Positions 1 to 64,000 of a stretch of DNA of 64,000 nt are shown here, piece by piece. The notes under the pieces were generated by a model. It did not search any database, had not been told where the DNA came from, and was given only the letters and a program-made list of their open reading frames with translations. Positions within the stretch are counted from its first letter, which is position 1, and each line of letters begins with the position of its first letter. Where the stretch lies: contig CAWCTR010000030.1 in assembly GCA_963798485.1 (NCBI GenBank), positions 32,001 through 96,000 on the forward strand, in the 5' to 3' direction. The translations under genes were made by a program, and so were the position numbers. This DNA comes from an uncultured delta proteobacterium. Its GTDB lineage: Bacteria; Desulfobacterota; Desulfomonilia; UBA1062.

Positions 1-333
1 GCCACCAAGAATGTGCGGAGGCTCACCTATGAAGGAAAATACAACTCAGAGCCCGTCTTTTCTCCCCGAGGGGGTCTTGTGGTGTTTTCATCCCTTGCCG
101 CGAATGGAAAATATTATATTGCAACAATCAAAACCGATAGCACAAATTTCCGGGTGCTCCCCGGAACGGGCCTTGGCGATGAATCACCGACCTTTTCCCC
201 TGATGGAAGGCTTATTGCGTTTGCCGGGGCTGACGGTAATATATACATCACCGACCTCCTTGGAACCATAACCGTGCCTATCACTGCGGGAGGAGGGTTT
301 TCCGAGCCTTCATGGTCGCCGCCCATGAAATGA
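1..333 (+). CDS. tolB: TolB beta-propeller protein, C-terminal part (5' end lies outside the window)
   Basis: Frame open from base 1; PD40-like repeats (RRLTYEGKYNSEPVFSP, DESPTFSPDG, SEPSWSP); directly upstream of pal-cpoB. Confidence 0.9.
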   Translation, partial: ATKNVRRLTYEGKYNSEPVFSPRGGLVVFSSLAANGKYYIATIKTDSTNFRVLPGTGLGDESPTFSPDGRLIAFAGADGNIYITDLLGTITVPITAGGGFSEPSWSPPMK

Positions 334-406
334 AAGATATTTGGCTTGACCTGGTCTCATGATTGACTACAGTAAAAATTACTCCACAGTGGAGGGGAGA
401 AAGATT

Positions 407-982
407 ATGAAGATGACAATCCGTTTTATGTATACCCTGATAATGCTCTGTACGGTTTTATTCATCTTGGGGTGTCCGAAACAGGCCTTGGAGCCTGTTA
501 CACCAGAGGTCCAGAAACCCCGGCCCCAAACCCAGACCGAAACGACAAAAGGGCAGCCTGATATCATGAAGATGGAATCGCCGGAGGCTGGCCTTGGGGC
601 CGGAACGACCAAAGGAAAGGCCGCCCTTGAGCAGGCCCGTGTTGCCTTTGAGAACACGGATATCTTTTTTGAGTATGACAGCTTCGATCTCACGATAGAT
701 GCCAAGAAGATCCTTGCAGAAAAGGCCGGATTCCTGAATTCGCACTCAACCATCAAAGTCCGTATCGAAGGCAACTGTGATGAGCGCGGCACAGAGGAAT
801 ATAATCTTGCCCTGGGTGAAAGGCGCGCCAAGGCGGCCCAGGATTATCTTGTATTCCTGGGTATAGCTTCCGAGAGGCTTTCTACGGTAAGCTACGGGGA
901 AGAGAAGCCCGTCGATGGCGGGCATAACGAGGCGGCCTGGGCTAAGAACAGAAGAGATCATTTTGCCGTTCTTGGGGAGTAG
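407..982 (+). CDS. pal: Peptidoglycan-associated lipoprotein Pal
   Basis: Lipobox FILGC; OmpA-like motif IEGNCDERGTEEYNLALGERRA...SYGEEKP...NRR; ATG 407 follows GGAGGGGAG. Confidence 0.95.
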   Translation: MKMTIRFMYTLIMLCTVLFILGCPKQALEPVTPEVQKPRPQTQTETTKGQPDIMKMESPEAGLGAGTTKGKAALEQARVAFENTDIFFEYDSFDLTIDAKKILAEKAGFLNSHSTIKVRIEGNCDERGTEEYNLALGERRAKAAQDYLVFLGIASERLSTVSYGEEKPVDGGHNEAAWAKNRRDHFAVLGE

Positions 983-987
983 AAAAC

Positions 988-1749
988 ATGAGACAGTCTA
1001 TCCTATTTATGTTCATAGCATTGCTGGTCATGTCGGGGTGCGCCACGAGGCAGGATCTCGAACTGCTTAAGGGGCAGGTGGATATGCTTCAGTCACGAAT
1101 GTCCCAGGAGGAGAAGAAGTCGGCGGAAAAGGACAAGCTCCTGGAGAAGACCATGAAGCAGCAGGGTGAGCTGCAGAACAGGTATTCAGAGCTGCAGAAC
1201 CAGCAGTTTACCATGCAGGGATCCGTAGACCAGGTCCTGGCCTCTGCGGGTCTCACCCCAAGCGGGGGGGGGGAGACCAGGATCTCCAAGATCGAGAAGG
1301 ATGTCCAGGCACTCAAGGACCAGCTTCAGAACAAGGAACAGCTCCCGAACAAAGGAGCTGTTACCGCCCAGAAGTCGCTCTATGACAGCGGGTTTGAAAA
1401 ATTCAAGGCAGGTCTTTATAACGATGCGGTTCAGGACTTCAAGGGCTTTCTCGCCCAGAATCCTGACTCAGGCCCGGCCGGAAGTGCCTACTTCTACATG
1501 GGCGAGTCCCTCTATTCCCTGGCCAAGTATGATGATGCAATATTAAGCTATGATACGGTGGTGAAGAAGTTCAAAGACAGTGACAAGGTCCCCGAGGCCC
1601 TCTACAAACAGGGACTGTCATTCCTGAAAATGGGTGATAAGGATACCGGGACCCTTATCTTGCAGCAGCTTATTAAGGACCACCCCAAGACCGATGCTGC
1701 CAAGAAGGCAAAGAAGACATTGAAGGCCCCAGCATCCAAAAAGGGTTAA
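988..1749 (+). CDS. cpoB: Tol-Pal protein CpoB/YbgF (coiled coil + TPR)
   Basis: Lipobox VMSGC, coiled coil, TPR region AYFYMGESLY...KVPEALYKQG; follows pal. Confidence 0.9.
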   Translation: MRQSILFMFIALLVMSGCATRQDLELLKGQVDMLQSRMSQEEKKSAEKDKLLEKTMKQQGELQNRYSELQNQQFTMQGSVDQVLASAGLTPSGGGETRISKIEKDVQALKDQLQNKEQLPNKGAVTAQKSLYDSGFEKFKAGLYNDAVQDFKGFLAQNPDSGPAGSAYFYMGESLYSLAKYDDAILSYDTVVKKFKDSDKVPEALYKQGLSFLKMGDKDTGTLILQQLIKDHPKTDAAKKAKKTLKAPASKKG

Positions 1750-1769
1750 TGCGTTTCCTTAAGGGGGAA

Positions 1770-1794
1770 CACCCTCGCGAGGGTGCGGTTTTTG
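1770..1794 (+). terminator. Probable intrinsic terminator after the tol-pal operon
   Basis: Perfect 16-bp palindrome CACCCTCGCGAGGGTG (1770-1785) followed by CGGTTTTTG. Confidence 0.5.
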
Positions 1795-1842
1795 TGATCA
1801 TGTTTTGCATGCATAACAGCGTGAATGAAGAAAGGGGTTTTA

Positions 1843-4395
1843 ATGAAGATCAGATCATTTAGAGTAATTCCAACACTTCCCGAGATGCTTAATCCCATCC
1901 TGTCGCTGGCGTACAATATCTGGTACTGCTGGAACCACAAGGGCCTGAGGCTCTTCCAGCACATGGACAGGGATCTGTGGGAGGAGACGGGGCACAATCC
2001 TGTGGACATGCTCTCCCGCATCTCACAGGGCCGCATCATGGACCTCATGGAAGATGAGGGATTCCTCTCTCAGATGAGAAAGACCTATGAGGAATTCGAG
2101 GACTATATTGCTGAAAAGGGCGTTTACTCCTTCCTGCTGGCCCAGCCCATCGACTTCACCATAGCATATTTTTCCATGGAATTCGGTCTCACCGAGAGCC
2201 TGCCTATCTACTCGGGCGGTTTAGGGGTGCTGGCCGGCGACCACCTGAAGAGCGCCAGCGACCTGCGGCTGCCGTTGTGCGGGGTGGGGCTCATGTACAA
2301 GCACGGCTACTTCACCCAATACCTGAGCTGGGACGGCTGGCAGCAGGAGGAGTCGCCGGACAATGACTTCTACCATATGGCCCTTATGCTGGAGGCCAAA
2401 GATAGCGGAAAGCCCATCAAGATCTCGGTAAGGCTTGGAGACAGGGAATGCTGGGCCCAGATATGGAAATGCCAGGTGGGAAGGGTGCCTCTGTATTTGC
2501 TGGACACCAATCTGGAAGAGAACCACCCGGATGAGCGGGGCATAACGGGCGGGCTCTATGCGGGCAACCAGGAGGACAGGCTCAGACAGGAAATTCTCCT
2601 GGGCATCGGCGGCATGCGTGCGCTGGATGCCTTGGGGATTGACCCCATGGTCTACCATATGAACGAGGGGCATAGCTTCTTGGTCGGATTGGAGCACATC
2701 CGCAACCTCATGAAGAGAAAAAATATGGATTTCAACACCGCCCGCGAGGTGGTGAGGGCCTCGCTTGTGTTCACGACGCACACCCCGGTCCCCGCAGGAA
2801 ACGACGTCTTTGATATCGGGCTCATGGAAAAATATATCAAGCCCTTTGTGGATGAGGCGGGCATCAAGTGGTCGGATTTCGTCACCCTTGGCAGGAAGAA
2901 CCCCTATGACGACAAAGAGGGCTTCGGCGCAACGGTATTCGCCTTGAAGAACTCAACCTTCCGCAATGGGGTAAGCAAGCTCCATGGAGAGGTTTCCAGG
3001 GATATGTGGAGGGATATCTGGCCGCATGTCAAGATAGTGGATGTACCCATCTCCTCCATCACCAACGGCATCCATATCCCTTCATGGATATCCGACGAGA
3101 TGGCCGAGCTCTTCGACCGGTACCTCGGCCCCAAGTGGAAGGAAGACCCGGATAACCAGAAGGTTTGGGAACGGATCGACGAGATACCCGACGCCGAGCT
3201 GTGGTCTACCCACCAGCGGCGCAGGGAGAGGCTTGTCGCCTTTGCACGTAAAAAACTCATGAAGCAGCTCTCCACCCGCGGCGCCAAACCGAAGGATATC
3301 CAAAGGGCCATGGAGACATTGCATCCGGATGCGCTCACCATCGGATATGCCAGGCGTTTCGCCACCTATAAGCGCGGGCTCCTCATCTTCAGGGATATTG
3401 ACCGCCTCAAGGCGATCCTGGCAAACCGCGAGGTCCCGGTGCAGCTTATCGTTGCAGGCAAGGCACACCCCAGGGACCACGAGGGAAAGACCATCATCCA
3501 GAAGATTATTCATATCGCCAGGGAGGAGCCTTTCAGGGACAAGATCGTGTTCCTGGAGGACTACAACATGAACATCACGCGCTACCTCGTTGAGGGTGTG
3601 GACGTGTGGCTCAACAATCCCAGACGTCCTTTTGAGGCATGCGGCACATCAGGCATGAAGGCCACGGCGAACGGTGCGCTCAACATGAGCGTTCAGGATG
3701 GCTGGTGGGTGGAGGGGTATCACCCTGATCTAGGCTGGTCTATTGGATACGGCGAGGTGTATGACAACTACGACTACCAGGACCAGGTGGAAAGCAAGGC
3801 CATCTACGACCTGATGGAACGTGAGATCATCCCGTTGTTCTATGAACGTGGACTCGACGGGCTGCCCAGGGGCTGGATAGCCATGATGAAGAAGTCAATG
3901 CGTACCCTGTGCCCGGTGTTCAACTCCAACCGCATGGTGGAGGAATACACGGACAGGTGCTACATGGCCGCAGCCTTGAACGTGAAGACATTGATGTCGG
4001 AGAACTTCAAGACCGTGCGCCAGGTGGTCAAGTGGAAGGATTCGCTTACCTCCAGGTGGGGTGATATTGCGGTTCAGGATATCAGCCATGAAGGGGGCGA
4101 TGAGGTGGCGGTGCACAGCGATATCACGATCCGGGCCGAGGTAAAGCTTGGAACCATAAGCCCATCGGATGTCAGCGTGCGGGTCTATTACGGGAACATC
4201 GATGATGCAGGCAACCTCTATGAGGCAAAGGACGTGATGATGGACCACATCAAGGAGCTCGGCAAGGGTCTCCATGTCTTTGAGGCCCGCATCACCTGCG
4301 ATAACACCGGACGATTCGGATATTCCGTGAGGATACTGCCGTCCCACACGAGCCTTACCTACCCGGTGGATATGGGGTTGATCTGCTGGGCGTGA
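1843..4395 (+). CDS. glgP: Alpha-glucan (glycogen/maltodextrin) phosphorylase, GT35
   Basis: YFSMEFG, YSGGLGVLAGDHLKSASD, HMNEGH, ARRFATYKR, EACGTSGMKA (PLP lysine). Confidence 0.95.
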   Translation: MKIRSFRVIPTLPEMLNPILSLAYNIWYCWNHKGLRLFQHMDRDLWEETGHNPVDMLSRISQGRIMDLMEDEGFLSQMRKTYEEFEDYIAEKGVYSFLLAQPIDFTIAYFSMEFGLTESLPIYSGGLGVLAGDHLKSASDLRLPLCGVGLMYKHGYFTQYLSWDGWQQEESPDNDFYHMALMLEAKDSGKPIKISVRLGDRECWAQIWKCQVGRVPLYLLDTNLEENHPDERGITGGLYAGNQEDRLRQEILLGIGGMRALDALGIDPMVYHMNEGHSFLVGLEHIRNLMKRKNMDFNTAREVVRASLVFTTHTPVPAGNDVFDIGLMEKYIKPFVDEAGIKWSDFVTLGRKNPYDDKEGFGATVFALKNSTFRNGVSKLHGEVSRDMWRDIWPHVKIVDVPISSITNGIHIPSWISDEMAELFDRYLGPKWKEDPDNQKVWERIDEIPDAELWSTHQRRRERLVAFARKKLMKQLSTRGAKPKDIQRAMETLHPDALTIGYARRFATYKRGLLIFRDIDRLKAILANREVPVQLIVAGKAHPRDHEGKTIIQKIIHIAREEPFRDKIVFLEDYNMNITRYLVEGVDVWLNNPRRPFEACGTSGMKATANGALNMSVQDGWWVEGYHPDLGWSIGYGEVYDNYDYQDQVESKAIYDLMEREIIPLFYERGLDGLPRGWIAMMKKSMRTLCPVFNSNRMVEEYTDRCYMAAALNVKTLMSENFKTVRQVVKWKDSLTSRWGDIAVQDISHEGGDEVAVHSDITIRAEVKLGTISPSDVSVRVYYGNIDDAGNLYEAKDVMMDHIKELGKGLHVFEARITCDNTGRFGYSVRILPSHTSLTYPVDMGLICWA

Positions 4396-4422
4396 TTGTT
4401 GAGATGGTATGATGGAGGTACC

Positions 4423-5853
4423 GTGAAACTGCCTCATCACAAGACCAAGATCGTATGCACCATCGGTCCTGCCTCAAAGGCCCCTGAGGTCATGGAGCAG
4501 ATGATCAGGGCAGGCATGGACATTGCCCGCCTCAACTTTTCCCATGGCGATTTCGACTCACATTCCCAGGTGATTAAAGACCTGAGGTCGGCGGCCAGGT
4601 CCGTGGGGAAGCGGCTGGCCATCATGGCAGACCTGCCGGGGCCCAAGATGCGTATTGGCGAGTTGGCCCACGAACCGTTCGATTTGAAGCCGGGAGATAC
4701 CTTTACCCTTACGAGCGCTGAGATGACGGGTGATGAGAAAAAGGTATCGGTAAGCTTCAAGAAGCTCCCCCAAACGGTCAAGGCCGGGGATATGCTCTAT
4801 CTGAATGACGGGATCATCCAGCTCGAAGTTATCGAGGTCGTGAACAGCGACGTGATTTGCTCAGTGCTCGTGGGGGGTGAGCTGCGCTCCCGCAAGGGGC
4901 TCAATCTGCCGGGCATTGATCTGGGCATCAGCGCATTCACCGACAGGGACCATGCGTGTCTGAAATTTGCAGCCGATCATGGCCTGGACGCGGTTTGTCA
5001 ATCCTTCGTGGTCTCAGGTGAAGATATCCTCTCAGTGAAAAAGGCTGCCACGGATCTTGGTTATTATCCATTTATCATTGCCAAGATCGAGAGGTCTGCA
5101 GCCCTGACCCATATCGAAGACATCCTGGCGGTCACGGACGGCGTCATGATTGCAAGGGGAGACCTGGGTGTGGAGATCCCTATCGAGCGGATAGCCATGG
5201 TCCAGAAGGAGCTCATGGCAAAGGCCATCATCCATGGAAAGCCGGTGATCACCGCAACCCAGATGCTCGAATCCATGACGGAAAACCGTAGGCCCACACG
5301 GGCCGAGGTGACGGACGTTTCAAATGCCATCCTGGACGGAACGGACTGCGTCATGCTCTCCGGTGAATCCGCAATGGGCAGGTATCCCGTGGAGGCTGCG
5401 GCAATGCTTGCCAGGATCGCTGAAGCCACAGAGCCGTACGGCCCGGGATATCGCCTGAGGGAAAGGCTCAAGGAGATTACGGAAACTCAGACGGGCAGGG
5501 TAAGCGACATGGTCGTGTTCAGTATTGAGGCGACCTTTAAGCAAATATCACCGGCAGCGGTGTTTGTGCCCACCCAGAGCGGGGCTACGGCAAGGAGTAT
5601 TGCCCGGTTCAGGCTCCCGGTGTGGATCGTCGCCCTGAGCCGCTCAGATATCACATGCCAGCAACTCCAGTTCTCGTCGGGCGTCCTTCCCACCCATGAA
5701 CCCGACCCGCCACATGACTGGAAAGAATATGTGAGGTCTTGGCTCCATGAGCATGAGGTGAAAGGCGACCTCGCCATCCTCGCCCAGGGGCCTTCCCGGA
5801 GCAACCCATCTGCGAACCATTGTATGGAGATCATTGACCTCAGGTCGGAATAG
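4423..5853 (+). CDS. pyk: Pyruvate kinase
   Basis: KTKIVCTIGPAS, ARLNFSHG, IAKIE, MIARGDLGVE, ATQMLESM, DCVMLSGE; GTG start after GGAGGT. Confidence 0.96.
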   Translation: MKLPHHKTKIVCTIGPASKAPEVMEQMIRAGMDIARLNFSHGDFDSHSQVIKDLRSAARSVGKRLAIMADLPGPKMRIGELAHEPFDLKPGDTFTLTSAEMTGDEKKVSVSFKKLPQTVKAGDMLYLNDGIIQLEVIEVVNSDVICSVLVGGELRSRKGLNLPGIDLGISAFTDRDHACLKFAADHGLDAVCQSFVVSGEDILSVKKAATDLGYYPFIIAKIERSAALTHIEDILAVTDGVMIARGDLGVEIPIERIAMVQKELMAKAIIHGKPVITATQMLESMTENRRPTRAEVTDVSNAILDGTDCVMLSGESAMGRYPVEAAAMLARIAEATEPYGPGYRLRERLKEITETQTGRVSDMVVFSIEATFKQISPAAVFVPTQSGATARSIARFRLPVWIVALSRSDITCQQLQFSSGVLPTHEPDPPHDWKEYVRSWLHEHEVKGDLAILAQGPSRSNPSANHCMEIIDLRSE

Positions 5854-5944
5854 GCAGACCGTGCTTGAACCCAATATCTTGGCATCAGCAGGTGGTCCAA
5901 GGGGTGGACAAGACACCCGTGAACAAGGTAGAATACCTAAGCAT

Positions 5945-6026
<82 letters not shown>

Positions 6027-6036
6027 CTACTTTGTT

Positions 6037-6224
6037 GTTACTTTCTTTTGGTGCAAAAAGAAAGTAACCAAAGAAAAGGCACCCCGTGAACCCGCCCTAA
6101 AGGGTTCGTTCGCTCGTTCGAAAAATCCGGGCCGCGGCTGAACTCGCTCCGTTTCACTCCGCTCAGACAGACGCCGCTGTTCCCCCGGATTTTCCTTCTC
6201 TCCCTCACCGGGTTCAGAGGGGGA
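6037..6224. repeat. Nested palindromic non-coding repeat (REP/MITE-like) immediately after the tRNA
   Basis: Hairpin GTTACTTTCTTTT/AAAAGAAAGTAAC (6037-6068); long-range stems CCCCGTGAACCCG/CGGGTTCAGAGGGG and AAAATCCGGG/CCCGGATTTT. Confidence 0.65.
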
Positions 6225-6501
6225 TATAAAAAAGCAAAAACAAAAACAATGCCTATTCCTCCCTTAAAAAGACGAGAGAAATAGGGGACGGGTTCATAGT
6301 TCATTCATCGAATATGGAGAGGTAGTTGCCCTCGTTGGTGCTGTAGATACATCTTGATATCGACGTGTGGAAAATTGGGACACATTATTACCCTGTAAGG
6401 ATGAAAAATAGAAACGTCCCCCGTTTCGCTTCACGAATATTGATATCCTTTTATTGGGAAGTGCTTCATTTCCTTTTCAGTGATGAATCTGAATTATCAT
6501 A

Positions 6502-6683
6502 ACTGGGGTATCCACTTCGTTGGCGTACCTACTATATATAGTGCTCGCTATTTTTTGCTCACATCTGTGAAGTTACTGCGCATGCTTACGTTTTCAATCG
6601 AGGTTGAGACTAGTGCCGATGAAAGCCACCATTGAGACTGGTACTACATATGGCACCTAGGCCAGTCAAGTGGATACCCCAGT
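6502..6683. mobile_element. MITE (182 bp) with 16-bp terminal inverted repeats and 8-bp target site duplication
   Basis: ACTGGGGTATCCACTT (6502-6517) / AAGTGGATACCCCAGT (6668-6683); TTATCATA at both 6494-6501 and 6684-6691. Confidence 0.8.
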
Positions 6684-6741
6684 TTATCATATTTAAATTT
6701 GCAATGAGGTACTAGTTCATTCTCACCTTACAATTAATTTG

Positions 6742-9660
6742 TTACACCATTTCGATCTCATCATCTGTCAATTCATACAAAGAATAGACTAATCTGTCGA
6801 TATGGCTGTCCATCGCATCTATTTGGCGTTCGATTGCAGCTCTGTCTTCAGGTATAGAAACTTTAACAAGTCTTAATTGCATCTCCATCCTGTTATCCAC
6901 AAGAGAAGCTAAGCGAATCTCATCATTATCTGTAAAATTATGGGGGTAAGGGAACTCTCTAACGTTCTTAATAACGATTTTAGGGAAAATTTTTCTTGCT
7001 CCCTTTACTGCACGATCCTTATAGTAAAGGCTGATCATGCTGCTATTGAGCATAGCACATAAACACTTGAGCTTCGTTTTATCGTTATTCTGATGGAGGA
7101 TATTGAGAATGCTCTTATTGTTAAGATAAATACCCTCAACATACATTGCATGAAGGCAATAAGGAAGCCGACCGGTGATTTCCCGAACCAACACTCGTGG
7201 ACGACTAAATATTTCCAAATTTCGCTGTTGGGCAAGCCAAGGTCCATGTCGCATCCAAGCCCCTGACCAATTGATAAAGTAGCGAGAAACGTCCATCCCC
7301 TGCAAGTAGCGATAGGTGTCAGCATCGACCTTCTTATTAAAATCATAAACGTGATTTTTAACATCCTCAGCGCTTTGTGGAGGTGAGCCTTTACCTTTCT
7401 CATAAGCTTGAAGCCCTGTCCTAACATCAAATACGTTTCCAAGACGCTTCGAGTTCAAAACAATTCTATCTATCAATGAAGACACACTACGTGTTGATGA
7501 GAATACAATTCTATAGTCAGGAGCTGTCCACTTGCTACGGTCAATTGGCAAGTACTCATGATCAATGAATTTGGGAACGTTTTGAATACGACACACTTTA
7601 ACAGGCACTCTTCCAGTGAATGGACCCAAAACAAAGATCGATGGCTCCATAGAGACATGATCGAATGCTGGGTAGTTTAAATCGAGAATTTTGGCTAACC
7701 TAGGGATTATAAGAGGCCGGAGGAGTTTAGCACTTTCAATTGTCAACCACGAATTTGGTACTATATAGCTAGCAAAACCTTCATTCCTTATAAGAAATAA
7801 CATTCTTTCCATAAACAGCATGTAAGTATTGTGCTTCTCCCAAGATGCTTTATATCGTTCAGCAAAATAATTCCTCTCATCATCTGTCAACTTCTCTCGG
7901 GTGAAAATGTAAGGCGGATTTCCTATTACAACATCAAATCCACCAGCCGTCATGATTTCACCAAAACCATGTTTTTTATCATTCCAGTCGAAGACGTTGA
8001 CACGGTACATTTCTTCATCATCAAAAAGGTTACCTTGGCGACCACGATAGAAGTCGGGGCTAATAAGACTGTTGCCACATTTGATGTTGTCAGCAAGGTC
8101 CGGTAGAGCGCGTTTATGAAAGAGCATGAGTTGCTTTTGGATTGATTCATCACTCTCTCCTTCGAGTACTTTAAGAAGGAGGGATAGTTTGGTTACCTCA
8201 ACAGCCTGTGAGTCAATATCTAAACCATATATGTGAATAAGGAGAATTCGCTTGCGCTCTGCAGTTGTCAGCCGCCATCCTCCTCGGAAATGTTGATAAA
8301 GCTTCGGTTCTTTACCCTTTGTCCATTTTTCAGGATTCATAATGTATCGTTCAAGATACCAATCTAAAAGAAACTGATAAGCACCAAGCAGGAATGAGCC
8401 GGATCCGCAGGCTGGGTCAAGAACTGTTAACGCCTGTCGCTTCTTCGATAATTGCCATTTGTCAGTTACACCTGAGATCTCCTGTGGTGACTTGCCTTCG
8501 AGTAGTTTGCCAACAGTATTCTTGACTATATAATCCACGATATAAGCAGGTGTGTAATAGACACCACCTGCCTTACGTACTTCTGGCTTCTGTTCAATTT
8601 TGGCGTGACCGCCTTCTGTCAAACGAATAACACTACCAAGAAAGCGTTCATAAACTTGACCAAGGATTTCTGCAGGTAGAACAGAGAATTCATAGGGGCA
8701 CTCAGGGTAGTAGAGTCGCTTGAAGATGTCTTTCAGCACTTTGTCATCAATGATCAAGTGTGGTGTCAGCTTATCAGGGGGCTCATGGCGGCCTTTTTCA
8801 TCTTGGAAGTGGAAAAGACCAGAATTATAACGCTCGTCAGCCCTGATAAAAAGTTCTCGAAGGCGATCATAGACATCTTCACCATTCAGTAGAGCCTGAA
8901 GGCAGCCATATTGCTCTACACCGCGATCTTCGCAAATACGAAGAAATATAATTCGGTCGATAGAGCGTTGAACGGCGAAATTTAGTTCACGCTGTGTGAG
9001 TCCAGGATTGCGCAATGCAATATTGCGGGCCAAATGCTCCCGCCAGTCTTCTATCTCAGTCAAGAATGCATCATCAACTTCTGCAGTGCCACGTTTGTGG
9101 GTTGTTGATTGTATATATTTGTCGAAAGCTCCCTTGCGGATGGCCTCAGGCGAAAATATCGCGGCTATTTCATGCCAGCGTTCATTGTATTCATCATAGC
9201 GAATATAAAGAATTCTACCATTTGAAGATTTATCAGTAATGACAGGACGAATATGTGTGTCATATACAACGAACTCGTCGAAGTCAGTGAGGATTGAAAC
9301 AGGAAGTTTAGCAGTCAAGGCATATCTTCGTAGTTGGAAAGCTGGCGCAGGATCGTCCTTGAGATTTAAAGACGGTTTCTTTGCTTCAAGAAAGAAGATA
9401 CGCTTCCCGCCTAGCCTGAAGGAATAATCGGGGGCCTTAGTAAACCCCCCAACTTTTATCGCATCTTCATGAATTACTTCTTTCCACTGTTCAGAGTATC
9501 CTTTTTCATTGTTAATATCCCACCCTAGCGCCTTGAACATCGGATCTATAAACTCTCGTCTCACCTGTGTTTCATTGTAAGCAGGAGCTCTATATAAGTC
9601 GAGGTGAGTGGTAAACCGATCAACAAGATCAATAATGATTTGCGGCGCTGCTATTTGCAC
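6742..9660 (-). CDS. Type IIG restriction-modification enzyme (nuclease + N6-adenine methyltransferase + TaqI/Eco57I-like target recognition domain)
   Basis: N-terminal PD-(D/E)xK (APDY...LEAKK); GVYYTP; motif I DPACGSGSFL; motif IV IGNPPY; typical C-terminus IDRLVYSLYELTDDEI; AT-rich; GTG start after GAGGAG. Confidence 0.9.
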   Translation of the reverse strand: MQIAAPQIIIDLVDRFTTHLDLYRAPAYNETQVRREFIDPMFKALGWDINNEKGYSEQWKEVIHEDAIKVGGFTKAPDYSFRLGGKRIFFLEAKKPSLNLKDDPAPAFQLRRYALTAKLPVSILTDFDEFVVYDTHIRPVITDKSSNGRILYIRYDEYNERWHEIAAIFSPEAIRKGAFDKYIQSTTHKRGTAEVDDAFLTEIEDWREHLARNIALRNPGLTQRELNFAVQRSIDRIIFLRICEDRGVEQYGCLQALLNGEDVYDRLRELFIRADERYNSGLFHFQDEKGRHEPPDKLTPHLIIDDKVLKDIFKRLYYPECPYEFSVLPAEILGQVYERFLGSVIRLTEGGHAKIEQKPEVRKAGGVYYTPAYIVDYIVKNTVGKLLEGKSPQEISGVTDKWQLSKKRQALTVLDPACGSGSFLLGAYQFLLDWYLERYIMNPEKWTKGKEPKLYQHFRGGWRLTTAERKRILLIHIYGLDIDSQAVEVTKLSLLLKVLEGESDESIQKQLMLFHKRALPDLADNIKCGNSLISPDFYRGRQGNLFDDEEMYRVNVFDWNDKKHGFGEIMTAGGFDVVIGNPPYIFTREKLTDDERNYFAERYKASWEKHNTYMLFMERMLFLIRNEGFASYIVPNSWLTIESAKLLRPLIIPRLAKILDLNYPAFDHVSMEPSIFVLGPFTGRVPVKVCRIQNVPKFIDHEYLPIDRSKWTAPDYRIVFSSTRSVSSLIDRIVLNSKRLGNVFDVRTGLQAYEKGKGSPPQSAEDVKNHVYDFNKKVDADTYRYLQGMDVSRYFINWSGAWMRHGPWLAQQRNLEIFSRPRVLVREITGRLPYCLHAMYVEGIYLNNKSILNILHQNNDKTKLKCLCAMLNSSMISLYYKDRAVKGARKIFPKIVIKNVREFPYPHNFTDNDEIRLASLVDNRMEMQLRLVKVSIPEDRAAIERQIDAMDSHIDRLVYSLYELTDDEIEMV

Positions 9661-9788
9661 TATGCTCCTCCAAAATCTGAAGATTATAAAAATAGACTAA
9701 TAATTCCTATTAGATAATCAGACCAATATAATCCAACATCATTTATCTGTATAGTTATTTAATGTAATTAAGAGTGAGAAATCGCGGC

Positions 9789-10046
9789 GAACAATTCCGG
9801 AACAATTCCGGGGACACGATACTTAATTCCGAGAACAGTAATTGGGGACGTTCACATTATACCCCTGTAAGGGGGAATTCCAGGGGAATTCCAGGGACAC
9901 AATACTTAATTCCGGAAAGAAAAACGTGTCAGGAAAGAAAAACGAAAAACGTGTCAGGTCTTGAAACTTGAATTAATTGTCAAGATTCAAGATGAAAAAA
10001 GAAAAATATATGCCCCCTTTTTGTTCAAGAATTGACCCCCTTTTTG
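9789..10046. repeat. Cluster of short direct and inverted repeats (GGGACAC / GTGTCAGG motifs)
   Basis: AATTCC(G/A)GGGACAC(G/A)ATACTTAATTCCG at 9804-9831 and 9887-9914; AAAAACGTGTCAGG twice (9920-9933, 9945-9958); inverted pair GTGTCAGGTCTTGAA/TTCAAGAATTGACCCC. Confidence 0.75.
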
Positions 10047-10050
10047 CACA

Positions 10051-10249
10051 TCAAGCATATTTGAGTTTCCCCTTGGGTATCGGAATGGGCCTGCCTTCTT
10101 CCCTTGCCGTATTGATCCACTCTTGTAGGATGATCTCTGCATTTGGCAGCTTCCTGGTATGTCCGACCATCAGCCATACAACCCGGAAGTTCATGTACTT
10201 CTACGATGAAAGCACTGTCATCCTGACTCCAGTAGATGACGGGTTCATA
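10051..10249 (-). pseudogene. hicB: HicB-family antitoxin pseudogene (start lost, one frameshift)
   Basis: Reverse-strand translation YEPVIYWSQDDSAFIVEVHELPGCMADGRTYQEA-[frameshift]-NAEIILQEWINTAREEGRPIPIPKGKLKYA*; no hicA partner seen. Confidence 0.8.
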
Positions 10250-10332
10250 TTAAAGAGACTTGAAAGGAATCTTGCCCGGGATATTGGGAAGAGCAAAGGT
10301 CCGGGGGTTGAGAGATAGCCCAAAAAAAATAA

Positions 10333-10369
10333 CCTTGCAAAATAGGCATGGCATGACTATAGTGCAAGG
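10333..10369 (+). promoter_or_regulatory. Sigma70-type promoter of the ATPase gene, bracketed by an inverted repeat; mRNA probably leaderless
   Basis: TTGCAA(10335)-17 nt-TATAGT(10358); CCTTGCA/TGCAAGG inverted repeat; ATG 8 nt after the -10 box with no SD. Confidence 0.55.
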
Positions 10370-10371
10370 CA

Positions 10372-11619
10372 ATGAAATATAGACCCCGAATTGCTGAAAG
10401 TAAGGTGAAGAACTTCGCGGTCAATTCTAAGGTCGTGCTTGTCACAGGGGCAAGGCAGTCCGGCAAGAGCACATTACTGAAGCATACCTTCTCCGATCAC
10501 AAAGCCATGGTTTTTGATCTTCACTCAGATCTGTATGGAGCGCGCAGAGACCCTGATCTGTTTTTAGACAGTTTTCCTGCACCAATTATCCTTGATGAAA
10601 TACAATATGCACCGGAGCTTACTTCGGCCATAAAAAGAAGGGTGGATGAAACACAGAAGAATGGTCTGTATTTCCTGACAGGCTCACAGAATCTCGGCGT
10701 GGTGAAAACAATCAGGGAGAGCATGGCTGGAAGGGTATTGATTCTGGATCTTCAACCCATGTCGTATTCCGAAGTATCAGGACTTGGAGGGAAAGGATGC
10801 TGGATTGGTGCATACCTTGAAGATCCTGCGTCACTATTATCAAAGAAAAAGGCCTCGCTTAAAAACGGAAATCTTGTGCAGCATCTCTGGAGAGGAGGGC
10901 TTCCCGGTCTTCTCGATCTAGATGATAGTCTGGTGCAGGACTATTTGAGGTCATACGTAGAAACGTATATCCTTCGTGATATCCTTACGCAGGAGAACAT
11001 TCAGGATAGAGAAAAGTTTGTAAGGTTTCTGGGATTATGCGCAGCACTGACCGCACAGGAGATTAACCATTCTCAATTCGGACGGGATGTAGGAATTTCA
11101 CCCAAAACGGTTGAGAGATGGCTGGGCTTGCTTGATAGAACGTATCAGTGGCATGAGTTGTCTCCTTATCACGGCAACACGATCAAGAGGCTAAGCGGAA
11201 AGCGCAAGGGACATTTCAACGATACCGGTCTTGTCTGCCATCTGCAACGCATATCATCCCCTGATGCCCTTCTTGTAAGCACTCTGCTTGGACCAATTTT
11301 TGAGACCTGGGTATTCAATGAAATAAAGAGACAGATGATTGGCCTGCCAAGTCAACCTAACATGTATCACTGGCGTACAACCGGAGGAGCCGAGGTTGAT
11401 ATAATCCTGGAAATCGACGGTAAATATTACCCTATCGAAGTTAAGTCCAGTTCCAATCTGTCAAGATCAGATACGAGCGGTATCCGTGCTTTCAATGAGA
11501 CATACAAAGGGAAATTAAACATAATGACTGGGTTGGTGATCTACGCAGGGCGTGAATGCTATTGGCTCAGAGATAATGTTATAGCTATCCCGTGGAATCT
11601 TATTCTAGAGAACTTATGA
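10372..11619 (+). CDS. AAA+ ATPase (AAA_14) with C-terminal DUF4143 PD-(D/E)xK-like domain
   Basis: Walker A GARQSGKST; Walker B IILDEIQ; LTGSQ; C-terminal EVDIILE...PIEVK. Confidence 0.88.
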   Translation: MKYRPRIAESKVKNFAVNSKVVLVTGARQSGKSTLLKHTFSDHKAMVFDLHSDLYGARRDPDLFLDSFPAPIILDEIQYAPELTSAIKRRVDETQKNGLYFLTGSQNLGVVKTIRESMAGRVLILDLQPMSYSEVSGLGGKGCWIGAYLEDPASLLSKKKASLKNGNLVQHLWRGGLPGLLDLDDSLVQDYLRSYVETYILRDILTQENIQDREKFVRFLGLCAALTAQEINHSQFGRDVGISPKTVERWLGLLDRTYQWHELSPYHGNTIKRLSGKRKGHFNDTGLVCHLQRISSPDALLVSTLLGPIFETWVFNEIKRQMIGLPSQPNMYHWRTTGGAEVDIILEIDGKYYPIEVKSSSNLSRSDTSGIRAFNETYKGKLNIMTGLVIYAGRECYWLRDNVIAIPWNLILENL

Positions 11620-11695
11620 TAAACACAATAATCGAGCGGTGAGGGATCTGATAAAGGCGGGTAGGGAATATGAAAAAGAAGAATCAAGTAAAGAA

Positions 11696-14407
11696 TCATT
11701 CATCCAAAATCCCCCTGATCTTCTTCGATAATTCCGCCATGGTAAAAGGTTTCTGGATGAAACCTTTGCAGCCTTTCCGCATGATCTCCTCTGCATGGCG
11801 GTCAAGACTGTACCCGCTTGAGAGCAGCACCCTGACCGCCGGATTCATTTGTAGCAGAGCCTCAAAGGTTTCTTTCCCGCTGAGATCAGGCATGATCATG
11901 TCAAGAATAACCAGTTCAATCGTATCCCGGTCTTTTTCATAGATCTGTAAACCCTGCCTCCCGCCTTTTGCCGTTATAACCCTATAACCGAGTCCTTCAA
12001 GCATCTTGGATCCAACATCGATGATCATTTCCTCGTCATCTAAAAGGAGTATTGTCCCGTGGCCCATCTGAACTTCGTTATATGATCCGTATTCATTCTC
12101 AACCTCTTTATCCGAGGCCGGGAGATAGATCATGAAGGACGCACCGCAGTTTTTTCCACTCTCCACATTGATATACCCACCATGGTTCTTGACGATTCCA
12201 TATACGGATGCCAGACCGAGACCTGTTCCCCGTCCCCGTTCCTTTGTGGTAAAGAAAGGCTCGAAGATATGTTCTTTGGTCGCCTGGTCCATTCCAACCC
12301 CTGTATCGGTTACCTCCACTTTCACGAATTTTCCCGGGTTTACGTTGTAGGGACGCACATCCGTCTCGCCAAGCATGACATTCTCAACGGAAAGATACAG
12401 TTCACCTCCGCCCGGCATGGCCTGCCAGGCATTCACATACAGGTTGAGGAGTACCTGCTCCATCTGTCCTCGGTCTACCTCCACGGTCCAGAGTCCCTCC
12501 TGGACCTTGTGATGTATGCGAATCTCCTTCTTGGCCCGGCCGAACATCTCTGAGCTCTTTCGGATAAACTCACCGAGATGGGTGGGCTTTACCTCATACT
12601 TCCCGCCCCTTGCAAATCCAAGCAGCTGTTTCGTGAGTTCAGAGCCGCGTTGTACATATTCCTCAATATTTTTCAGTCGTTCGAGAAGAGGATTTCTTTC
12701 ATCCATATTCATGAGGACCAACGATGCATTTCCCAGAATCCCCGTAAGCAGGTTATTGAAGTCATGAGCAATACCACCTGCCAATGTTCCTATTGACTCC
12801 ATTCTCTGTGCTTGATTGAGTCTAGCCTCAAGGTCCACCCTATCCCATTCAGCCTGCTTGCGCTGGGTAATGTCCCGACAAATATAAACGCAGCCGAAAG
12901 GGGTGCCGTCTTCATTCCGCAATACATCCCCATTCACCTCGAAGGGGATTTTCCTTCCATCTTTCATTATCAGTTGATATTCTTCCGGACTCAGCTTTCT
13001 TTCCGTCATGAGAGGCATATTCTGAATCGCCAAATTTTGGTCTTCAGGAGCAATGAACATGAGAATATTCTGACCTTCTATTTCTTTTCGGCTGTAACCG
13101 CTTATATGGAGGGTAAGGTTATTTACAAAGAAGATCTTTCCATCGAGATCGGTACGGACAATAATATCAGGGATGGTATCGACCAGCCTTGTATATAATT
13201 CCTCACTCTCTCTCAGTGCCTCCTCCGCCCGCCTGCGCTCAGTGAGGTCAATAGCCACGCTTACAAGGCGTGGGACACCCAGGATCGATACAATCTCAGC
13301 GGAGAACAACATGGTATAGATCTTGCCGGACCTTGATTGAAACAGGATTTCCTCTTCAACAACCCTGCCCCCGTCCTTAAGGATCTGTCTTACCCTTTCA
13401 TGCTCTTCCCTTTTGACCCATATGCCCAGGCCCAGAGATGTGTGGCCGATAACTTCATCCCTGGTGTATTCCGATAACCTGAGAAAATAATCGCTTACCT
13501 CCACGTATCTGCCATCAGCGAAGTTTGAAATGGTAATGACGACAGGGACAAGGTGGAAGGCTGTTGAATACTTCTCTTCGGATTGTTGAAGAAGCTGGTG
13601 TGCGGTAAGCAGTTTCTGTTGAGCCTTCAGGAGCTCTATATTGGCTTCTTCCTTTTTATCGATTGTGGATTTGATCTCCTTGTTGATTTTCTCAAGTTCT
13701 TCATTCTGCCGGCGTATGGTTTCTTCAGCCAGTTTACGCTCGGTGACTTCTTTCTGAAGGGATACATTTGTTGCCAGCAGAACCTCGCTTTCTCGTGAGA
13801 GTTTCTCCCGCAGATCCCGTTGGTGGGAAAATGATGTGTTGAGCCTTGATAAAAGTAAGCTCACGGGTATACTTGCAACGAGGGAAACGAGAGAAATATT
13901 GACAACATAAATGATCCACTTCCCTACGGGTTCCCTATAAACCGTGACCCAGGAATGCAGGTTCGGCCCTATGAACCAGTACAGAATTATGAGGAGTGCC
14001 GCATTAATCCCTATGGAAGTTAAGGCTGCCGGCACTCCGAATAAGAGCGCAGCAGTGACTGCACAAAAAACAAGCCAGCTGGGACGTGCATAGAACGGGC
14101 CTAGGGATATATAAAATGAGAGAACCATTATATAAAGAAACGAAAAGAACAATATTCCCCGGGCAAGTGGATTTCTGATATAAAATAAGACAAGCAGGAA
14201 AATACATACCCCTATTTCTAGGGCGATGATCCCGAAATTCTTCTCGGAAATATAAGTGGGAAGAGTTGCCACAAGGGGGAAAGGGAGGAGGAGCAGAGAC
14301 AGGAACAGCATGAGGTCGAAATAATAGTTCCTCCATCCCGCTAAATCGGAGAATTCATCTATTCCTTTTTTATACCAGAGTCTCTCAATCCAGGCCTCTA
14401 ACCTCAT
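11696..14407 (-). CDS. Membrane-bound hybrid sensor histidine kinase/response regulator with PAS domains
   Basis: N-terminal transmembrane segments; two PAS/PAC; H-box GGIAHDFNNLL; FEPFFTTK...GTGLGL; C-terminal receiver (LDDE, DMIMP, IQKPF). Confidence 0.92.
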   Translation of the reverse strand: MRLEAWIERLWYKKGIDEFSDLAGWRNYYFDLMLFLSLLLLPFPLVATLPTYISEKNFGIIALEIGVCIFLLVLFYIRNPLARGILFFSFLYIMVLSFYISLGPFYARPSWLVFCAVTAALLFGVPAALTSIGINAALLIILYWFIGPNLHSWVTVYREPVGKWIIYVVNISLVSLVASIPVSLLLSRLNTSFSHQRDLREKLSRESEVLLATNVSLQKEVTERKLAEETIRRQNEELEKINKEIKSTIDKKEEANIELLKAQQKLLTAHQLLQQSEEKYSTAFHLVPVVITISNFADGRYVEVSDYFLRLSEYTRDEVIGHTSLGLGIWVKREEHERVRQILKDGGRVVEEEILFQSRSGKIYTMLFSAEIVSILGVPRLVSVAIDLTERRRAEEALRESEELYTRLVDTIPDIIVRTDLDGKIFFVNNLTLHISGYSRKEIEGQNILMFIAPEDQNLAIQNMPLMTERKLSPEEYQLIMKDGRKIPFEVNGDVLRNEDGTPFGCVYICRDITQRKQAEWDRVDLEARLNQAQRMESIGTLAGGIAHDFNNLLTGILGNASLVLMNMDERNPLLERLKNIEEYVQRGSELTKQLLGFARGGKYEVKPTHLGEFIRKSSEMFGRAKKEIRIHHKVQEGLWTVEVDRGQMEQVLLNLYVNAWQAMPGGGELYLSVENVMLGETDVRPYNVNPGKFVKVEVTDTGVGMDQATKEHIFEPFFTTKERGRGTGLGLASVYGIVKNHGGYINVESGKNCGASFMIYLPASDKEVENEYGSYNEVQMGHGTILLLDDEEMIIDVGSKMLEGLGYRVITAKGGRQGLQIYEKDRDTIELVILDMIMPDLSGKETFEALLQMNPAVRVLLSSGYSLDRHAEEIMRKGCKGFIQKPFTMAELSKKIRGILDE

Positions 14408-14441
14408 ATCTCCCCCAAGGGATACCTCCTTTTCTTTTGTT

Positions 14442-14470
14442 AAAAAAAGGAGGGCTATTGCAGCCCTCCC
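14442..14470 (-). terminator. Intrinsic terminator on the minus strand, upstream of the hybrid kinase gene
   Basis: Minus strand GGAGGGCT-GCAAT-AGCCCTCC followed by seven T. Confidence 0.7.
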
Positions 14471-14521
14471 ATGAGGAGGTTATTCGTGATGTGAGTTTAG
14501 GAGGTTCCATTCCTGATGTTG
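14442..14521 (-). ncRNA. Candidate sigma54-dependent small RNA or leader RNA (~80 nt)
   Basis: Lies between a GG-N10-GC promoter and a terminator; no plausible ORF; two AACCUCCU motifs. Confidence 0.45.
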
Positions 14522-14531
14522 TAAACAAACC

Positions 14532-14547
14532 TGCACAACACGTGCCA
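14532..14547 (-). promoter_or_regulatory. Sigma54 (-24/-12) promoter
   Basis: Minus strand TGGCACGTGTTGTGCA fits TGGCAC-N5-(T/G)TGCA with exact GG-N10-GC spacing. Confidence 0.6.
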
Positions 14548-14671
14548 GGGAAAAGCATTGTGATATCAAACAGATTTTAGGCGTGATTGTTGTAATTTAG
14601 CCACATATGGTCATATAAAAGATAATATCACATAGTAATTGCACACATAATATGTGAAACGAGGTGTGAAT

Positions 14672-14761
14672 ATGGCAAACATTACGCTTTCTCTGGATGA
14701 CGAGTTGATAAAAGCGGGCAGGGAATATGCTAAGAAGAATCAGGGCACCTCTCTGAAATGA
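14672..14761 (+). pseudogene. Truncated ribbon-helix-helix antitoxin/CopG-like gene (DUF6364-like)
   Basis: MANITLSLDDELIKAGREYAKKNQGTSLK* after GAGGTG; upstream palindrome CACATAATATGTG (14644-14656); ends before the second helix. Confidence 0.6.
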
Positions 14762-14766
14762 GACTC

Positions 14767-17700
14767 TCAGGTGACTGCAGCGGGTATTTTCACCTCGACC
14801 TTGTGTTCCTGGTGGTCGTCAACAAGGGGGATCGCCTTGTCTGGTTGACCCTGTCCATCGACTTCCACACGTATCTCGCCGGCTACATCGTGTGTTTGCA
14901 CGACATTGATGTGATAGATCGTCTCCCGATACCGGTAAAGGACCTTGAATGTATCCCAACCCTTAATGGGGAGGCATGGGGTAAAACGCAGTTTGTCCAC
15001 ATCAAGTTTGAGACCCAGGAGCGATTCCACGATCAGCCGGTACATCCAGGCAGCCGAGCCCGTGTACCACGTCCAGCCGCCGCGGCCGGTATGCGGGGAA
15101 AGCGCATAGACATCGGCGGCGACAACATATGGTTCGACTTTATAAGTGCCGGCTTCGCCGGCGGACCTGGCATGATTTATCGGATTGATCATGGCAAACA
15201 GTTCCCAAGCCCGAGGGCTATCGCCTAACGCGGCGAATGCCATGGTCGCCCAGATTGCCCCATGGGTGTACTGCCCCCCATTCTCCCTCACACCCGGGAC
15301 GTATCCTTTTATATAGCCGGGATTCAAATCCGATTTGTCAAACGGCGGGTATAGGAGCCGGATCAGTGAATGCTCCCTGTCAATGAGCTGCTTATCAAAC
15401 GCTTCCATTGCCAGGCGAGAGCGAACGGGATCGCCTGCTCCTGATAGAACCGACCAGCTTTGGGCAATCGAATCAATCCGGCATTCGGGATTGCTCGCCG
15501 ATCCAAGCGGCGTTCCATCGTCAAAGAATGCGCGGCGGTACCACTGCCCATCCCAGCCGTTCCGCTCGATATTTTCACGAAGCACCTGGGCCTCCTGAAG
15601 GCAGCGTTCGGCAAAGGACAGGTCGAGAGTCCTGCGGGCTACCTCACGGAACTGCATAAGCACATCATACAGGAAAAAGGCCAGCCAGACACTTTCACCT
15701 TTGCCGTGTTCGCCCACAAGGTTCATACCGTCATTCCAGTCACCGGAACCCATGAGCGGCAGGCCATGCTCACCAAAATCGAGGCCTTTGACGATGGCCC
15801 GGACACAGTGTTCATACAGACCGGCTACGACCCCGGATTGTGCCGGCAGATCGTAATATGAGTCCTCGTCCGTGTTTACCGGACGGCCTTCTATGAAGCC
15901 CACGGGTTCATCCAGTACACCGGTATCACCGGTGGAGAGGACGTAACGGCAGGTAGCCATAACGAGCCAGAGAAAATCGTCCGAACAATGTGTGCGCACT
16001 CCCCGGCCTAACGGGGGATGCCACCAATGCTGGACATCTCCCTCCTTAAACTGGCGTGCCGCGCACTTGAGGAGATGCTCGCGCACGAGGTGCGGCTGCG
16101 TGTGAATGAGCGCCATCACGTCCTGCAACTGGTCGCGGAAACCGAATGCCCCTCCGGACTGGTAATAACCGCTCCGTGCCCAGAGGCGGCAGACAAGCGT
16201 CTGGTATAAAAGCCAGCCGTTTGCCATGATGTTCACCGCCATGTCGGGTGTTTCCACCTGTATTGCACCGAGCGTGTGGTTCCAGTACTGCCAGAGGGTT
16301 TCAAGCTCGCCGCGCGCGGCCGCAGAACCGCGGAAGCGATGAACCAGGTTGACGGTATCATCGGCATCTTGCCCTGTGCCGAGCCTGAAGATGATCTCAC
16401 GCTCCTGGCCGTCTGCAAGCTCGAAGGGAACCTGGATGGCGGCGCAGGGATCGAGGGCAGCCCCTACTTTATTGGAAAGCCGCATCCTCTTTAGGGCAGC
16501 CGGATTTTTGAGCGTGCCGCCACGTCCGATGAACTCCGTTCGATCGCCGCTTACGCTCCGGGTCATATCATCCACATCGAAGAAGGCGATCCGGCCGGGG
16601 AACTCAGTGTTGTAAGGGTTCCGGGCAAACAGGGCGCCGCTTGCCGGGTCGATCTCGGTAATCACATGCATGGCCGATTTCGGCCTCAGGTCTCCGAGCA
16701 CCCACTCAACGTAACCCGTCACAGAGAGCCGGCGGCTTCGGCCCGACTCGTTTCGCACTTTGAGTACGGTGAACTTGACCGGTGCGTCCAGTGCCACGTA
16801 AATCCACACCTCTGAGCGGATGCCGCGCTCCGTATGCTCAAAGACGCTGTAGCCGAATCCATGCCGGGTGACGTAAGGCATGGCCCCTTGGCTTGGCAGC
16901 GGCATGGGCGACCAGAAGTGGCCGCGCTCTTCATCACGAAGGTAAAACGCCTCTCCGCTTGAATCGCCCACGGGATCGTTGTTCCACGGAGTGAGGCGGA
17001 ACTCGTGGGCATTTTCGCTCCAGGTGTAGGCAACCCCGCTCTCTGAGACGATGGTCCCAAAGTGCGGATTCGCCAGCACATTCACCCACGGCGCCGGTGT
17101 CACCTGATCTTGGGCTGTGGTAATTACGTACTCTTTCCCGTCAGGGGTGAATCCTCCGATCCCATTGAAGAAGTTCAGATCATGGCGAGGTAGCGCTCCA
17201 ACTGTCTTTGGTTCAAGGCGGTGTGTCCGGGTCGGGATAAGATACGGCAAGGCTGGTTCGACGATGCCTCGCCGGTAGAGCTGTTCCGCCAGGGCCCCCC
17301 GGCTGTCCGTAATGATGGCACGGGCAACCGTTTGGAAGAGGATGCGGTCTTCGTTCGATATCTGCTCGGCGAGCCTTACAAAGATGCCTCCCGGCCGGTC
17401 AGTCACGTTGACTTCGATGCCTGCGGCAATGAGCCCCATGATCTGGTCGTGCAGAAGTTGCCGGTACCCGGCGTGATCTTCGTTCCATATCACCAGGTCC
17501 ACGGTCAGTCCTTTTAAACGCCAGTACGCGTGGGCCTGGACGAGTTGGCGTACCAGTTCAATATTGGATGGATCTTTGATCTTAAGCAGCACAATGGGGA
17601 AATCGCCTGAAATGGCGTAGCCCCAAAGGCCGGATTGCCCGCGATTGTTTTTGATGAGGAGGCTTGTCTCGGCCCGCAGCGACGAATTGGCATAGATTAC

Positions 17701-20700
17701 GGAACCGGCAAGGCGTCCATAGAGCTGTGCGTCTGCTTCCGTGATATTGAGCTGCCGCAGGGTCACCTGAGAGTGTGTCCACGCCAGATCGAAAACGCGA
17801 TCCGCGAGACGACGGTCCGGGTATTTTTCTATAAGACTCAACGCTGAGTCCCTTGTTTCACCGACACCGGTGACCATATCGATCGTGGCCGATTTTCCCG
17901 GATCGAGCATGATCAGGTGCCGGATCGCGACAATCGGATCGAGCACGGAGCCGTCGCTGCCCGAGAGCGCAGCAGATCCCCTCAATGCCTGAGGAAAGGC
18001 AAGGGTGTTAGTGCGGCCGATGAACCGCATGCGGTCGGTCTCATAGGAAACTTCTCCGGTATCCACCCCGTGCACGGCCATCAGGTGAAACATCCACGGA
18101 ACCGGCTCATCCTTGGAGCGTCTCCGGCGCGTACAGAGGATCGCACGGTGTTGGTGGAGGATCTCGGTCTGGACAAAGAGGTTGCTGAACGCCGGATGCA
18201 ACGCATCAGTGGCAGCAGGTGCGAGGACGACTTCCGTGTAACTCGTCACCTCGATCTCTCTGTGCCTGCGCGAACGGTTGGTGATGCGGACCCGGCGCAA
18301 CTCGATATCATCCTCAGGAGAGACGGCGATCTCGGTATGCATGTCGATATCATTGTCGCGGCGGCGAAACTCTGCACGACCCTCTGAGAAGATCACCTCA
18401 TAGAACTTCGGTTGTTTCAGGGTCGGCTGGTAGGTACTTGACCAAAACTCCTCGCTTTCCCTATCCCGGATGTAACAGAATGTTCCCCAGTTATCGCTGG
18501 TAGTGTCTTCGCGCCATCGTGTGACTGCGATGTCTTTCCAGCGGCTGTAGCCGCCTCCCGAATTCGTGATCATAACGTGGTATCTGCGGTTCGATAACAA
18601 CTGAACTTCAGGAACCGGTGTGTCCGGGGTACTGAGGACACGTACCGGGGTCTCCGGACCAACGGGAGTCGTGCGTAGATCTGAGAGCTCCGTGGTGTGC
18701 GAATAGAACGCCGTGGCCTTGGGAACACGCTCCTGAAGCAAAAGTGTTGTTGAGCGGAAAAGCGGATCAGACTCGAATCGTTGCTGCATCGGATGGTCCA
18801 TGAGGATATAGTCCAGGGCCAGGAGGCTCATGCCCTGGTGATGTGCCATGAAGGACCGGACCACGGCGTAGGGTTGCCCGCGCGTCTGACGTGAAGGCGT
18901 GTAGTCGATTGCTTCAAAAAGTCCGAATCTTCCCGCAAACCCCTGCCCGGCGAGTCGCTGCAGATTTAGGCACGCCGCCTCAGGCGCCACCATCAGCGCC
19001 AGCGCCGAGGCATAGGGTGTAATGACAATATCCTCGGCAAGACCGCGTTTGAGCCCCAGGCCGGGTACGCCGAATGCGCGGTACTGGTAGTTAAGATGAA
19101 CATCAACCATGTTGTATCCGGATTCCGAAATACCCCACGGGACCCCTCGGTGCTTCCCATACTCGATCTGTCTGGCTACTGCCGCCTTGTAGGTCCGGTC
19201 GAGCAGGGTGTTTTCGTATGTCGGCATTACAAGAAGCGGCATGAGGTACTCGAACATCGAGCCGTCCCAGGAGAGAAGAACCGGATCTCCGCCGACATTT
19301 GTGAGAAGGCGTCCCAGGGCGAACCAGGACTCCTGAGGCAGTTGTCCCTGGGCAATCGCCACGAAACATGACAATCGTGCCTCCGAAGCCAGCAGGTCGT
19401 AGAAACTCGAATCCCGCCGGTCCTCCCCGACGTTGTACCCGATCGAGAGCAGATGACGCGCCTTGTCGTACAGGAAGCCATACTCCATGTTAGCCAGTTC
19501 GTTTAATTGCCGGGCAAGGGTGGCGATCGTTGCTATTCTCTCTTGGGCACGACTGCTTGCTTCACTGATGAGATCTCGAAGCTGGAGAAGCCAAAGTGTT
19601 TCCCCGGGCGTCTCGTACGCCGCTTGTAGTCGGCTGATTTCCGGTAGTAACTCCTTATCGAGCCTTGCCAGTTCGGCGAGTGTCGGGATTTCTCCGATGA
19701 TCTTGAAATCACTGAGCCGCTCGGGTACGCCAGGAAGCGCTGTCCACGGGGCGAGAAATGTCAGCTCATCCAACGCGTTGCGGCATTGCCGGGCTATGGC
19801 TGACGCCCACCACTTCGCTTCGCTCTCAGGCCCGGCAGCCAGCGGGCGGACCAGATCCTCGGCGAACGCCGTCAACCTCTCAATGCAGAGCCGTACCGCA
19901 GAGAGCGTAACCGGCCGGGAGAGGGTTGCAGAGGCCAGATCACTCTGAAACCCTGTGAGCGTGGCTGAAGCGTCTTCCCCTGCATCCTCCATGATGATAC
20001 CGAGTATGTCGCTTAACCCTTCAAACATCTGCGGACTCACTATCTTGTGACCGGGAAGCGCAAGCAGGCCCGAGCGCAATGTCAGCAGGTGAGCCCCGAG
20101 GTTCCCGCTGTCCACCGAAGAGATGTACAGAGGCGGCTGCGGATTCAAGGACTGCGTGTCATACCAGTTGTAGAAGTGGCCCTGGTAGCGTTCCAAGGCC
20201 TCCATGGTCCGGATTGCGTTCGCTGTGCGATTAAGGACATGTCCGAGCGGGATATAGCCGAAGTCATATGCGGTAAGGTTCGCAAGAAGTGCAATGCCCA
20301 TGTTGGTGGGCGATGTGCGATGTGCAACCGGAGCAGGGCGATTCTCCTGATAACTGTCAGGCGGCAGCCAATGATCCTCCGGGCCGACGAATGTTTCGAA
20401 AAATGCCCAGGTCTTTCGGGCGATCTTCCTTAGAAAGATCGTCTGATCGACGCTCAGCTGTGCTTCCGGAAGAGCGAAGGGCCGGCTGATCCACCACGCG
20501 ACAGCAGGTGAGGCAAACCAGAGGCCCAGTATGGGCCAGGCATAAACCAATGATGCCGGTCTCGAAAGTGCGAGCCGGATAATTGCGGCAATGGAAAGAC
20601 AAGGGGCTAGCCACATGGTCCGGCACGAACCGAGAAGGTTCGTGCGGCTATCCGGGTTGCCCGAAGTATTCCATTCGAGCAATCGTTTGCGGGCGATCAG

Positions 20701-23481
20701 CAATCGCCATGTGGTGCGCGAAACCGCATCCAGACTGTAGAACGCCTCATAGGGAAGGCAGGTCAGCGTGAATACCGCCCGGGCGAAGTTCCATCCGGCC
20801 AAACGTACTGAGGCTGAGAGGTGTTGGCCCAGCAGCACATCTCGCGGCTTCCGGCACATTTCAAGAACCGATGCAACCACGGGCTGAATCAGGAGGAGCC
20901 CGATCACCGAAACGGTCCAAAGCCAGGCCGGTGACAGGACACTCCAGGAAAGCAGCAACAGCAGGGTCAATGCCAGAGGCACGAGACTGCGACGCAGGTT
21001 GTCAAAGATCTTCCATTGTGACAGCCCGGTCAGAGGATTCTTCTCACGATGCCCGTCTTGAACCGGAACACGGGACAACAGCCAGCGCGCAATCTGCCAA
21101 TCGCCGCGAATCCACCGATACCGGCGATTCACGTCCGCGCTGTAGCGAGATGGATATTCCTCGTAGAGCAGAACATCAGAGAGCAGCCCGGAGCGGACAT
21201 AGCACCCTTCCACAAGGTCGTGGCTGAGGATTTTGTTCTCGGGGAATCGCCCATGAAGGGCCAGTTCAAACGCATCGACATCATAGATTCCCTTGCCGAT
21301 GAACGAACCCTCACCGAAAACATCCTGATAAATATCGGATATGACGCGGGTATACGGATCAATGCCCGGATCACTTCCATATAACCTGGCATACCACGAT
21401 CGGTTCGTACCCGGCAGGCTCACGGCCACACGCGGCTGCAGGATGCCGTACCCAATACTCACCCGCTGAATTTTTTCATCATAGAGCGCCCGATTCAGCG
21501 GATGGGCCATGGCTGCCACAAACTGTCTGGCCGAGTCGCGCGGGAGCCCTGTATCCGTGTCCAGGGTAATCACGTACTTAACGTCCAATAGCAGGTCCGT
21601 GTTCCCGACCAGAAGCGAGAAGTGATCCTTTGAACCACCGCGTAGAAGCGAATTCAAATCCGCAAGCTTTCCCCGCTTACGTTCGTAGCCCATCCAGATC
21701 CGCTCCTGCGGGTTCCAGAGGCGCGGTCGATGGAAAAGGAAGAACATATCGCCGTGAGCACCCCGGTACTTTTCATTCAGCTCTTCGATTTTCTTACCCA
21801 CCAGCCGCACCAGCGATTCATCCTGTGGTAAAGTTTTCTCATGTGCGTCGGTGAAGTCAGTCAGCAGGCCGAAGTGCAGGTTATCGTCACGATTCGCCAG
21901 GAACCGGACCTCGAGCGCCTCGACGAGATTCTCAATGTTCTGGGCGCTTCCAAGCATGGTCGGTATCACCACCAGGGTGTGGAATTCCGGAGGAATTCCT
22001 TCTGAAAAGTCCATACGCGGTAGCCTATGCGGCGTAACCAGAAATGTCGCCAGCCAGTTCACCAATGCGATAGCAAGATGACTGGTGCACAAAACCAAGA
22101 GGATACCGATCAGCGTGAGGAGCCGGCCATGAATCCCATCGGCATGAGCCTTAGCCAGCAGGCTTAAGGTAAAGATTGCTGTCGTCAGTATTATCGAGCC
22201 TAGATAGAGGGGCAAAGGAAATTGGCGGCTCATTCTCTGAAGGACCTCAGCATTGGACAGACGCATCTGTGCGAGGTGTTCCAGCTGCTGCAAGCCCTTG
22301 TCGATCAGATAGAACCCGACATGTGCCGATCGATCGTCGTCGCCGCCATTCTCAGCGCCATCGTGTGCCAGTCGGATCGCACGGCTCGCAACCTCTTCTT
22401 CGGTATTCATGCTGTTCTTCGCTATCTTCTCAACTACATGACGGTATCGATCACGGGTGGCAAAATCCATCTTGGGGTAGACTCCGGAAGGATCCTCACG
22501 CAGTATCTGCTCGACAAAGCTCCTCATCTCGACGAATTCTTGCCAGTCAATCGCCCCTAAGAGCCGGAGACTGCCGATACTGTTGCTTATGGAGACCTGG
22601 TCGGCGGCCTGTTGTTGGGCCTCCGACTGAACCAGCTGCTCAATGGTCAGACCGGGCTCAAAGAGCCACTGCTCGATCCAGGTGAGCGGCAACGCCAGAG
22701 CATGGCCCTGACCCTGCAAACGGCGCGTAAGTTCTGCAACAAATGAGCTCGACAGGGGTGGGTTTGAACGCGCCATGTCCGCGATCACCATGATCAGGCT
22801 CTTCGGGTCTTTCTCGGCGATTGCCGTCATCTTGTCCGCCCATGAGTCGGCCAGGTTCCGATCGAGTCTGTCAGCGGCGAGGCGAGCCCCAACACGCCGG
22901 AGATTCTCGATCAGTGCCAGGCGCAGCATTATGGGTATTGCCCATAATTCGCCCAACTTCAGCGCAGTGACCTGCTGGTAGGCTGCAATGAAACTGCTTA
23001 AGCTTCCCTCATCCACCCGTCCATCGCCGTGCGATATCGTCTCCAGGGCAATGTCATACACGCGTGGGAGCCCGGCCGATGGCCCGCTTAATAAGCGGGG
23101 CAGTTCCCGGCTGTAACCCTTAGGCAAGTGCTTTTTGGCTGTGCGAATCTGCTCTTTTATCAGGTAGAAATTATCAAGCAGCCATTCCCCGGCCGGCGCA
23201 ATCCGGCGGTTTGCCTTTACGGCCGAAGTCAGCAGGCTGCAGATTTCAGTCAGGACGCCTTCATTCTCGGTCAGTCTCGCCAGAAGCTGTTCCGGAGCGC
23301 GTTTCTTAACCAGCTTATGCGAGTTCGCCAGCACCCTTCCATGCTGCCTCATCTGATCACGGCTGAGCAGTTCCGCCCGCAACGGTGGCTCATCATGAGT
23401 GTATTTTTTTGCAGAATTTTCTTTGAAGCGTGACCTCAGAGAAAGCAAGGACTTTCGAATCGTTGTATTGACAACATTCAC
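14767..23481 (-). CDS. ndvB: Cyclic beta-1,2-glucan synthase (GT84 + glycoamylase-like domain + GH94 phosphorylase domain)
   Basis: 2904 aa; EWLLDNFY, ERKRGKL, TLDTDT, GKGIYDVDAF, SHDLVEG, RWIRGDWQ, GSMFEYLMP, YQSGGAFGFRDQLQD, GDWNDG, GVRENGGQYTH. Confidence 0.93.
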   Translation of the reverse strand: MNVVNTTIRKSLLSLRSRFKENSAKKYTHDEPPLRAELLSRDQMRQHGRVLANSHKLVKKRAPEQLLARLTENEGVLTEICSLLTSAVKANRRIAPAGEWLLDNFYLIKEQIRTAKKHLPKGYSRELPRLLSGPSAGLPRVYDIALETISHGDGRVDEGSLSSFIAAYQQVTALKLGELWAIPIMLRLALIENLRRVGARLAADRLDRNLADSWADKMTAIAEKDPKSLIMVIADMARSNPPLSSSFVAELTRRLQGQGHALALPLTWIEQWLFEPGLTIEQLVQSEAQQQAADQVSISNSIGSLRLLGAIDWQEFVEMRSFVEQILREDPSGVYPKMDFATRDRYRHVVEKIAKNSMNTEEEVASRAIRLAHDGAENGGDDDRSAHVGFYLIDKGLQQLEHLAQMRLSNAEVLQRMSRQFPLPLYLGSIILTTAIFTLSLLAKAHADGIHGRLLTLIGILLVLCTSHLAIALVNWLATFLVTPHRLPRMDFSEGIPPEFHTLVVIPTMLGSAQNIENLVEALEVRFLANRDDNLHFGLLTDFTDAHEKTLPQDESLVRLVGKKIEELNEKYRGAHGDMFFLFHRPRLWNPQERIWMGYERKRGKLADLNSLLRGGSKDHFSLLVGNTDLLLDVKYVITLDTDTGLPRDSARQFVAAMAHPLNRALYDEKIQRVSIGYGILQPRVAVSLPGTNRSWYARLYGSDPGIDPYTRVISDIYQDVFGEGSFIGKGIYDVDAFELALHGRFPENKILSHDLVEGCYVRSGLLSDVLLYEEYPSRYSADVNRRYRWIRGDWQIARWLLSRVPVQDGHREKNPLTGLSQWKIFDNLRRSLVPLALTLLLLLSWSVLSPAWLWTVSVIGLLLIQPVVASVLEMCRKPRDVLLGQHLSASVRLAGWNFARAVFTLTCLPYEAFYSLDAVSRTTWRLLIARKRLLEWNTSGNPDSRTNLLGSCRTMWLAPCLSIAAIIRLALSRPASLVYAWPILGLWFASPAVAWWISRPFALPEAQLSVDQTIFLRKIARKTWAFFETFVGPEDHWLPPDSYQENRPAPVAHRTSPTNMGIALLANLTAYDFGYIPLGHVLNRTANAIRTMEALERYQGHFYNWYDTQSLNPQPPLYISSVDSGNLGAHLLTLRSGLLALPGHKIVSPQMFEGLSDILGIIMEDAGEDASATLTGFQSDLASATLSRPVTLSAVRLCIERLTAFAEDLVRPLAAGPESEAKWWASAIARQCRNALDELTFLAPWTALPGVPERLSDFKIIGEIPTLAELARLDKELLPEISRLQAAYETPGETLWLLQLRDLISEASSRAQERIATIATLARQLNELANMEYGFLYDKARHLLSIGYNVGEDRRDSSFYDLLASEARLSCFVAIAQGQLPQESWFALGRLLTNVGGDPVLLSWDGSMFEYLMPLLVMPTYENTLLDRTYKAAVARQIEYGKHRGVPWGISESGYNMVDVHLNYQYRAFGVPGLGLKRGLAEDIVITPYASALALMVAPEAACLNLQRLAGQGFAGRFGLFEAIDYTPSRQTRGQPYAVVRSFMAHHQGMSLLALDYILMDHPMQQRFESDPLFRSTTLLLQERVPKATAFYSHTTELSDLRTTPVGPETPVRVLSTPDTPVPEVQLLSNRRYHVMITNSGGGYSRWKDIAVTRWREDTTSDNWGTFCYIRDRESEEFWSSTYQPTLKQPKFYEVIFSEGRAEFRRRDNDIDMHTEIAVSPEDDIELRRVRITNRSRRHREIEVTSYTEVVLAPAATDALHPAFSNLFVQTEILHQHRAILCTRRRRSKDEPVPWMFHLMAVHGVDTGEVSYETDRMRFIGRTNTLAFPQALRGSAALSGSDGSVLDPIVAIRHLIMLDPGKSATIDMVTGVGETRDSALSLIEKYPDRRLADRVFDLAWTHSQVTLRQLNITEADAQLYGRLAGSVIYANSSLRAETSLLIKNNRGQSGLWGYAISGDFPIVLLKIKDPSNIELVRQLVQAHAYWRLKGLTVDLVIWNEDHAGYRQLLHDQIMGLIAAGIEVNVTDRPGGIFVRLAEQISNEDRILFQTVARAIITDSRGALAEQLYRRGIVEPALPYLIPTRTHRLEPKTVGALPRHDLNFFNGIGGFTPDGKEYVITTAQDQVTPAPWVNVLANPHFGTIVSESGVAYTWSENAHEFRLTPWNNDPVGDSSGEAFYLRDEERGHFWSPMPLPSQGAMPYVTRHGFGYSVFEHTERGIRSEVWIYVALDAPVKFTVLKVRNESGRSRRLSVTGYVEWVLGDLRPKSAMHVITEIDPASGALFARNPYNTEFPGRIAFFDVDDMTRSVSGDRTEFIGRGGTLKNPAALKRMRLSNKVGAALDPCAAIQVPFELADGQEREIIFRLGTGQDADDTVNLVHRFRGSAAARGELETLWQYWNHTLGAIQVETPDMAVNIMANGWLLYQTLVCRLWARSGYYQSGGAFGFRDQLQDVMALIHTQPHLVREHLLKCAARQFKEGDVQHWWHPPLGRGVRTHCSDDFLWLVMATCRYVLSTGDTGVLDEPVGFIEGRPVNTDEDSYYDLPAQSGVVAGLYEHCVRAIVKGLDFGEHGLPLMGSGDWNDGMNLVGEHGKGESVWLAFFLYDVLMQFREVARRTLDLSFAERCLQEAQVLRENIERNGWDGQWYRRAFFDDGTPLGSASNPECRIDSIAQSWSVLSGAGDPVRSRLAMEAFDKQLIDREHSLIRLLYPPFDKSDLNPGYIKGYVPGVRENGGQYTHGAIWATMAFAALGDSPRAWELFAMINPINHARSAGEAGTYKVEPYVVAADVYALSPHTGRGGWTWYTGSAAWMYRLIVESLLGLKLDVDKLRFTPCLPIKGWDTFKVLYRYRETIYHINVVQTHDVAGEIRVEVDGQGQPDKAIPLVDDHQEHKVEVKIPAAVT

Positions 23482-23905
23482 TCTTGAGGTCTCCTTTTAG
23501 ACCTACCTCATGTTCATGGCGGGACACATCACTGAAATCCTCAATTTATCTTACCCGGAAGGGTAGGTCCAGTTTAATCGGTTCTATTTTGTGCAAACTG
23601 ATGTTAAGCTGGTTTATCTCTGAATAAATCGAGGGTGATTGTTTGGAAATAATGAAAAGAGAAGTTCATGAACTTTCACAACAGCTCCTGCACAAGGAAT
23701 ATGATTCGCCTTCTGACCTTGTTGATAGAAGGGCTGAAAGGAGTAAAGCCGGAAGGCAAATACTATTGAACTTGGGAAGACTCTTATATATTCTTGCGGA
23801 GTCTGTCGCCCATTAAAAATATTTTCTATAACCAAGATAATAATTAATTGTCTCTATCCATGAGAACATACAATGAATGCAGGAATCAGAAAAAAGGGCA
23901 TTGAA

Positions 23906-25228
23906 ATGTTTTGGAATATGAGGCTTCTGAAAAACCTGGCATCATTGCGCCTTACCGTGGGGCTTCTGCTCTGGCTCGCCTTTCTGTGCATTCTCGGTAC
24001 CATCATACCCCAGCAGCCCTTTCCCTCAGCAGCCGGTGTGCCCTTTGCCATGCATGTTATCATGCTGTTGAGCCTGAGAGACGTATTCCATTCTCTCTGG
24101 TTCCTCATCCCCACGACAGGGCTCTGCTTGAACGCGATTGCCTGCATGTATCTGTGGAGGAAGGCCTTTGGAGGGTCCTCCTTCATGCCCAAGGCCGGCC
24201 TGTATGAGGTAACCATTCCCGATGAAGGCAGGCAGGATCAGATCAGTGAGGATATCACCAGCTTCATGAACGACACGCACAGGACACTCCGCTACTATGA
24301 AGGTAGCAGAGAGATTATCATGGGAGAAAAGGGGAGGGCCCGTCGGTTTGCACCGTTTATAGTGCACGGCAGCATCCTCATGATCCTGCTTGGTGCGGGT
24401 CTGGGGTTTCTCGGTTACAAGGGGAGCCTTGAAGTCCCTGTGGGCCGGACATCGGATACGGTCACGCTGAGCAACGGATCGATCATGCACCTGCCTTTTC
24501 AGGTCCGTTGTGATGACTTCAAGATGGAGCTCTACGACAACGGCATGCCCAAGGAGTACCGCTCAGAGATCTCGTTCCTTCAAAGAGGCAGTATCGCCCG
24601 GCATGCATCCGTCCTGGTCAATCATCCGGTGAGCTTCAGCCGTGTCCTATTCTCGCAGAGCGGATACAACCAGAACCTTATGGCAACCATAACAGTGAGC
24701 ACCCCTGCCGGCAACGACCAGATCAATGCAGCCGAGGGTGCGGTCATTGAGTTGCATGACACCGGATACAAGGCCCATGTAGTCAAGGTTGTGGAGGACA
24801 TCATGCATATGGGCCCCGGCGTTCAGCTTGTCGTTGAGACACCCAAGGGCGCGCAGGAGGTGTGGGTCTTCAAACAGATTGAACAGATCCAGGCTATGCA
24901 CCCCGGGATCATTGAAAAGATGCCCCAGTTCAATCCTTCCCTTGTTAAGCCTTACACCTTCTCCCTGATGGGCGTCACCGGCAGCTACACCACGATCCTG
25001 GGCATCAATTACGACCCCGGGGTCGTCTTTGTGGGGCTGGGGTCAGTCCTCTTCATGGCAGGCATCTGCATTGCCTTCATGGTTGTCCATGAAAGGGTCT
25101 GGATTTCCCTGGAAAAGGCGCCGCCGGGCCTGACGATCAAGGTCGCACAGCGCAGCAACACAAGACCGGCTGCTATCAGTCCGCGTATCCTGGAACACCT
25201 CAGCAGCCTTACCGGGGTAAAATCATGA
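23906..25228 (+). CDS. resB: Cytochrome c biogenesis protein ResB/Ccs1 (system II)
   Basis: LASLRLTV...ILGTIIPQ; VFHSLWF; conserved His IVHGS; NHP; YDPG; start uncertain (23873-23918). Confidence 0.85.
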   Translation: MFWNMRLLKNLASLRLTVGLLLWLAFLCILGTIIPQQPFPSAAGVPFAMHVIMLLSLRDVFHSLWFLIPTTGLCLNAIACMYLWRKAFGGSSFMPKAGLYEVTIPDEGRQDQISEDITSFMNDTHRTLRYYEGSREIIMGEKGRARRFAPFIVHGSILMILLGAGLGFLGYKGSLEVPVGRTSDTVTLSNGSIMHLPFQVRCDDFKMELYDNGMPKEYRSEISFLQRGSIARHASVLVNHPVSFSRVLFSQSGYNQNLMATITVSTPAGNDQINAAEGAVIELHDTGYKAHVVKVVEDIMHMGPGVQLVVETPKGAQEVWVFKQIEQIQAMHPGIIEKMPQFNPSLVKPYTFSLMGVTGSYTTILGINYDPGVVFVGLGSVLFMAGICIAFMVVHERVWISLEKAPPGLTIKVAQRSNTRPAAISPRILEHLSSLTGVKS

Positions 25229-26025
25229 ACACCATGATCTTTGCCGCTGTCACCTTTGTCTATCTTGCTTCATTTGTTATCTTCCTCTTGGCAGAGGTTG
25301 CGGGCCGTGCAGCATGGGTCCGTGCAGGGAAGACGGTGGCCGTAACGGGACTTGTCTTCCACACCCTTGGGATCGCCATCAGGTGGGCGGAGTCACACCA
25401 GGCAGGCATCGGCCATGCCCCGCTGTCGAATTTCTATGAGTCCCTGGTCTTCTTCTCCTGGTCTGTCTGCCTGCTCTACCTCATCTATGCCTGGAAGGAG
25501 ACAAAAGGCCTCATCGGGGTATTTGTTCTGCCTGCGGCCTGCCTGCTCATGGCCTATGCATCCTTTTCCCCCACCGTGGATACCCGCATCCAGCCCTTAA
25601 TCCCTGCGCTCAAGAGCAACTGGCTCATCATCCATGTGGTCACATGTTTCTTGGGGTATGGGGCCTTTTTCATGGCCTCTTCATTCGGGGTCGTTTCTCT
25701 TGTGAACAAGGGCTCGGCAGAAGCTCAAGCCTCCCTGGCCGACATGCTTGAAAAGAGCCTCAAGACCGGGTTCATCCTGTTCACCTTCGGCATCATCACC
25801 GGCTCCGTATGGGCACATTTTGCCTGGGGGAGGTACTGGGGCTGGGATCCCAAGGAGACCTGGGCACTCATCACCTGGCTCATCTATGCGGCTGCCATCC
25901 ATGTGAGAGTACGTGACGGGTCTGTGAGCAGGCGCGTCGCCATCATCACCATTATCGGGCTTGTGAGTGTCCTGTTCACCTACTTCGGGGTGAACTACCT
26001 GCCCGGGCTTCACAGCTATAAATAA
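25225..26025 (+). CDS. ccsA: Cytochrome c biogenesis protein CcsA/ResC
   Basis: HAPLSNFYESL; WWD domain WAHFAWGRYWGWDPKETW; GLHSY; ATGA overlap with resB. Confidence 0.93.
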   Translation: MNTMIFAAVTFVYLASFVIFLLAEVAGRAAWVRAGKTVAVTGLVFHTLGIAIRWAESHQAGIGHAPLSNFYESLVFFSWSVCLLYLIYAWKETKGLIGVFVLPAACLLMAYASFSPTVDTRIQPLIPALKSNWLIIHVVTCFLGYGAFFMASSFGVVSLVNKGSAEAQASLADMLEKSLKTGFILFTFGIITGSVWAHFAWGRYWGWDPKETWALITWLIYAAAIHVRVRDGSVSRRVAIITIIGLVSVLFTYFGVNYLPGLHSYK

Positions 26026-26178
26026 CTTACCTGCATAGGGGCCCGCCGTTCCTGCCTGAAGCTGCGGGCATCAATGAAGATGCTGCCGGTAAGCCGACAG
26101 GACTAATCACTTGATACTTTCGACGCAAGACATTACATGGTACCTGAAATCATACGAATAACATAGGAGAGTGACATC

Positions 26179-26754
26179 ATGGATATAGTGAACCGTTTTT
26201 CAAAGATAACCTTCATGGCCGTAGCGTTTCTGGCAGTTTCCTTGATTATCTTTGCTGCCCCGTCAATGGCCAGGGCCGAGACAGCCAAGGAGATTGACGT
26301 GAGCACTGATGTGGCCCTGGAAAATTTTGCAAAAGAGGTCAAGGGCGCAAAGGAATTCCTCCAGGCATCCAAGGGGGTCCTCGTGTTCCCCACGGTTTAC
26401 AAGGCCGGCTTCTTCTGGTTGGGGGGCGAGTATGGCGAAGGGGCGCTGCGTATCGACGGGAAGACAACTGATTATTATAACATCGCCGCCGGCTCGCTGG
26501 GATTCCAGCTTGGCGCCCAGGTCAAGACCGTGATCCTCGTGTTCCTCCAGAAGGACGCCCTGGAACAGTTCCGCAAGAGCGAGGGGTGGAAGGCGGGCGT
26601 TGACGGCTCCGTGGCCGTGGCAGATGTGGGTGTGGGCCAGGCTCTTGACTCCACAACCTTTAAGGAGCCTATCATCGGCTTTATCATAGACCAGAAGGGG
26701 CTGATGTATAACCTTACCCTCGAAGGGGCGAAGTTTACCAAGATCACTAAATGA
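26179..26754 (+). CDS. Exported YSC84/SYLF lipid-binding domain protein
   Basis: Signal peptide; KGVLVFP...GGEYGEG...GSLGFQLGAQ...GLMYNLTLEGAKFT. Confidence 0.75.
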   Translation: MDIVNRFSKITFMAVAFLAVSLIIFAAPSMARAETAKEIDVSTDVALENFAKEVKGAKEFLQASKGVLVFPTVYKAGFFWLGGEYGEGALRIDGKTTDYYNIAAGSLGFQLGAQVKTVILVFLQKDALEQFRKSEGWKAGVDGSVAVADVGVGQALDSTTFKEPIIGFIIDQKGLMYNLTLEGAKFTKITK

Positions 26755-26830
26755 AGCGATACATATTCAATCAATACAGAATAACGGTCGCTTACCTTGT
26801 TTTACCTGTGGGAGACGGCCAGGGGATCTT

Positions 26831-28693
26831 GTGAAGGTCGCACTCATCCAGCTTCCGTTGCAGTCGCATGATTATGTCTATTCCCTTGAGAACATGCCCC
26901 TGGCCGCAGGGTATCTGGCTTCTTATGCATCGGCCGGGAATGTACCTACGGATATCATTATCTGTCCTGCAGACATCGCGAACCTTGGTGGGGATGCGGC
27001 AATCCTCCGCTGGGTAGAAGAGATCCGGCCCGATATGGTGGGATTCAGCTGCTATTTGTGGAACATCCAGCGCACATTGTACCTTTGCAGTGTCATCAGG
27101 CAAAGCCTGGAGGATTGTATCATAGTGCTGGGCGGGCCCGAGGTCACAGCGGACAATGATTTTCTCCTGAGCCATGACTGCTTCCACTTCGGCGTGGCGG
27201 GAGAGGGTGAAGAGACCTTTGTAGATTTGCTCAATGCCGCAGCCCATGGCATGCAGGGCGTCCTCGATATCCCGGGGCTCATGGTGAGACAGGGTCTCAA
27301 GGCTGTGTTCACAAAACCGAGAAGCCTCCTGACCAACCTGGACAGGGTGCCTTCTCCCTACCTGAACAATATACTGACACCAGGCCTGAACAAGGGCATG
27401 GTCATGGAGACAGTAAGGGGCTGTCCCATGCGGTGCGCATACTGCTACTATCACAAGAGCTCCCCTGTGGTACGCACATTCAGGGCAGGCCGGATAGGCG
27501 AAGAGCTCAGGTGGGCCGGACAGAAAGGCATCCATGAGGCGACTATCATCGACCCATGTTTTGTAAGGAGACCTGATCTTGATGTGCTCCTCGCTGCCAT
27601 GGCCTCAGCCCGGTCTGATAAACTCCGGTTCAGCTGTGAACTGATCGCTGAGGACATCACCCCTGTCCTTGTGGATGCACTTGTTGCAGCAGGTCTTGCC
27701 CATGTGGAGATAGGGCTCCAGAGCACCAATGAAAAGGCATTGCGCAACATCAACAGACCCTTCGAGCGGGATGCCTTTATCCATGGCGTAAGGCTGCTCC
27801 GTTCAGCAGGGGTAAGGGTTATGACGGATATCATGGCGGGGCTGCCGGGCGATACCCTGGGGGATGTGAAGCGTTCCATCGATTTCGTGCTCGCACAAGA
27901 CCTCTGCGATGACCTGAGCCTCTATCCCTTGAGCATCCTACCCGGTACGAAGCTCAGGCACAAGGCCCGGCAGTTCGGCATCAATTATCAGCATGAGCCG
28001 CCTTACCTTGTCACAAAGACGTTTCACATGGATTGTGATGAAATTCGTGAGGCCTTCACCTATGCCGAAGAGGCGACAGGGAGAGACTTGTTCCCTGTTG
28101 AGCTTCCGCGCATTGGCCCCAGCAAGGGGCACAAAAACGGGAAGACCGTCCAGAGGATCGTTATCGATGATAGTGGTAAAGGCCTTCATGTTTCACCTTG
28201 CGAGATAGGACAGGCCCTTTGCATCGAGGTGCCTGGCCGTATCTTCCTGGACAGCCGGGATTCCCTCCGGACAACAATGCAGGCACTCCTTGTGGAGAAC
28301 CCCTTTACCCTGGTGAGCTGGATCATACCTGAAGAGGCCTTTCACACAGATAAGACATCAGAATTCATCACCTCTGTCGGCATCGGCAAGGCGCATCCCA
28401 TAGACAGCGAATACATGGCCACCTTCACCCCAAAGAGGTCATGCCAGCTCTTTCTTAAGGGTAGTACAACGAACGGCGGATGCATCTATACCCAGATACC
28501 GCTCCATCCGGACCCATCAAGACCCATCTGGGCGGCCCTGCCTGAAGATGCCGGACCCGAAGAGGAGCAGAGCCATAGCCGGCATATGGAAGGGCTTCTG
28601 GGATTCAAGCCCGATATCCGTTATCATGACCTGGAAGCACACCGGCACGATGCCCTTGATGACCTGCTTACGGAAAGGAACATATCGTCTTGA
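26831..28693 (+). CDS. Cobalamin-binding radical SAM protein
   Basis: PLAAGYL, GFSCYLWN, LGGPEV, GEGE, RGCPMRCAYC, EIGLQS. Confidence 0.85.
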   Translation: MKVALIQLPLQSHDYVYSLENMPLAAGYLASYASAGNVPTDIIICPADIANLGGDAAILRWVEEIRPDMVGFSCYLWNIQRTLYLCSVIRQSLEDCIIVLGGPEVTADNDFLLSHDCFHFGVAGEGEETFVDLLNAAAHGMQGVLDIPGLMVRQGLKAVFTKPRSLLTNLDRVPSPYLNNILTPGLNKGMVMETVRGCPMRCAYCYYHKSSPVVRTFRAGRIGEELRWAGQKGIHEATIIDPCFVRRPDLDVLLAAMASARSDKLRFSCELIAEDITPVLVDALVAAGLAHVEIGLQSTNEKALRNINRPFERDAFIHGVRLLRSAGVRVMTDIMAGLPGDTLGDVKRSIDFVLAQDLCDDLSLYPLSILPGTKLRHKARQFGINYQHEPPYLVTKTFHMDCDEIREAFTYAEEATGRDLFPVELPRIGPSKGHKNGKTVQRIVIDDSGKGLHVSPCEIGQALCIEVPGRIFLDSRDSLRTTMQALLVENPFTLVSWIIPEEAFHTDKTSEFITSVGIGKAHPIDSEYMATFTPKRSCQLFLKGSTTNGGCIYTQIPLHPDPSRPIWAALPEDAGPEEEQSHSRHMEGLLGFKPDIRYHDLEAHRHDALDDLLTERNISS

Positions 28694-28707
28694 GGGATCG
28701 AGCCATC

Positions 28708-30045
28708 TCAGTAATACTCCAGCAGCCCCGAACGAAGTGCCTCTGCCTGGATGATCTTCTGCCATTTCTTTGCATGTGATTCGCTCAGGTCTAATGCAAG
28801 GGCCTTTTCATAGATGGCATCCATTTCTTCAGGCTTTGGATCTTCGAGGAAGGCATCCCTGAAGAGCTCAATCTCCGGGCCTGAGAGCTCGATATCCTTA
28901 AAGGCCGTGGCACGTTCGATAGCGATCTTCTTGCCTGATGCAAGCCTGATCTCCCTGAATGGGTTATGGTAGGTGATGCCCGGGCGCACCGTGGCAATGG
29001 CGTAAGACAGTCTCATTGCCTGAGCCATGGTCTCCGGGTGCCCATCCCTACGGATTATGCGGATCATGCCTGCCTTTGTTACATCCTCGAACGGCTTGGA
29101 CATGAGCGGGGCCCACCGCGCCCGTGAGGACCTCGTCTGGAACCGGTGGCGGTAGATGAGCGAGCAGTAGTTGACGCCCAGGTTTAGGTCTTCGTCCATG
29201 GCGTATCTCAGCAGCTTCAGGGCCGTAAGCTCGGATTCGAGGATCCCGACCTGGGGCCCGTGGAGAAAGGTGTAGCCGTGTTCGGCTAGTTGCTTCCAAT
29301 TGTGCTTTGTGCAGCGGATCTGGTGGAGGTTAAGGAAGGATATCCCAGCATCGGCCATCTCAGAGATCTTCGTCTTCATGGTTTCGTAATCTTCGGGTAT
29401 GGCCGGTATCTCCACGGTGACGTTTTCGATAATGCGTGAGGCCATCTGCGCCTTGGCCAGGTCGTATCCGGTGGCGGTGATGTTGAAACGGATCTCGTTC
29501 AGCCCTGCATCAGCGAGCATACTGAGCTTTTCTTCGGTGGCAAGGGTGCCGTTGGTGTAGAGCCAGAGATAGATGCGTTTCCCAAGGCGTTCCTTGATAT
29601 GTTTGACGAACGAGACGGTCTTGTCAAAGGTGAGCAGTGGCTCGCCGCCGCTGATGCTCGCACCGGTGAATGTGAATTCTTCGAGGTAGTCTGCATAGTC
29701 CTTGGGCGATGAGAAGGTGAGCGTGCTTGTGCCCGGCTCATCCGGATTGTCCTGCCTTGCCGGGCAGAAGAAGCACCCGGCGTTGCACAGGTTGTTGATG
29801 AAGAGGCACGACCATGCCCCTTCACCGCAGAGACGGCAGCCGGGTGAGATATTCTTATGAAAGGGCTTCGTGTTGTTGAATAAAAGGAGGCCTTTCTTCC
29901 TGATATCATAGAGCAGATTTTCTCTTATGGTTTCTGTCTGTGCAGCCTCTTGCAGACTTAGCCACCGCATTGCCGCGGCATCGGGGCCATACTCATCCAG
30001 GTTGTTTTGTACAATGGCGGCATGATCAAGTTCGGGTATAAGCAT
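28708..30045 (-). CDS. Radical SAM protein (PFL-activating-enzyme-related, COG2108-like)
   Basis: SPGCRLC followed by CNAGCFFC; ISGGEPLL; LYTNG; EIRF; VEIPAIP. Confidence 0.8.
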   Translation of the reverse strand: MLIPELDHAAIVQNNLDEYGPDAAAMRWLSLQEAAQTETIRENLLYDIRKKGLLLFNNTKPFHKNISPGCRLCGEGAWSCLFINNLCNAGCFFCPARQDNPDEPGTSTLTFSSPKDYADYLEEFTFTGASISGGEPLLTFDKTVSFVKHIKERLGKRIYLWLYTNGTLATEEKLSMLADAGLNEIRFNITATGYDLAKAQMASRIIENVTVEIPAIPEDYETMKTKISEMADAGISFLNLHQIRCTKHNWKQLAEHGYTFLHGPQVGILESELTALKLLRYAMDEDLNLGVNYCSLIYRHRFQTRSSRARWAPLMSKPFEDVTKAGMIRIIRRDGHPETMAQAMRLSYAIATVRPGITYHNPFREIRLASGKKIAIERATAFKDIELSGPEIELFRDAFLEDPKPEEMDAIYEKALALDLSESHAKKWQKIIQAEALRSGLLEYY

Positions 30046-30057
30046 GGATATGTCCTA

Positions 30058-31398
30058 CTAAAGCGGTATGTCCTTGAGCAGCCTGTTTGCAGGGGAACCT
30101 TCAACGACTCTGCTGAATTCCTTGAGGATTCCCTGTAACCCTTCATGTTCACCTTGCGGGGGCATGATCATGCAGGAAACGCCGTATCCCTCTAGCGCCT
30201 CAATGACTGAAGCCACGGTAATAGCGCCCGGGTCCCTGGCAGGCATGTAGATGGTTTTCTTATGAGCCGGCGAAGCCGCCTCAACAAGGATACCGGTTTC
30301 ACACAACTCATGAAGTATATCTTTTACGAGTACGACAGGCAGGCCAAGCTGATCGGCAATGTCGGAAGGGCCGGGCGCGGGTGATCCTGCGGCGAATCCT
30401 GCCACGACACGCTGCACGATGGTAAGGCTGATGAGCTTCTTTTGGGAGGGGTTTATCTTGTGCATGTCCGGTTCCATGGCGCATGCATGTGCATTCTGAT
30501 ATGCATACGACAGCTCGGCCCCGAACAGCACGATGAACCAGCTGAGCTGAAGCCATACAAGGAACAGCGGCAGGGCTGCAAAGCTGCCGTAGATGGCATT
30601 GTAATGGGCCACTCCGACCTGAAAGTAGATATAGATCCTCTGCACTACAACAAAGATAATCCCTGCCGCCAGTCCGGCCGTAAGGCATGAAGAAGTATTT
30701 ACCTTGGTATTGGGTATGAAGGCATACATGAAGGCAAGGAGTATCCATGTGATGCAATAGGGGATCAGTTTCATCAGGATAGTTATGAAGATGGTGAAGA
30801 TCCCTAACCCGAGGCTCTCTGTGATGGAGTGCATCTGCGTTATAACCAAGACCGTAGAGCTGCCGGAGATGATGATGAGGATAGGGGCGACAAGCATGAT
30901 TGCGAGGTAGTCGCTGACCTTCCTGCCCAACGACCTGTGCCTGGTCACACCCCAAATGGTATTAAAGGAATGCTCGATGTTTTCGAGCACCTTGATGACC
31001 GACCACAGGAGCACGATGATGCCGGCGCCGGCAAGCAGCCCGCCTTTTGTACTTTCCAGGAGACGGCGGGAAAACTCAATGACATACACCACTACCTCCT
31101 GGTGATCGGCCAGATCTTCCATGAGGCGCTGCTCCAGTAGTTTCCGGAAACCGAATCCCTTGGCAATGGCAAAGGCCACCGCAGCAATAGGGACAATGGA
31201 CATGAGGGTGAAGAAGGTGAGCGCAGATGACCGCAAGGCGCAATCATCAGCGGTATATTTTCTCAAGGTGATGGAAAGGACCCTTAGGGAGGCTATGAAA
31301 ACCCTTTTCATCCCCGGGAGGTCCTTAAGGGAGACTTCCCAGATGCCCTGCTTCAGGAGCGACCTGATGGCTTCAAGATTATCGACCTTGCCCTTCAT
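30058..31398 (-). CDS. YihY/BrkB family membrane protein with C-terminal winged-helix-like extension
   Basis: SALTFFTLMSIVP; IEHSFNTIWG; IYGSFAALPLFLVWLQLSWFIVLFGAE; ATG after GAGGAGGGG. Confidence 0.88.
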   Translation of the reverse strand: MKGKVDNLEAIRSLLKQGIWEVSLKDLPGMKRVFIASLRVLSITLRKYTADDCALRSSALTFFTLMSIVPIAAVAFAIAKGFGFRKLLEQRLMEDLADHQEVVVYVIEFSRRLLESTKGGLLAGAGIIVLLWSVIKVLENIEHSFNTIWGVTRHRSLGRKVSDYLAIMLVAPILIIISGSSTVLVITQMHSITESLGLGIFTIFITILMKLIPYCITWILLAFMYAFIPNTKVNTSSCLTAGLAAGIIFVVVQRIYIYFQVGVAHYNAIYGSFAALPLFLVWLQLSWFIVLFGAELSYAYQNAHACAMEPDMHKINPSQKKLISLTIVQRVVAGFAAGSPAPGPSDIADQLGLPVVLVKDILHELCETGILVEAASPAHKKTIYMPARDPGAITVASVIEALEGYGVSCMIMPPQGEHEGLQGILKEFSRVVEGSPANRLLKDIPL

Positions 31399-31534
31399 GG
31401 ATAATCCCCTCCTCACTACAGTCGAATGCACCCTTGAGTGCCTGACTTATACAACAAGGATGATGGAACTAAAAGGGGGAAGGCTGGTTATCAAGACCGG
31501 TCCTTCCCCCTCTTAATTTTATGTATGCGTTTGT

Positions 31535-32008
31535 TTAGGTGTTTACTCTGTCCTCTATGCACACCTCAATGGTGAAGTTGCCGTTGTCCGTTTCGAAGGG
31601 GACGGCAATGATCGGCTGCTTGGTAATGTGGGAGATTGCGTGGTTCTTACCGGTGATCACTGTCGGTATAGCGCCTTTGAGTGACCTTCCCATGGCTTCG
31701 AGTTTCTGCCGTGCCTGGCCGGATACGATGTTCAGGATCTCGCCTACAGCGTCTTTGACCTCATCGTTGATCTCCTTGATCTGTTCTCCGAACATATTGC
31801 CGACAATAGCAAGGATGCTTTCCTCGGAGAAGCTCACCGAAATAGTGCCCCTGGCCTCGCCGGAAAGCCCCACGATTCCGGATACATCTCCCTTTGCGAG
31901 AGAATCTCTTTTCAGATAGGGTTTACCGGCCGTTGCCTTCGTAAAGGCCAATGAGGATAATACATGCAGTGTTGCCTCTATGAACGGGTTGATGAGTTCT
32001 ACATCCAT
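31535..32008 (-). CDS. cheX: Chemotaxis phosphatase CheX
   Basis: INPFIEA; GDVSGIVGLSG; DAVGEILNIVSG (E-x2-N); IPTVITG. Confidence 0.9.
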   Translation of the reverse strand: MDVELINPFIEATLHVLSSLAFTKATAGKPYLKRDSLAKGDVSGIVGLSGEARGTISVSFSEESILAIVGNMFGEQIKEINDEVKDAVGEILNIVSGQARQKLEAMGRSLKGAIPTVITGKNHAISHITKQPIIAVPFETDNGNFTIEVCIEDRVNT

Positions 32009-32124
32009 ACGTACCTCCCACGATTATTGCATCACTCAATGCATTGTTCATGCTATCGGCAATTATTCTGGGAAAATGTAGAAAAAATTTAAATTTATGG
32101 GGGAAGTTTCCTTCATACAGGCTG

Positions 32125-32955
32125 TTACTCCTCGTGGAGTACGGTCTTGATGATGTAGCTGCCCGACTTTTCGTCCAGCTCCAGCTCCAGCAGGTGCCTG
32201 TCCCGCGCCTCTTCCAGGAGGCGGCTGAAAGACCTGAAGCCGTAGTAACTCTCGTTGAAGCCGGGTTTTCTGCGTCTGAGCGCCTGTTTGATCATAGATC
32301 CCCAGAGCTTGTCCTCCTCGCCGCGCTCATCGAACAGTGCCTCAACGGTCTCCACCACCAGTTCCAGGGCCTTGAGCTTCCTGTCCTCTTCGGCATTCTC
32401 CTTCTGCTCGGGTTTGACCAGGGCCTCATGGGACGGTTTCGCCGGGGGTTTCCTCGCCTTGCGGCGCTTGGCCTCGCTCTCACGGACCAGGTCGTCATAG
32501 AAGATGAACTCGTCGCAATTCGCTATAAGAAGCTCGGAAGAAGAGTTCTTCACCCCTACGCCGATGACGAGCTTGTTGTTTTCTCTCAGCTTGCTCACAA
32601 GCGGAGAAAAATCAGAGTCACCGCTGATGATTACAAAGCAATCTACATGGGATTTGGTGTAACAGAGGTCCAGCGCATCCACGACCATGCGTATGTCCGC
32701 CGAATTCTTGCCGGACTGCCTCAGGTGGGGGATCTCGATGAGCTCAAAGGATGCCTCGTGCATGACCGGCTTGTAGTCCTTGTAGCGCTCCCAGTCGCTG
32801 TAGGCCTTTTTCACGATGATGTTTCCCTTGAGCAGCAATCGCTCAAGGATCTTCTTCACGTCGAACTGGGCATATTTGGCGTCTCGAACGCCGAGCGCGA
32901 TATTCTCAAAATCACAGAACAATGCCATGTTCTGGGTCTTTTCCAGTACGGCCAT
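32125..32955 (-). CDS. NYN (PIN-like, LabA/DUF88) ribonuclease domain protein with C-terminal OST-HTH/LOTUS domain
   Basis: ALFCDFEN; GKNSADIRMVVDA; ISGDSDFSPL; PGFNESYYGFRSFSRLL. Confidence 0.88.
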   Translation of the reverse strand: MAVLEKTQNMALFCDFENIALGVRDAKYAQFDVKKILERLLLKGNIIVKKAYSDWERYKDYKPVMHEASFELIEIPHLRQSGKNSADIRMVVDALDLCYTKSHVDCFVIISGDSDFSPLVSKLRENNKLVIGVGVKNSSSELLIANCDEFIFYDDLVRESEAKRRKARKPPAKPSHEALVKPEQKENAEEDRKLKALELVVETVEALFDERGEEDKLWGSMIKQALRRRKPGFNESYYGFRSFSRLLEEARDRHLLELELDEKSGSYIIKTVLHEE

Positions 32956-33294
32956 CAATCGCTCCTTATGGGCAAGTGTACCCTTACCATTGTTAAATCG
33001 TTCATTCCATTTCCCCTGTATCCGCCTTCATATCCGGTCATGACGCGGTATCGCTTCATTCATCCTTTCTTTCTGCAAATGTGTCAAGGTGATAAATCGG
33101 AGGGTGTTTGGATTCAAAAGATTTTATAATGACATGGCCCGGCAAATTGGATGAAGCTGTTCTCATGTATTCGAAAACCCGTACATGTGGGGGAAGGCAC
33201 TGACCTTAAACAATCCACACTCTGAGCCCATCGGGGGATGAGTGATGATTATGGTAAGAAATCCTCAGTCTGGGCTAATCGTGATGTATGGCAC

Positions 33295-33747
33295 CCATTA
33301 AAAGGCCCCTGTCAATAAAAACATAGTTCACCATCGCACTTTTTTTTGCAGGTCTAACGTATAGCCAGCTGGGATCATGCCAACGATTCCCTTTCTGCGC
33401 CCTGTTTTTCATTATGCTCAGGTGACAGATTACAATCTGCACCAGGCACCCATCGGGTTTTAGACTGCACAGCGAGAGGATGAACCTAGATGAGTAGCCC
33501 TCTCAACCCGTACGCCCCTAACAGCATCTGCTGTCCCAGAAAAATATCGGTTCCTTGCCATGTTCAATTGTAAGTGACACGACAATAGGCTCTTCCGGCC
33601 ACACCTTAAAGACTCATGGCAAAGGCAGATCTGAACCATCGGAATTACCTCCACTGGATTCTTGTTTATAAGAGAGGGGTAAACGGCGGAGCAACCACGA
33701 AAATGGTTCTTAGCCACCAAACGTCTGGTCTCGCCGTTTTCCCCTGC
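33295..33747 (-). ncRNA. Putative bridge/seek RNA region of the IS110 element
   Basis: Structured non-coding end downstream of the transposase; contains ATGGGTGCC and TACTCATCTA, which match the element's own end junctions. Confidence 0.55.
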
Positions 33748-34773
33748 TCAGCAAAAGAGCATCTCTTCCTTGAACTCAACGCCATCTCTGAGCATATAGT
33801 AGCAGGCCCTGGCAAGCTTGCTTGCTATGGTCTTGATTGCCACCATCCTGTGAGTTTTCGAAGCCTTCCTTTTGTAGTAGCCGGCAATCTTCGGGGACTG
33901 CCTTAGGGAGATAAACGCCGCTTCAATAAATGCCCAAGCCAGATACCGGTTCCCATTCTTTGCATTGCCTTTGCCCTTGCTCTTCCCGTTCGAAAACCTC
34001 CCGGTAGGAACACAACGGCAGTAAGAGGAGAAGTCTCCCACCCTTGCAAACCGCGAAATATCTCCCACTTCCAGCATGATCGTCATGGCAAGGATGTCAC
34101 CGATCCCAGGAACCATGTGCAGTTTCTCAAAAGCATCCCTCGTCTTCACTTCTCTCTTTACCGTCTTCTCGATATTCCTGATGTTCTTCCCGAGAAAGGC
34201 TATGGTTTCAAGGCTCGTTGTACCAAGGAGAACTAAGTGCTCCTCCTTCAATATCCCTTTGATGTCTTCCGATTTAACCTTCCTCAGTGCATTCGCACTC
34301 ATGTGCACACCGGTGTTCCTCTCGATCATGGACTGCAGCGAGATGATATGGGCTGTTCTTTGCTTTACCAGGAATGATCTCTTCCTCAAGAGATCTCGAA
34401 CCGGTCGCTCTTCCCTGGGATAGATATATCCTTCAGGGAGAATGCCGAGAGACATCATCTGCGCAAGCCAGAAGGCATCATGTCGGTCATCCGCATACTT
34501 GAGCCCTTTGTACTGCTGTATCGCTGCAGGATTGGCAAGATGTACACAATCATACCCTGCCTCATTGAGCCCATCCACCAGCCAGTACCAGTTAAAGGTG
34601 CTTTCGACAGCTATCCCCCTGATCTCTTCACGGTAAGGGTTTAGGGTCCAAACGAGTTCTTCCAGGTTATTCTTTACACGCTTCTCGAAAACTCGCTTCA
34701 TTGTTCCCTTCTCGATCAGCCCTATGTACGTGTTCCCTGAATGGAGATCCAACCCGGCATACAGCTCACTCAT
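33748..34773 (-). CDS. IS110-family transposase/recombinase
   Basis: DEDD RuvC-like motifs GLDLH, VESTFNW, DDRHDA; PGIG; catalytic-serine region FSNGK; GNRYL; intact 341 aa with GGAGG SD. Confidence 0.93.
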   Translation of the reverse strand: MSELYAGLDLHSGNTYIGLIEKGTMKRVFEKRVKNNLEELVWTLNPYREEIRGIAVESTFNWYWLVDGLNEAGYDCVHLANPAAIQQYKGLKYADDRHDAFWLAQMMSLGILPEGYIYPREERPVRDLLRKRSFLVKQRTAHIISLQSMIERNTGVHMSANALRKVKSEDIKGILKEEHLVLLGTTSLETIAFLGKNIRNIEKTVKREVKTRDAFEKLHMVPGIGDILAMTIMLEVGDISRFARVGDFSSYCRCVPTGRFSNGKSKGKGNAKNGNRYLAWAFIEAAFISLRQSPKIAGYYKRKASKTHRMVAIKTIASKLARACYYMLRDGVEFKEEMLFC

Positions 34774-34915
34774 GACACACCTCCTCCTGAGTTATTGTCT
34801 GTATTATAGCCGTGCGATCTTGGCGAAAGTGCCTTTTAGATGATTATCACGTGATCTTCAGTCATGGATAACCAAACATTACCATAAGGATCATCAGAGG
34901 ATGTTACCATGAGGG

Positions 34916-37237
34916 TTAATGATTCTCCAATAAACTATCAAAGTATTCGGTATTCCTCAAGTTGTCCAGATCATGGTCTTTTTTCAGCAGATCCCAGTCA
35001 CTGAAACCTTTCTTTATAGCCTTATCCAGAAAATTTCTCGACTCTTTCAATCCATTCCGTCTGGAGTATATACATGCTAAATTATAATAGACCCCTGGGT
35101 TTTCAGGGGTTATGTTTAGTTCTTTCATCAAATAATCAATGCATCTATCGTATTGCCCCTTCATTGAATAATATACAGCCAAAGAGCTAAGTATCTTCAG
35201 ATCATGTGGATTGTATCTCAAGACATCTTCGAGCTTTGATATGGACGCATCAATCTTTGTCATCTGGGCCATTGCGAAAGCAAGGTTTCTTTGTGCAATG
35301 GTAAGGTCGGGTTTTATTTTCAGGGCCTCATTGTACTGCTTGACTGCCTCACCAACCTGATTAATTCCCATCAAGGAATAGCCGAGATTGTTGTGCACCA
35401 TAGCATGATCTCTATCATCAATGTCATTGCCCAAGAAATAATGCAGTAATGGATTCATCTGGCCTATCTTTAGACCGTCTGTGTAGACTTGAATTGCATC
35501 ATATGAGTTTCCTTGGGCGAGAAGGGTATTGCCGACATTGAGTTTTGCATTAATTGCTAATCTTACCTGCTGGGGACAAAGGGGATTTGGGTTCATTGCC
35601 TTAACATAATTTTTCGCAACTTCAAGATCACCAACCGATAAGGCAAACTTTGTGATGGTATCGGCCTGATATATGCCGACCTTATATACCGATTCTGCAA
35701 TGGTACGTGTATAATGAGATAAATCGGCCCTATTTGATAGAAAGATACATGCTGAAGGCCCATAGTAAACAGGCCTCCAATCTGGTGATGTAATGAAATA
35801 TTGGAATATTGGTTTTTTATAGGAGAGACACCATAGATCACATTTATTTTTATTTAAAAAAAGTTCAATATGTGTTTTATCCTGACTCCATTCGAATTCT
35901 ATGTATTCGGAATACCATCTCCTATAGGGGAAGTATCGTGCGTCAATAAATACTTTTTTTGAGGGCCATAATGACCAAAGTAAATAGGAGCCACAATAGT
36001 AATCATTGCCCATGAGCAGATCTGGAAAATTGGTTCGTATATAATTTGCTTCTGATACTGGGCTAATATAATCAGGGTTCAACCCAAAACCTGGTACGCA
36101 GAAAGATTCATATTGTGCTCTTACAACAATAAATAGCAAAAGAATCAAAGTAATACCATGGAGAACAAATTTCAGTGGCTTTTTAATCGATACTTCTGAA
36201 TCATCTTGAGAAATCTTTTTTATTAAATAAGTAGATGAAAATACGAAAATAACAGCCCAAAAATATGTTGCCCTCAAGTATTTAATGTAGATGATCAGGA
36301 ATAATGCATTTACCAACAGCAGTGCCCAATCAGTTCTATTTCGTCTTAATTGAGCAATCATGAGAATAATGAGTATTCCTAAAGAAACAATCATGTAATC
36401 TATGAAATGAGAATAGTATGCTACAGGGGAAAAGATAGAGAAATATTCAGATACATTTATCATGTGCCCTTTAAATTCTTCAGGATTAATAACAAGATTA
36501 TTTACTAACTGTATCGGGTATCTCCACCCATATGGTGTTATAAGAACAGCAAGACCACTTAATATTATCGATATGAATAAGTGTTTTCTGTCTTGGGGAT
36601 TGAGCTTTTCAGATGAACCGGTAGCTAAGTTGATTACTTCTCCAACAAGAACCAGTCCAAGAAATACTATCCCGAAAATAAACCCGCCATGAGAGTTTAC
36701 CCATAATAACATAAGTAGTGGGAAGAGATAGAAGAGATACCAGTTTTTATCGGGACGGGTCTTGATTCTGAACCATGTCCATACCATAATTGTCATCAAT
36801 AAAAATGAGAAAAGTTCGGCTTTTATACGAAGCCCCCCACGAGACATGAGTAAACCAGTCAGGCATATGAGAAACATCACTGGAAAGAAGCCAGAGTGAT
36901 ATTTTTTAGGATATGAAAAAACAAGCAAAATGAATACCATGATGAACAGATACCTGAGAGCATAAAGCATTTGCAGGCCTCCTGCCTTAAAAAGCAAATA
37001 AAAGAAGATCTCGGGTATCCAAGCACAATAGATCTGGGTATTGTCTGTGGGTGTCCAACTGAAGATAGAATGATCAGGTATTAATGTATGGTTTGCCAAA
37101 AAATATCGACCATAAGCGAGGTGAAACCAGATATCTCCATCATTTATAGGTTCAGCATATTTAAGAGCTATTGTGGCAAGCACTACAATAGCAAGAAAAA
37201 CAAGAAATAATAGGGTACTAAAACGATATCTTCTCAT
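34916..37237 (-). CDS. Polytopic membrane protein (GT-C-like) with C-terminal TPR repeats
   Basis: DGDIWFHLAYG after the first TM segment; LWVNSHGGF; GSYLLW; FIDAR; many TM segments; TPRs (HNNLG, YYNLAC); AT-rich; start uncertain. Confidence 0.7.
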   Translation of the reverse strand: MRRYRFSTLLFLVFLAIVVLATIALKYAEPINDGDIWFHLAYGRYFLANHTLIPDHSIFSWTPTDNTQIYCAWIPEIFFYLLFKAGGLQMLYALRYLFIMVFILLVFSYPKKYHSGFFPVMFLICLTGLLMSRGGLRIKAELFSFLLMTIMVWTWFRIKTRPDKNWYLFYLFPLLMLLWVNSHGGFIFGIVFLGLVLVGEVINLATGSSEKLNPQDRKHLFISIILSGLAVLITPYGWRYPIQLVNNLVINPEEFKGHMINVSEYFSIFSPVAYYSHFIDYMIVSLGILIILMIAQLRRNRTDWALLLVNALFLIIYIKYLRATYFWAVIFVFSSTYLIKKISQDDSEVSIKKPLKFVLHGITLILLLFIVVRAQYESFCVPGFGLNPDYISPVSEANYIRTNFPDLLMGNDYYCGSYLLWSLWPSKKVFIDARYFPYRRWYSEYIEFEWSQDKTHIELFLNKNKCDLWCLSYKKPIFQYFITSPDWRPVYYGPSACIFLSNRADLSHYTRTIAESVYKVGIYQADTITKFALSVGDLEVAKNYVKAMNPNPLCPQQVRLAINAKLNVGNTLLAQGNSYDAIQVYTDGLKIGQMNPLLHYFLGNDIDDRDHAMVHNNLGYSLMGINQVGEAVKQYNEALKIKPDLTIAQRNLAFAMAQMTKIDASISKLEDVLRYNPHDLKILSSLAVYYSMKGQYDRCIDYLMKELNITPENPGVYYNLACIYSRRNGLKESRNFLDKAIKKGFSDWDLLKKDHDLDNLRNTEYFDSLLENH

Positions 37238-37566
37238 CTTCAGCTTATAAAATAATATTGGAATATTAATGAGATATACTATTGATCCATTTTGTACAAT
37301 ATCGAATATTATGAAGTAGTGTAAAAACAATGTGACATATATTTAATGTCCCTTATTTTCTGGGTCTTTCTTTTATCTCAGCCCATATGACAGAACCGTT
37401 GATTCCTATGATAAATCGGCGCTTTCCAAAGACCCTAAAACCAATGATCTAGGTTTGAAACATATGAAGATTATCACTGCATGCCAGGGAAATAAGGGCT
37501 CAGGTCTTGCTTTTTGCCTAGGGGGAAGTTAGCGAATAACCACATAAGCTGACAACATGAGCTCAC

Positions 37567-38880
37567 CTATGATGGATCGACTATCCGTCCCATGAAAAGG
37601 ATCGAGTTGCTGATTCGATCACGAATGAAAAAGAGAAACGGTCGATCTATTGTTAAGGAAACTTGTACTGTCGGCGCTGATGTAGTACCCACGGTGACCC
37701 CTGTTGCAGCAGCAGCTTCGGTACCGGTTTCATCCACCTTGAGAAATGCCTTATGGTGTACATCATTAATAAAGAGGCTTGTAGGGTCGGTAATCCCTGA
37801 GAAGTCAGCTTTATCGGTAAATGCCGTCAGCATGCCCATAGTGGATAATATTTGTTTCAGACTGATCGAATCTCCGTCATAATTGAACTTCGGCATTGTG
37901 ATATCGACTTCTTCAGTATTTAAGTCCTCTATGATTGTGAGCCATTGTGAAAGACTGAACGCATTTTCAAAGCTCGTGAATTTCCCTGAGTCCGCAACGA
38001 TGATGACCATGGAAGCATTCCCGCCGTCATATGGCAGCTCAACAGCTTGGTAGCCATCACCGTGGCTATAGGGAATGTTCTCTGTCTGTGACATCATGGG
38101 CACATTTACCTGCACGTTATCCGCTCGAGTGAACATCCTACTTTGGGTAGCATTCGGATCAAAAGTACTGGCCCAAGCCGCCTTGAAATAAATGGCATTG
38201 ACCAAGACCAAACGAGTGTAACTATCGATAGAGCCTTGGGGAAGCAGGTTCTGGATTCTCCCATTTGTTTCATCATCGACCCACTTATTGATAACATTTT
38301 GGGAATCCTCTGGGGAATCTATGAAATCCAGTAGGTTCAACCCTGCTCCATAATCGACGGCCAGGATATCCAGAAAGTTTGAGAGGATCGAAAATCCATC
38401 CTGAGCCCATAGTGAATTGGCTACATTCAACTGGAATTGAGTATTAGCATTCTTCGCCCCCTTGCCAAGGTTTGCCAGGGAAAGATCCAGAGCGTCAAAT
38501 GCAGGGTGCAGGCGTCCATTCGGCAAGGTGAAATGCATGGTTCCCGCAATCTCGGATGCTGTTTCTCCTTCGGCCCCGGCATAGGTCATGGCAAGAGCCA
38601 GACTTATGCTGTATGGAGAGAAAAAGATGTTCCCGTTCAGTCCCTCCATCAGATTCTGATATAATTCGATAGCAAACGCACTGTTGTCATCCACTAATTC
38701 GGCTATGTCGCCTTGATCAACCGTCGGTGACAGGTTTCGTGCAAAGGCGGATTTGGCTTGTTTTTGCGTTTGCTCAGGCTTTATCGAATTGTTCCCTCCT
38801 CCTTCACAACAGGTAAGAAGAATATTTAATGAGAAAACAAGAATAAACAGGACTATCCTTATACACCTGATCTTATCCAT
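37567..38880 (-). CDS. Serpin (serine protease inhibitor), probably exported or a lipoprotein
   Basis: NIFFSPYSIS; LVLVNAIYFKAAW; hinge VDETGTEAAAATG; IDRPFLFFIRD...ILFMGRIVDP; N-terminal signal peptide with Cys. Confidence 0.95.
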   Translation of the reverse strand: MDKIRCIRIVLFILVFSLNILLTCCEGGGNNSIKPEQTQKQAKSAFARNLSPTVDQGDIAELVDDNSAFAIELYQNLMEGLNGNIFFSPYSISLALAMTYAGAEGETASEIAGTMHFTLPNGRLHPAFDALDLSLANLGKGAKNANTQFQLNVANSLWAQDGFSILSNFLDILAVDYGAGLNLLDFIDSPEDSQNVINKWVDDETNGRIQNLLPQGSIDSYTRLVLVNAIYFKAAWASTFDPNATQSRMFTRADNVQVNVPMMSQTENIPYSHGDGYQAVELPYDGGNASMVIIVADSGKFTSFENAFSLSQWLTIIEDLNTEEVDITMPKFNYDGDSISLKQILSTMGMLTAFTDKADFSGITDPTSLFINDVHHKAFLKVDETGTEAAAATGVTVGTTSAPTVQVSLTIDRPFLFFIRDRISNSILFMGRIVDPS

Positions 38881-38902
38881 AGATTGACTCCCTTAATAAT
38901 AT

Positions 38903-38918
38903 GGCAATGTGAATGCCA
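38903..38918 (-). promoter_or_regulatory. Possible sigma54 promoter of the serpin gene
   Basis: Minus strand TGGCATTCACATTGCC (GG-N10-GC), 22 nt upstream of the ATG; the leader would be very short. Confidence 0.35.
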
Positions 38919-39069
38919 TTGATCGAGTCATATTATATCAAGCGGTTATATCGTTAGACTTGATAGTATCTTATCACGGATCACCACGCAACGCTATCTT
39001 CTCTCACTACCGGCCGCTGCCTCTTCTTGACAAAGCAAGCCGTATGAAATAGTAGCATGATCTACTGTT

Positions 39070-39618
39070 ATGGATAAGGTAAAGGGTATTTATGACATAA
39101 AGCTCATCCCCGATACCATCGGGGAGGCGGGCATCGAGAAGGACTTCCGGGTGGAGCCCGGGGTCATGGCGGAGATCCTCGCAGATAAGGACCTCCAGGT
39201 GAATGAGCCCTTCCAGATCCATTATGAAGTATTCAGGCATCAAGAGAATATCCATGTAAGAGTGGATATCAAAGGCGTCCTCAGAACCACCTGCTCCCGC
39301 TGTCTTTGCCCCATGACACATATCGTAGACCTTCACCTGGACAGCGACTATATGCCTGCCCCTCCCGAGATGGAAGATGAGCACCTGGAGGCAGAGCGCG
39401 TCAGCGCGGATACGGGTTATTTCCGCAGGGAGATAAAGCTCGGCGAGTATATCATTTCAGAGCTTGTATTGTCTTTGCCCTTCATCTACAGCTGTTCCGA
39501 GAGTTGCAAGGGCCTGTGTCGGCAGTGTGGTGCAAACCTCAATGAGCGCCCATGTGCCTGTATGCAAAGCACGGACCCCAGGTTGCAGGTATTATCACAG
39601 CTTAAGAATAAACCCTAA
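39070..39618 (+). CDS. yceD: YceD/DUF177 family protein
   Basis: CSRCL and CSESCKGLCRQCGANLN...DPRL; upstream of rpmF. Confidence 0.88.
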   Translation: MDKVKGIYDIKLIPDTIGEAGIEKDFRVEPGVMAEILADKDLQVNEPFQIHYEVFRHQENIHVRVDIKGVLRTTCSRCLCPMTHIVDLHLDSDYMPAPPEMEDEHLEAERVSADTGYFRREIKLGEYIISELVLSLPFIYSCSESCKGLCRQCGANLNERPCACMQSTDPRLQVLSQLKNKP

Positions 39619-39634
39619 GAGATAGGAGTCAGCA

Positions 39635-39817
39635 ATGCCATTACCAAAGAGAAGACACTCGAGCACCAGGAGAGACAAGCGCAGGGCTAATGATGCCATA
39701 ACCCTTCCTGCAGCTTCCTTTTGCCCGAACTGCAATGAGCCGAAACCACCGCACAAGATCTGCCCAAGCTGCGGATACTACAAGGGCAGAGAGGTAATCA
39801 AGAACACCAAAGCTTAA
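39635..39817 (+). CDS. rpmF: 50S ribosomal protein L32
   Basis: MPLPKRRHSSTRRDKRR...CPNC...PHKICPSCGYYKG. Confidence 0.97.
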   Translation: MPLPKRRHSSTRRDKRRANDAITLPAASFCPNCNEPKPPHKICPSCGYYKGREVIKNTKA

Positions 39818-39820
39818 GTG

Positions 39821-40672
39821 ATGCCATATTGCCTGATTTTCCCGGGTCAAGGGAGCCAGTTCCCCGGCATGTCCAAAGGGCTCACACTCGATGCGGCCGT
39901 TGATGGCGGCCTTCGTACGATTATGGACAATGGCCCGGACTATGTTCTGGATCAGACAGTAAATGCCCAGCCGGCAGTAGTATCCGTGAGTGTCGCCCTG
40001 TGGGAAAGATCGGGTTTGAAGGATCCTGCAGCGGTCATGGGCCACAGCCTGGGCGAATATAGCGCGCTTGTTGCCTCAGGCTCCTTGCAGGCAGGCAAGG
40101 CAATTGAGCTGGTAAAAAAAAGGGCCGTTTTCATGGAGGCCTCGCATCCGTTAGGAACAGGGGGTATGGCTGCAGTAATCGGTATGTCTGAATCTGAGGT
40201 TGAAGAGGTTATTGCCGGTATCAACGAACTCTGGATTGCCAACCTCAACGGCGCCTCCCAGGTGGTGATTTCCGGCAGCATCCGATCCATGAGAACTGCA
40301 ATACCGCTGCTCAAAGGTAAAGGAGCCAGGCGGGTGGTGCCGCTTAAGGTCTCTGTGGCATCACACTGCCCGTACATGGATAAGGCCCAGGAGGCCCTTA
40401 CAGATTATCTCAAGGGGATCACCATGAAGGGGCCGTCATGCCCGCTGATCTCCAATGTGAGCGCCCGGCCTGAGACCGACCCGAACCGACTCAAGACCCG
40501 ACTTGCACAGCAGCTGACAAGCCCGGTGCGGTTTGAAGAATCGGTACGGATCGCTGCCGGCATGGGTATTGATACCTTCATTGAGATTGGTCCGCGCTCC
40601 GTTCTTGCCCCCCTGGTCAAACGTATTGTACCCGGTGTAAAGATGGAGGTAATCACCAATGATGACTATTGA
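39821..40672 (+). CDS. fabD: Malonyl-CoA:ACP transacylase
   Basis: FPGQGSQ; GHSLGEY; SPVRF; EIGP. Confidence 0.93.
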   Translation: MPYCLIFPGQGSQFPGMSKGLTLDAAVDGGLRTIMDNGPDYVLDQTVNAQPAVVSVSVALWERSGLKDPAAVMGHSLGEYSALVASGSLQAGKAIELVKKRAVFMEASHPLGTGGMAAVIGMSESEVEEVIAGINELWIANLNGASQVVISGSIRSMRTAIPLLKGKGARRVVPLKVSVASHCPYMDKAQEALTDYLKGITMKGPSCPLISNVSARPETDPNRLKTRLAQQLTSPVRFEESVRIAAGMGIDTFIEIGPRSVLAPLVKRIVPGVKMEVITNDDY

Positions 40673-41402
40673 TCTGAGCACCAAGGTGGCCCTGGTCACC
40701 GGTGCAAGCCGCGGCATTGGTGCGGCCACGGCGAGGTTGCTGGGCAGCGCAGGCGCCCACGTGATCGTCAATTATAAGAGCAGTTCAGCCCTGGCTCAAG
40801 AGGTGGTCGGCTCTATAGTATCTTCGGGCGGCTCGGCTGAGGCCATGTGTTTTGACGTGGCGGATGAGGCTGAGGTGGGCAGTCATTTTGCCGACATTAT
40901 TGCCCGCCATGCCAGGCTCGATTTTCTTGTGAACAACGCCGGTATCTCTAAGGATGCGCTCTTCCTGCGGGTCAAACCTGAAATGCTCAATGAAATGATA
41001 GACGTAAATCTTAAGGGTTCATTTTTCTGCACTTTTCACGCTGCGAGATATATGATAAAGCAAAGAAGTGGAAGGATCGTGACGGTCTCTTCCATAGTCG
41101 GACTAGGGGGGAACCCGGGACAGAGCGTGTATGCAATGACAAAGGCAGGGCTCATCGGCATGACCAAGAGCTTTGCCAAGGAGCTTGGCCCCCGAGGGGT
41201 ACGGGTGAATGCAATCGCGCCCGGGCTCGTGGACACCGAGATGACTTCGGGCATAGACAAGCAGGCCATCGCCAATGAGATACCGCTGCGCAAGACAGGC
41301 AGCCCGGAAGAGGTGGCAGGGGTAATCCTGTTTTTGTGTTCCGACCTGAGCGAGTACATTACCGGTCAGGTCATTGTCGTAGATGGTGGGCTTTATACGT
41401 GA
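40659..41402 (+). CDS. fabG: 3-oxoacyl-ACP reductase
   Basis: TGASRGIG; NNAG; YAMTK; located in the fab operon. Confidence 0.92.
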   Translation: MMTIDLSTKVALVTGASRGIGAATARLLGSAGAHVIVNYKSSSALAQEVVGSIVSSGGSAEAMCFDVADEAEVGSHFADIIARHARLDFLVNNAGISKDALFLRVKPEMLNEMIDVNLKGSFFCTFHAARYMIKQRSGRIVTVSSIVGLGGNPGQSVYAMTKAGLIGMTKSFAKELGPRGVRVNAIAPGLVDTEMTSGIDKQAIANEIPLRKTGSPEEVAGVILFLCSDLSEYITGQVIVVDGGLYT

Positions 41403-41446
41403 GAGTATTTTAAGGATGTAGAGAACCTTAAAGGAGGACTATATCG

Positions 41447-41680
41447 ATGGCTGATGTTCAGCAACGGATCATTCAACTGATCGCAGAGCAGTTGGAAAAG
41501 GACCCATCCGAGATCAAGCCGGAAATGTCTTTCGCAGACGATCTGGGGGCCGATTCCCTTGATCTGGTCGAGCTGATCATGACCGTGGAAGAGGAGTTCA
41601 ACTTAGAGATCCCGGATGAGGATGCGGAGAAGATGAAGTTCGTGAAGGACGCCATAGAATACGTTAAAGCCAAGATATGA
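41447..41680 (+). CDS. acpP: Acyl carrier protein
   Basis: [14 protein letters not shown]...EIPDEDAEK. Confidence 0.97.
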
Positions 41681-41688
41681 CGCCCTAG

Positions 41689-42918
<1,230 letters not shown>

Positions 42919-42921
42919 AGG

Positions 42922-43383
42922 GTGCGGGTAGCTGTTGCATGCGATCATGGCGGATTTACCTTGAAGCAGGCCGTAAGGGATGCCATTGCCGCATCAGGGG
43001 CCGAGGCCCAGGACCTCGGCACGGAAGGCACGGGGTCGGTGGACTATCCTGACTTTGCATATAAGGCGATAAAGCTGCTCCTTGAAAAGCAATGCGAGAG
43101 GGTCATCCTTATCTGCGGGACAGGCATAGGCATGTCCATCTTTGCAAACCGCATACCAGGCGTCAGGGGCGCCCTGTGCCATGAGAGCTACACTGCCCGT
43201 ATGTCCAGGCTCCATAACGACTCCAACTGTCTCATCCTAGGCGGGCGGGTTATCGGTCCGGGCCTCGCTCAAGAGATCATAGATGTATGGATGAAGACAC
43301 CTTTTGAGGGCGGCCGCCATGCAGCAAGGCTTGCCAAGATCGATGAGCTCTCGCAAGGCCTGAAAGACTTGAAGGATAAATAG
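42922..43383 (+). CDS. rpiB: Ribose-5-phosphate isomerase B
   Basis: DHGG; DYPD; ICGTGIG; HNDSN; FEGGRH. Confidence 0.95.
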
Positions 43384-43394
43384 GAGATAAAAGA

Positions 43395-44639
43395 ATGAAC
43401 ATGGAGAATGTTTTAAAGACCGATCCCGAGGTATATGATTCCATCATGGGTGAGCTGCAGAGGCAGCGCAACAAGCTTGAGCTCATCGCATCCGAGAACA
43501 TCGTGAGCAAGGCCGTGCTCGAGGCCCAGGGCTCTGTCATGACCAATAAATACGCGGAAGGATACCCCTCCAAGAGATATTACGGCGGGTGCGAATATGT
43601 GGATGTGGCTGAGGATCTCGCCATAGCCAGGGCCAAACAGCTCTTCGGTGCGGACCATGCCAATGTCCAGCCCCACTCGGGCTCCCAAGCCAACATGGCC
43701 GTTTATTTTTCCATACTGGAGCCCGGCGACACCTACCTCGGCATGAGCCTGCCCCATGGCGGCCACCTCTCCATGGGCTCTCCGGTCAACTTCTCAGGGA
43801 AGTTCTACAAGGTCATTGCCTATGGCGTGAGGCAGGACAACCACCGCATCGATTATGACCAGTTGAGGGATCTGGCAAAAAAGAACAAGCCCAAACTCAT
43901 CATAGCAGGGGCCAGCGCCTACCCTCGTATCATCGAATACAAGACATTCAAGGAGATTGCCGACGAGGTGGGCGCGTATTTCATGGTGGACATGGCCCAC
44001 ATCGCAGGGCTCATTGCCGCAGGGCTTCACCCGAGCCCGGTGCCGTATGCGGATTTCGTCACCACCACCACCCACAAGACGCTGCGCGGACCAAGGGGCG
44101 GTATGGTCCTTTGCAAGGAACAGCACGCCAAGACGCTCAACTCAAAGGTCTTCCCCGGCATGCAGGGGGGGCCGCTCATGCATGTAATAGCCGCCAAGGC
44201 CGTAGCCTTCAAGGAGGCGCTGGGCCCTGAATTCAAGGAATACCAGACCCGGATTGTCCGCAATGCAAAGGCCATGGCCGAAGAGCTCATCTCATTAGGT
44301 TTTATCCTTGTATCGGGCGGTACGGACAACCACCTCATGCTTGTCGACCTGACCAATAAGGATGTCACAGGCAAGGACGCCCAGGAGATGCTCGACCTTG
44401 CATGGATCACCGTGAACCGCAACACCATCCCCTTCGAGACCAAGAGCCCCTTCGTGACCTCGGGTATCCGCATCGGTACGCCTGCGCTCACCACCAGGGG
44501 CATGAAGGAAGACGAGATGCGCCAGGTGGCGCGCATGATCGCAAGGGTCATCGAGGCCAAGGGTGATGCGAGCGTGATCGAAAAGGTGAGGAACGAGGTT
44601 GACGAACTCACCAAGCGCTTTCCCATCTACGAAGGGTGA
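43395..44639 (+). CDS. glyA: Serine hydroxymethyltransferase
   Basis: ELIASEN; NKYAEGYP; [13 protein letters not shown]. Confidence 0.97.
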
Positions 44640-44645
44640 CCTGCC

Positions 44646-45107
44646 ATGCGATGCCCCAGGTGTTCCGGGCTTGAAGACAAGGTGCTGCAGTCCAGGATCA
44701 GCCAGGATGGCACCTCCATCAGGCGCAGGAGGGAGTGCATCACCTGCTCTTACCGCTATACCACCTATGAGCACATCGAGGAATTCATCCCGGTCGTGGT
44801 CAAGAAGGACGGCAGGCGTGAGCCCTTTGATGCGGCTAAGGTGATAACCGGTATCATGACTGCCTGCGAGAAGCGGCCGGTGAGCATGGAGGCCATCGAG
44901 ACCGTAAAGGATGCACTTATCCAGGATATCCAGTCCAAATGGGACAGGGAAGTGCCGGCATCCTACATAGGCGAGCGTATCATGGAGGCGCTGCACAAGC
45001 TTGATCCCGTGGCGTATGTCCGGTTTGCATCCGTGTACCGCGAGTTCAAGGATGTAAGCGAGTTCATGGACGAGATAAAGGGCTTGCGCCGGGCAAAGAA
45101 ACGGTAA
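44646..45107 (+). CDS. nrdR: Transcriptional repressor NrdR
   Basis: MRCPRC...RRRRECITC; ATP-cone; AYVRFASVYREF. Confidence 0.96.
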   Translation: MRCPRCSGLEDKVLQSRISQDGTSIRRRRECITCSYRYTTYEHIEEFIPVVVKKDGRREPFDAAKVITGIMTACEKRPVSMEAIETVKDALIQDIQSKWDREVPASYIGERIMEALHKLDPVAYVRFASVYREFKDVSEFMDEIKGLRRAKKR

Positions 45108-45124
45108 CTTCACTTTCTTCATAT

Positions 45125-46198
45125 ATGGAACAGGATATATTCTTCATGCACCAGGCCGTTGAGCTTGCCCGGCAGGCCATAGGCAGGACCGCCCCCAATC
45201 CCAGTGTCGGTGCGCTGGTCGTGAAGGACGGCCAAGTTGTAGGCAGGGGCTTCCATCCCAAGGCGGGCAAACCCCATGCCGAGGTCTACGCATTAGAAGA
45301 AGCGGGCAATAGCGCCCGGGGCGGGGCGCTCTATGTGACCTTGGAGCCCTGCAACCATTATGGAAAGACGCCGCCTTGCACAGGGGCTATCATAAAATCA
45401 GGCGTCTCCCGTGTCATAGTGGGGACCCTTGACCCGAACCCCATTGTAGCGGGTAAAGGGATAGAGCTGCTCAAGGATGCAGGTATCGTGGTGGATGTGG
45501 GGGTATGCGCGGAAGAATGCAAAGACCTCATCGCGTGGTATGCCTTTTGGCTCGTCAGCGGCCGGCCGTATATCATCCTGAAGGCCGCCATTACCCTGGA
45601 TGGTCGTGTCGCCACCGCAACAGGGGATTCCCGGTGGATCAGCTCGGAGGAATCCAGGCATCATGTGCATGAGCTGAGGAACCTTGTGGATGGACTCATT
45701 GTGGGCATCGGCACGGTGCTTAAGGACGACCCGCTGCTTACCTGCCGCATCGAGGGAGGCCGGGACCCCATGCGGATCATCCTGGACCCCCAATTCGATA
45801 TCCCGGATGGTGCGAAGTGCCTGGGCCATGGCTCACTCGTGTTTACCGCCAAACCGCCCTATGCCAGAGAGGAAATCAATGAGCAGGGCACGGAAACCGT
45901 GCAGATGGAGGCAGACCCTTCCGGCCTGCTCCCCTGGGCATCCGTGCTTGAACATCTTGGCAAGATGGGCCTCCATTGTGTTATGGTGGAGGGCGGCAGC
46001 GGGGTTTACTCAAGTCTGCTCAGGAGCGGACTGGTGGACAAGCTGCTCTTCTTCATCGCACCCAAGATCCTTGGCGGGGGCTTGCCATTGGTAGATTGGG
46101 GCTCTCCTGAGCGGATTGCGGATTCCTTGAAGGTCGTGATATCAAAGGTTGACCTTCTGGGCGGGGATATCCTCGTGGAAGGTATACTGGGGGAGTAA
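45125..46198 (+). CDS. ribD: Riboflavin biosynthesis deaminase/reductase RibD
   Basis: PNPSVG; HAE; LEPCNHYGKTPPC; VEGG. Confidence 0.95.
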   Translation: MEQDIFFMHQAVELARQAIGRTAPNPSVGALVVKDGQVVGRGFHPKAGKPHAEVYALEEAGNSARGGALYVTLEPCNHYGKTPPCTGAIIKSGVSRVIVGTLDPNPIVAGKGIELLKDAGIVVDVGVCAEECKDLIAWYAFWLVSGRPYIILKAAITLDGRVATATGDSRWISSEESRHHVHELRNLVDGLIVGIGTVLKDDPLLTCRIEGGRDPMRIILDPQFDIPDGAKCLGHGSLVFTAKPPYAREEINEQGTETVQMEADPSGLLPWASVLEHLGKMGLHCVMVEGGSGVYSSLLRSGLVDKLLFFIAPKILGGGLPLVDWGSPERIADSLKVVISKVDLLGGDILVEGILGE

Positions 46199-46199
46199 T

Positions 46200-46844
46200 A
46201 TGTTCACCGGGATCATCGAGTCGGTAGGGAAGATTCTGTCCAAGGAGACTCATGGGCAAGGGGTCGTGCTCAAGATAGATACGGGGCTTGATCTGTCAGG
46301 CGATGCTATTGGTGAGAGCGTTGCAGTGGACGGGGTGTGCCTTACCATTACAAAGATGCAAGGCAGTGTCTTTTATGCACATGCATCTGCCGAGACCATC
46401 ACGCGCTCCACCCTGGGGGATATCAGGCCCGGCGCCGGCGTGAATATCGAACGGGCCCTTACCCTCTCATCGCGGCTCGGGGGGCATATTGTCCTCGGCC
46501 ATGTGGATACCGTGGGCAAGATCCTCCAGAAGGACCTTGCAGGCGAGTCAATGCGGATCAAGGTGGGCTTCGATCGGACATATGCAAAGTATGTAATAGA
46601 GAAGGGGTCAGTTGCCATAGACGGCGTTTCGCTCACTATTAACGATGTATATAAGGATGCATTGATTGTGAACATCATAGAGCACACTGCCCAATCCACT
46701 TCCTTGACACCCAAATCCCCGGGTGATAGGGTGAACCTCGAATTTGACGTGCTGGGTAAGTATGTGGAAAGCCTGCTGATTAAGGGTACGGGCACCAGCC
46801 TGAAAGACCTTCTCACAGAGCAGGGTTTTCTCAAAAGGGAGTAG
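46200..46844 (+). CDS. ribE: Riboflavin synthase (alpha chain)
   Basis: MFTGIIE; GVCLT; GGHIVLGHVD; VNLEFD. Confidence 0.95.
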   Translation: MFTGIIESVGKILSKETHGQGVVLKIDTGLDLSGDAIGESVAVDGVCLTITKMQGSVFYAHASAETITRSTLGDIRPGAGVNIERALTLSSRLGGHIVLGHVDTVGKILQKDLAGESMRIKVGFDRTYAKYVIEKGSVAIDGVSLTINDVYKDALIVNIIEHTAQSTSLTPKSPGDRVNLEFDVLGKYVESLLIKGTGTSLKDLLTEQGFLKRE

Positions 46845-46850
46845 ATTCAA

Positions 46851-48053
46851 ATGCCTACGTGTACCGTGGAAGAAGCCATCAAAGATCTGCTGCAGGGAAA
46901 GATGATCATCCTCGTGGATGACGAAGACCGGGAGAATGAGGGAGACCTCACCATGGCGGCCGAGTTTGTCACGGCGGACGCCATCAATTTCATGACAAAA
47001 TACGGACGTGGGCTGGTTTGCCTGGCCCTGGACTCTCACATCGCGGACAGGCTTGACCTGCAGCCCATGGTCAGGGACAACACGAGCAAATTCGGGACAG
47101 GATTCACTGTATCCATCGAGGCAAAAAAGGGTGTGACCACAGGCATTTCTGCCGCCGATAGGGCCGTGACCATCAGGACCGCCATTGCCCCGGATACCAA
47201 GGCACAAGACCTGGCAAGGCCGGGTCATATATTTCCCTTGCGGGCCAAGTCGGGCGGAACCCTTGTCCGCACCGGACAGACCGAGGGCTCGGTGGACCTG
47301 TGCAGGATGGCAGGGCTCAGGTCCGGCGCTGTCATCTGCGAGATCATGAACGATGACGGTTCCATGGCCCGCAGACCCCAGCTTGAGGAATTTGCGGCTA
47401 CACATGGTTTAAAGATTTGCACCATCGCCGATATCATCGCCTACCGCATCAGGAATGAGATCCTGGTGCGCGAGGTAGTCCGCGCCAAGCTCCCGACGGA
47501 ATTCGGCGTCTTCGAGCTTGTGGGGTTTGACAATGACATAGACGACAAGGAACATGTAGCCCTTGTCAAGGGGGATATAAACCCGGACGAGCCTGTGTTG
47601 GTCCGTGTGCACTCCGAGTGCCTCACCGGAGACATGTTTCATTCCGTGCGTTGCGACTGCGGCGACCAGCTCCACCGGGCCATGGAGATGATCGAGGAAG
47701 AAGGCAAGGGCGTCATCGTGTATATGCGGCAGGAAGGCCGCGGCATCGGTCTTATCAACAAGCTCAAGGCCTACCACCTGCAGGACAAGGGCAGGGACAC
47801 GGTGGAGGCCAACATAGAACTGGGTTTCGCCCCGGATTTGAGAGACTACGGCATCGGGGCGCAGATCCTCGTATACCTGGGTGTGCGCAAGATGAAACTC
47901 ATGACCAATAACCCCAAGAAGATCATCGGGCTCGAGGGCTATGGCCTTGAGATCGTCGAGCGGATTGCAATCGAGATCCCGCCCACGAAGGAAAACAAGA
48001 GGTATTTGAAGACCAAGAAGGATAAGATGGGACACATTCTGGAGGTGGTATAG
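46851..48053 (+). CDS. ribBA: Bifunctional DHBP synthase / GTP cyclohydrolase II
   Basis: [10 protein letters not shown]; RPGHIFPL; [10 protein letters not shown]; RCDCG; QEGRGIG. Confidence 0.96.
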
Positions 48054-48518
<465 letters not shown>

Positions 48519-48526
48519 CATCATCC

Positions 48527-48943
48527 ATGAAGCAAAGGACCCGGGCGCGAGAGGTAGCCCTGCAGTATCTCTACCAGATCGATATCACCAGCAGCCATAC
48601 CGAAAAGACCCTTGCGGACTTCTTCAAACACTTTGTACAGGACAAGGACAAGGAACTCGTCCCCTACGCAAAGGAATTGGCTGAAGGGGTATGCGAGTAT
48701 CTGCCCCAGATCGATTCCCTCATTGAGAAGGCCTCACAGAATTGGAAGGTGAGCCGCATGTCCGCCACGGACCGGAACATCCTGCGTATCGCCGCCTATG
48801 AGATGGCGTATAGAAAAGACGTCCCCTACAAGGTGGCCATCAACGAGGCAATCGAGATAGCCAAGCGCTTCGGTTCGTCGCGCTTCCCCTCCTTTGCAAA
48901 CGGTGTGCTGGACAAGATATGGAACGAGATATCTGCCGAATAA
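48527..48943 (+). CDS. nusB: Transcription antitermination factor NusB
   Basis: RTRAREVALQYLY; DRNILR; VAINEAIEIAK; FANGVLD. Confidence 0.95.
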   Translation: MKQRTRAREVALQYLYQIDITSSHTEKTLADFFKHFVQDKDKELVPYAKELAEGVCEYLPQIDSLIEKASQNWKVSRMSATDRNILRIAAYEMAYRKDVPYKVAINEAIEIAKRFGSSRFPSFANGVLDKIWNEISAE

Positions 48944-48958
48944 GACCTCTATCGGTAA

Positions 48959-49663
48959 CTACTTGATCAGCCCCTGGACCCGGGCGCGTTCTACAATGAT
49001 TCCTCGTTGCTTGCTGCCTGTAATATCGAGCGTGCCGGCCTGGACCAGGGTCAGATCTATCCGATCGAGCAGGGAATTCGTTATGCGAACCTCCTCCAGG
49101 ACAGCCCCGGCCAATGAAGTTTGAGTGAGGTTCGACTTGTTCAACGAGGTGCGCACGATATAGGAAAGCCCGAAATTTGCCTCCGTGAGGTCACATTCGT
49201 CAAGGGTGCAGTTTTCTATGAGGCAGAAGAGGAACTTTGCCTTCTGCAACCGGGCGCCTGTGAAATCAAGGTTCTTGAAGGTGGAGTGGATGAAGGTGGC
49301 CCCTGAAAGGTTTGTCTTACGAAGCTCTTTGTCTACGATGGTGACACGGATGAGATGGCTGTTCATAAGTGCCACCCTGCTTAGGGTGCAGGTGCTGAGG
49401 TCAGCATCCTGAATCGTCACCTCCGAAAGGTGGGCGCCCGAGAGGTTCGTGTTCTTGAAGATCGTATCTTCAAGCTTTGTCCTCTCCAGGTGAGACTCCT
49501 CCATGTTGGTATCGGTAAGGTTCGCCTTGCTCAAGTCCGAGCCCCTCAGATTGGCGCCACCCAGGTCGAGACCCGACAGGTCGAGCCCCTTGAGGTATTC
49601 TCCCTCAACGGGATAACCCATGGATATTTTCTCAAAGAGTTCGTCTCTGTCAAACATGTTCAT
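48959..49663 (-). CDS. Pentapeptide repeat protein
   Basis: Tandem xxLxx repeats (DLSGL DLGGA NLRGS DLSKA NLTDT) over most of the length. Confidence 0.88.
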   Translation of the reverse strand: MNMFDRDELFEKISMGYPVEGEYLKGLDLSGLDLGGANLRGSDLSKANLTDTNMEESHLERTKLEDTIFKNTNLSGAHLSEVTIQDADLSTCTLSRVALMNSHLIRVTIVDKELRKTNLSGATFIHSTFKNLDFTGARLQKAKFLFCLIENCTLDECDLTEANFGLSYIVRTSLNKSNLTQTSLAGAVLEEVRITNSLLDRIDLTLVQAGTLDITGSKQRGIIVERARVQGLIK

Positions 49664-51087
49664 TAGCCTGACTCCAGGATCTTCTTAACCTCAGGGGCCA
49701 TGGTGAACTCGGCCTCTTTGATCTCTCCATCCTTCAGATAGAAATGCACACCGGATTTGGTGCCGGTGATTGTCATGCTTGTCATGCCGATGTTGATATC
49801 CGTCTGATCGTAGAGCGCACCCTCGATGTAGATGTTTCCCTGGTGGGTCTTGTGGATCTTTTCTACAATCTCGATGATTTTTGCATTCTGCTCTTTGAGT
49901 ATCCTACGAAGTGTCTCCATGCCGTCAAGGATCTTGTTATACAGGGCTTCCTGCTGCCGGCTCAGTTCGCTTGTGGCCTTCAATACCCTTAATTTCGCCA
50001 GGGAAGACTGGAATCTGATAAATTCCTGGGTCCTTTCAAGGACCTCCTCCTTCATCCGCTTCTGCTCACGGTGAAGGACCGGGCTGCGCCCGATACTGAC
50101 CACTGTCTTTTCATCGGCAGTCTCCTGGCCGACAGTGTGGCAGTAGACGCAGGTGTCGGAGGATACCTGGCTCGTTGTGATGAACCCGTTCGGGCTTTTA
50201 ATGATCAACGGACCAAGGGCAGAGACCAGGCTGTTACGGATATAGCCCTCAACCACAATCTCTTTGTCTGATATCACATGGGCATCCTGGATGAACTTGG
50301 CATGGATCATGCCTTTTGCGATTATCATGGCCTCTTCCTGGCCCATAATGCCGCCGGCTATTTTGATATTTCCTCCGGCCTCCAGTATTACCTTACCCAC
50401 CGTAGAGGCGATTACGATATCTTCCCCGGCGTGGATCTCATAGCCGTCACCAACCTCTCCCTGGACTACGACGGAACCGTTGAACCGGATGTTGCCTACA
50501 GACGCATCCACATCCTGAACCACATAGGATGGTTCCACATGCACGGCGTTTTCCAGCCACATCACCATTCCGTCAATGGCGGCAAATATCTGGTTCCTGT
50601 CGGCAGAGTAGGTCACGTTCTTTGCATCGGGAAGTTTCGCAGTTACACCCGGTTTACCAGGGATCTCCTTACCGTTCACCGTCATGCCGGGTGTACCGGT
50701 CTGTGGATTGACAAGTTCGCACAGGGGGTCACCCTTTTTCACGTTCTGGATAAGATGCAGGTCTTTCAGGTTCACCTTGCCGGAGGCGTCCTCTTTGATG
50801 ATAGCCTTTGTGCGGTTCGTGTCGAAGTGAAATTTGATAGAACCGTCTTTTCCCTGTTGAGGTTCCTGTCCCCTGGCAATGATGACCCACTGGTCTATGG
50901 TCTTATCCTTGACGATCTGATCGATCGCCTCGGGTATAAGGCCAAAGGTGATCCCCTCATTATTGATGGCCGCAACAAGGTCATCAACGGTGAGTCCGGA
51001 TACTTCCGTCCCTGTCGGGACGATCTTTATGGAAGCGATCAGGCCTCCCTCGGTGAGGTTGAATTCGACGGAATAATCCTTATCCAT
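49663..51087 (-). CDS. FapA/DUF342 family protein
   Basis: ARGQEPQQGKDG; GTPGMTVNG; DVDASVGNIRFNGSVVVQG beta-helix; C-terminal coiled coil. Confidence 0.85.
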   Translation of the reverse strand: MDKDYSVEFNLTEGGLIASIKIVPTGTEVSGLTVDDLVAAINNEGITFGLIPEAIDQIVKDKTIDQWVIIARGQEPQQGKDGSIKFHFDTNRTKAIIKEDASGKVNLKDLHLIQNVKKGDPLCELVNPQTGTPGMTVNGKEIPGKPGVTAKLPDAKNVTYSADRNQIFAAIDGMVMWLENAVHVEPSYVVQDVDASVGNIRFNGSVVVQGEVGDGYEIHAGEDIVIASTVGKVILEAGGNIKIAGGIMGQEEAMIIAKGMIHAKFIQDAHVISDKEIVVEGYIRNSLVSALGPLIIKSPNGFITTSQVSSDTCVYCHTVGQETADEKTVVSIGRSPVLHREQKRMKEEVLERTQEFIRFQSSLAKLRVLKATSELSRQQEALYNKILDGMETLRRILKEQNAKIIEIVEKIHKTHQGNIYIEGALYDQTDINIGMTSMTITGTKSGVHFYLKDGEIKEAEFTMAPEVKKILESG

Positions 51088-51210
51088 TAATGATGAATTC
51101 GGCCTTTTATCCTTAAAACTTGAAAAATACAGTTCCTCTTTTTTCTTGACTGGCAGGCATGCGTCCCGTACTTGAAATGAGGGATATACACTGCAACGAT
51201 GAGGTGTAAG

Positions 51211-51870
51211 ATGAATGTCCGCGATATCGATGCCCTTGCCATCAAGGGGTTCCTTGATACAAAGGAGGGCAAGGCGCTTTATGGGCTCGCCCTTGGTGCA
51301 AGCTCACGGGGGCCTGTGCTCGAGATCGGGGGTTACTGCGGGAAATCGACCCTCTATCTGGGCCTTGCATGCAAGAAAAGGGGCGGCATCCTGTACTCAA
51401 TCGACCATCACAGAGGCTCAGAGGAGCAGCAGCCGGGCCAGGAGTTTTTTGACCCCGAGCTCTTCGACGGCAGCGAAGGGAAGATAGACACCTTCAGGTT
51501 CTTTCGCAAGGCCATCGAGATCTCAGGTCTGTCGGATACGGTGGTGCCCATGGTGACCACCTCGGCTGTGGCGGCGCGCATGTGGTCCACACCCCTTTCC
51601 ATGGTCTTTATCGATGGCTCTCACACCTATCCGGGGGCCTTCTCGGATTATGTCTCGTGGTCTCCCCTTCTGATGTGCGGTGGCATCCTGGCCATCCACG
51701 ATATCTTTGACGACCCGGCCGCCGGCGGCCAGGCGCCGCATTATATCTACAAACTTGCGCTGTCTTCAGGTTTGTATGAGGAACTGCCCATGGTCAAGAC
51801 CCTTGGGGTGCTGAAGAGGCGCGGCCATGCAGATATACCCAAGGAGCTCTTTTCAAAACGCGATTGGTAG
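51211..51870 (+). CDS. Class I SAM methyltransferase (Methyltransf_24), MeT1-like methylmannoside 1-O-methyltransferase
   Basis: KGFL...EG.ALY; EIGGYCGKST; DHHRGSEEQQPG; FIDGSH; HDIF.DP..GGQAP, as recalled for mycobacterial MeT1. Confidence 0.8.
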   Translation: MNVRDIDALAIKGFLDTKEGKALYGLALGASSRGPVLEIGGYCGKSTLYLGLACKKRGGILYSIDHHRGSEEQQPGQEFFDPELFDGSEGKIDTFRFFRKAIEISGLSDTVVPMVTTSAVAARMWSTPLSMVFIDGSHTYPGAFSDYVSWSPLLMCGGILAIHDIFDDPAAGGQAPHYIYKLALSSGLYEELPMVKTLGVLKRRGHADIPKELFSKRDW

Positions 51871-53445
51871 GGTGTCCGTTTCCTTGTTGTGGGTCCAGTA
51901 ATAGCGGTATGATCCGCTCATGAGCTCGGCCTTGATATAGCCTGCGGCAAAGTAGCCCGTAAGCACCCTGGAGGTAAAAGACCTGTCCGTACCGGTCTTC
52001 TTTGCAACAATATCCGCCAGGAGCTCTATGGGGTGCGAGCCTTCCGCGTTCCTGCAGGGGCTTTCCTCGATAAGGTCTTCGGAGAGGATTCTATAGACGA
52101 GTTTCAGCTTGCGGTTGCCCTCAATAAGGAGATACTCGTGGTCGGTGCATATGCCGTCCTTATGGCGCTGTACCATCCCTTCCCAGACTTCATCGTTGCC
52201 CCTGTCATATTGTGCCACAAAGGCCGTCATCTCTTCAGGGCTCAATTGTGAAGTCTTCACTATAGGTGAGTTGGCATCGTAGCGGCTCCAGTCGTCGGTG
52301 AGTATCTCGATATCATAGTTTCCGAGCTCTTCACGGACCGTGGTGCCCGGGAAGGGCGAGAAGAAGTGGTAGCCATAGGCGATATCCAACTCAAGGGCGA
52401 AACGCTGTGTCTGCTGCAGGGTCTCCTTTGTCTCGCCGGGGAGTCCCACCATGAAGGAGGCGTGCGGGAGGATGTCGGCCTCTTTGCAGCATTGCACGGC
52501 CTTTCGGGCCTGCTCCAAGGTGATGCCCTTGCGGATCCTCTTGAGCATCTCAGGGTTGCCCGACTCAATGCCGAAGCTTATGCAATCGCAACCGACCTCC
52601 CGCATGGTCTTGAGTGTCTCCATGTCCACGGTGTTGACCCTGGCGAATGCGCTCCAGCCGAAGGTTACGCCCCTGCGCCTTATCTCGTCGCAGAGCTCTT
52701 TGACCCGGGCCTTGTCGACCGTGAACAGGTCATCGGCGACATTGATCCGGGTGAACCCCATGGCAAGGAGCTGCTCGATCTCATCCACCACCAGTTTGGG
52801 GTTTCTGAAGCGGCCCTTGAAGCCGACCATGCGCCTGCCAAGGCAGAAGATGCACCTGTTGGGACAGCCCCTGCTCGTAATGATGCTCACCGGGTATCCC
52901 AGTGCCTGATAGCGGGATATGGGCAGCAGATGCCTGGCAGGCATGGGTAGGCTGTCGAGGTCACCGATCAGCTCCCGGGTTTCGGTGATAACGATCTCCG
53001 TACCATCCCTGAAGGCGATGCCCTTGATACCATGCCATGCCTTTTTATCATCCAGGACCGCTATAAGCTCCATCAAGGTTTGCTCTCCTTCACCCTTGAC
53101 GATGAGGTCAAGCTCGGGGCAGGCCTTGAACGAACCCTGGATCTCAAAGGAGACATGAGGTCCGCCCATCATGGTGATGATCCCGGGGCGAAGCCTTTTG
53201 GCGTCCCTGATTATACGCTCGGCCTGGTGGTGATTCATGGTGACCGAGCTTGCTCCCACCACATCGGGCTTGAACGCCTCAAGTATCTTTGAAAGCTTTT
53301 CGGGTGAATACTTGCTTACAATAAAGTCGAAGATGCGCACGGTTGCGCCTGCTGCCTCGCAGGCCGCTGCTGCATAAGTAAGGCCTAAGGGCGGGGAGGG
53401 GGCCTCTTCCAATGGATAGGGTGTGCCGATGAGTGCGATTCTCAT
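51853..53445 (-). CDS. Cobalamin-dependent radical SAM protein
   Basis: PPLGLTY; GGPHVS; GEGE; SRGCPNRCIFC; FGIESG; GLPGET. Confidence 0.88.
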   Translation of the reverse strand: MRIALIGTPYPLEEAPSPPLGLTYAAAACEAAGATVRIFDFIVSKYSPEKLSKILEAFKPDVVGASSVTMNHHQAERIIRDAKRLRPGIITMMGGPHVSFEIQGSFKACPELDLIVKGEGEQTLMELIAVLDDKKAWHGIKGIAFRDGTEIVITETRELIGDLDSLPMPARHLLPISRYQALGYPVSIITSRGCPNRCIFCLGRRMVGFKGRFRNPKLVVDEIEQLLAMGFTRINVADDLFTVDKARVKELCDEIRRRGVTFGWSAFARVNTVDMETLKTMREVGCDCISFGIESGNPEMLKRIRKGITLEQARKAVQCCKEADILPHASFMVGLPGETKETLQQTQRFALELDIAYGYHFFSPFPGTTVREELGNYDIEILTDDWSRYDANSPIVKTSQLSPEEMTAFVAQYDRGNDEVWEGMVQRHKDGICTDHEYLLIEGNRKLKLVYRILSEDLIEESPCRNAEGSHPIELLADIVAKKTGTDRSFTSRVLTGYFAAGYIKAELMSGSYRYYWTHNKETDTLPIAF

Positions 53446-53454
53446 GGATGTCCT

Positions 53455-54177
53455 TTAGTTGTGTTTTCCCGGAAATAACAGGGACCTTACCCAGTGCAAA
53501 AGGGTATTGCCCTGGAGAAGGTCCTTGTCGATAATGACGAAGTCTTTGGCGAGCTTCTTGGGGTCTGCGTACCATTCGCCCCGAGCCCTCATGGGCTCTT
53601 TCGGGTCGAGCCTTTTTATTACCTTTGCCGGGTTGCCAGCGGCAATGACATTGGCAGGGATATCCCGTGTGACCACGGAGCCTGCGCCGATAATGCTGTT
53701 TTCGCCGATAGTTACCCCTTTGCAGACAATGGAGCTGTCGCCCAGCCAGACATTGTCGCCTATGACGATTCCGCCTGTGGCTCCGATATAGTCTGCGCGG
53801 TCGTAGATGCCGTGCCAGTCGGAGTCGGTGATGTAGACGTTGCTGGCCATCATGCAGCTGTCGCCCAAGGTGATGCCGGTGGCCGCACTCATCCGCACAC
53901 CGGGACAGATGAGGCTGTACTTGCCGATGCTGATGAACCCGTCACCTTTTTCCCTGCCCCATACGGTAAGCCGCACCCGGCGGTCCGGGGTGGAAATCAC
54001 GGTGGCGAAGTCGCCTATGTCGACGGGCCAGCCGAAGACCTGAACATACCACGGCTTCATGAAGGCGCAGCCCTTACCCAGGTGCTTGAACTGGGGCCTG
54101 AGGAAGTGTTCCACGTACCACTTGCGGAAATTGAGGTCGAGCCTCTTGAGGTAATATGGCCGGTAATCCTTTCGCAA
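53455..54177 (-). CDS. Hexapeptide-repeat (LbH) O-acyltransferase
   Basis: ITDSDWH; IGDNVWLG; GVTIGENSIIGAGSVV; AGNPA; TTG start. Confidence 0.88.
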   Translation of the reverse strand: MRKDYRPYYLKRLDLNFRKWYVEHFLRPQFKHLGKGCAFMKPWYVQVFGWPVDIGDFATVISTPDRRVRLTVWGREKGDGFISIGKYSLICPGVRMSAATGITLGDSCMMASNVYITDSDWHGIYDRADYIGATGGIVIGDNVWLGDSSIVCKGVTIGENSIIGAGSVVTRDIPANVIAAGNPAKVIKRLDPKEPMRARGEWYADPKKLAKDFVIIDKDLLQGNTLLHWVRSLLFPGKHN

Positions 54178-54181
54178 GGTT

Positions 54182-55315
54182 CTATGCCCTCATGTCAAAA
54201 GCGTCCGAATAGAACGCCTTCTTGATGCTGAAGATGGGATGGTGCTTTTTGAGGAAGCGGTACATGTGGGATTTGGCGCCCTCTCCTGCGGCCCAGAAAG
54301 AGTGGTTAAAGAGCTGGGAGGCCGGTGTGATGTGGTAGATGGCGTCCGTGGCCATCATCACGGCCGAGTTTGTCCAGGTGAGCTTATCTTCAGGCCAGAT
54401 GACCATGTCCGGGAAGGTGAAGCCGCACCAGAATGTGCCGTTCGAGTGTTTCTTGTTTTTGATCCAGCTCAGGACCGCCCCGGCCTTTTCGAGCTCGCCC
54501 ATCGCGGCCAACGTCAGGATGAGCTCGGAGGTCTCGGCAACGGTCACCCACGGGTTGTCGGAAACACAGCGTGCGCCGAGCCCTTCCACCATGAACTTGT
54601 TCCAGGACTTGTCGATTCGCTTCTTTGCCTCGCCCCCGGTAACAGCGCCGCAGAGTACGGGATAAAACCAGTCCATGGAAAAGCGCGCCTTGGTACGGTC
54701 GAAGAGGTGGGGACGGTAGCGTAGCGCATCGCCCAATCTCTGCAGCGCCGATTGCCAAGCAGGCCTGCTCTCGCCTAAGAGCAGGGCGAGGACGAGCGCG
54801 CACTTGAGGCTCATGAAGATGGAGCTGCAGCCGGTGAGGAGCGCCGTCGGGTCTTTGATCCCCAGAAAGTTTCTGGCCCAGTAGATCTCGCCGCTAGGCG
54901 CCTGGAGGTCCACGGCATAATCGATCCCGGCACAGATCGTGGGCCAGATGTATTCGAGGAACGGTCTGTCCTGGGTGATGAGGTAGTGGTGGAACACACC
55001 CACTGCTATGTATGACGACATATTGGATTCTTTGGTAAGGTCTTCGGGTATGCCGTTTCTATAAGAGGAATGCCAGCTGCCGTCTTCGAGCTGAATGGAT
55101 GCAAGCCATTCAAAGGCCTTACGGGCCTCTTCGTAGTAGCCGCCGATGGTAAGCCCGATGGCTGCCTCCACATGGTCCCACGGGTCGGTCTTTCCCCCTT
55201 CATGCCAGGGGATCTCGCCTGTCGGCCTCTGCTCTTCGGCAATGGATGAGGCCAGGGTCTCGATATCGATGGGCAGTGCCGGCCTTGATAGGCAACGGGC
55301 AGGGTCATGTTCCAT
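54182..55315 (-). CDS. (alpha/alpha)6-barrel protein, MmpH-like methylmannan hydrolase (family often annotated as prenyltransferase)
   Basis: GEIPW...TDPWDHVEAA; ALLTGCSSI; RFSMDWFYPVL; PWVTVAETSEL; TWT; start after AAAGGTGG. Confidence 0.75.
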   Translation of the reverse strand: MEHDPARCLSRPALPIDIETLASSIAEEQRPTGEIPWHEGGKTDPWDHVEAAIGLTIGGYYEEARKAFEWLASIQLEDGSWHSSYRNGIPEDLTKESNMSSYIAVGVFHHYLITQDRPFLEYIWPTICAGIDYAVDLQAPSGEIYWARNFLGIKDPTALLTGCSSIFMSLKCALVLALLLGESRPAWQSALQRLGDALRYRPHLFDRTKARFSMDWFYPVLCGAVTGGEAKKRIDKSWNKFMVEGLGARCVSDNPWVTVAETSELILTLAAMGELEKAGAVLSWIKNKKHSNGTFWCGFTFPDMVIWPEDKLTWTNSAVMMATDAIYHITPASQLFNHSFWAAGEGAKSHMYRFLKKHHPIFSIKKAFYSDAFDMRA

Positions 55316-56030
55316 AGGAACCACCTTTCTTCAAATAGAGTACAATGCTCTTGGCAATGAGAGGATTCAAGAGCCTGTCCAAGACCCTTGTCAGCAGCGG
55401 CTTCTTCATGATGTCCCAGACAAGGAACTTGTGGTAGAGCTTCACGGGCAAGGCATTGTCATTTTTATGCCCCGCCATGCACTTGATCCACCAGTAGGGG
55501 CTGTGCAGGGCATGTGCCCAGCCCGCCTCAACGCATGTAGCCCCTGCTCTCTGTAAAAGGCCGATGAGCTCATTTTTGCGGTAGATCCTTATATGGCCGC
55601 CCTCTTCATGGTGATAGGCCTCCGAAAGGGCCCAGCATATACGCTCGGGCAGATACCTTGGTACGCTCACCACCAGGGATTTCCCGGGTTTGAGTACGCG
55701 GATGATCTCTTTCATTGCCTTTGTATGGTCGGGGATGTGTTCGAGGACCTCAGAGCAGATCACGATATCGAAGGAGGCGTCTGTGAACGGGAGCCTGGTG
55801 ACATCGCTCACCATAACAAGCGCCGCCCCGCCGCCGTCTTCGTGCTCGTGCCGCATGATCTTCGTGGTGTTGTGGGCCTTGAGCGCATCGTGTTTTTTCA
55901 GGTCGATCCCCACCACGCTCACCCCTTTGGCGCGGAAGGCCTCACTCAGGTGGCGTCCGCCTCCACAGCCCGCATCGAGGACCTTTGTCCCGGGCATGAG
56001 GTCGAGCTTATTGAAGTCAACGGTGAGCAA
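55305..56030 (-). CDS. Class I SAM methyltransferase, OrfD-like putative mannan 3-O-methyltransferase
   Basis: (M)LTVDF; LDAGCGGGRH; SEVLEHI; PERICWALSEAYH; GGHIRIY; HALHSPYWW; TTG start at 56030 after GGAGG. Confidence 0.8.
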   Translation of the reverse strand: MLTVDFNKLDLMPGTKVLDAGCGGGRHLSEAFRAKGVSVVGIDLKKHDALKAHNTTKIMRHEHEDGGGAALVMVSDVTRLPFTDASFDIVICSEVLEHIPDHTKAMKEIIRVLKPGKSLVVSVPRYLPERICWALSEAYHHEEGGHIRIYRKNELIGLLQRAGATCVEAGWAHALHSPYWWIKCMAGHKNDNALPVKLYHKFLVWDIMKKPLLTRVLDRLLNPLIAKSIVLYLKKGGSYGT

Positions 56031-57312
56031 TGATAGCCTCCCGGTAGACCTCCACCACCTGCTTGGCGGTATTGAGCCAGGTAAAGTTCTTTCTTGCCCG
56101 GTCGTATCCGGCCTCGGCAAGGCGTGTGCGTTTGCCCGGGTCGTCCAGGAGATCAATGATGGCAGCCTCAAGGGCCTTGGCGTCGCCCGGAGGGACCAGC
56201 ACGCCTGCATTGCCTACCACCTCGGGCAAGGCGCCTCCAGTAGTGCTGATGACCGGCACCTTACAGGCCATGGCCTCACCGGCCGGCAGCCCGAAGCCCT
56301 CATAGATGGAGGGGACTACGGCCATGGTAGTCCTGGCATAGTACTGGGCGAACTCGGAGTCATCGATGCGGCCGGTGAAGGTGATGTAGTCGTGTGCATT
56401 GAGGCTCTTTACCAGCTTGTCGATGACGCCGTCCTTCTTTGGGGTTCCGATGACCGTGAGGTGCACGTCTCGCTTCTTTCTTATCATGGCTATGGCCTCG
56501 ATGAGAAAGCGCAGGCCCTTGAGCGGCGTGTCGGCGCTGTTGGTGACCATGATTTGGTTGTCGAGTCTTTTCACCCCGGCCAGGGTATGGAAGATGTCCG
56601 TATTGATGCCGTTGGCCACCACGCGGAACCGGTCATTGGGAATGGAGAATGCCCGGCTGATATCTGTTTTGGATGCCTCGGATACGGTAATGATATGGGA
56701 AAGTCTCCGGGAGACTCTTCCCTGCATGCTCAGGAAAGAATACCACCTGCGCACCTTCCATTTGCGCCAGAAGACCTTCTCTGATGCAATCTCCACATCG
56801 CGGTCCACGGTGATGGGGTGGTGGATAGTGGCGACAGTAGGGATGCCAAGGTTCTTGATTCCCAGTATGCCATAGGCCAGGCACTGGTTGTCATGCACGA
56901 CGTCGTAACGATGACGGTTTTCCCGCATGAAGTTGAAATAGCGCATGGAGTTCGTAAAGGGTTCCGGGAAACCGCCGCTGGAAACGCCGAGCCATTCGAG
57001 TATGTTGATGGGCGATCTCAGCTCTCTCAGGCTTGGGAGGCGGAAGAGGTCGTCAGGATTGTAGAGGTCGAGGCTCGGCAATGTATGGAGCGGGATATCC
57101 TCATCGATTATCGGATAGGGGGGGCCTGAGACGACCTCCACCATGTGGCCGAGATCTTTCAGCGCGCGGCTCAGCCTTTTGATGTACACCCCCTGACCGC
57201 CGCTGGTGGGTTTGCCGCGGTAGGTATAGAGGCAGATCCTCAGAGGCGTATCCTTGGTCCGCCGGCGTGTCCCTGGGGAGAAACCCTCTTGGGTTGCGGT
57301 TATCGATGACAT
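56017..57312 (-). CDS. GT4 glycosyltransferase, ManT-like alpha-1,4-mannosyltransferase
   Basis: YRGKPTSGGQGVY; GFPEP; VHDNQCL; TIHHPIT; SADTPLKG; YEGFGLPAGEAMAC; start uncertain (57312 or 57354). Confidence 0.82.
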   Translation of the reverse strand: MSSITATQEGFSPGTRRRTKDTPLRICLYTYRGKPTSGGQGVYIKRLSRALKDLGHMVEVVSGPPYPIIDEDIPLHTLPSLDLYNPDDLFRLPSLRELRSPINILEWLGVSSGGFPEPFTNSMRYFNFMRENRHRYDVVHDNQCLAYGILGIKNLGIPTVATIHHPITVDRDVEIASEKVFWRKWKVRRWYSFLSMQGRVSRRLSHIITVSEASKTDISRAFSIPNDRFRVVANGINTDIFHTLAGVKRLDNQIMVTNSADTPLKGLRFLIEAIAMIRKKRDVHLTVIGTPKKDGVIDKLVKSLNAHDYITFTGRIDDSEFAQYYARTTMAVVPSIYEGFGLPAGEAMACKVPVISTTGGALPEVVGNAGVLVPPGDAKALEAAIIDLLDDPGKRTRLAEAGYDRARKNFTWLNTAKQVVEVYREAIIAHR

Positions 57313-57512
57313 GGCACCAATACATCCTTTGGGAAAAAGTATGCCCGAACACACCTATGCATGCAATTCATGAGCAACACAGCATACTAGCAACTCTGCG
57401 CTGTCAAAGCAAGGAAATTTCTGATCATTGTCACCCATAGAAACAAGCCTTCCAGAGACGAGTGCCTCCATAGCTTAAGGGTTTTACTCCATCCGGCCGA
57501 TCAAGTGAACAT

Positions 57513-57719
57513 ATGGACATCTCTACATCGCTCCTCTTAGGCGTGTTGTTCGGATCAATCGGTATGGGTTATATCGTCTATGGCAAGAAACAACGCAAAG
57601 GCATGGCATTGTTTTCAGGGATCTCCCTGTGTATCTTTCCCTATTGTGTATCCAATATCTTTTTGTTTGTCCTTATCGGTCTGGTGCTCATGGCGTTGCC
57701 GTTCTTCATACGGTACTGA
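57513..57719 (+). CDS. Small hydrophobic membrane protein of unknown function
   Basis: 68 aa with TM segments; LFGSIGMGYIVYGKKQ...FPY motif. Confidence 0.65.
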   Translation: MDISTSLLLGVLFGSIGMGYIVYGKKQRKGMALFSGISLCIFPYCVSNIFLFVLIGLVLMALPFFIRY

Positions 57720-57735
57720 GGTTCAGCTGCGATGT

Positions 57736-57858
57736 GTTGGGTTTCGTCCCTCAACCCAACCTACGTCTGAGGTTCAATTCAGTAAGGGGACAGTATAAGA
57801 TTTTCCTATGTAGGTTGGGTTGAGCAAAGCGAAACCCAACCTATAAAACCCAACCTAT
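57736..57858. repeat. Pair of GTAG-type REP palindromes in inverted orientation
   Basis: GTAGGTTGGGTTGAG...CGAAACCCAAC on the minus strand (57736-57764) and the plus strand (57810-57840); lies between convergent genes. Confidence 0.75.
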
Positions 57859-57869
57859 ATATTGCTGCC

Positions 57870-58109
57870 TTACCTACCGGTGAAGAACCGTTCAATGAGC
57901 ATCTGCCTGAGCTTGTCCACAACCTCAGGGCTTACGCAGCATGGCTGTTTGATTTTCTGAGAGAGTTCTATGGTGAGTGAGTAGGTCTTGAAGCAGATCT
58001 TGCATTTTTCACAGACCCCGAATTTGCTGTTCATCTCATCGATGATGTCCTGGGAGAGGGTGTTATCCAAGTAATCCTGGAATAAGGAGGAACAGACCAT
58101 GCATTTCAT
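57870..58109 (-). CDS. Cys-rich soluble anti-sigma factor (zf-HC2-like)
   Basis: MKCMVC...DYLD...CEKC; ATGA overlap with the ECF sigma gene. Confidence 0.75.
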   Translation of the reverse strand: MKCMVCSSLFQDYLDNTLSQDIIDEMNSKFGVCEKCKICFKTYSLTIELSQKIKQPCCVSPEVVDKLRQMLIERFFTGR

Positions 58110-58717
58110 ATGCCTTCTCCTTCAGGTTGTGTATATTTCCTGAAATAGCCGGCCAGGACATCCCTCAGGATAAGCCGTCCCCGATGGAGCCTGGATTTGA
58201 CGGCAGGGACGCTCACGCCTAAGGACTGTGCGATCTCTTCGTTGGAGAACCCCTCCACATCTTTCATGATGACCACGGTCCTCATGGCCTCGGGCAGCGA
58301 GTCGATGGAGCCCTGGAGGATGGTCCTGCTTTCCTCGGACAGGAGAATATCGTCCGGCAGGGTCGACCAGTCGTACTCGTAATCCTGAGACGGCTCCTGG
58401 TCGATCTCCTCGATGGTGGTCTGCTCGGTAAACTTCTTCTCTTTTCGAAGGAACCCGTATGAGGCATTTGTGGCTACACGGTAGAGCCAGGTGGAAAAGT
58501 ATGCGTCATTGGTCAGCGTATTGATCTTGGCGATAACGGTGAGGAAGACCTCCTGCATGATCTCTTCGGCTGCAGAGGCATCACGGGTGAGATGGTATGC
58601 GAGATTATACACCTTGTTCGAATATCTCCTCACTATCTCCTCCATGGCGGCTGCATTGCCATGCTTGATGTCCTTCACCAAGATTGCATCAGAAATTATT
58701 CCCTTTTTCTTACCCAT
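58106..58717 (-). CDS. ECF RNA polymerase sigma factor
   Basis: AEEIMQEVF; FSTWLYRVATN; EEIAQSLG...VKSRLHRGR. Confidence 0.93.
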   Translation of the reverse strand: MGKKKGIISDAILVKDIKHGNAAAMEEIVRRYSNKVYNLAYHLTRDASAAEEIMQEVFLTVIAKINTLTNDAYFSTWLYRVATNASYGFLRKEKKFTEQTTIEEIDQEPSQDYEYDWSTLPDDILLSEESRTILQGSIDSLPEAMRTVVIMKDVEGFSNEEIAQSLGVSVPAVKSRLHRGRLILRDVLAGYFRKYTQPEGEGI

Positions 58718-58730
58718 TTAGATACCTGCT

Positions 58731-60206
58731 TTATCCTGATGGATTCAAATCATTCCATGTGAGAATGAGATTGCGCGCAGCACTTACCTCATCCACGCGC
58801 GTTACGGGCATGCCGCGGGGGCCTTCTTGCAAGGTTCCCGGCGAGTTTGCCGCCCTTATGGCCACGGATTCCATGGCCTGGGCAAACCTTTTCAATTCGC
58901 TCAAAGGCTCACTCTCGGTCGGCTCTATCATGATTGCCCCCGGCACCACCAGCGGAAAGTAAACAGTGGGCGGGTGGAAGCCGTATTCCATGAGCGCCTT
59001 GGCCATGTCGATGGTGGTGGCGCCATATGATTTCTGTTTCTTGTCGGAAAGTACGAACTCGTGCATCGTAGGCGTTGTATAGGGCAGATCAAATATCGCC
59101 TTGAGCCTGCTTTTAAGGTAGTTGGCATTCAGGCATGCCCTTATGGATGCCTCCTTGAGGCCTGAGGCGCCAAGGCTCAGGCAAAAGACATAGGCCTTGA
59201 GAAGGACCGAGGTATTCCCCATGCTTGAGTGGACCATTCCGATGCTTTCAGGGTTATCGGCCTGCAGGCCCAGTTTCCCTGAAGTATCGCGCACGATAGA
59301 GGGTATGGGAAGGAAGCCGGCCAGCTCTTCCTTCACCAGCACAGGGCCGCTCCCGGGGCCTCCCCCGCCGTGGGGGGCGCCGAAGGTCTTGTGAAGGTTT
59401 ATGTGCATGCAGTCCACACCGACATCACCCGGCCTGACTATCCCCATGATGGCGTTCAGGTTCGCCCCGTCCATGTAGAGGTACGATCCGTTCTCGTGAA
59501 GGAGTCGGGCTATCTCCATGATCTCTTTTTCAAATATCCCTAAGGTGTTGGGGTTGGTGATCATGAGGGCCGCAATGTCATCCGTCAGGAGGCCCTTGAG
59601 GTCGAAGGCCCGCAGAAAGCCGTCAGGGCCTGATGCGATGTTCACGGTCTCGAACCCGGCGATGGTGCAGGATGCAGGGTTGGTGCCGTGGGCCGTATCC
59701 GGGATGAGCACCTTGGTGCGCTTAGAGCCCTTCTTCTTTATGGCCTCCTTGATGACAAGCATGCCGGTAAGCTCGCCGTGGGCGCCTGCGGCGGGCCATA
59801 AACAACAATCATCCATGCCGCAGATGTCTTCAAGGATGCGTTTCAGCCCATATAACCATTCAAGCACACCCTCGGTTGCCGCCTTGTCTGCCGGATGGAT
59901 GGCCGCGATGGCCCGCGCGATCTCCTCGCTTATTTTCGGGTTGTATTTCATGGTGCACGAGCCCAGGGGATACATGCCCTGGTCGATTCCGAAGTTGAGC
60001 CGTGAGAGCCTGGTAAAGTGGCGCACCGTCTCCACCTCCGAGACCTCGGGCAACCCGGGCAGTTCAGGGTTTACATGGATATCCTTGCATAATGAGCCGT
60101 CAAAGGGCCGAGGGGTTGCCAGGCCGTTCCTGCCTTGGCCCGAGAGTTCTGCAAGCAGGGGCTCTGGGATGACTGGGAAGCTTGTCACAGCAGGTGTGTC
60201 AGGCAT
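58731..60206 (-). CDS. gcvPB: Glycine dehydrogenase (decarboxylating) subunit 2
   Basis: YPLGSCTMKYNP; AHGTNPAS; NLHKTFGAPHGGGGPG; IEPTESE. Confidence 0.95.
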   Translation of the reverse strand: MPDTPAVTSFPVIPEPLLAELSGQGRNGLATPRPFDGSLCKDIHVNPELPGLPEVSEVETVRHFTRLSRLNFGIDQGMYPLGSCTMKYNPKISEEIARAIAAIHPADKAATEGVLEWLYGLKRILEDICGMDDCCLWPAAGAHGELTGMLVIKEAIKKKGSKRTKVLIPDTAHGTNPASCTIAGFETVNIASGPDGFLRAFDLKGLLTDDIAALMITNPNTLGIFEKEIMEIARLLHENGSYLYMDGANLNAIMGIVRPGDVGVDCMHINLHKTFGAPHGGGGPGSGPVLVKEELAGFLPIPSIVRDTSGKLGLQADNPESIGMVHSSMGNTSVLLKAYVFCLSLGASGLKEASIRACLNANYLKSRLKAIFDLPYTTPTMHEFVLSDKKQKSYGATTIDMAKALMEYGFHPPTVYFPLVVPGAIMIEPTESEPLSELKRFAQAMESVAIRAANSPGTLQEGPRGMPVTRVDEVSAARNLILTWNDLNPSG

Positions 60207-61486
60207 CTGATATCCTCATCCGTGTTCATCTCGGTCATGGTCATGAGCACCCCGTCTTCAATCTCCGGATAGTGAGGTGCCAAGGGGATGCCATAGGCAA
60301 TGCCCTTTTCCTCTAGTTTCATGCGGGCGCCCCTGTCAATGCGGACCACGAATTCGTTGAACACGGCTGATGGGAAGACAGGGCTTATCCCTTTTTCCTG
60401 TAATGCCGCCATCAGGGTGCGCGCCCCTGCGGCGCACTGCATGGCCACCTCGCGCAGACCCCTGGGCCCGAGAGCGCTCAGATAAACCGCGGCTCGTAAT
60501 GTGCACAGACCCTCGTTGGTGCATATGTTCGAAGTGGCCTTTTCCCTACGGATATGCTGCTCGCGTGTGGAGAGCGTCAGGCAGAAGGCGCGTTTGCCTG
60601 AGAGGTCTTTCGTAAGACCTACGATCCTGCCCGGTATGCGCCGGATATGCTCTCTCTTGGTGCAGAAGAACCCCAGTAACGGCCCTCCTGCATTTGCCGG
60701 GTTGCCCAATGACTGGGCCTCGCCCACCACCACGTCGCACCCAAAGGAGCCGGGCGGCTTAAGCGCCCCGAAAGAGAGGGCCTCGCCTACTACTATGCCC
60801 CAGAATCCTGCCTTGGCTGCGATGTGTGAGATGCTCTCCAGGTCCTCGATGATGCCGAAATAGTTCGGCTGCTGGATGAAGAACGCGGTATTGCCGTCTA
60901 AAAGGTCTTCCAGCGCCTTTGTGCTTATCTTTCCCGTCACAGGGTCAAAGGGCGCCTCCACGAGGGTAACGGCAGGGTTATTTTTGAAATAAGTCTGCAC
61001 TACGCCCAGGTAGGCAGGGTTCGTGGCGCGGGAGATAACGACCCTCTCAACCCCCTTTGCCCGCGTAGCCATGATGGCCGCCTCTGCCAGGGCAGTTGCG
61101 CCGTCGTACATGGAGGCGTTCGATGCATCCATACCGGTCAGCGTCGCCATCATGCTCTGGAATTCGAAGGTGGCCTGCAGCGTTCCCTGGCTGATCTCCG
61201 GTTGGTAGGGGGTATAGGAGGTGAGGAATTCCTGCCGTGAGGCCACCATGTCCACAACAGCAGGGATGAAGTGCCGATAGATCCCGCCACCCAGGAAGGC
61301 GGCCCCTTGCGCCGGCACCTGGAAGCGCCTGCGGAGAGCAAGCTCATCAAGGGGGCCTTCCACCTTGAGCGGTGCCTTGCATCGGGCCTCTTCCGGGATG
61401 CCCGTGAAGAGCTGTTCAACATCATCGATACCTATCGCATCGAGGAGCTCTTTGAGGTCATGGCCGCTTGTGGGGAGAAAGGGCAT
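60185..61486 (-). CDS. gcvPA: Glycine dehydrogenase (decarboxylating) subunit 1
   Basis: SYTPYQPEISQG; NASMYDG; TREQHIRREKATSNICTN. Confidence 0.95.
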   Translation of the reverse strand: MPFLPTSGHDLKELLDAIGIDDVEQLFTGIPEEARCKAPLKVEGPLDELALRRRFQVPAQGAAFLGGGIYRHFIPAVVDMVASRQEFLTSYTPYQPEISQGTLQATFEFQSMMATLTGMDASNASMYDGATALAEAAIMATRAKGVERVVISRATNPAYLGVVQTYFKNNPAVTLVEAPFDPVTGKISTKALEDLLDGNTAFFIQQPNYFGIIEDLESISHIAAKAGFWGIVVGEALSFGALKPPGSFGCDVVVGEAQSLGNPANAGGPLLGFFCTKREHIRRIPGRIVGLTKDLSGKRAFCLTLSTREQHIRREKATSNICTNEGLCTLRAAVYLSALGPRGLREVAMQCAAGARTLMAALQEKGISPVFPSAVFNEFVVRIDRGARMKLEEKGIAYGIPLAPHYPEIEDGVLMTMTEMNTDEDIRCLTHLL

Positions 61487-61876
61487 CTACTTGGCTTCTT
61501 TCGCAAGATAGTCCCGGTAGGCGTCCGTATCCATGAGGCTGCCGAGCCCACCGGTTTCAGGGGAGGCAATGACGACCATCCATCCCCTGCCATAGCAGTC
61601 CTGGTTGACGAGTTCAGGGCTCGTCTCCAGTTCGGCGTTTACCTCGGTTATTGTACCTTACATCGGCGAGTAGACCTCGGAAACCGCCTTGACCGACTCC
61701 ACCGTACCGATGGAATCGCCCTTTTTCACCGTGCTGCCCACGGGCTTGAGGTCTACAAACACAATGTCCCCAAGCTCATGCTGGGCATAGTCCGTGATAC
61801 CCAGGCGCACCGAGCCGTTTTCCGTCTTTGCCCACTCATGTTCTTTCGTATAGCGCAAACCATCCGGAATATTCAT
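61487..61876 (-). pseudogene. gcvH: Glycine cleavage H protein interrupted by an in-frame TAA (nonsense mutation or sequencing error)
   Basis: YTKEHEW...GITDYAQ...[39 protein letters not shown]...; stop at 61658-61660; the frame continues to a TAG abutting gcvPA. Confidence 0.9.
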
Positions 61877-61902
61877 CTTATGCCCTCACAAAAAATAAAA
61901 AT

Positions 61903-62982
61903 TCACGCCTTGAGAACCCCGCTCACAAAAGGAGGCCTTTTTATGCGCGCCTTCAGGTTCCTGTCCCTCACCTCGATGAAGACCTCGTCGCCCTCTTTAA
62001 CGGCCGTATCTATGTAGCCGAGCGCTATGCCCGAGCCTGAAACCGGGGAGATGCTCCCTGATGTGACAATACCCACCTCGTTGCCAGCCTTGATGCACCT
62101 ACAGCCCTCGCGCGGGATGCCCCTATCCAGTACTATAAGGCCTGTAAGCCTTCTTGTGAAGCCCTTTTGCTGCTGATCAAGAAGGGCCTGCCTGCCGATG
62201 AAGTCAGCCTTCTTCAGGTCCACGGCAAAGCCCAGCCCCGCTTCAAGCGGGGTTGTGTCCTCGGTGATGTCGTTGCCGTGAAGGGGATAGCCCATTTCGA
62301 GCCTCAGCGTGTCGCGTGCACCCAGCCCACACGGGACAGCGCCAGCGTTTATGAACGACTGCCAGAGGACAGGGGCTTTTTCAGGAGAAAGGAAGATCTC
62401 CACCCCGCCTGCACCGGTGTAGCCGGTGAGTGAGATAATGAGCCGGCCATAGTCTTTGGTGTCCTGCACGACAAAGGTATGAAAAGGGAGACCCTCGATA
62501 TTGAATGCAAGGCAGGTCGTAAGGATTTGACCCGAGGCCGGGCCCTGGAGCGCAATCATGGCATAGCCCTCGCTAACGTCTTCGATGATGGCGCCGCAGG
62601 TGTTCTGCTTGAGCATCCAGCCATAATCCTTATCCTTGTTCGCGGAATTGACGCAGAGCAGGTAGCGTTTTCCTGGCTCCATGCAGTAGCTGAACAGGTC
62701 GTCTATGATGCCGCCCTTTTCGTTCAGAAAGAAGGTGTACAGGGCCTGCCCCTTTTTCATGGAGGCGATGTCCCTGGTGAGGAGGTGGTCGAGATAACGT
62801 ACGGCCATGTCTCCTTTCACCTCGATCTCGCCCATATGGCTCACGTCGAAAAGGCCTGCATGCCTCCTGGTGGCCATGTGCTCTTCCTTGATGCCGGTAT
62901 ACCAGACAGGCATTTCCCAGCCATGGAAATCCACCATCTTGGCCTTAAGATTTTCATGCTCATGATGGAGCGGGGTCTTCAT
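61903..62982 (-). CDS. gcvT: Glycine cleavage aminomethyltransferase T
   Basis: KTPLH; FDVSHMG; GYTG; GLGARDTLRLE; ATG 62982 after GAGG. Confidence 0.95.
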   Translation of the reverse strand: MKTPLHHEHENLKAKMVDFHGWEMPVWYTGIKEEHMATRRHAGLFDVSHMGEIEVKGDMAVRYLDHLLTRDIASMKKGQALYTFFLNEKGGIIDDLFSYCMEPGKRYLLCVNSANKDKDYGWMLKQNTCGAIIEDVSEGYAMIALQGPASGQILTTCLAFNIEGLPFHTFVVQDTKDYGRLIISLTGYTGAGGVEIFLSPEKAPVLWQSFINAGAVPCGLGARDTLRLEMGYPLHGNDITEDTTPLEAGLGFAVDLKKADFIGRQALLDQQQKGFTRRLTGLIVLDRGIPREGCRCIKAGNEVGIVTSGSISPVSGSGIALGYIDTAVKEGDEVFIEVRDRNLKARIKRPPFVSGVLKA

Positions 62983-63087
62983 GGAAACCTCTTCATTCAT
63001 ATCATCAACGAAAACCGGTGAATGCCTCATCTTTAGCATGCACGAACGAGACATGCAACAGGCGAGCATAGCATAGCTGAAAGACCT

Positions 63088-63215
63088 TTGTATAACCTAC
63101 CCATCGGTCATTGCGAGGAGCCGAAGGCGACGTGGCAATCTCATAAAACTCGAACTGTGCCAAGATGCAGGTATTGCTTCGCTTCGCTCGCAATGACTGA
63201 CATAGGGTTATGCAA
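63088..63215. repeat. Palindromic repeat of the GTCATTGCGAG...CTCGCAATGAC type
   Basis: Inverted GTCATTGCGAG/CTCGCAATGAC plus outer TTGTATAACC/GGTTATGCAA. Confidence 0.75.
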
Positions 63216-63233
63216 TAGCCTCTAAAGAGTATA

Positions 63234-63360
63234 ATTCCAATTCTCAATCAAAGCGCTATCTTTGTCGGCTTCGTTATCGGCTCCTCGACGTACGATTAAA
63301 GTACGCCTGCGTCGCCTCTTCCTTGCCACCTCGATATCATCTTTGATTTAGAAAGGGAAT
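63234..63360. repeat. Second palindromic repeat element
   Basis: Imperfect outer inverted repeat ATTCC..TTCT.AATCAAAG / CTTTGATT.AGAA..GGAAT; inner CGTAC-GATTAAA-GTACG. Confidence 0.6.
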
Positions 63361-63464
63361 AAGACATGTTGATTACCCGAATCCTTGACGAACGACGTAG
63401 TCTGCAGTGTCAGTCGGGGTTAAATCTTTAACCCGGATTTTGCTTTTGGGAGCCAGGGAAAATC

Positions 63465-63536
63465 TGTAGGAGCGGCTTCAGCCGCGATTTGTGCGGAGAA
63501 TACATGAATTTTATCGCGGCTAAAGCCGCTCCTACA
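63465..63536. repeat. GTAG-type REP doublet (REPIN-like)
   Basis: TGTAGGAGCGGCTTCAGCCGCGA ... TCGCGGCTAAAGCCGCTCCTACA. Confidence 0.85.
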
Positions 63537-63544
63537 TCTCGCTC

Positions 63545-64000
63545 CTAAAGAACCTTTATCTGATCTGAGATCCAGGCCTTTGCTTCCTCGTTCAGGAACT
63601 GCCAGAGACCGAGATTCTTGAGGGTGTCCACGGTGGGTATACCGGTTTCTGTCCAGCCCCGCTCGCGATAATATTCCCTGATGAGCTCGGTTAACTGGTC
63701 TTTCCGGTACTTCATCAGGGTTTCCCGCTTTTCAGCTGTGGCCATTTTCCGGATCTCATCCAAAGGTTTTTTCATGATCCCGCTGAGCTCGGAATCGTTA
63801 TAGTCATTTTCAGCCTCGTACAGGTTATCATCGGTAGGCCCGATTGCCCGGTCCGGTATCCAGTCGTGTTTACCGATATCAATGCCGAAGATCATGGCAT
63901 TCATGACCCTCTGGAGATTGATGTCCCTGTCCGTCTGCTCAAAGATCTCCTGCCAGGTCATGTTTGTCCCGAGCATGGCGTTATAAAAATCCGCGTAGAT
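63545..64000 (-). CDS. Aldehyde:ferredoxin oxidoreductase family protein, C-terminal part (5' end lies outside the window)
   Basis: C-terminal YYRERGW...GIPTVDTLKNLGL signature; frame open to the window end. Confidence 0.75.
   Translation of the reverse strand: MYADFYNAMLGTNMTWQEIFEQTDRDINLQRVMNAMIFGIDIGKHDWIPDRAIGPTDDNLYEAENDYNDSELSGIMKKPLDEIRKMATAEKRETLMKYRKDQLTELIREYYRERGWTETGIPTVDTLKNLGLWQFLNEEAKAWISDQIKVL

Follow-up and report, generated by a model that had tools for sequence, protein, structure and literature searches.

The 64,000-nucleotide stretch of DNA analysed here (the window) contains an insertion sequence of the IS1111 group, whose long tail downstream of the transposase gene (33747 to 33292, minus strand) probably encodes one long guide RNA with three modules, serving an active element; we put the probability of this reading at roughly 70%. 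From sequence comparisons we infer that a single RNA molecule is involved, that the transposase binds it, and which role each module plays. To our knowledge, bridge/seek RNAs are the only guides that specify both recombination partners, and those characterised so far are, as far as we know, short and have one target loop each. They are under engineering for large DNA insertions, and donor recognition in the IS1111 group is still unsettled.

The element and its ends are as follows (positions count from the first letter of the window).

33292–34849, minus strand: whole IS1111-group element, 1558 bp with the TG core at both ends, 1556 bp of which are inserted
34831–34849, minus strand: left end, made of the core TG, a 5-nt extension and the left subterminal inverted repeat (CATCTAAAAGGC)
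33748–34773, minus strand: transposase gene, 341 aa, with Pfam and NCBIfam matches
33292–33315, minus strand: right end, with the TTGACA −35 box at 33315 to 33310 and the right subterminal repeat at 33306 to 33296
33294 to 33292, minus strand: right-end terminal GGG and core TG

The transposase matches DEDD_Tnp_IS110 (PF01548, E = 8.7e-10) and Transposase_20 (PF02371, E = 7.7e-16) in Pfam, and scores 186.7 bits against a cut-off of 140 with the NCBIfam model NF033542 (IS110 family RNA-guided transposase). Its DEDD/RuvC-like N-terminal domain and Transposase_20 C-terminal domain place it in the IS1111 group. The same holds for the subterminal position of the repeats, the left one starting 7 nt inside the left end and the right one stopping 4 nt short of the right end (core counted in both cases), and for the distribution of non-coding sequence, with 455 nt downstream of the gene versus 75 nt upstream. 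The genome contains five full copies in total, three at 99–100% and two at 87% identity, as well as several partial ones. In the five full copies and in 37 elements of other genomes, the left end reads TG, then ATAATCAT, then the subterminal repeat, while the right end consists of TTGACA, a few bases, the inverted subterminal repeat and GGG-TG. Conservation among relatives begins exactly at the left-end TG. The aligned ends of these copies and elements therefore delimit the element as 34849 to 33292.

In a metagenome DNA contig from run X1, which contains 3 ambiguous letters, position 33291 is joined to 34848 and 33292 to 34847 are absent, that is, exactly 1556 nt. Given the copies and this contig precisely lacking 1556 nt at the locus, the insertion sequence is most likely active. 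Searching the genome with an 18-nt empty-site pattern gave 5 matches against 3 in the control, and a flank-profile search was used instead. The latter returned 77 matches to the repeat, 58 of which run uninterrupted across the join; these sites read ..AGATnnYG-TG-CCA.., and their logo is conserved where the guides read. As judged from the empty-site contig of run X1 and the uninterrupted sites, insertion is site-specific and entails no target duplication beyond the shared core. The repeat common to the target sites is mostly only ~60–125 nt long; the target is therefore a dispersed, REP-like repeat of small size, the kind that IS1111-group elements usually insert into. The genome also holds short relics comprising only the last 48–87 nt of the element. 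Parts of the element are without cover in runs X20 and X5.

A first-pass annotation had proposed an expanded bridge RNA in the tail, based on four stems and two sequence matches. All four stems are present on the minus strand where it had placed them. Three of them, namely P2, CAGATT/AATCTG and GGGG.AAACGGCG, also show covariation, whereas CGGGTT/AACCCG keeps only 4 of its 6 pairs in the 87% copies (by eye). The first match holds as well: ATGGGTGCC occurs at 33453 to 33445 and again at the right junction (33298 to 33290), and its last CC is target DNA according to the copy alignment, the run X1 contig and the empty sites. So does the 9/10 identity between TACTCATCTA (33496 to 33487) and TAATCATCTA (34846 to 34837). 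On the other hand, the right end had been set at 33295, 3 nt away from the true end at 33292. Within the window, the 9-mer ATGGGTGCC has 2 matches versus 0.88 expected, a number reached in 17 of 100 shuffles, and the 10-mer TACTCATCTA with at most one mismatch has 3 versus 3.4 expected. The tail folds moderately better than its shuffles (462 nt; z = −2.49, with 0/100 shuffles as good), and a permissive Rfam scan of 32900 to 35100 matched no family. Since neither match exceeds chance in the window and the fold is only moderate, we turned to relatives for support.

Scanning one genome per species confirmed 562 stretches that encode relatives, of which the best 80 were used. These share 47–93% protein identity with the transposase and come from MAGs and genomes labelled Desulfobacterota, Nitrospirota, Acidobacteriota, Gammaproteobacteria and others; in a plasmid collection, by comparison, relatives were distant only (best identity 49.7%). 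Single-sequence nhmmer detected a homologous tail directly after the transposase gene in 55 of the 80; one iteration raised this number to 74, with matches mostly near full length. Between the left target guide and the right end lie 340–499 nt (median 382 nt) in 53 elements, and 404 nt in this one. Since 74 of the 80 relatives share this homology along the tail, its length is a clade trait. By this comparison, the tail is long relative to the characterised cases and ordinary for its clade, and the expansion that had been suspected in this copy disappears when the relatives are taken as the yardstick. These data support the view that the feature is a family-wide variant of the bridge/seek RNA system.

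The first of the three putative modules comprises the following features.

33732–33744, minus strand: P1 stem, 5′ strand, GGGG.AAACGGCG, closing the candidate target-binding hairpin
33717–33728, minus strand: putative right target guide (RTG1), pairing with the right target flank
33704–33716, minus strand: apical hairpin beginning with TGG and ending with CCA, its GG/CC invariant in 47–48 of 48 sequences
33696–33703, minus strand: putative left target guide (LTG1) and core TG, in the same sense as the left target flank
33676–33688, minus strand: P1 stem, 3′ strand, CGCCGTTT.CCCC

Nearly all relatives build this hairpin on one plan: after the first strand of an outer stem come a segment that ends with ..GG or ..GT, an apical hairpin opened by TG-G and closed by CCA, another segment that finishes with the core TG, the sequence ATTGG (GTTGC here), and the other strand of the outer stem. 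Segment 1 corresponds, in reverse complement, to the right flank of the element itself, and segment 2 to its left flank in the sense orientation; LTG1 is followed by A(T) or G(T) and then TGG, corresponding to the first bases of the (invariant) left end. The relation between guides and flanks was assessed with permutation tests, which treat the elements as independent and ignore kinship; rows with ambiguous ends were dropped, amounting to 14 variant left ends in the LTG1 test and to 10 to 12 right junctions in the region test and the right-guide tests. In 45 non-identical guide/flank pairs, LTG1 is identical to the flank at 4.89 of 8 positions versus 2.72 after permutation (0/5000 as high), and the contiguous run from the core measures 3.38 versus 0.69. 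For RTG1, with 12 ambiguous right junctions left out, 6.63 of 8 positions pair versus 4.55 after permutation (0/3000 as high), the contiguous run is 5.67 versus 2.24, and as many as 9–10 contiguous pairs are found in elements L020, L047, L057 and L062. Furthermore, a register-free test of seven tail regions found own-target matches enriched only in module 1, where 0/300 permutations were as high on either side, and, more weakly, in module 2 (2/300 and 5/300).

The copies within this genome fall into two subfamilies, in which the right guide pairs at 7–8 of 9 positions with its own sites and at 4–6 with those of the other subfamily. For instance, RTG1 of the present subfamily pairs at 7–8 of 9 positions at its own three sites versus 4 at the other subfamily's two sites. 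This difference is consistent with natural re-targeting of the guide. LTG1 of this element matches just 2–3 nt plus the core at its five occupied sites; a better match, TTTCG-TG, is common among the empty sites. As for the P1 stem, its covariation exceeds that of 500/500 shuffles in an alignment of noisy register; a control slid by −1 scores higher (0.313 versus 0.254), which points to register noise in the alignment. Shuffling the 3′ flank of P1, a weak control, gave 63 of 65 for the real sequences and 40 for the shuffled ones. Applied to MAFFT alignments, RNAalifold returned only the apical GG/CC pairs of module 1, failed to recover P1 and gave nothing useful for the hairpin that follows the donor guide (see below); therefore, the stems were specified by hand for testing. 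Taken together, the covariation with the flanks supports the assignment of the target-binding loop to the first hairpin (33744 to 33676), the two sides of which match opposite strands of the target. The first-pass annotation had been unable to assign this loop unambiguously; it is located in the GGGG.AAACGGCG/CGCCGTTT.CCCC module.

The second module lies further downstream.

33553–33625, minus strand: module 2, closed by the P2 stem (33625 to 33615 with 33562 to 33553)
33611 to 33602, minus strand: right side of the module 2 loop (RxG2)
33586 to 33578, minus strand: left side of the module 2 loop (LxG2) and TG

P2 (CCTTTGCCATG/CATGGCAAGG) is the best-supported helix of the tail, with compensatory changes at 10 of 12 pairs in 44 sequences. 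The loop that it closes is flanked by the motifs of module 1, i.e., GA(A/G)CC, TGG, CCA, TG and ATTGG, and may well be an internal duplication of the module 1 loop. Both of its sides covary with the target: LxG2 scores 3.14 of 6 versus 1.85 after permutation, and RxG2 scores 4.41 of 8 versus 3.65, the latter value being too low, as one-column misalignments affect some rows; in either case, 0/3000 permutations are as high. The matches mostly consist of the 4–6 bases adjoining the core. In L060 and L028, the right side of loop 2 matches the flank better than that of loop 1 does; in this element, at most 3 of the 8 RxG2 positions pair with the target. When close relatives reside in different targets (L060 compared with L058/L059; L034/L035 compared with L067), loop 1 has changed and loop 2 has not. 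Since loop 2 does not follow re-targeting, its role as a guide is uncertain. We regard module 2 as a paralogous, slower-evolving, target-like loop and as a candidate guide of weaker covariation. The earlier suggestion of possibly more than one guide loop fits this picture: a second target-like loop does covary, more weakly, and it lags behind at re-targeting.

The donor-related features occupy the region that follows P2.

33536–33552, minus strand: J1 joining strand, complementary to left-end sequence immediately interior to the core; candidate right donor guide
33474–33504, minus strand: variable hairpin GAGAGG/CCTCTC, with TACTCATCTA (33496 to 33487) in its loop
33445–33454, minus strand: putative left donor guide GATGGG, core TG and 2-nt handshake CC, covarying with the right end
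33421–33443, minus strand: post-guide hairpin CAGATT/AATCTG, extended by GGTG/CACC

The family shares a near-invariant motif, GATGGGTG followed by two variable bases and TGG, which contains ATGGGTGCC. Its first eight bases copy the right end and the core. Indeed, variants of the right end are mirrored in the internal motif, namely GGC in L046, GTG in L054/L062 and the core CG in L064. In 47 of 54 elements, covering four classes (AC, CC, GC and TC), the handshake is identical to the two bases with which the target flank begins; the mean is 1.83 of 2 versus 1.28 after permutation (0/5000 as high). Given that the empty sites assign the handshake bases to the target, the motif combines left donor, core and right target, which is the sequence of the product junction. 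ATGGGTGCC thus behaves as a left donor guide with core and 2-nt handshake.

The conserved strand after P2 reads ACCGAAGATTTTC-TGG in most relatives and ACCGATATTTTTC-TGG in this element. With the register anchored at the core G, J1 pairs with the left end at 6.7 of 9 positions (6 of 9 in this element) versus 3.3 for other 9-mers of the same region; its covariation is 6.58 versus 6.21 after permutation, with 26/5000 as high, and matching changes of J1 and the left end occur in L054, L066, L068 and L084. J1 is therefore a probable candidate for the right donor guide. Two hairpins separate the donor strands: a small one, and one whose length and sequence differ among family members. Immediately after the left donor guide, the post-guide hairpin has 82.5% of its cells paired versus at most 56.6% in slid controls, and its covariation amounts to 0.220 versus 0.128 (0/500 shuffles as high).

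Two further stretches were considered and set aside. TACTCATCTA, whose resemblance to the left end had been noted at first pass, was rejected as a donor guide because its loop changes in the 87% copies while the left end stays constant; its match is within chance and its region test is not significant. A third left-flank-like site, located ~38 nt downstream of the donor guide and reading GAGTATCGTG in the 87% copies, was equalled by 220/300 and 48/300 permutations in the region test. Overall, the comparison of loops with target and donor sites among homologues, which the first-pass annotation had recommended, revealed both conserved structure and guide–target covariation. The loop–target covariation and that of ATGGGTGCC with the right end argue for a longer bridge RNA with extra modules, as that annotation had supposed.

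How far such an RNA might extend depends on three additional features.

33636–33660, minus strand: linker, one strand of a long-range closing helix predicted in the MFE fold to pair with the tail at 33363–33391
33410 to 33395, minus strand: conserved GAAA..GGGCGC motif
33391 to 33363, minus strand: tail strand of the predicted closing helix

The linker, which connects hairpin 1 to P2, is predicted to pair with a stretch located 30–100 nt before the right end; compared with shuffled tails, the linker/tail duplex has z < −1 in 35 of 42 elements, with a mean z of −2.47. Starting at 33744, the conserved structured span that bears the guides would reach 33421 at least (324 nt), and probably ~33363. 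This predicted span lies outside the reported sizes of 82–172 nt for seekRNAs, comprising a short form of 82–96 nt and a long form of 148–172 nt (table in PMC13604230), and of 150–250 nt for bridge RNAs (PMC11208160). In the one RNA library that contains the element, a single contig falls on it; this contig spans 365 nt (33351 to 33715) and includes none of the transposase gene. Since DNA may be present in an RNA library and contigs mark no ends, this contig is a weak hint of a long RNA.

A sequence scan of the integrated copy found no sigma-70-like promoter site. On the circle junction, the joined ends would give TTGACA, a 17-nt spacer and GATAAT. In all 50 elements with both ends called, this spacer measures 16–18 nt, and in 32 of them exactly 17 nt. 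This predicted junction promoter, together with none found in the integrated copy, fits expression from the circle, as described for ISEc11 (PMC11187229).

We propose that a guide RNA of at least ~320 nt, and probably ~390 nt, would carry three guide-bearing modules. In module 1, the 5′ side would be complementary to the right target flank, and the 3′ side would present the left flank in the sense orientation plus the TG core. Module 2, a paralogous loop of the same layout, would read just 4–6 core-proximal bases of the target and lag at a change of target. Module 3 would form the multi-branch donor region. There, a U-rich strand is complementary to the left end; the GATGGG-TG-CC strand reproduces the right end and core followed by the two initial bases of the target, a handshake-like extension that would allow pairing with the product junction. 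Transcription would take place mostly on the excised circle, from the TTGACA-17-GATAAT junction promoter, after which the RNA would bring together the circle junction and a REP-like genomic repeat, with recombination taking place at TG. A more specific reading, which we hold only tentatively and consider doubtful, is that the clade's single ~400-nt RNA has two target-binding loops that divide the labour between a fast-evolving site selector with a long guide and a duplicated, slow-evolving reader of the core-proximal target bases, with a short guide and a place beside the donor multi-loop. If this were true, the task of the second loop could be to retain, for excision, those flanks of the integrated copy that derive from the target, or else to proof-read the core region at synapsis; the handshake on the left guides would then imply an order of strand exchange opposite to that of IS621.

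Alternatively, the element could use a short seekRNA as ISEc11 does, the first hairpin alone (~85–95 nt) being functional and the other 350 nt being conserved for different reasons, such as providing DNA sites for the transposase, stabilising the mRNA or regulating the promoter at the circle junction; on this view, the internal GATGGGTGNC would serve as a DNA motif or a protein-binding motif. That an 82-nt ISEc11 seekRNA supported transposition, with a donor carrying target flanks (PMC11187229), agrees with this explanation, as do the target covariation, by far strongest in module 1, and the lag of module 2 at re-targeting. However, the 2 nt after the internal motif follow the target and not the element in 47 of 54 cases, a behaviour that is hard to explain for a protein site. 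In addition, P2 and the post-guide hairpin display RNA-type compensatory changes, module 2 still covaries with the target, and the RNA-library contig spans 365 nt. Considering these points, a functional RNA restricted to the first hairpin appears unlikely.

The internal right-end-like motif could also be an alternative right end, in which case the distal 160 nt would be a MITE-like hitch-hiker comparable to ssr9/MITEPpu9 behind ISPpu9. Indeed, ISPpu9 has end-like boxes around its downstream small-RNA module and forms several types of circle (PMC12288879), and relics of the last 48–87 nt of the present element occur in the genome. Yet these relics begin at other internal points, no copy in the genome terminates at the internal motif, and the distal part, which is present at a fixed distance of ~150–190 nt in most of the relatives listed, is not preceded by a left-end-like box, so that we judge a hitch-hiking module very unlikely. 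Finally, the mechanical list of open reading frames includes two that would make the tail protein-coding, one of 86 aa (33720 to 33460) and one of 55 aa (33442 to 33275). The 87% copies have a 1-nt deletion within the former, indels are numerous among the relatives, and conservation follows the paired stems; a coding function is hardly credible. The reading that we prefer to these three remains the long guide RNA with three modules.

Several aspects of the proposed RNA have counterparts in known systems. RNAs of the IS1111 group are encoded at the right end, and the segment matching the top strand precedes, in the 5′ to 3′ direction, the one matching the bottom strand (PMC11187229). Like the seekRNAs of ISEc11, ISPa11, ISKpn4 and ISPst6 (Siddiquee et al., 2024; PMC11187229), the candidate RNA would be encoded downstream of the transposase gene and contain a hairpin loop whose top-strand complement lies 5′ of the bottom-strand complement, the two overlapping at the insertion point. 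The elements also have in common subterminal inverted repeats and a potentially folded repeat as target, and a promoter like the one that those elements assemble at the circle junction is predicted for this one from its sequence. Unlike these seekRNAs of 82–96 or 148–172 nt, the conserved structured region found here covers ~320–390 nt; it also includes a second target-like loop and donor-matching strands, for which the available portions of PMC11187229 make no mention in ISEc11-type seekRNAs.

The candidate RNA would share with the IS621 bridge RNA (PMC11208160; PMC11208158) its bispecific nature, with one target loop and one donor region, and the division of strands between guides (the bottom strand for the left ones, the top strand for the right ones, core included). 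Extra dinucleotides matching the recombination partner are likewise known from the bridge RNA as handshakes (Hiraizumi et al., 2024; PMC11208158). However, the IS621 RNA lies in the left end, measures 150–250 nt and has two simple internal loops, whereas the present one would lie in the right end and be longer. In IS621, moreover, the handshake extends the right guides and pairs with top strands, while the 2-nt extensions found here follow the left guides in the top-strand sense. Unlike in IS621, the donor strands are placed here in a multi-branch region, and a third, target-like loop is present. Donor-binding nucleotides sit in a multi-loop in many IS1111 orthologues as well (Durrant et al., 2024; PMC11208160).

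A third case for comparison is ISPpu9 with MITEPpu9/ssr9 (PMC12288879), which has, as does the present element, a long downstream non-coding part containing an end-like sequence copy, and solo copies of the downstream part elsewhere in the genome. The downstream module of ISPpu9 is dispensable, has the two end boxes and is missing from most relatives; in contrast, the distal part described here is kept across phyla and has no left-end box. In the accessible parts of the literature, we found no account of RNAs of the IS1111 group having a second target loop. A preprint of October 2026 (10.64898/2026.10.21.760802) reports 86 covariance models of bridge-RNA variants, and its supplements or those of Durrant et al. 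may already include this clade.

If the proposed reading is correct, the second target-like loop, the multi-branch donor guides and the handshakes on left guides would widen the known design space of such guides, and the clade, which is widespread across phyla, would offer a natural system in which to learn how the IS1111 group tells insertion from excision. For this genome, the practical gain is that the element, its target repeat and its candidate guides are now annotated exactly.

A contig from the metagenome run X1 carries the insertion locus without the IS1111-group element: positions 33292..34847 are missing exactly, a precise absence of 1556 nt. The population that was sampled is therefore polymorphic for this insertion. 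The polymorphism reflects either a recent insertion or a precise excision. The element lies between two genes of the same orientation:

32125..32958, minus strand: downstream neighbour, encoding a protein that combines an NYN domain and an OST-HTH/LOTUS domain
34916..37330, minus strand: upstream neighbour, encoding an 804-aa membrane protein that contains TPR repeats

The element targets a short repeat, dispersed over its own genome at 58 sites, in which a small palindrome (CGTG .. CACG) surrounds the insertion point; for the window copy this point is 34850/33291. The repeat is common on contigs C17 and C9, and its sites are in some cases paired, about 48 nt apart. Many uninterrupted repeats contain TTTCG-TG (e.g., C17:102310, C17:80803, C17:17604, and C14:146469), and these sites fit the left target guide of the window element better than all five occupied sites do. 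Element copies may persist preferentially where recognition of the flank is poor and excision is inefficient.

Other loci of the same genome hold incomplete copies. Two short relics, L007 and L008 (contigs C10 and C22), retain just the final 87 or 48 nt of the element, joined without any gap to a left-target-like flank that ends in ..ACGTG; the right junction is normal. Both look like deletions running from the left junction to internal (G)TG sites. At C14:50152-51230 (L006/L009), 556 bp from the right-hand part of the element (89% identity) are separated by about 470 nt from a 103-bp stretch that duplicates (94%) the left-flanking sequence of the window copy, an arrangement which may represent a rearranged duplicate of the locus. 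The genome also encodes two more, different IS110-family transposases, at C17:97200-98285 and C17:368-1459 (271 and 234 bits, respectively).

Approximately 38 nt 3′ of the donor guide, the L004/L005 copies, which belong to the subfamily 87% identical to the window copy, contain a 7-nt stretch equal to the L005 left flank plus core. Its equivalent in the window is:

~33415..33406: approximate counterpart of the L004/L005 stretch

In the subfamily of the window copy, the sequence at this place is similar to the flank of L002. A region-level test for matches between this part of the non-coding sequence and the element's own flank was not significant.

Several relatives have altered right ends. 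The last 17-20 nt are tandemly duplicated ahead of the true target flank in L025, L068, L072, and L081, and the final four bases are doubled (GGTG GGTG) in L044 and L085. Finally, L013 and L019, which come from different MAGs, have CA in place of the expected right-hand core TG, with TG kept in the left core and in the internal donor guide.

Follow-up and report, generated by a model that had tools for sequence, protein, structure and literature searches.

A predicted methylmannose polysaccharide pathway with two additional tailoring enzymes in a Desulfomonilia bacterium

A cluster for methylmannose polysaccharide (MMP), manT-pmeT3-mmpH-meT1, has been described for Mycolicibacterium hassiacum and M. 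smegmatis (Maranha et al., 2023; PMC9883506). According to this study, Glu321 and Lys240 of ManT as well as Glu262, Asp47 and Asp50 of MmpH are essential by mutation, a contact of ManT Asp293 with the guanine base of GDP-mannose is proposed, and pMeT3 is itself a putative 3-O-methyltransferase in mycobacteria. An acetylated MMP has been described for Streptomyces griseus (Harris and Gray, 1977, cited in PMC9883506). Mycobacteria also contain the 6-O-methylglucose lipopolysaccharide MGLP, which is described as intracellular, polymethylated and acylated with short acyl groups, and as a proposed binder of fatty acyl-CoA. The mycobacterial MMP cluster is reportedly also treated by Ripoll-Rozada and coworkers (2019). 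In the literature searched, MMP was described for Actinobacteria only; the one exception is a passing remark in the peer-review file of the MMP authors, which mentions proteobacterial MmpH homologues (PMC9883506). This is consistent with the first-pass annotation, which knew of no such polymer outside that phylum, yet our search for relatives revealed that homologues are very common there.

In a Desulfomonilia bacterium, six genes within the window, i.e., the whole stretch of 64,000 nucleotides that was analysed, probably encode a complete mycobacterial-type MMP pathway to which two tailoring enzymes are added; we put the probability of this reading at roughly 0.7. The features are:

51199..51870, plus strand: predicted MeT1-like 1-O-methyltransferase, Methyltransf_24 type (223 aa; convergent)
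51853..53445, minus strand: cobalamin-type (class B) radical SAM enzyme (530 aa)
53455..54177, minus strand: predicted left-handed beta-helix (LbH) sugar O-acetyltransferase (240 aa; TTG start)
54182..55315, minus strand: predicted MmpH-like (alpha/alpha)6-barrel endo-alpha-(1->4)-mannosidase (377 aa from ATG 55315)
55305..56030, minus strand: pMeT3-like SAM-dependent methyltransferase (242 aa from TTG 56030)
56017..57312, minus strand: predicted ManT-like GT4 alpha-(1->4)-mannosyltransferase (431 aa)
57313..57470, minus strand: non-coding leader/promoter region upstream of ManT, conserved in relatives

The list of open reading frames bears out the tight five-gene operon on the minus strand and the convergent Methyltransf_24 gene that had been noted before. 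The MeT1-like and radical SAM genes overlap by 18 bp (51853-51870). On the minus strand, the methyltransferase and MmpH genes overlap by 11 nt, and gaps of 4 nt and 9 nt separate MmpH from LbH and LbH from the radical SAM gene, respectively. The overlap between the GT4 and methyltransferase genes is 14 nt if the latter starts at TTG 56030, which lies within the frame 55305-56210 (minus strand) and has GGGAGG 6 nt upstream. The frame of the barrel protein was listed as 54182-55324 (minus strand) with a GTG start, but ATG 55315 is the more likely start because the closest relatives have 377 aa. The MeT1-like frame starts at 51199; the position 51211 given in the first-pass annotation is an ATG in the same frame, four codons further on. 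The flanking genes encode FapA, a pentapeptide protein, an ECF sigma factor and glycine-cleavage proteins. All motifs that the first-pass annotation had listed as shared with the mycobacterial proteins are present in the translations (GGQGVY, HDNQ and TIHHPIT; LTVDF and HALHSPYWW; DPWDHVE and SMDWFYP; YCGKST, DHHRGSEE and GGQAP), and every domain call was confirmed by Pfam, with the barrel protein itself lacking a Pfam family above cut-off. The guess of an anaerobic deltaproteobacterial host also held, as the nearest loci belong to Desulfomonilia MAGs with 83-89% identical MmpH.

The region 57313..57470 is conserved in four Desulfomonilia loci, among which a 1-nt indel rules out that it is coding. 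RNAalifold predicts a possible hairpin of -23.9 kcal/mol, in which 4 of 35 pairs have changed on both sides, and no Rfam family matched the region. Promoter-like sites were not in excess (three found versus 5.1 expected from shuffles). A sediment metatranscriptome library contained contigs with 90-95% similarity on 29 of the cluster's 30 bins, and two of these contigs cross gene junctions; the support from them is weak, as they stem from a relative and may represent DNA carry-over.

The sequence comparisons support the assignment of the four core proteins as counterparts of the mycobacterial MMP proteins, because three of them match solved structures, because the residues of ManT and MmpH that matter by mutation are kept, and because the gene order is the same. 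This had been claimed from motifs, and the homology search now places M. hassiacum proteins as the best and nearly the only matches among solved structures. The GT4 protein (Glyco_transf_4, 1e-23; Glycos_transf_1, 1e-33) is best matched by M. hassiacum ManT (7QSG; E 1.6e-103, residues 22-427) with 350 bits, compared to 97 bits for the second-best PDB match. In an alignment of the two proteins, nine of the ten donor and catalytic residues are identical (Gly15=G38, His142=H164, Lys240=K265, Asp293=D318, Glu313=E338, Gly314=G339, Phe315=F340, Leu317=L342 and Glu321=E346), the sole change being Leu291=I316. The only PDB match of the barrel protein is 7QSJ, "Methylmannose polysaccharide hydrolase (MmpH)" (E 1.7e-102, residues 21-340), and ten of eleven site residues of the M. 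hassiacum enzyme are identical (Asp47=D47, Trp49=W49, Asp50=D50, Asn101=N101, Thr163=T164, Met215=M217, Tyr219=Y221, Glu262=E264, Glu265=E267 and Trp315=W317), with Phe102 replaced by Met. The convergent protein (Methyltransf_24, E 8e-19) likewise has a single structural match, the entries 6G7D/6G80/6H40 (E 2.3e-52, residues 7-212), which are labelled "Methyltransferase domain protein" in the database and which we take to be M. hassiacum MeT1. Both MmpH and the Methyltransf_24 family have a single match in this genome. The remaining methyltransferase (Methyltransf_23/11, 7e-24) had no specific solved structure among its PDB matches; it is 49% identical over 232 aa (E 3e-69) to the product of the Nonomuraea gerenzanensis gene between ManT and MmpH, and of 80 related loci, 57 have a gene of its kind at this position.

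The LbH protein contains Hexapep repeats (9e-14), its best NCBIfam scores are those of WbbJ, LacA, Maa and WcaF, none of which reaches the cut-off, and its best PDB matches are maltose and galactoside O-acetyltransferases (E 6e-20). This refines the earlier call of an O-acyltransferase: the protein falls with the sugar O-acetyltransferases (Maa/LacA/WbbJ) and not with long-chain acyltransferases. The radical SAM protein contains a B12-binding domain (4e-23; 82 bits versus a cut-off of 32) and a Radical_SAM domain (4e-26), and its motif C194-x3-C198-x2-C201 is invariant in 31 orthologues. A search of the genome, which is 97.5% complete, detected no CobS (PF02654), and therefore cobalamin may have to be taken up from outside.

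The following pathway can be drawn on the model of M. hassiacum and M. smegmatis. ManT would elongate alpha-(1->4)-mannooligosaccharide primers from GDP-mannose, for which the genome contains a pyrophosphorylase-like gene (E 9e-83); the pMeT3-like enzyme would methylate the mannoses at O-3, MeT1 would cap the reducing end by 1-O-methylation, and MmpH would cut finished chains into primers for new chains, a partially conservative replication. The hexapeptide enzyme would use acetyl-CoA to O-acetylate some of the mannose hydroxyls, in parallel to the acetylated MMP known from S. griseus. The B12-radical SAM enzyme would introduce one further change, on the methylmannan itself and not on the acetyl group, most likely by methylating, with the help of cobalamin, an unactivated carbon of the ring, at C-6 or of the O-methyl group, which would render the polymer more hydrophobic. 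Four intact MMP counterparts together with an acetyltransferase and a B12 radical enzyme argue that the polymer probably exists here and is further modified. The most likely product is a cytoplasmic, acetylated 3-O-methylmannose oligomer of about 10-15 sugars with a radical modification, which could bind fatty-acyl chains and might serve as an acyl-CoA chaperone.

That the radical SAM enzyme, the acetyltransferase or both are mere neighbours and that the cluster makes plain mycobacterial-type MMP appears very improbable. In Desulfobacterales, the radical SAM orthologue indeed lies apart from the other genes amid unrelated, variable neighbours, and 21 of the 80 related loci, nearly all of them gammaproteobacterial, contain the core four only. 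However, the 4- and 9-nt gaps couple the extra genes here, and the order ManT-MeT3-MmpH-LbH-rSAM-<MeT1 is complete in 18 of the 80 loci, with MeT1 alone missing in another seven and partial orders in others; these 25 loci are from Desulfomonilia, Syntrophales, Smithella and Syntrophobacterales MAGs and thus several orders. The LbH gene is directly downstream of MmpH in 50 loci, and the radical SAM gene is present in 30. In a sample of 251 genomes of the phylum, for which the counts are not phylogenetically independent, MmpH occurs in only 27, in contrast to 21 of 23 genomes with a high-identity radical SAM orthologue (53% identity or more) and 24 of 26 genomes with LbH. All exceptions are accounted for by contig ends (an MmpH fragment in G154 and the LbH gene in G204 in the case of the radical SAM gene) or a 66%-complete genome. 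Five genomes with scattered genes (four Desulfobacterales, one Desulfarculus) all contain ManT, MeT1 and a radical SAM relative (43-60% identical). In G022 (one contig, 99%-complete) and one Desulfarculus genome MmpH adjoins a radical SAM gene (45% identical) and no LbH was found at E 1e-15 or better, while three genomes contain LbH and lack a high-identity radical SAM gene; the two genes thus occur independently of one another. The recurring six-gene order and the co-occurrence with MmpH support that both belong to the system, as the first-pass annotation had suggested. An equally improbable reading is that the product of the genes belongs to the surface or envelope, as a glycan or glycolipid such as a capsule or an LPS decoration. 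Surface polysaccharide loci do typically contain GT4 proteins, methyltransferases and WbbJ/WcaF-like acetyltransferases, and an ECF sigma factor gene lies upstream, but no flippase, ABC or other exporter, polyprenyl-phosphate transferase or polymerase is encoded in or beside the locus, and it is the cytoplasmic MMP enzymes, the recycling hydrolase MmpH among them, that the proteins specifically match. None of the six proteins has a predicted membrane segment, and a 19-residue hydrophobic window that reaches 1.6 occurs solely in MmpH, in a buried barrel helix that aligns to the soluble crystal structure. They therefore look cytoplasmic, and the product should be an intracellular oligosaccharide.

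Considerably more weight, albeit well short of the methylmannan C-methylation favoured above, is due to a reading in which the core is of the MMP type and the radical SAM enzyme performs a glycan radical reaction other than methylation, i.e., deoxygenation or diol dehydration, epimerisation, ring contraction or anaerobic oxidation, with AprD4 (aminoglycoside sugar), HpnJ (proposed ring contraction) and BchE (anaerobic oxidation) as precedents. In NCBIfam, the non-methylating families BchE (229 bits) and HpnJ (192) score best and surpass the methylases PhpK (164) and HpnR (122), with no family reaching its cut-off, and the best PDB sequence match is AprD4 (E 2.3e-23). The nearest folds to the AF2 model (pLDDT 90.1) comprise the methylases TsrM, MgmA, TokK and CysS and, equally close, OxsB and the diol dehydratase AprD4. 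With these six it shares the N-terminal B12-binding Rossmann domain, the radical SAM barrel with CxxxCxxC and the C-terminal cap, at only 16-22% identity. Methylation is therefore only the commonest precedent, and neither sequence nor the modelled fold can decide between C-methylation and another reaction. Against a non-methylase speaks the B12-binding domain far above its cut-off; to our knowledge, the majority of the cobalamin-binding radical SAM enzymes that have been characterised are methylases of carbon or phosphorus, and AprD4 does not use cobalamin. CysS, which converts an O-methyl group into larger alkyl ethers, and TokK, which builds alkyl chains stepwise, are precedents for the methylation of a methyl ether. 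The substrate here would be an oligosaccharide, in contrast to the peptide, carbapenem or aromatic acid substrates among the enzymes compared.

Taken together, a supposedly actinobacterial polymer is probably also made, in further modified form, by an anaerobic relative of sulfate reducers. We know of no radical SAM step for the acetylated MMP of S. griseus, which otherwise resembles the O-acetylated methylmannose polymer expected from an MMP core and a Maa/LacA-type acetyltransferase. MGLP differs in its glucose backbone and its different, unrelated genes. Four-gene clusters of marine Gammaproteobacteria (Halieaceae, Cellvibrionales) have the arrangement ManT-MeT3-MmpH-<MeT1 at 45-58% identity, but the radical SAM gene is present in none of 27 loci and LbH in three, lying beyond MeT1 in the two that hold MeT1 (Microbulbifer, Pseudomaricurvus). 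The actinobacterial Nonomuraea locus, which also ends with a convergent MeT1 gene, has the same order with identities of 47, 49, 41 and 47% for ManT, pMeT3, MmpH and MeT1, respectively. The mycobacterial cluster shares the order ManT-pMeT3-MmpH-...-MeT1 (MHAS_04402-04405; PMC9883506) and the soluble appearance of its proteins. The Desulfomonilia locus differs from it in the anaerobic, non-actinobacterial host, in the Met at MmpH position 102, and in the LbH acetyltransferase and B12-radical SAM genes inserted between mmpH and meT1.

Judged by its sequence, the locus is a methylmannose polysaccharide (MMP) pathway in an anaerobic phylum, accompanied by an acetyltransferase and a cobalamin radical SAM enzyme, both of them conserved. 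It comprises the following six genes.

56017-57312, minus strand: GT4 glycosyltransferase, ManT-like (ORF list, Pfam)
within ORF 55305-56210, minus strand: SAM methyltransferase, pMeT3-like (ORF list, Pfam)
54182-55324, minus strand: barrel protein, MmpH-like (ORF list; no Pfam family above cut-off)
53455-54177, minus strand: hexapeptide transferase, LbH (ORF list, Pfam Hexapep)
51853-53445, minus strand: B12-radical SAM protein (ORF list, Pfam)
51199-51870, plus strand: Methyltransf_24 protein, MeT1-like (ORF list, Pfam)

The five minus-strand genes (GT4, methyltransferase, barrel protein, LbH, radical SAM) are arranged head to tail, and the convergent MeT1-like gene shares its final 18 bases with the end of the radical SAM gene. 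The ORF list and the Pfam domains therefore bear out the six-gene arrangement, 18-bp overlap included, that had been described in the first-pass annotation. TTG 56030 is a more likely start of the methyltransferase than the annotated ATG 56210. In the DNA, the TTG has GGGAGG 6 nt upstream and results in a 14-nt overlap with the GT4 stop, while the ATG would mean an overlap of about 190 nt with the GT4 gene. The start of the barrel protein is probably ATG 55315, because the closest relatives have a length of 377 aa. The other minus-strand junctions are an 11-nt overlap between the methyltransferase and MmpH genes, followed by gaps of 4 nt and 9 nt.

Among all PDB sequences, the barrel protein had a sole match, 7QSJ, which is labelled "Methylmannose polysaccharide hydrolase (MmpH)" (E 1.7e-102, residues 21-340). 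The Methyltransf_24 protein likewise matched only 6G7D/6G80/6H40 (E 2.3e-52, residues 7-212, nearly full length), of which we take 6G7D to be MeT1; its PDB label reads only "Methyltransferase domain protein". The GT4 protein matched 7QSG (E 1.6e-103, 350 bits), and the next chain reached 97 bits. No specific solved relative of the SAM methyltransferase was present among the PDB sequences; the gene in the same slot of Nonomuraea gerenzanensis encodes a protein with 49% identity to it (E 3e-69). Within the window's own genome, MmpH has one match, and so has the Methyltransf_24 family. According to the available text of the 2023 study of the M. hassiacum enzymes, 7QSJ and 7QSG are the MmpH and ManT of that species (PMC9883506). 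The residues named in that text were read onto HMMER alignments, taking into account an offset of the chain numbering of +1 for 7QSJ and +26 for 7QSG. For MmpH, 10 of the 11 named residues are identical in the window protein (Asp47, Trp49, Asp50, Asn101, Thr163, Met215, Tyr219, Glu262, Glu265, Trp315), and Phe102 is replaced by Met. The acid Asp47/Asp50 and the base Glu262 are kept as D47, D50 and E264, and the named site residues are invariant also in 12 relatives. For ManT, nine of the ten named residues are identical (Gly15, His142, Lys240, Asp293, Glu313, Gly314, Phe315, Leu317, Glu321), and Leu291, a main-chain contact, is Ile. Among the kept residues are those whose replacement by alanine abolished activity or removed most of it, as well as the ManT Asp that has been proposed to touch the guanine base of GDP-mannose (available text of PMC9883506). 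On these alignments, the catalytic residues of ManT and MmpH are intact. The order ManT-pMeT3-MmpH-MeT1 is that of MHAS_04402 to 04405 as described there: in M. hassiacum the gene for pMeT3, a putative class I SAM methyltransferase, lies between manT and mmpH, the same slot is occupied in the window, and two genes are inserted before MeT1. PDB matches, kept residues and gene order together support the earlier identification of the four genes as MMP counterparts.

The first of the two inserted genes encodes LbH, a left-handed beta-helix protein with hexapeptide repeats (Pfam Hexapep, E 9e-14). Its nearest NCBIfam families are WbbJ, LacA, Maa and WcaF, all below cut-off, and it is filed at the superfamily level only. 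The best PDB matches are maltose and galactoside O-acetyltransferases (E 6e-20). Residues 100-191 align to maltose O-acetyltransferases, and H122 falls on the His of the HP(I) motif, presumably the catalytic residue in these enzymes. Because the nearest relatives are sugar O-acetyltransferases, acetylation would fit better than long-chain acylation; by analogy, the donor would be acetyl-CoA and the acceptor a sugar hydroxyl. The acyltransferase claimed in the first-pass annotation thus stands as a hexapeptide enzyme of the cluster, and its type is refined to a sugar O-acetyltransferase of the WbbJ/LacA/Maa/WcaF kind.

A scan of one genome per species retrieved at least 598 stretches that encode a relative of MmpH, and the six window proteins served as tblastn queries against the best 80 of these loci. 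The complete six-gene order of the window was found in 18 of the best 80 loci, five genes without MeT1 in 7, only ManT-MeT3-MmpH and the convergent MeT1 in 21, only the MmpH-LbH pair in 17, and shorter or mixed patterns, many of them ended by contig ends, in another 17. Of these best 80 of at least 598 loci, 50 have LbH after MmpH and 30 contain the radical SAM gene. By record title, 53 of the best 80 are of Desulfobacterota type and 27 are gammaproteobacterial; every one of the 30 radical SAM loci belongs to the former, as do 47 of the 50 that contain LbH, and three gammaproteobacterial loci contain LbH and no radical SAM gene.

Co-occurrence was determined in 251 genomes drawn evenly from the phylum and is given as plain counts, related genomes not being independent. 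MmpH (E 1e-50 or better) was present in 27 genomes and ManT (at least 50% identity) in 28, namely the same 27 and the genome G154. LbH (E 1e-50 or better) was found in 26 genomes, 24 of which have MmpH. The radical SAM matches formed two clear groups, at least 53% versus 38-49% identity, and the former (E 1e-184 or better) occurred in 23 genomes, 21 of them with MmpH. The assembly accounts for both genomes with the radical SAM gene in which MmpH was not counted: in G154, ManT, the methyltransferase and the first 69 MmpH residues lie at a contig start, and in G204 LbH and the radical SAM gene are adjacent at the end of a contig. The earlier proposal that an acyltransferase and a radical SAM enzyme extend the cluster is therefore backed by the six-gene loci (18 of the best 80 of at least 598) and by the co-occurrence in 21 of 23 genomes. 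The two genes also occur apart. In one genome consisting of a single contig (G022, 99% complete) and in one Desulfarculus genome, a radical SAM gene (45% identical) adjoins MmpH, and neither genome contains LbH at E 1e-15 or better. Three others (G181, G211, G241) have the MmpH-LbH pair and lack the high-identity radical SAM gene. Such separate occurrence suggests that the radical SAM enzyme would act on the methylmannan and not on an acyl group added by LbH; the 45% identical copies may differ in function.

The radical SAM protein carries an N-terminal B12-binding domain (PF02310, 82 bits) and a radical SAM domain (PF04055, 92 bits), and its CxxxCxxC motif (C194-x3-C198-x2-C201) is invariant in 31 sequences. 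An AlphaFold (AF2) model from 31 orthologues, with five loci excluded from the alignment that had ORFs running far upstream, reached a pLDDT of 90.1, and its Foldseek neighbours are TsrM, AprD4, MgmA, OxsB, TokK and CysS (16-22% identity). On sequence and predicted fold, it is established as a class B (cobalamin-dependent) radical SAM enzyme. None of the 33 NCBIfam matches places it in a characterised equivalog (BchE, HpnJ, PhpK, HpnR, MgmA etc.); all are far below cut-off, the best scores being BchE 229 bits (cut-off 481), HpnJ 192, ApyD 168 and PhpK 164. Methylases and non-methylases were separated neither by NCBIfam nor by the Foldseek search with the AF2 model, and we put the probability of a non-methylating radical reaction on the sugar at roughly one in four. 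By analogy with the commonest precedent, we favour methylation of an unactivated carbon. CysS extends an O-methyl to an O-ethyl group on an aromatic methyl ether. To our knowledge, no B12-radical SAM enzyme is known to have an oligosaccharide as substrate.

Whole-genome searches covered one Desulfarculus genome and four genomes with just the MmpH-LbH pair at the locus, including that of cultured Desulfatitalea alkaliphila M08but. Each of the five has ManT (55-58% identical), MeT1 (58-61%) and a relative of the radical SAM enzyme (43-60%; 60% in D. alkaliphila), and in the four pair-only genomes they are sited away from the pair. A split system was observed in Desulfobacterales (loci L046, L015, L049 and L014; genomes G001-G004): the MmpH-LbH pair often lies near lon, ManT and MeT1 share a second locus, and a third, with variable neighbours, holds the radical SAM gene by itself. 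No conserved partner of these unlinked Desulfobacterales genes was found, the neighbours being an acyl-CoA synthetase and an SDR in one genome and AdhE, AOR/GntR or TPR genes in others.

A parallel cluster was observed in three other Desulfobacterota families (loci L113-L117; genomes G029, G106, G208, G247 and G178). It encodes a methyltransferase, a GT4, a ManT-like GT4 (40-43% identical) and a MeT3-like methyltransferase (37-39%); MmpH, MeT1 and LbH are absent from it. In 13 of the 14 sampled genomes with this cluster a sister-clade B12-radical SAM gene (38-44% identical) is present at a separate locus; its neighbours are, depending on the genome, housekeeping or M16 peptidase genes and give no hint of its chemistry. 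The parallel cluster may represent a second, undescribed methylated-glycan system, and its two GT4 enzymes, two methyltransferases and sister radical SAM enzyme suggest a wider undescribed family of such glycans.

The closest loci, among the best 80 of at least 598 stretches, are from Desulfomonilia MAGs (MmpH 83-89% identical). The flanks of the cluster are chromosomal housekeeping genes, i.e., the riboflavin operon, nusB, a pentapeptide protein, FapA, an ECF sigma factor and glycine-cleavage genes. The pentapeptide-repeat gene and fapA are on the strand opposite to the riboflavin operon, and FapA adjoins the cluster in four related loci too. Further features are:

45125-48943, plus strand: riboflavin operon (ribD, riboflavin synthase, ribBA, lumazine synthase), then nusB
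57513-57719, plus strand: very hydrophobic ORF of 68 aa, within the 790 nt that separate the sigma factor gene from ManT
57870-58109, minus strand: Cys-rich ORF of 79 aa, with a 4-nt overlap (58106-58109) with the start of the neighbour region of the ECF sigma factor gene; it might be an anti-sigma factor fragment

Neither the cluster nor its flanks contain an exporter, a flippase or a lipid-carrier transferase, and a crude hydropathy scan revealed no membrane segments in the six proteins. A hydrophobic window in MmpH (residues 166-184) had raised the possibility of a membrane protein, which was rejected, as the alignment places this stretch on an inner helix of the crystallised, soluble protein. 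The window's genome encodes a GDP-mannose pyrophosphorylase-like gene and at least five B12-binding radical SAM proteins. CobS (PF02654), the one family searched, had no match in this 97.5%-complete draft genome, and the organism may depend on imported corrinoids.

About 150 nt directly 5' of the ManT start (57313-57470, minus strand) are conserved across four Desulfomonilia loci and are non-coding, as a 1-nt indel shows. The region contains a promoter-like TTGACA...TAGTAT and a possible hairpin, of which 4 of 35 predicted pairs vary on both sides. A riboswitch was considered and discarded, as no Rfam match was obtained across 50500-58800 at E 1 or better. Prediction of promoter-like sites yielded 3 versus 5.1 expected and none upstream of ManT; of terminator-like sites there were 14 versus 6.7 +/- 3.2 expected, all on the plus strand, and thus nothing usable for the minus-strand operon. 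One run of a sediment metatranscriptome contains 5% of the sampled words. The contigs from this run show 90-95% similarity and reach 29 of the cluster's 30 bins, and single contigs span the LbH/radical SAM and the methyltransferase/MmpH junctions. They must stem from a relative, because they are only 90-95% alike. One reported joint was discounted, its shorter side having only 26 letters, and was taken as another organism's. The run gives a weak indication of expression in a relative, and the library may contain DNA.

In the literature, MMP is considered peculiar to mycobacteria and a small number of further actinobacteria, with proposed roles in buffering fatty-acyl-CoA and in growth in the cold. 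The whole pathway was found in strict anaerobes, namely in Desulfomonilia and in the Syntrophales and Desulfobacterales, which degrade fatty acids and hydrocarbons, and also in marine Gammaproteobacteria. At least 3,732 sequence clusters make up the MmpH family, which is present in the genomes of some 600 or more species; cultured carriers include Desulfatitalea alkaliphila and several Halieaceae. Strains of Halioglobus, Seongchinamella and Pseudohalioglobus carry the four core genes, and Microbulbifer aestuariivivens and Pseudomaricurvus hydrocarbonicus have LbH in addition to these four. NCBI names the MmpH relatives "phenyltransferase domain-containing protein", and one JGI record reads "MMP endo-(1,4)-3-O-methyl-alpha-D-mannosidase". 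From these genes we infer the polymer product, which in an MMP pathway would be an alpha-(1->4)-linked chain of 3-O-methylmannose capped by a 1-O-methyl group, and its fatty-acyl-binding role. The most far-reaching reading, to which we tentatively assign a probability of roughly 0.3, is that anaerobic Desulfobacterota make an acetylated 3-O-methylmannan, the sugars or methyl ethers of which would be further alkylated by the dedicated radical SAM enzyme; such a polymer would form a new class of intracellular polymethylated polysaccharide. Such alkylation could extend O-methyl to O-ethyl groups in a CysS-like manner, or lead to C-methylated mannose. If true, it would be the first storage or chaperone glycan to be tailored by a radical SAM enzyme. 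The physiological role of polymethylated polysaccharides becomes testable outside pathogens, and the locus points to a tailoring enzyme, the B12-radical SAM protein, whose substrate would be an oligosaccharide.

The statement of the first-pass annotation that no such polymer is described outside Actinobacteria fits the literature. Among the viewed results of full-text searches, no paper reported MMP or its genes outside Actinobacteria, or alongside a radical SAM enzyme. Homologues of the M. hassiacum MmpH, 40-51% identical and with conserved site residues, are mentioned "in some Proteobacteria" in the available part of the peer-review file, where they are placed outside the scope of that study (PMC9883506).

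A protein search of a plasmid collection retrieved one actinobacterial record, the 11.85-Mb replicon of Nonomuraea gerenzanensis (NZ_LT559118.1), with an MMP-type cluster at 10953999-10968955 (locus L112). The replicon is filed as a plasmid and its annotation is almost absent; immediately upstream of the cluster, the opposite strand carries a GDP-mannose 4,6-dehydratase gene. In the cluster, ManT, a methyltransferase gene and MmpH, in this order, are followed by a DUF1702 gene and a convergent MeT1-like gene, and ManT, the methyltransferase, MmpH and the MeT1-like protein are 47, 49, 41 and 47% identical to those of the window. Thus, the slot between MmpH and MeT1 is occupied by the DUF1702 gene in Nonomuraea, in contrast to LbH and the radical SAM gene in the window. 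An acetylated MMP is known from Streptomyces griseus, according to the available text of PMC9883506, and a product of the window's pathway modified by LbH would parallel that polymer.
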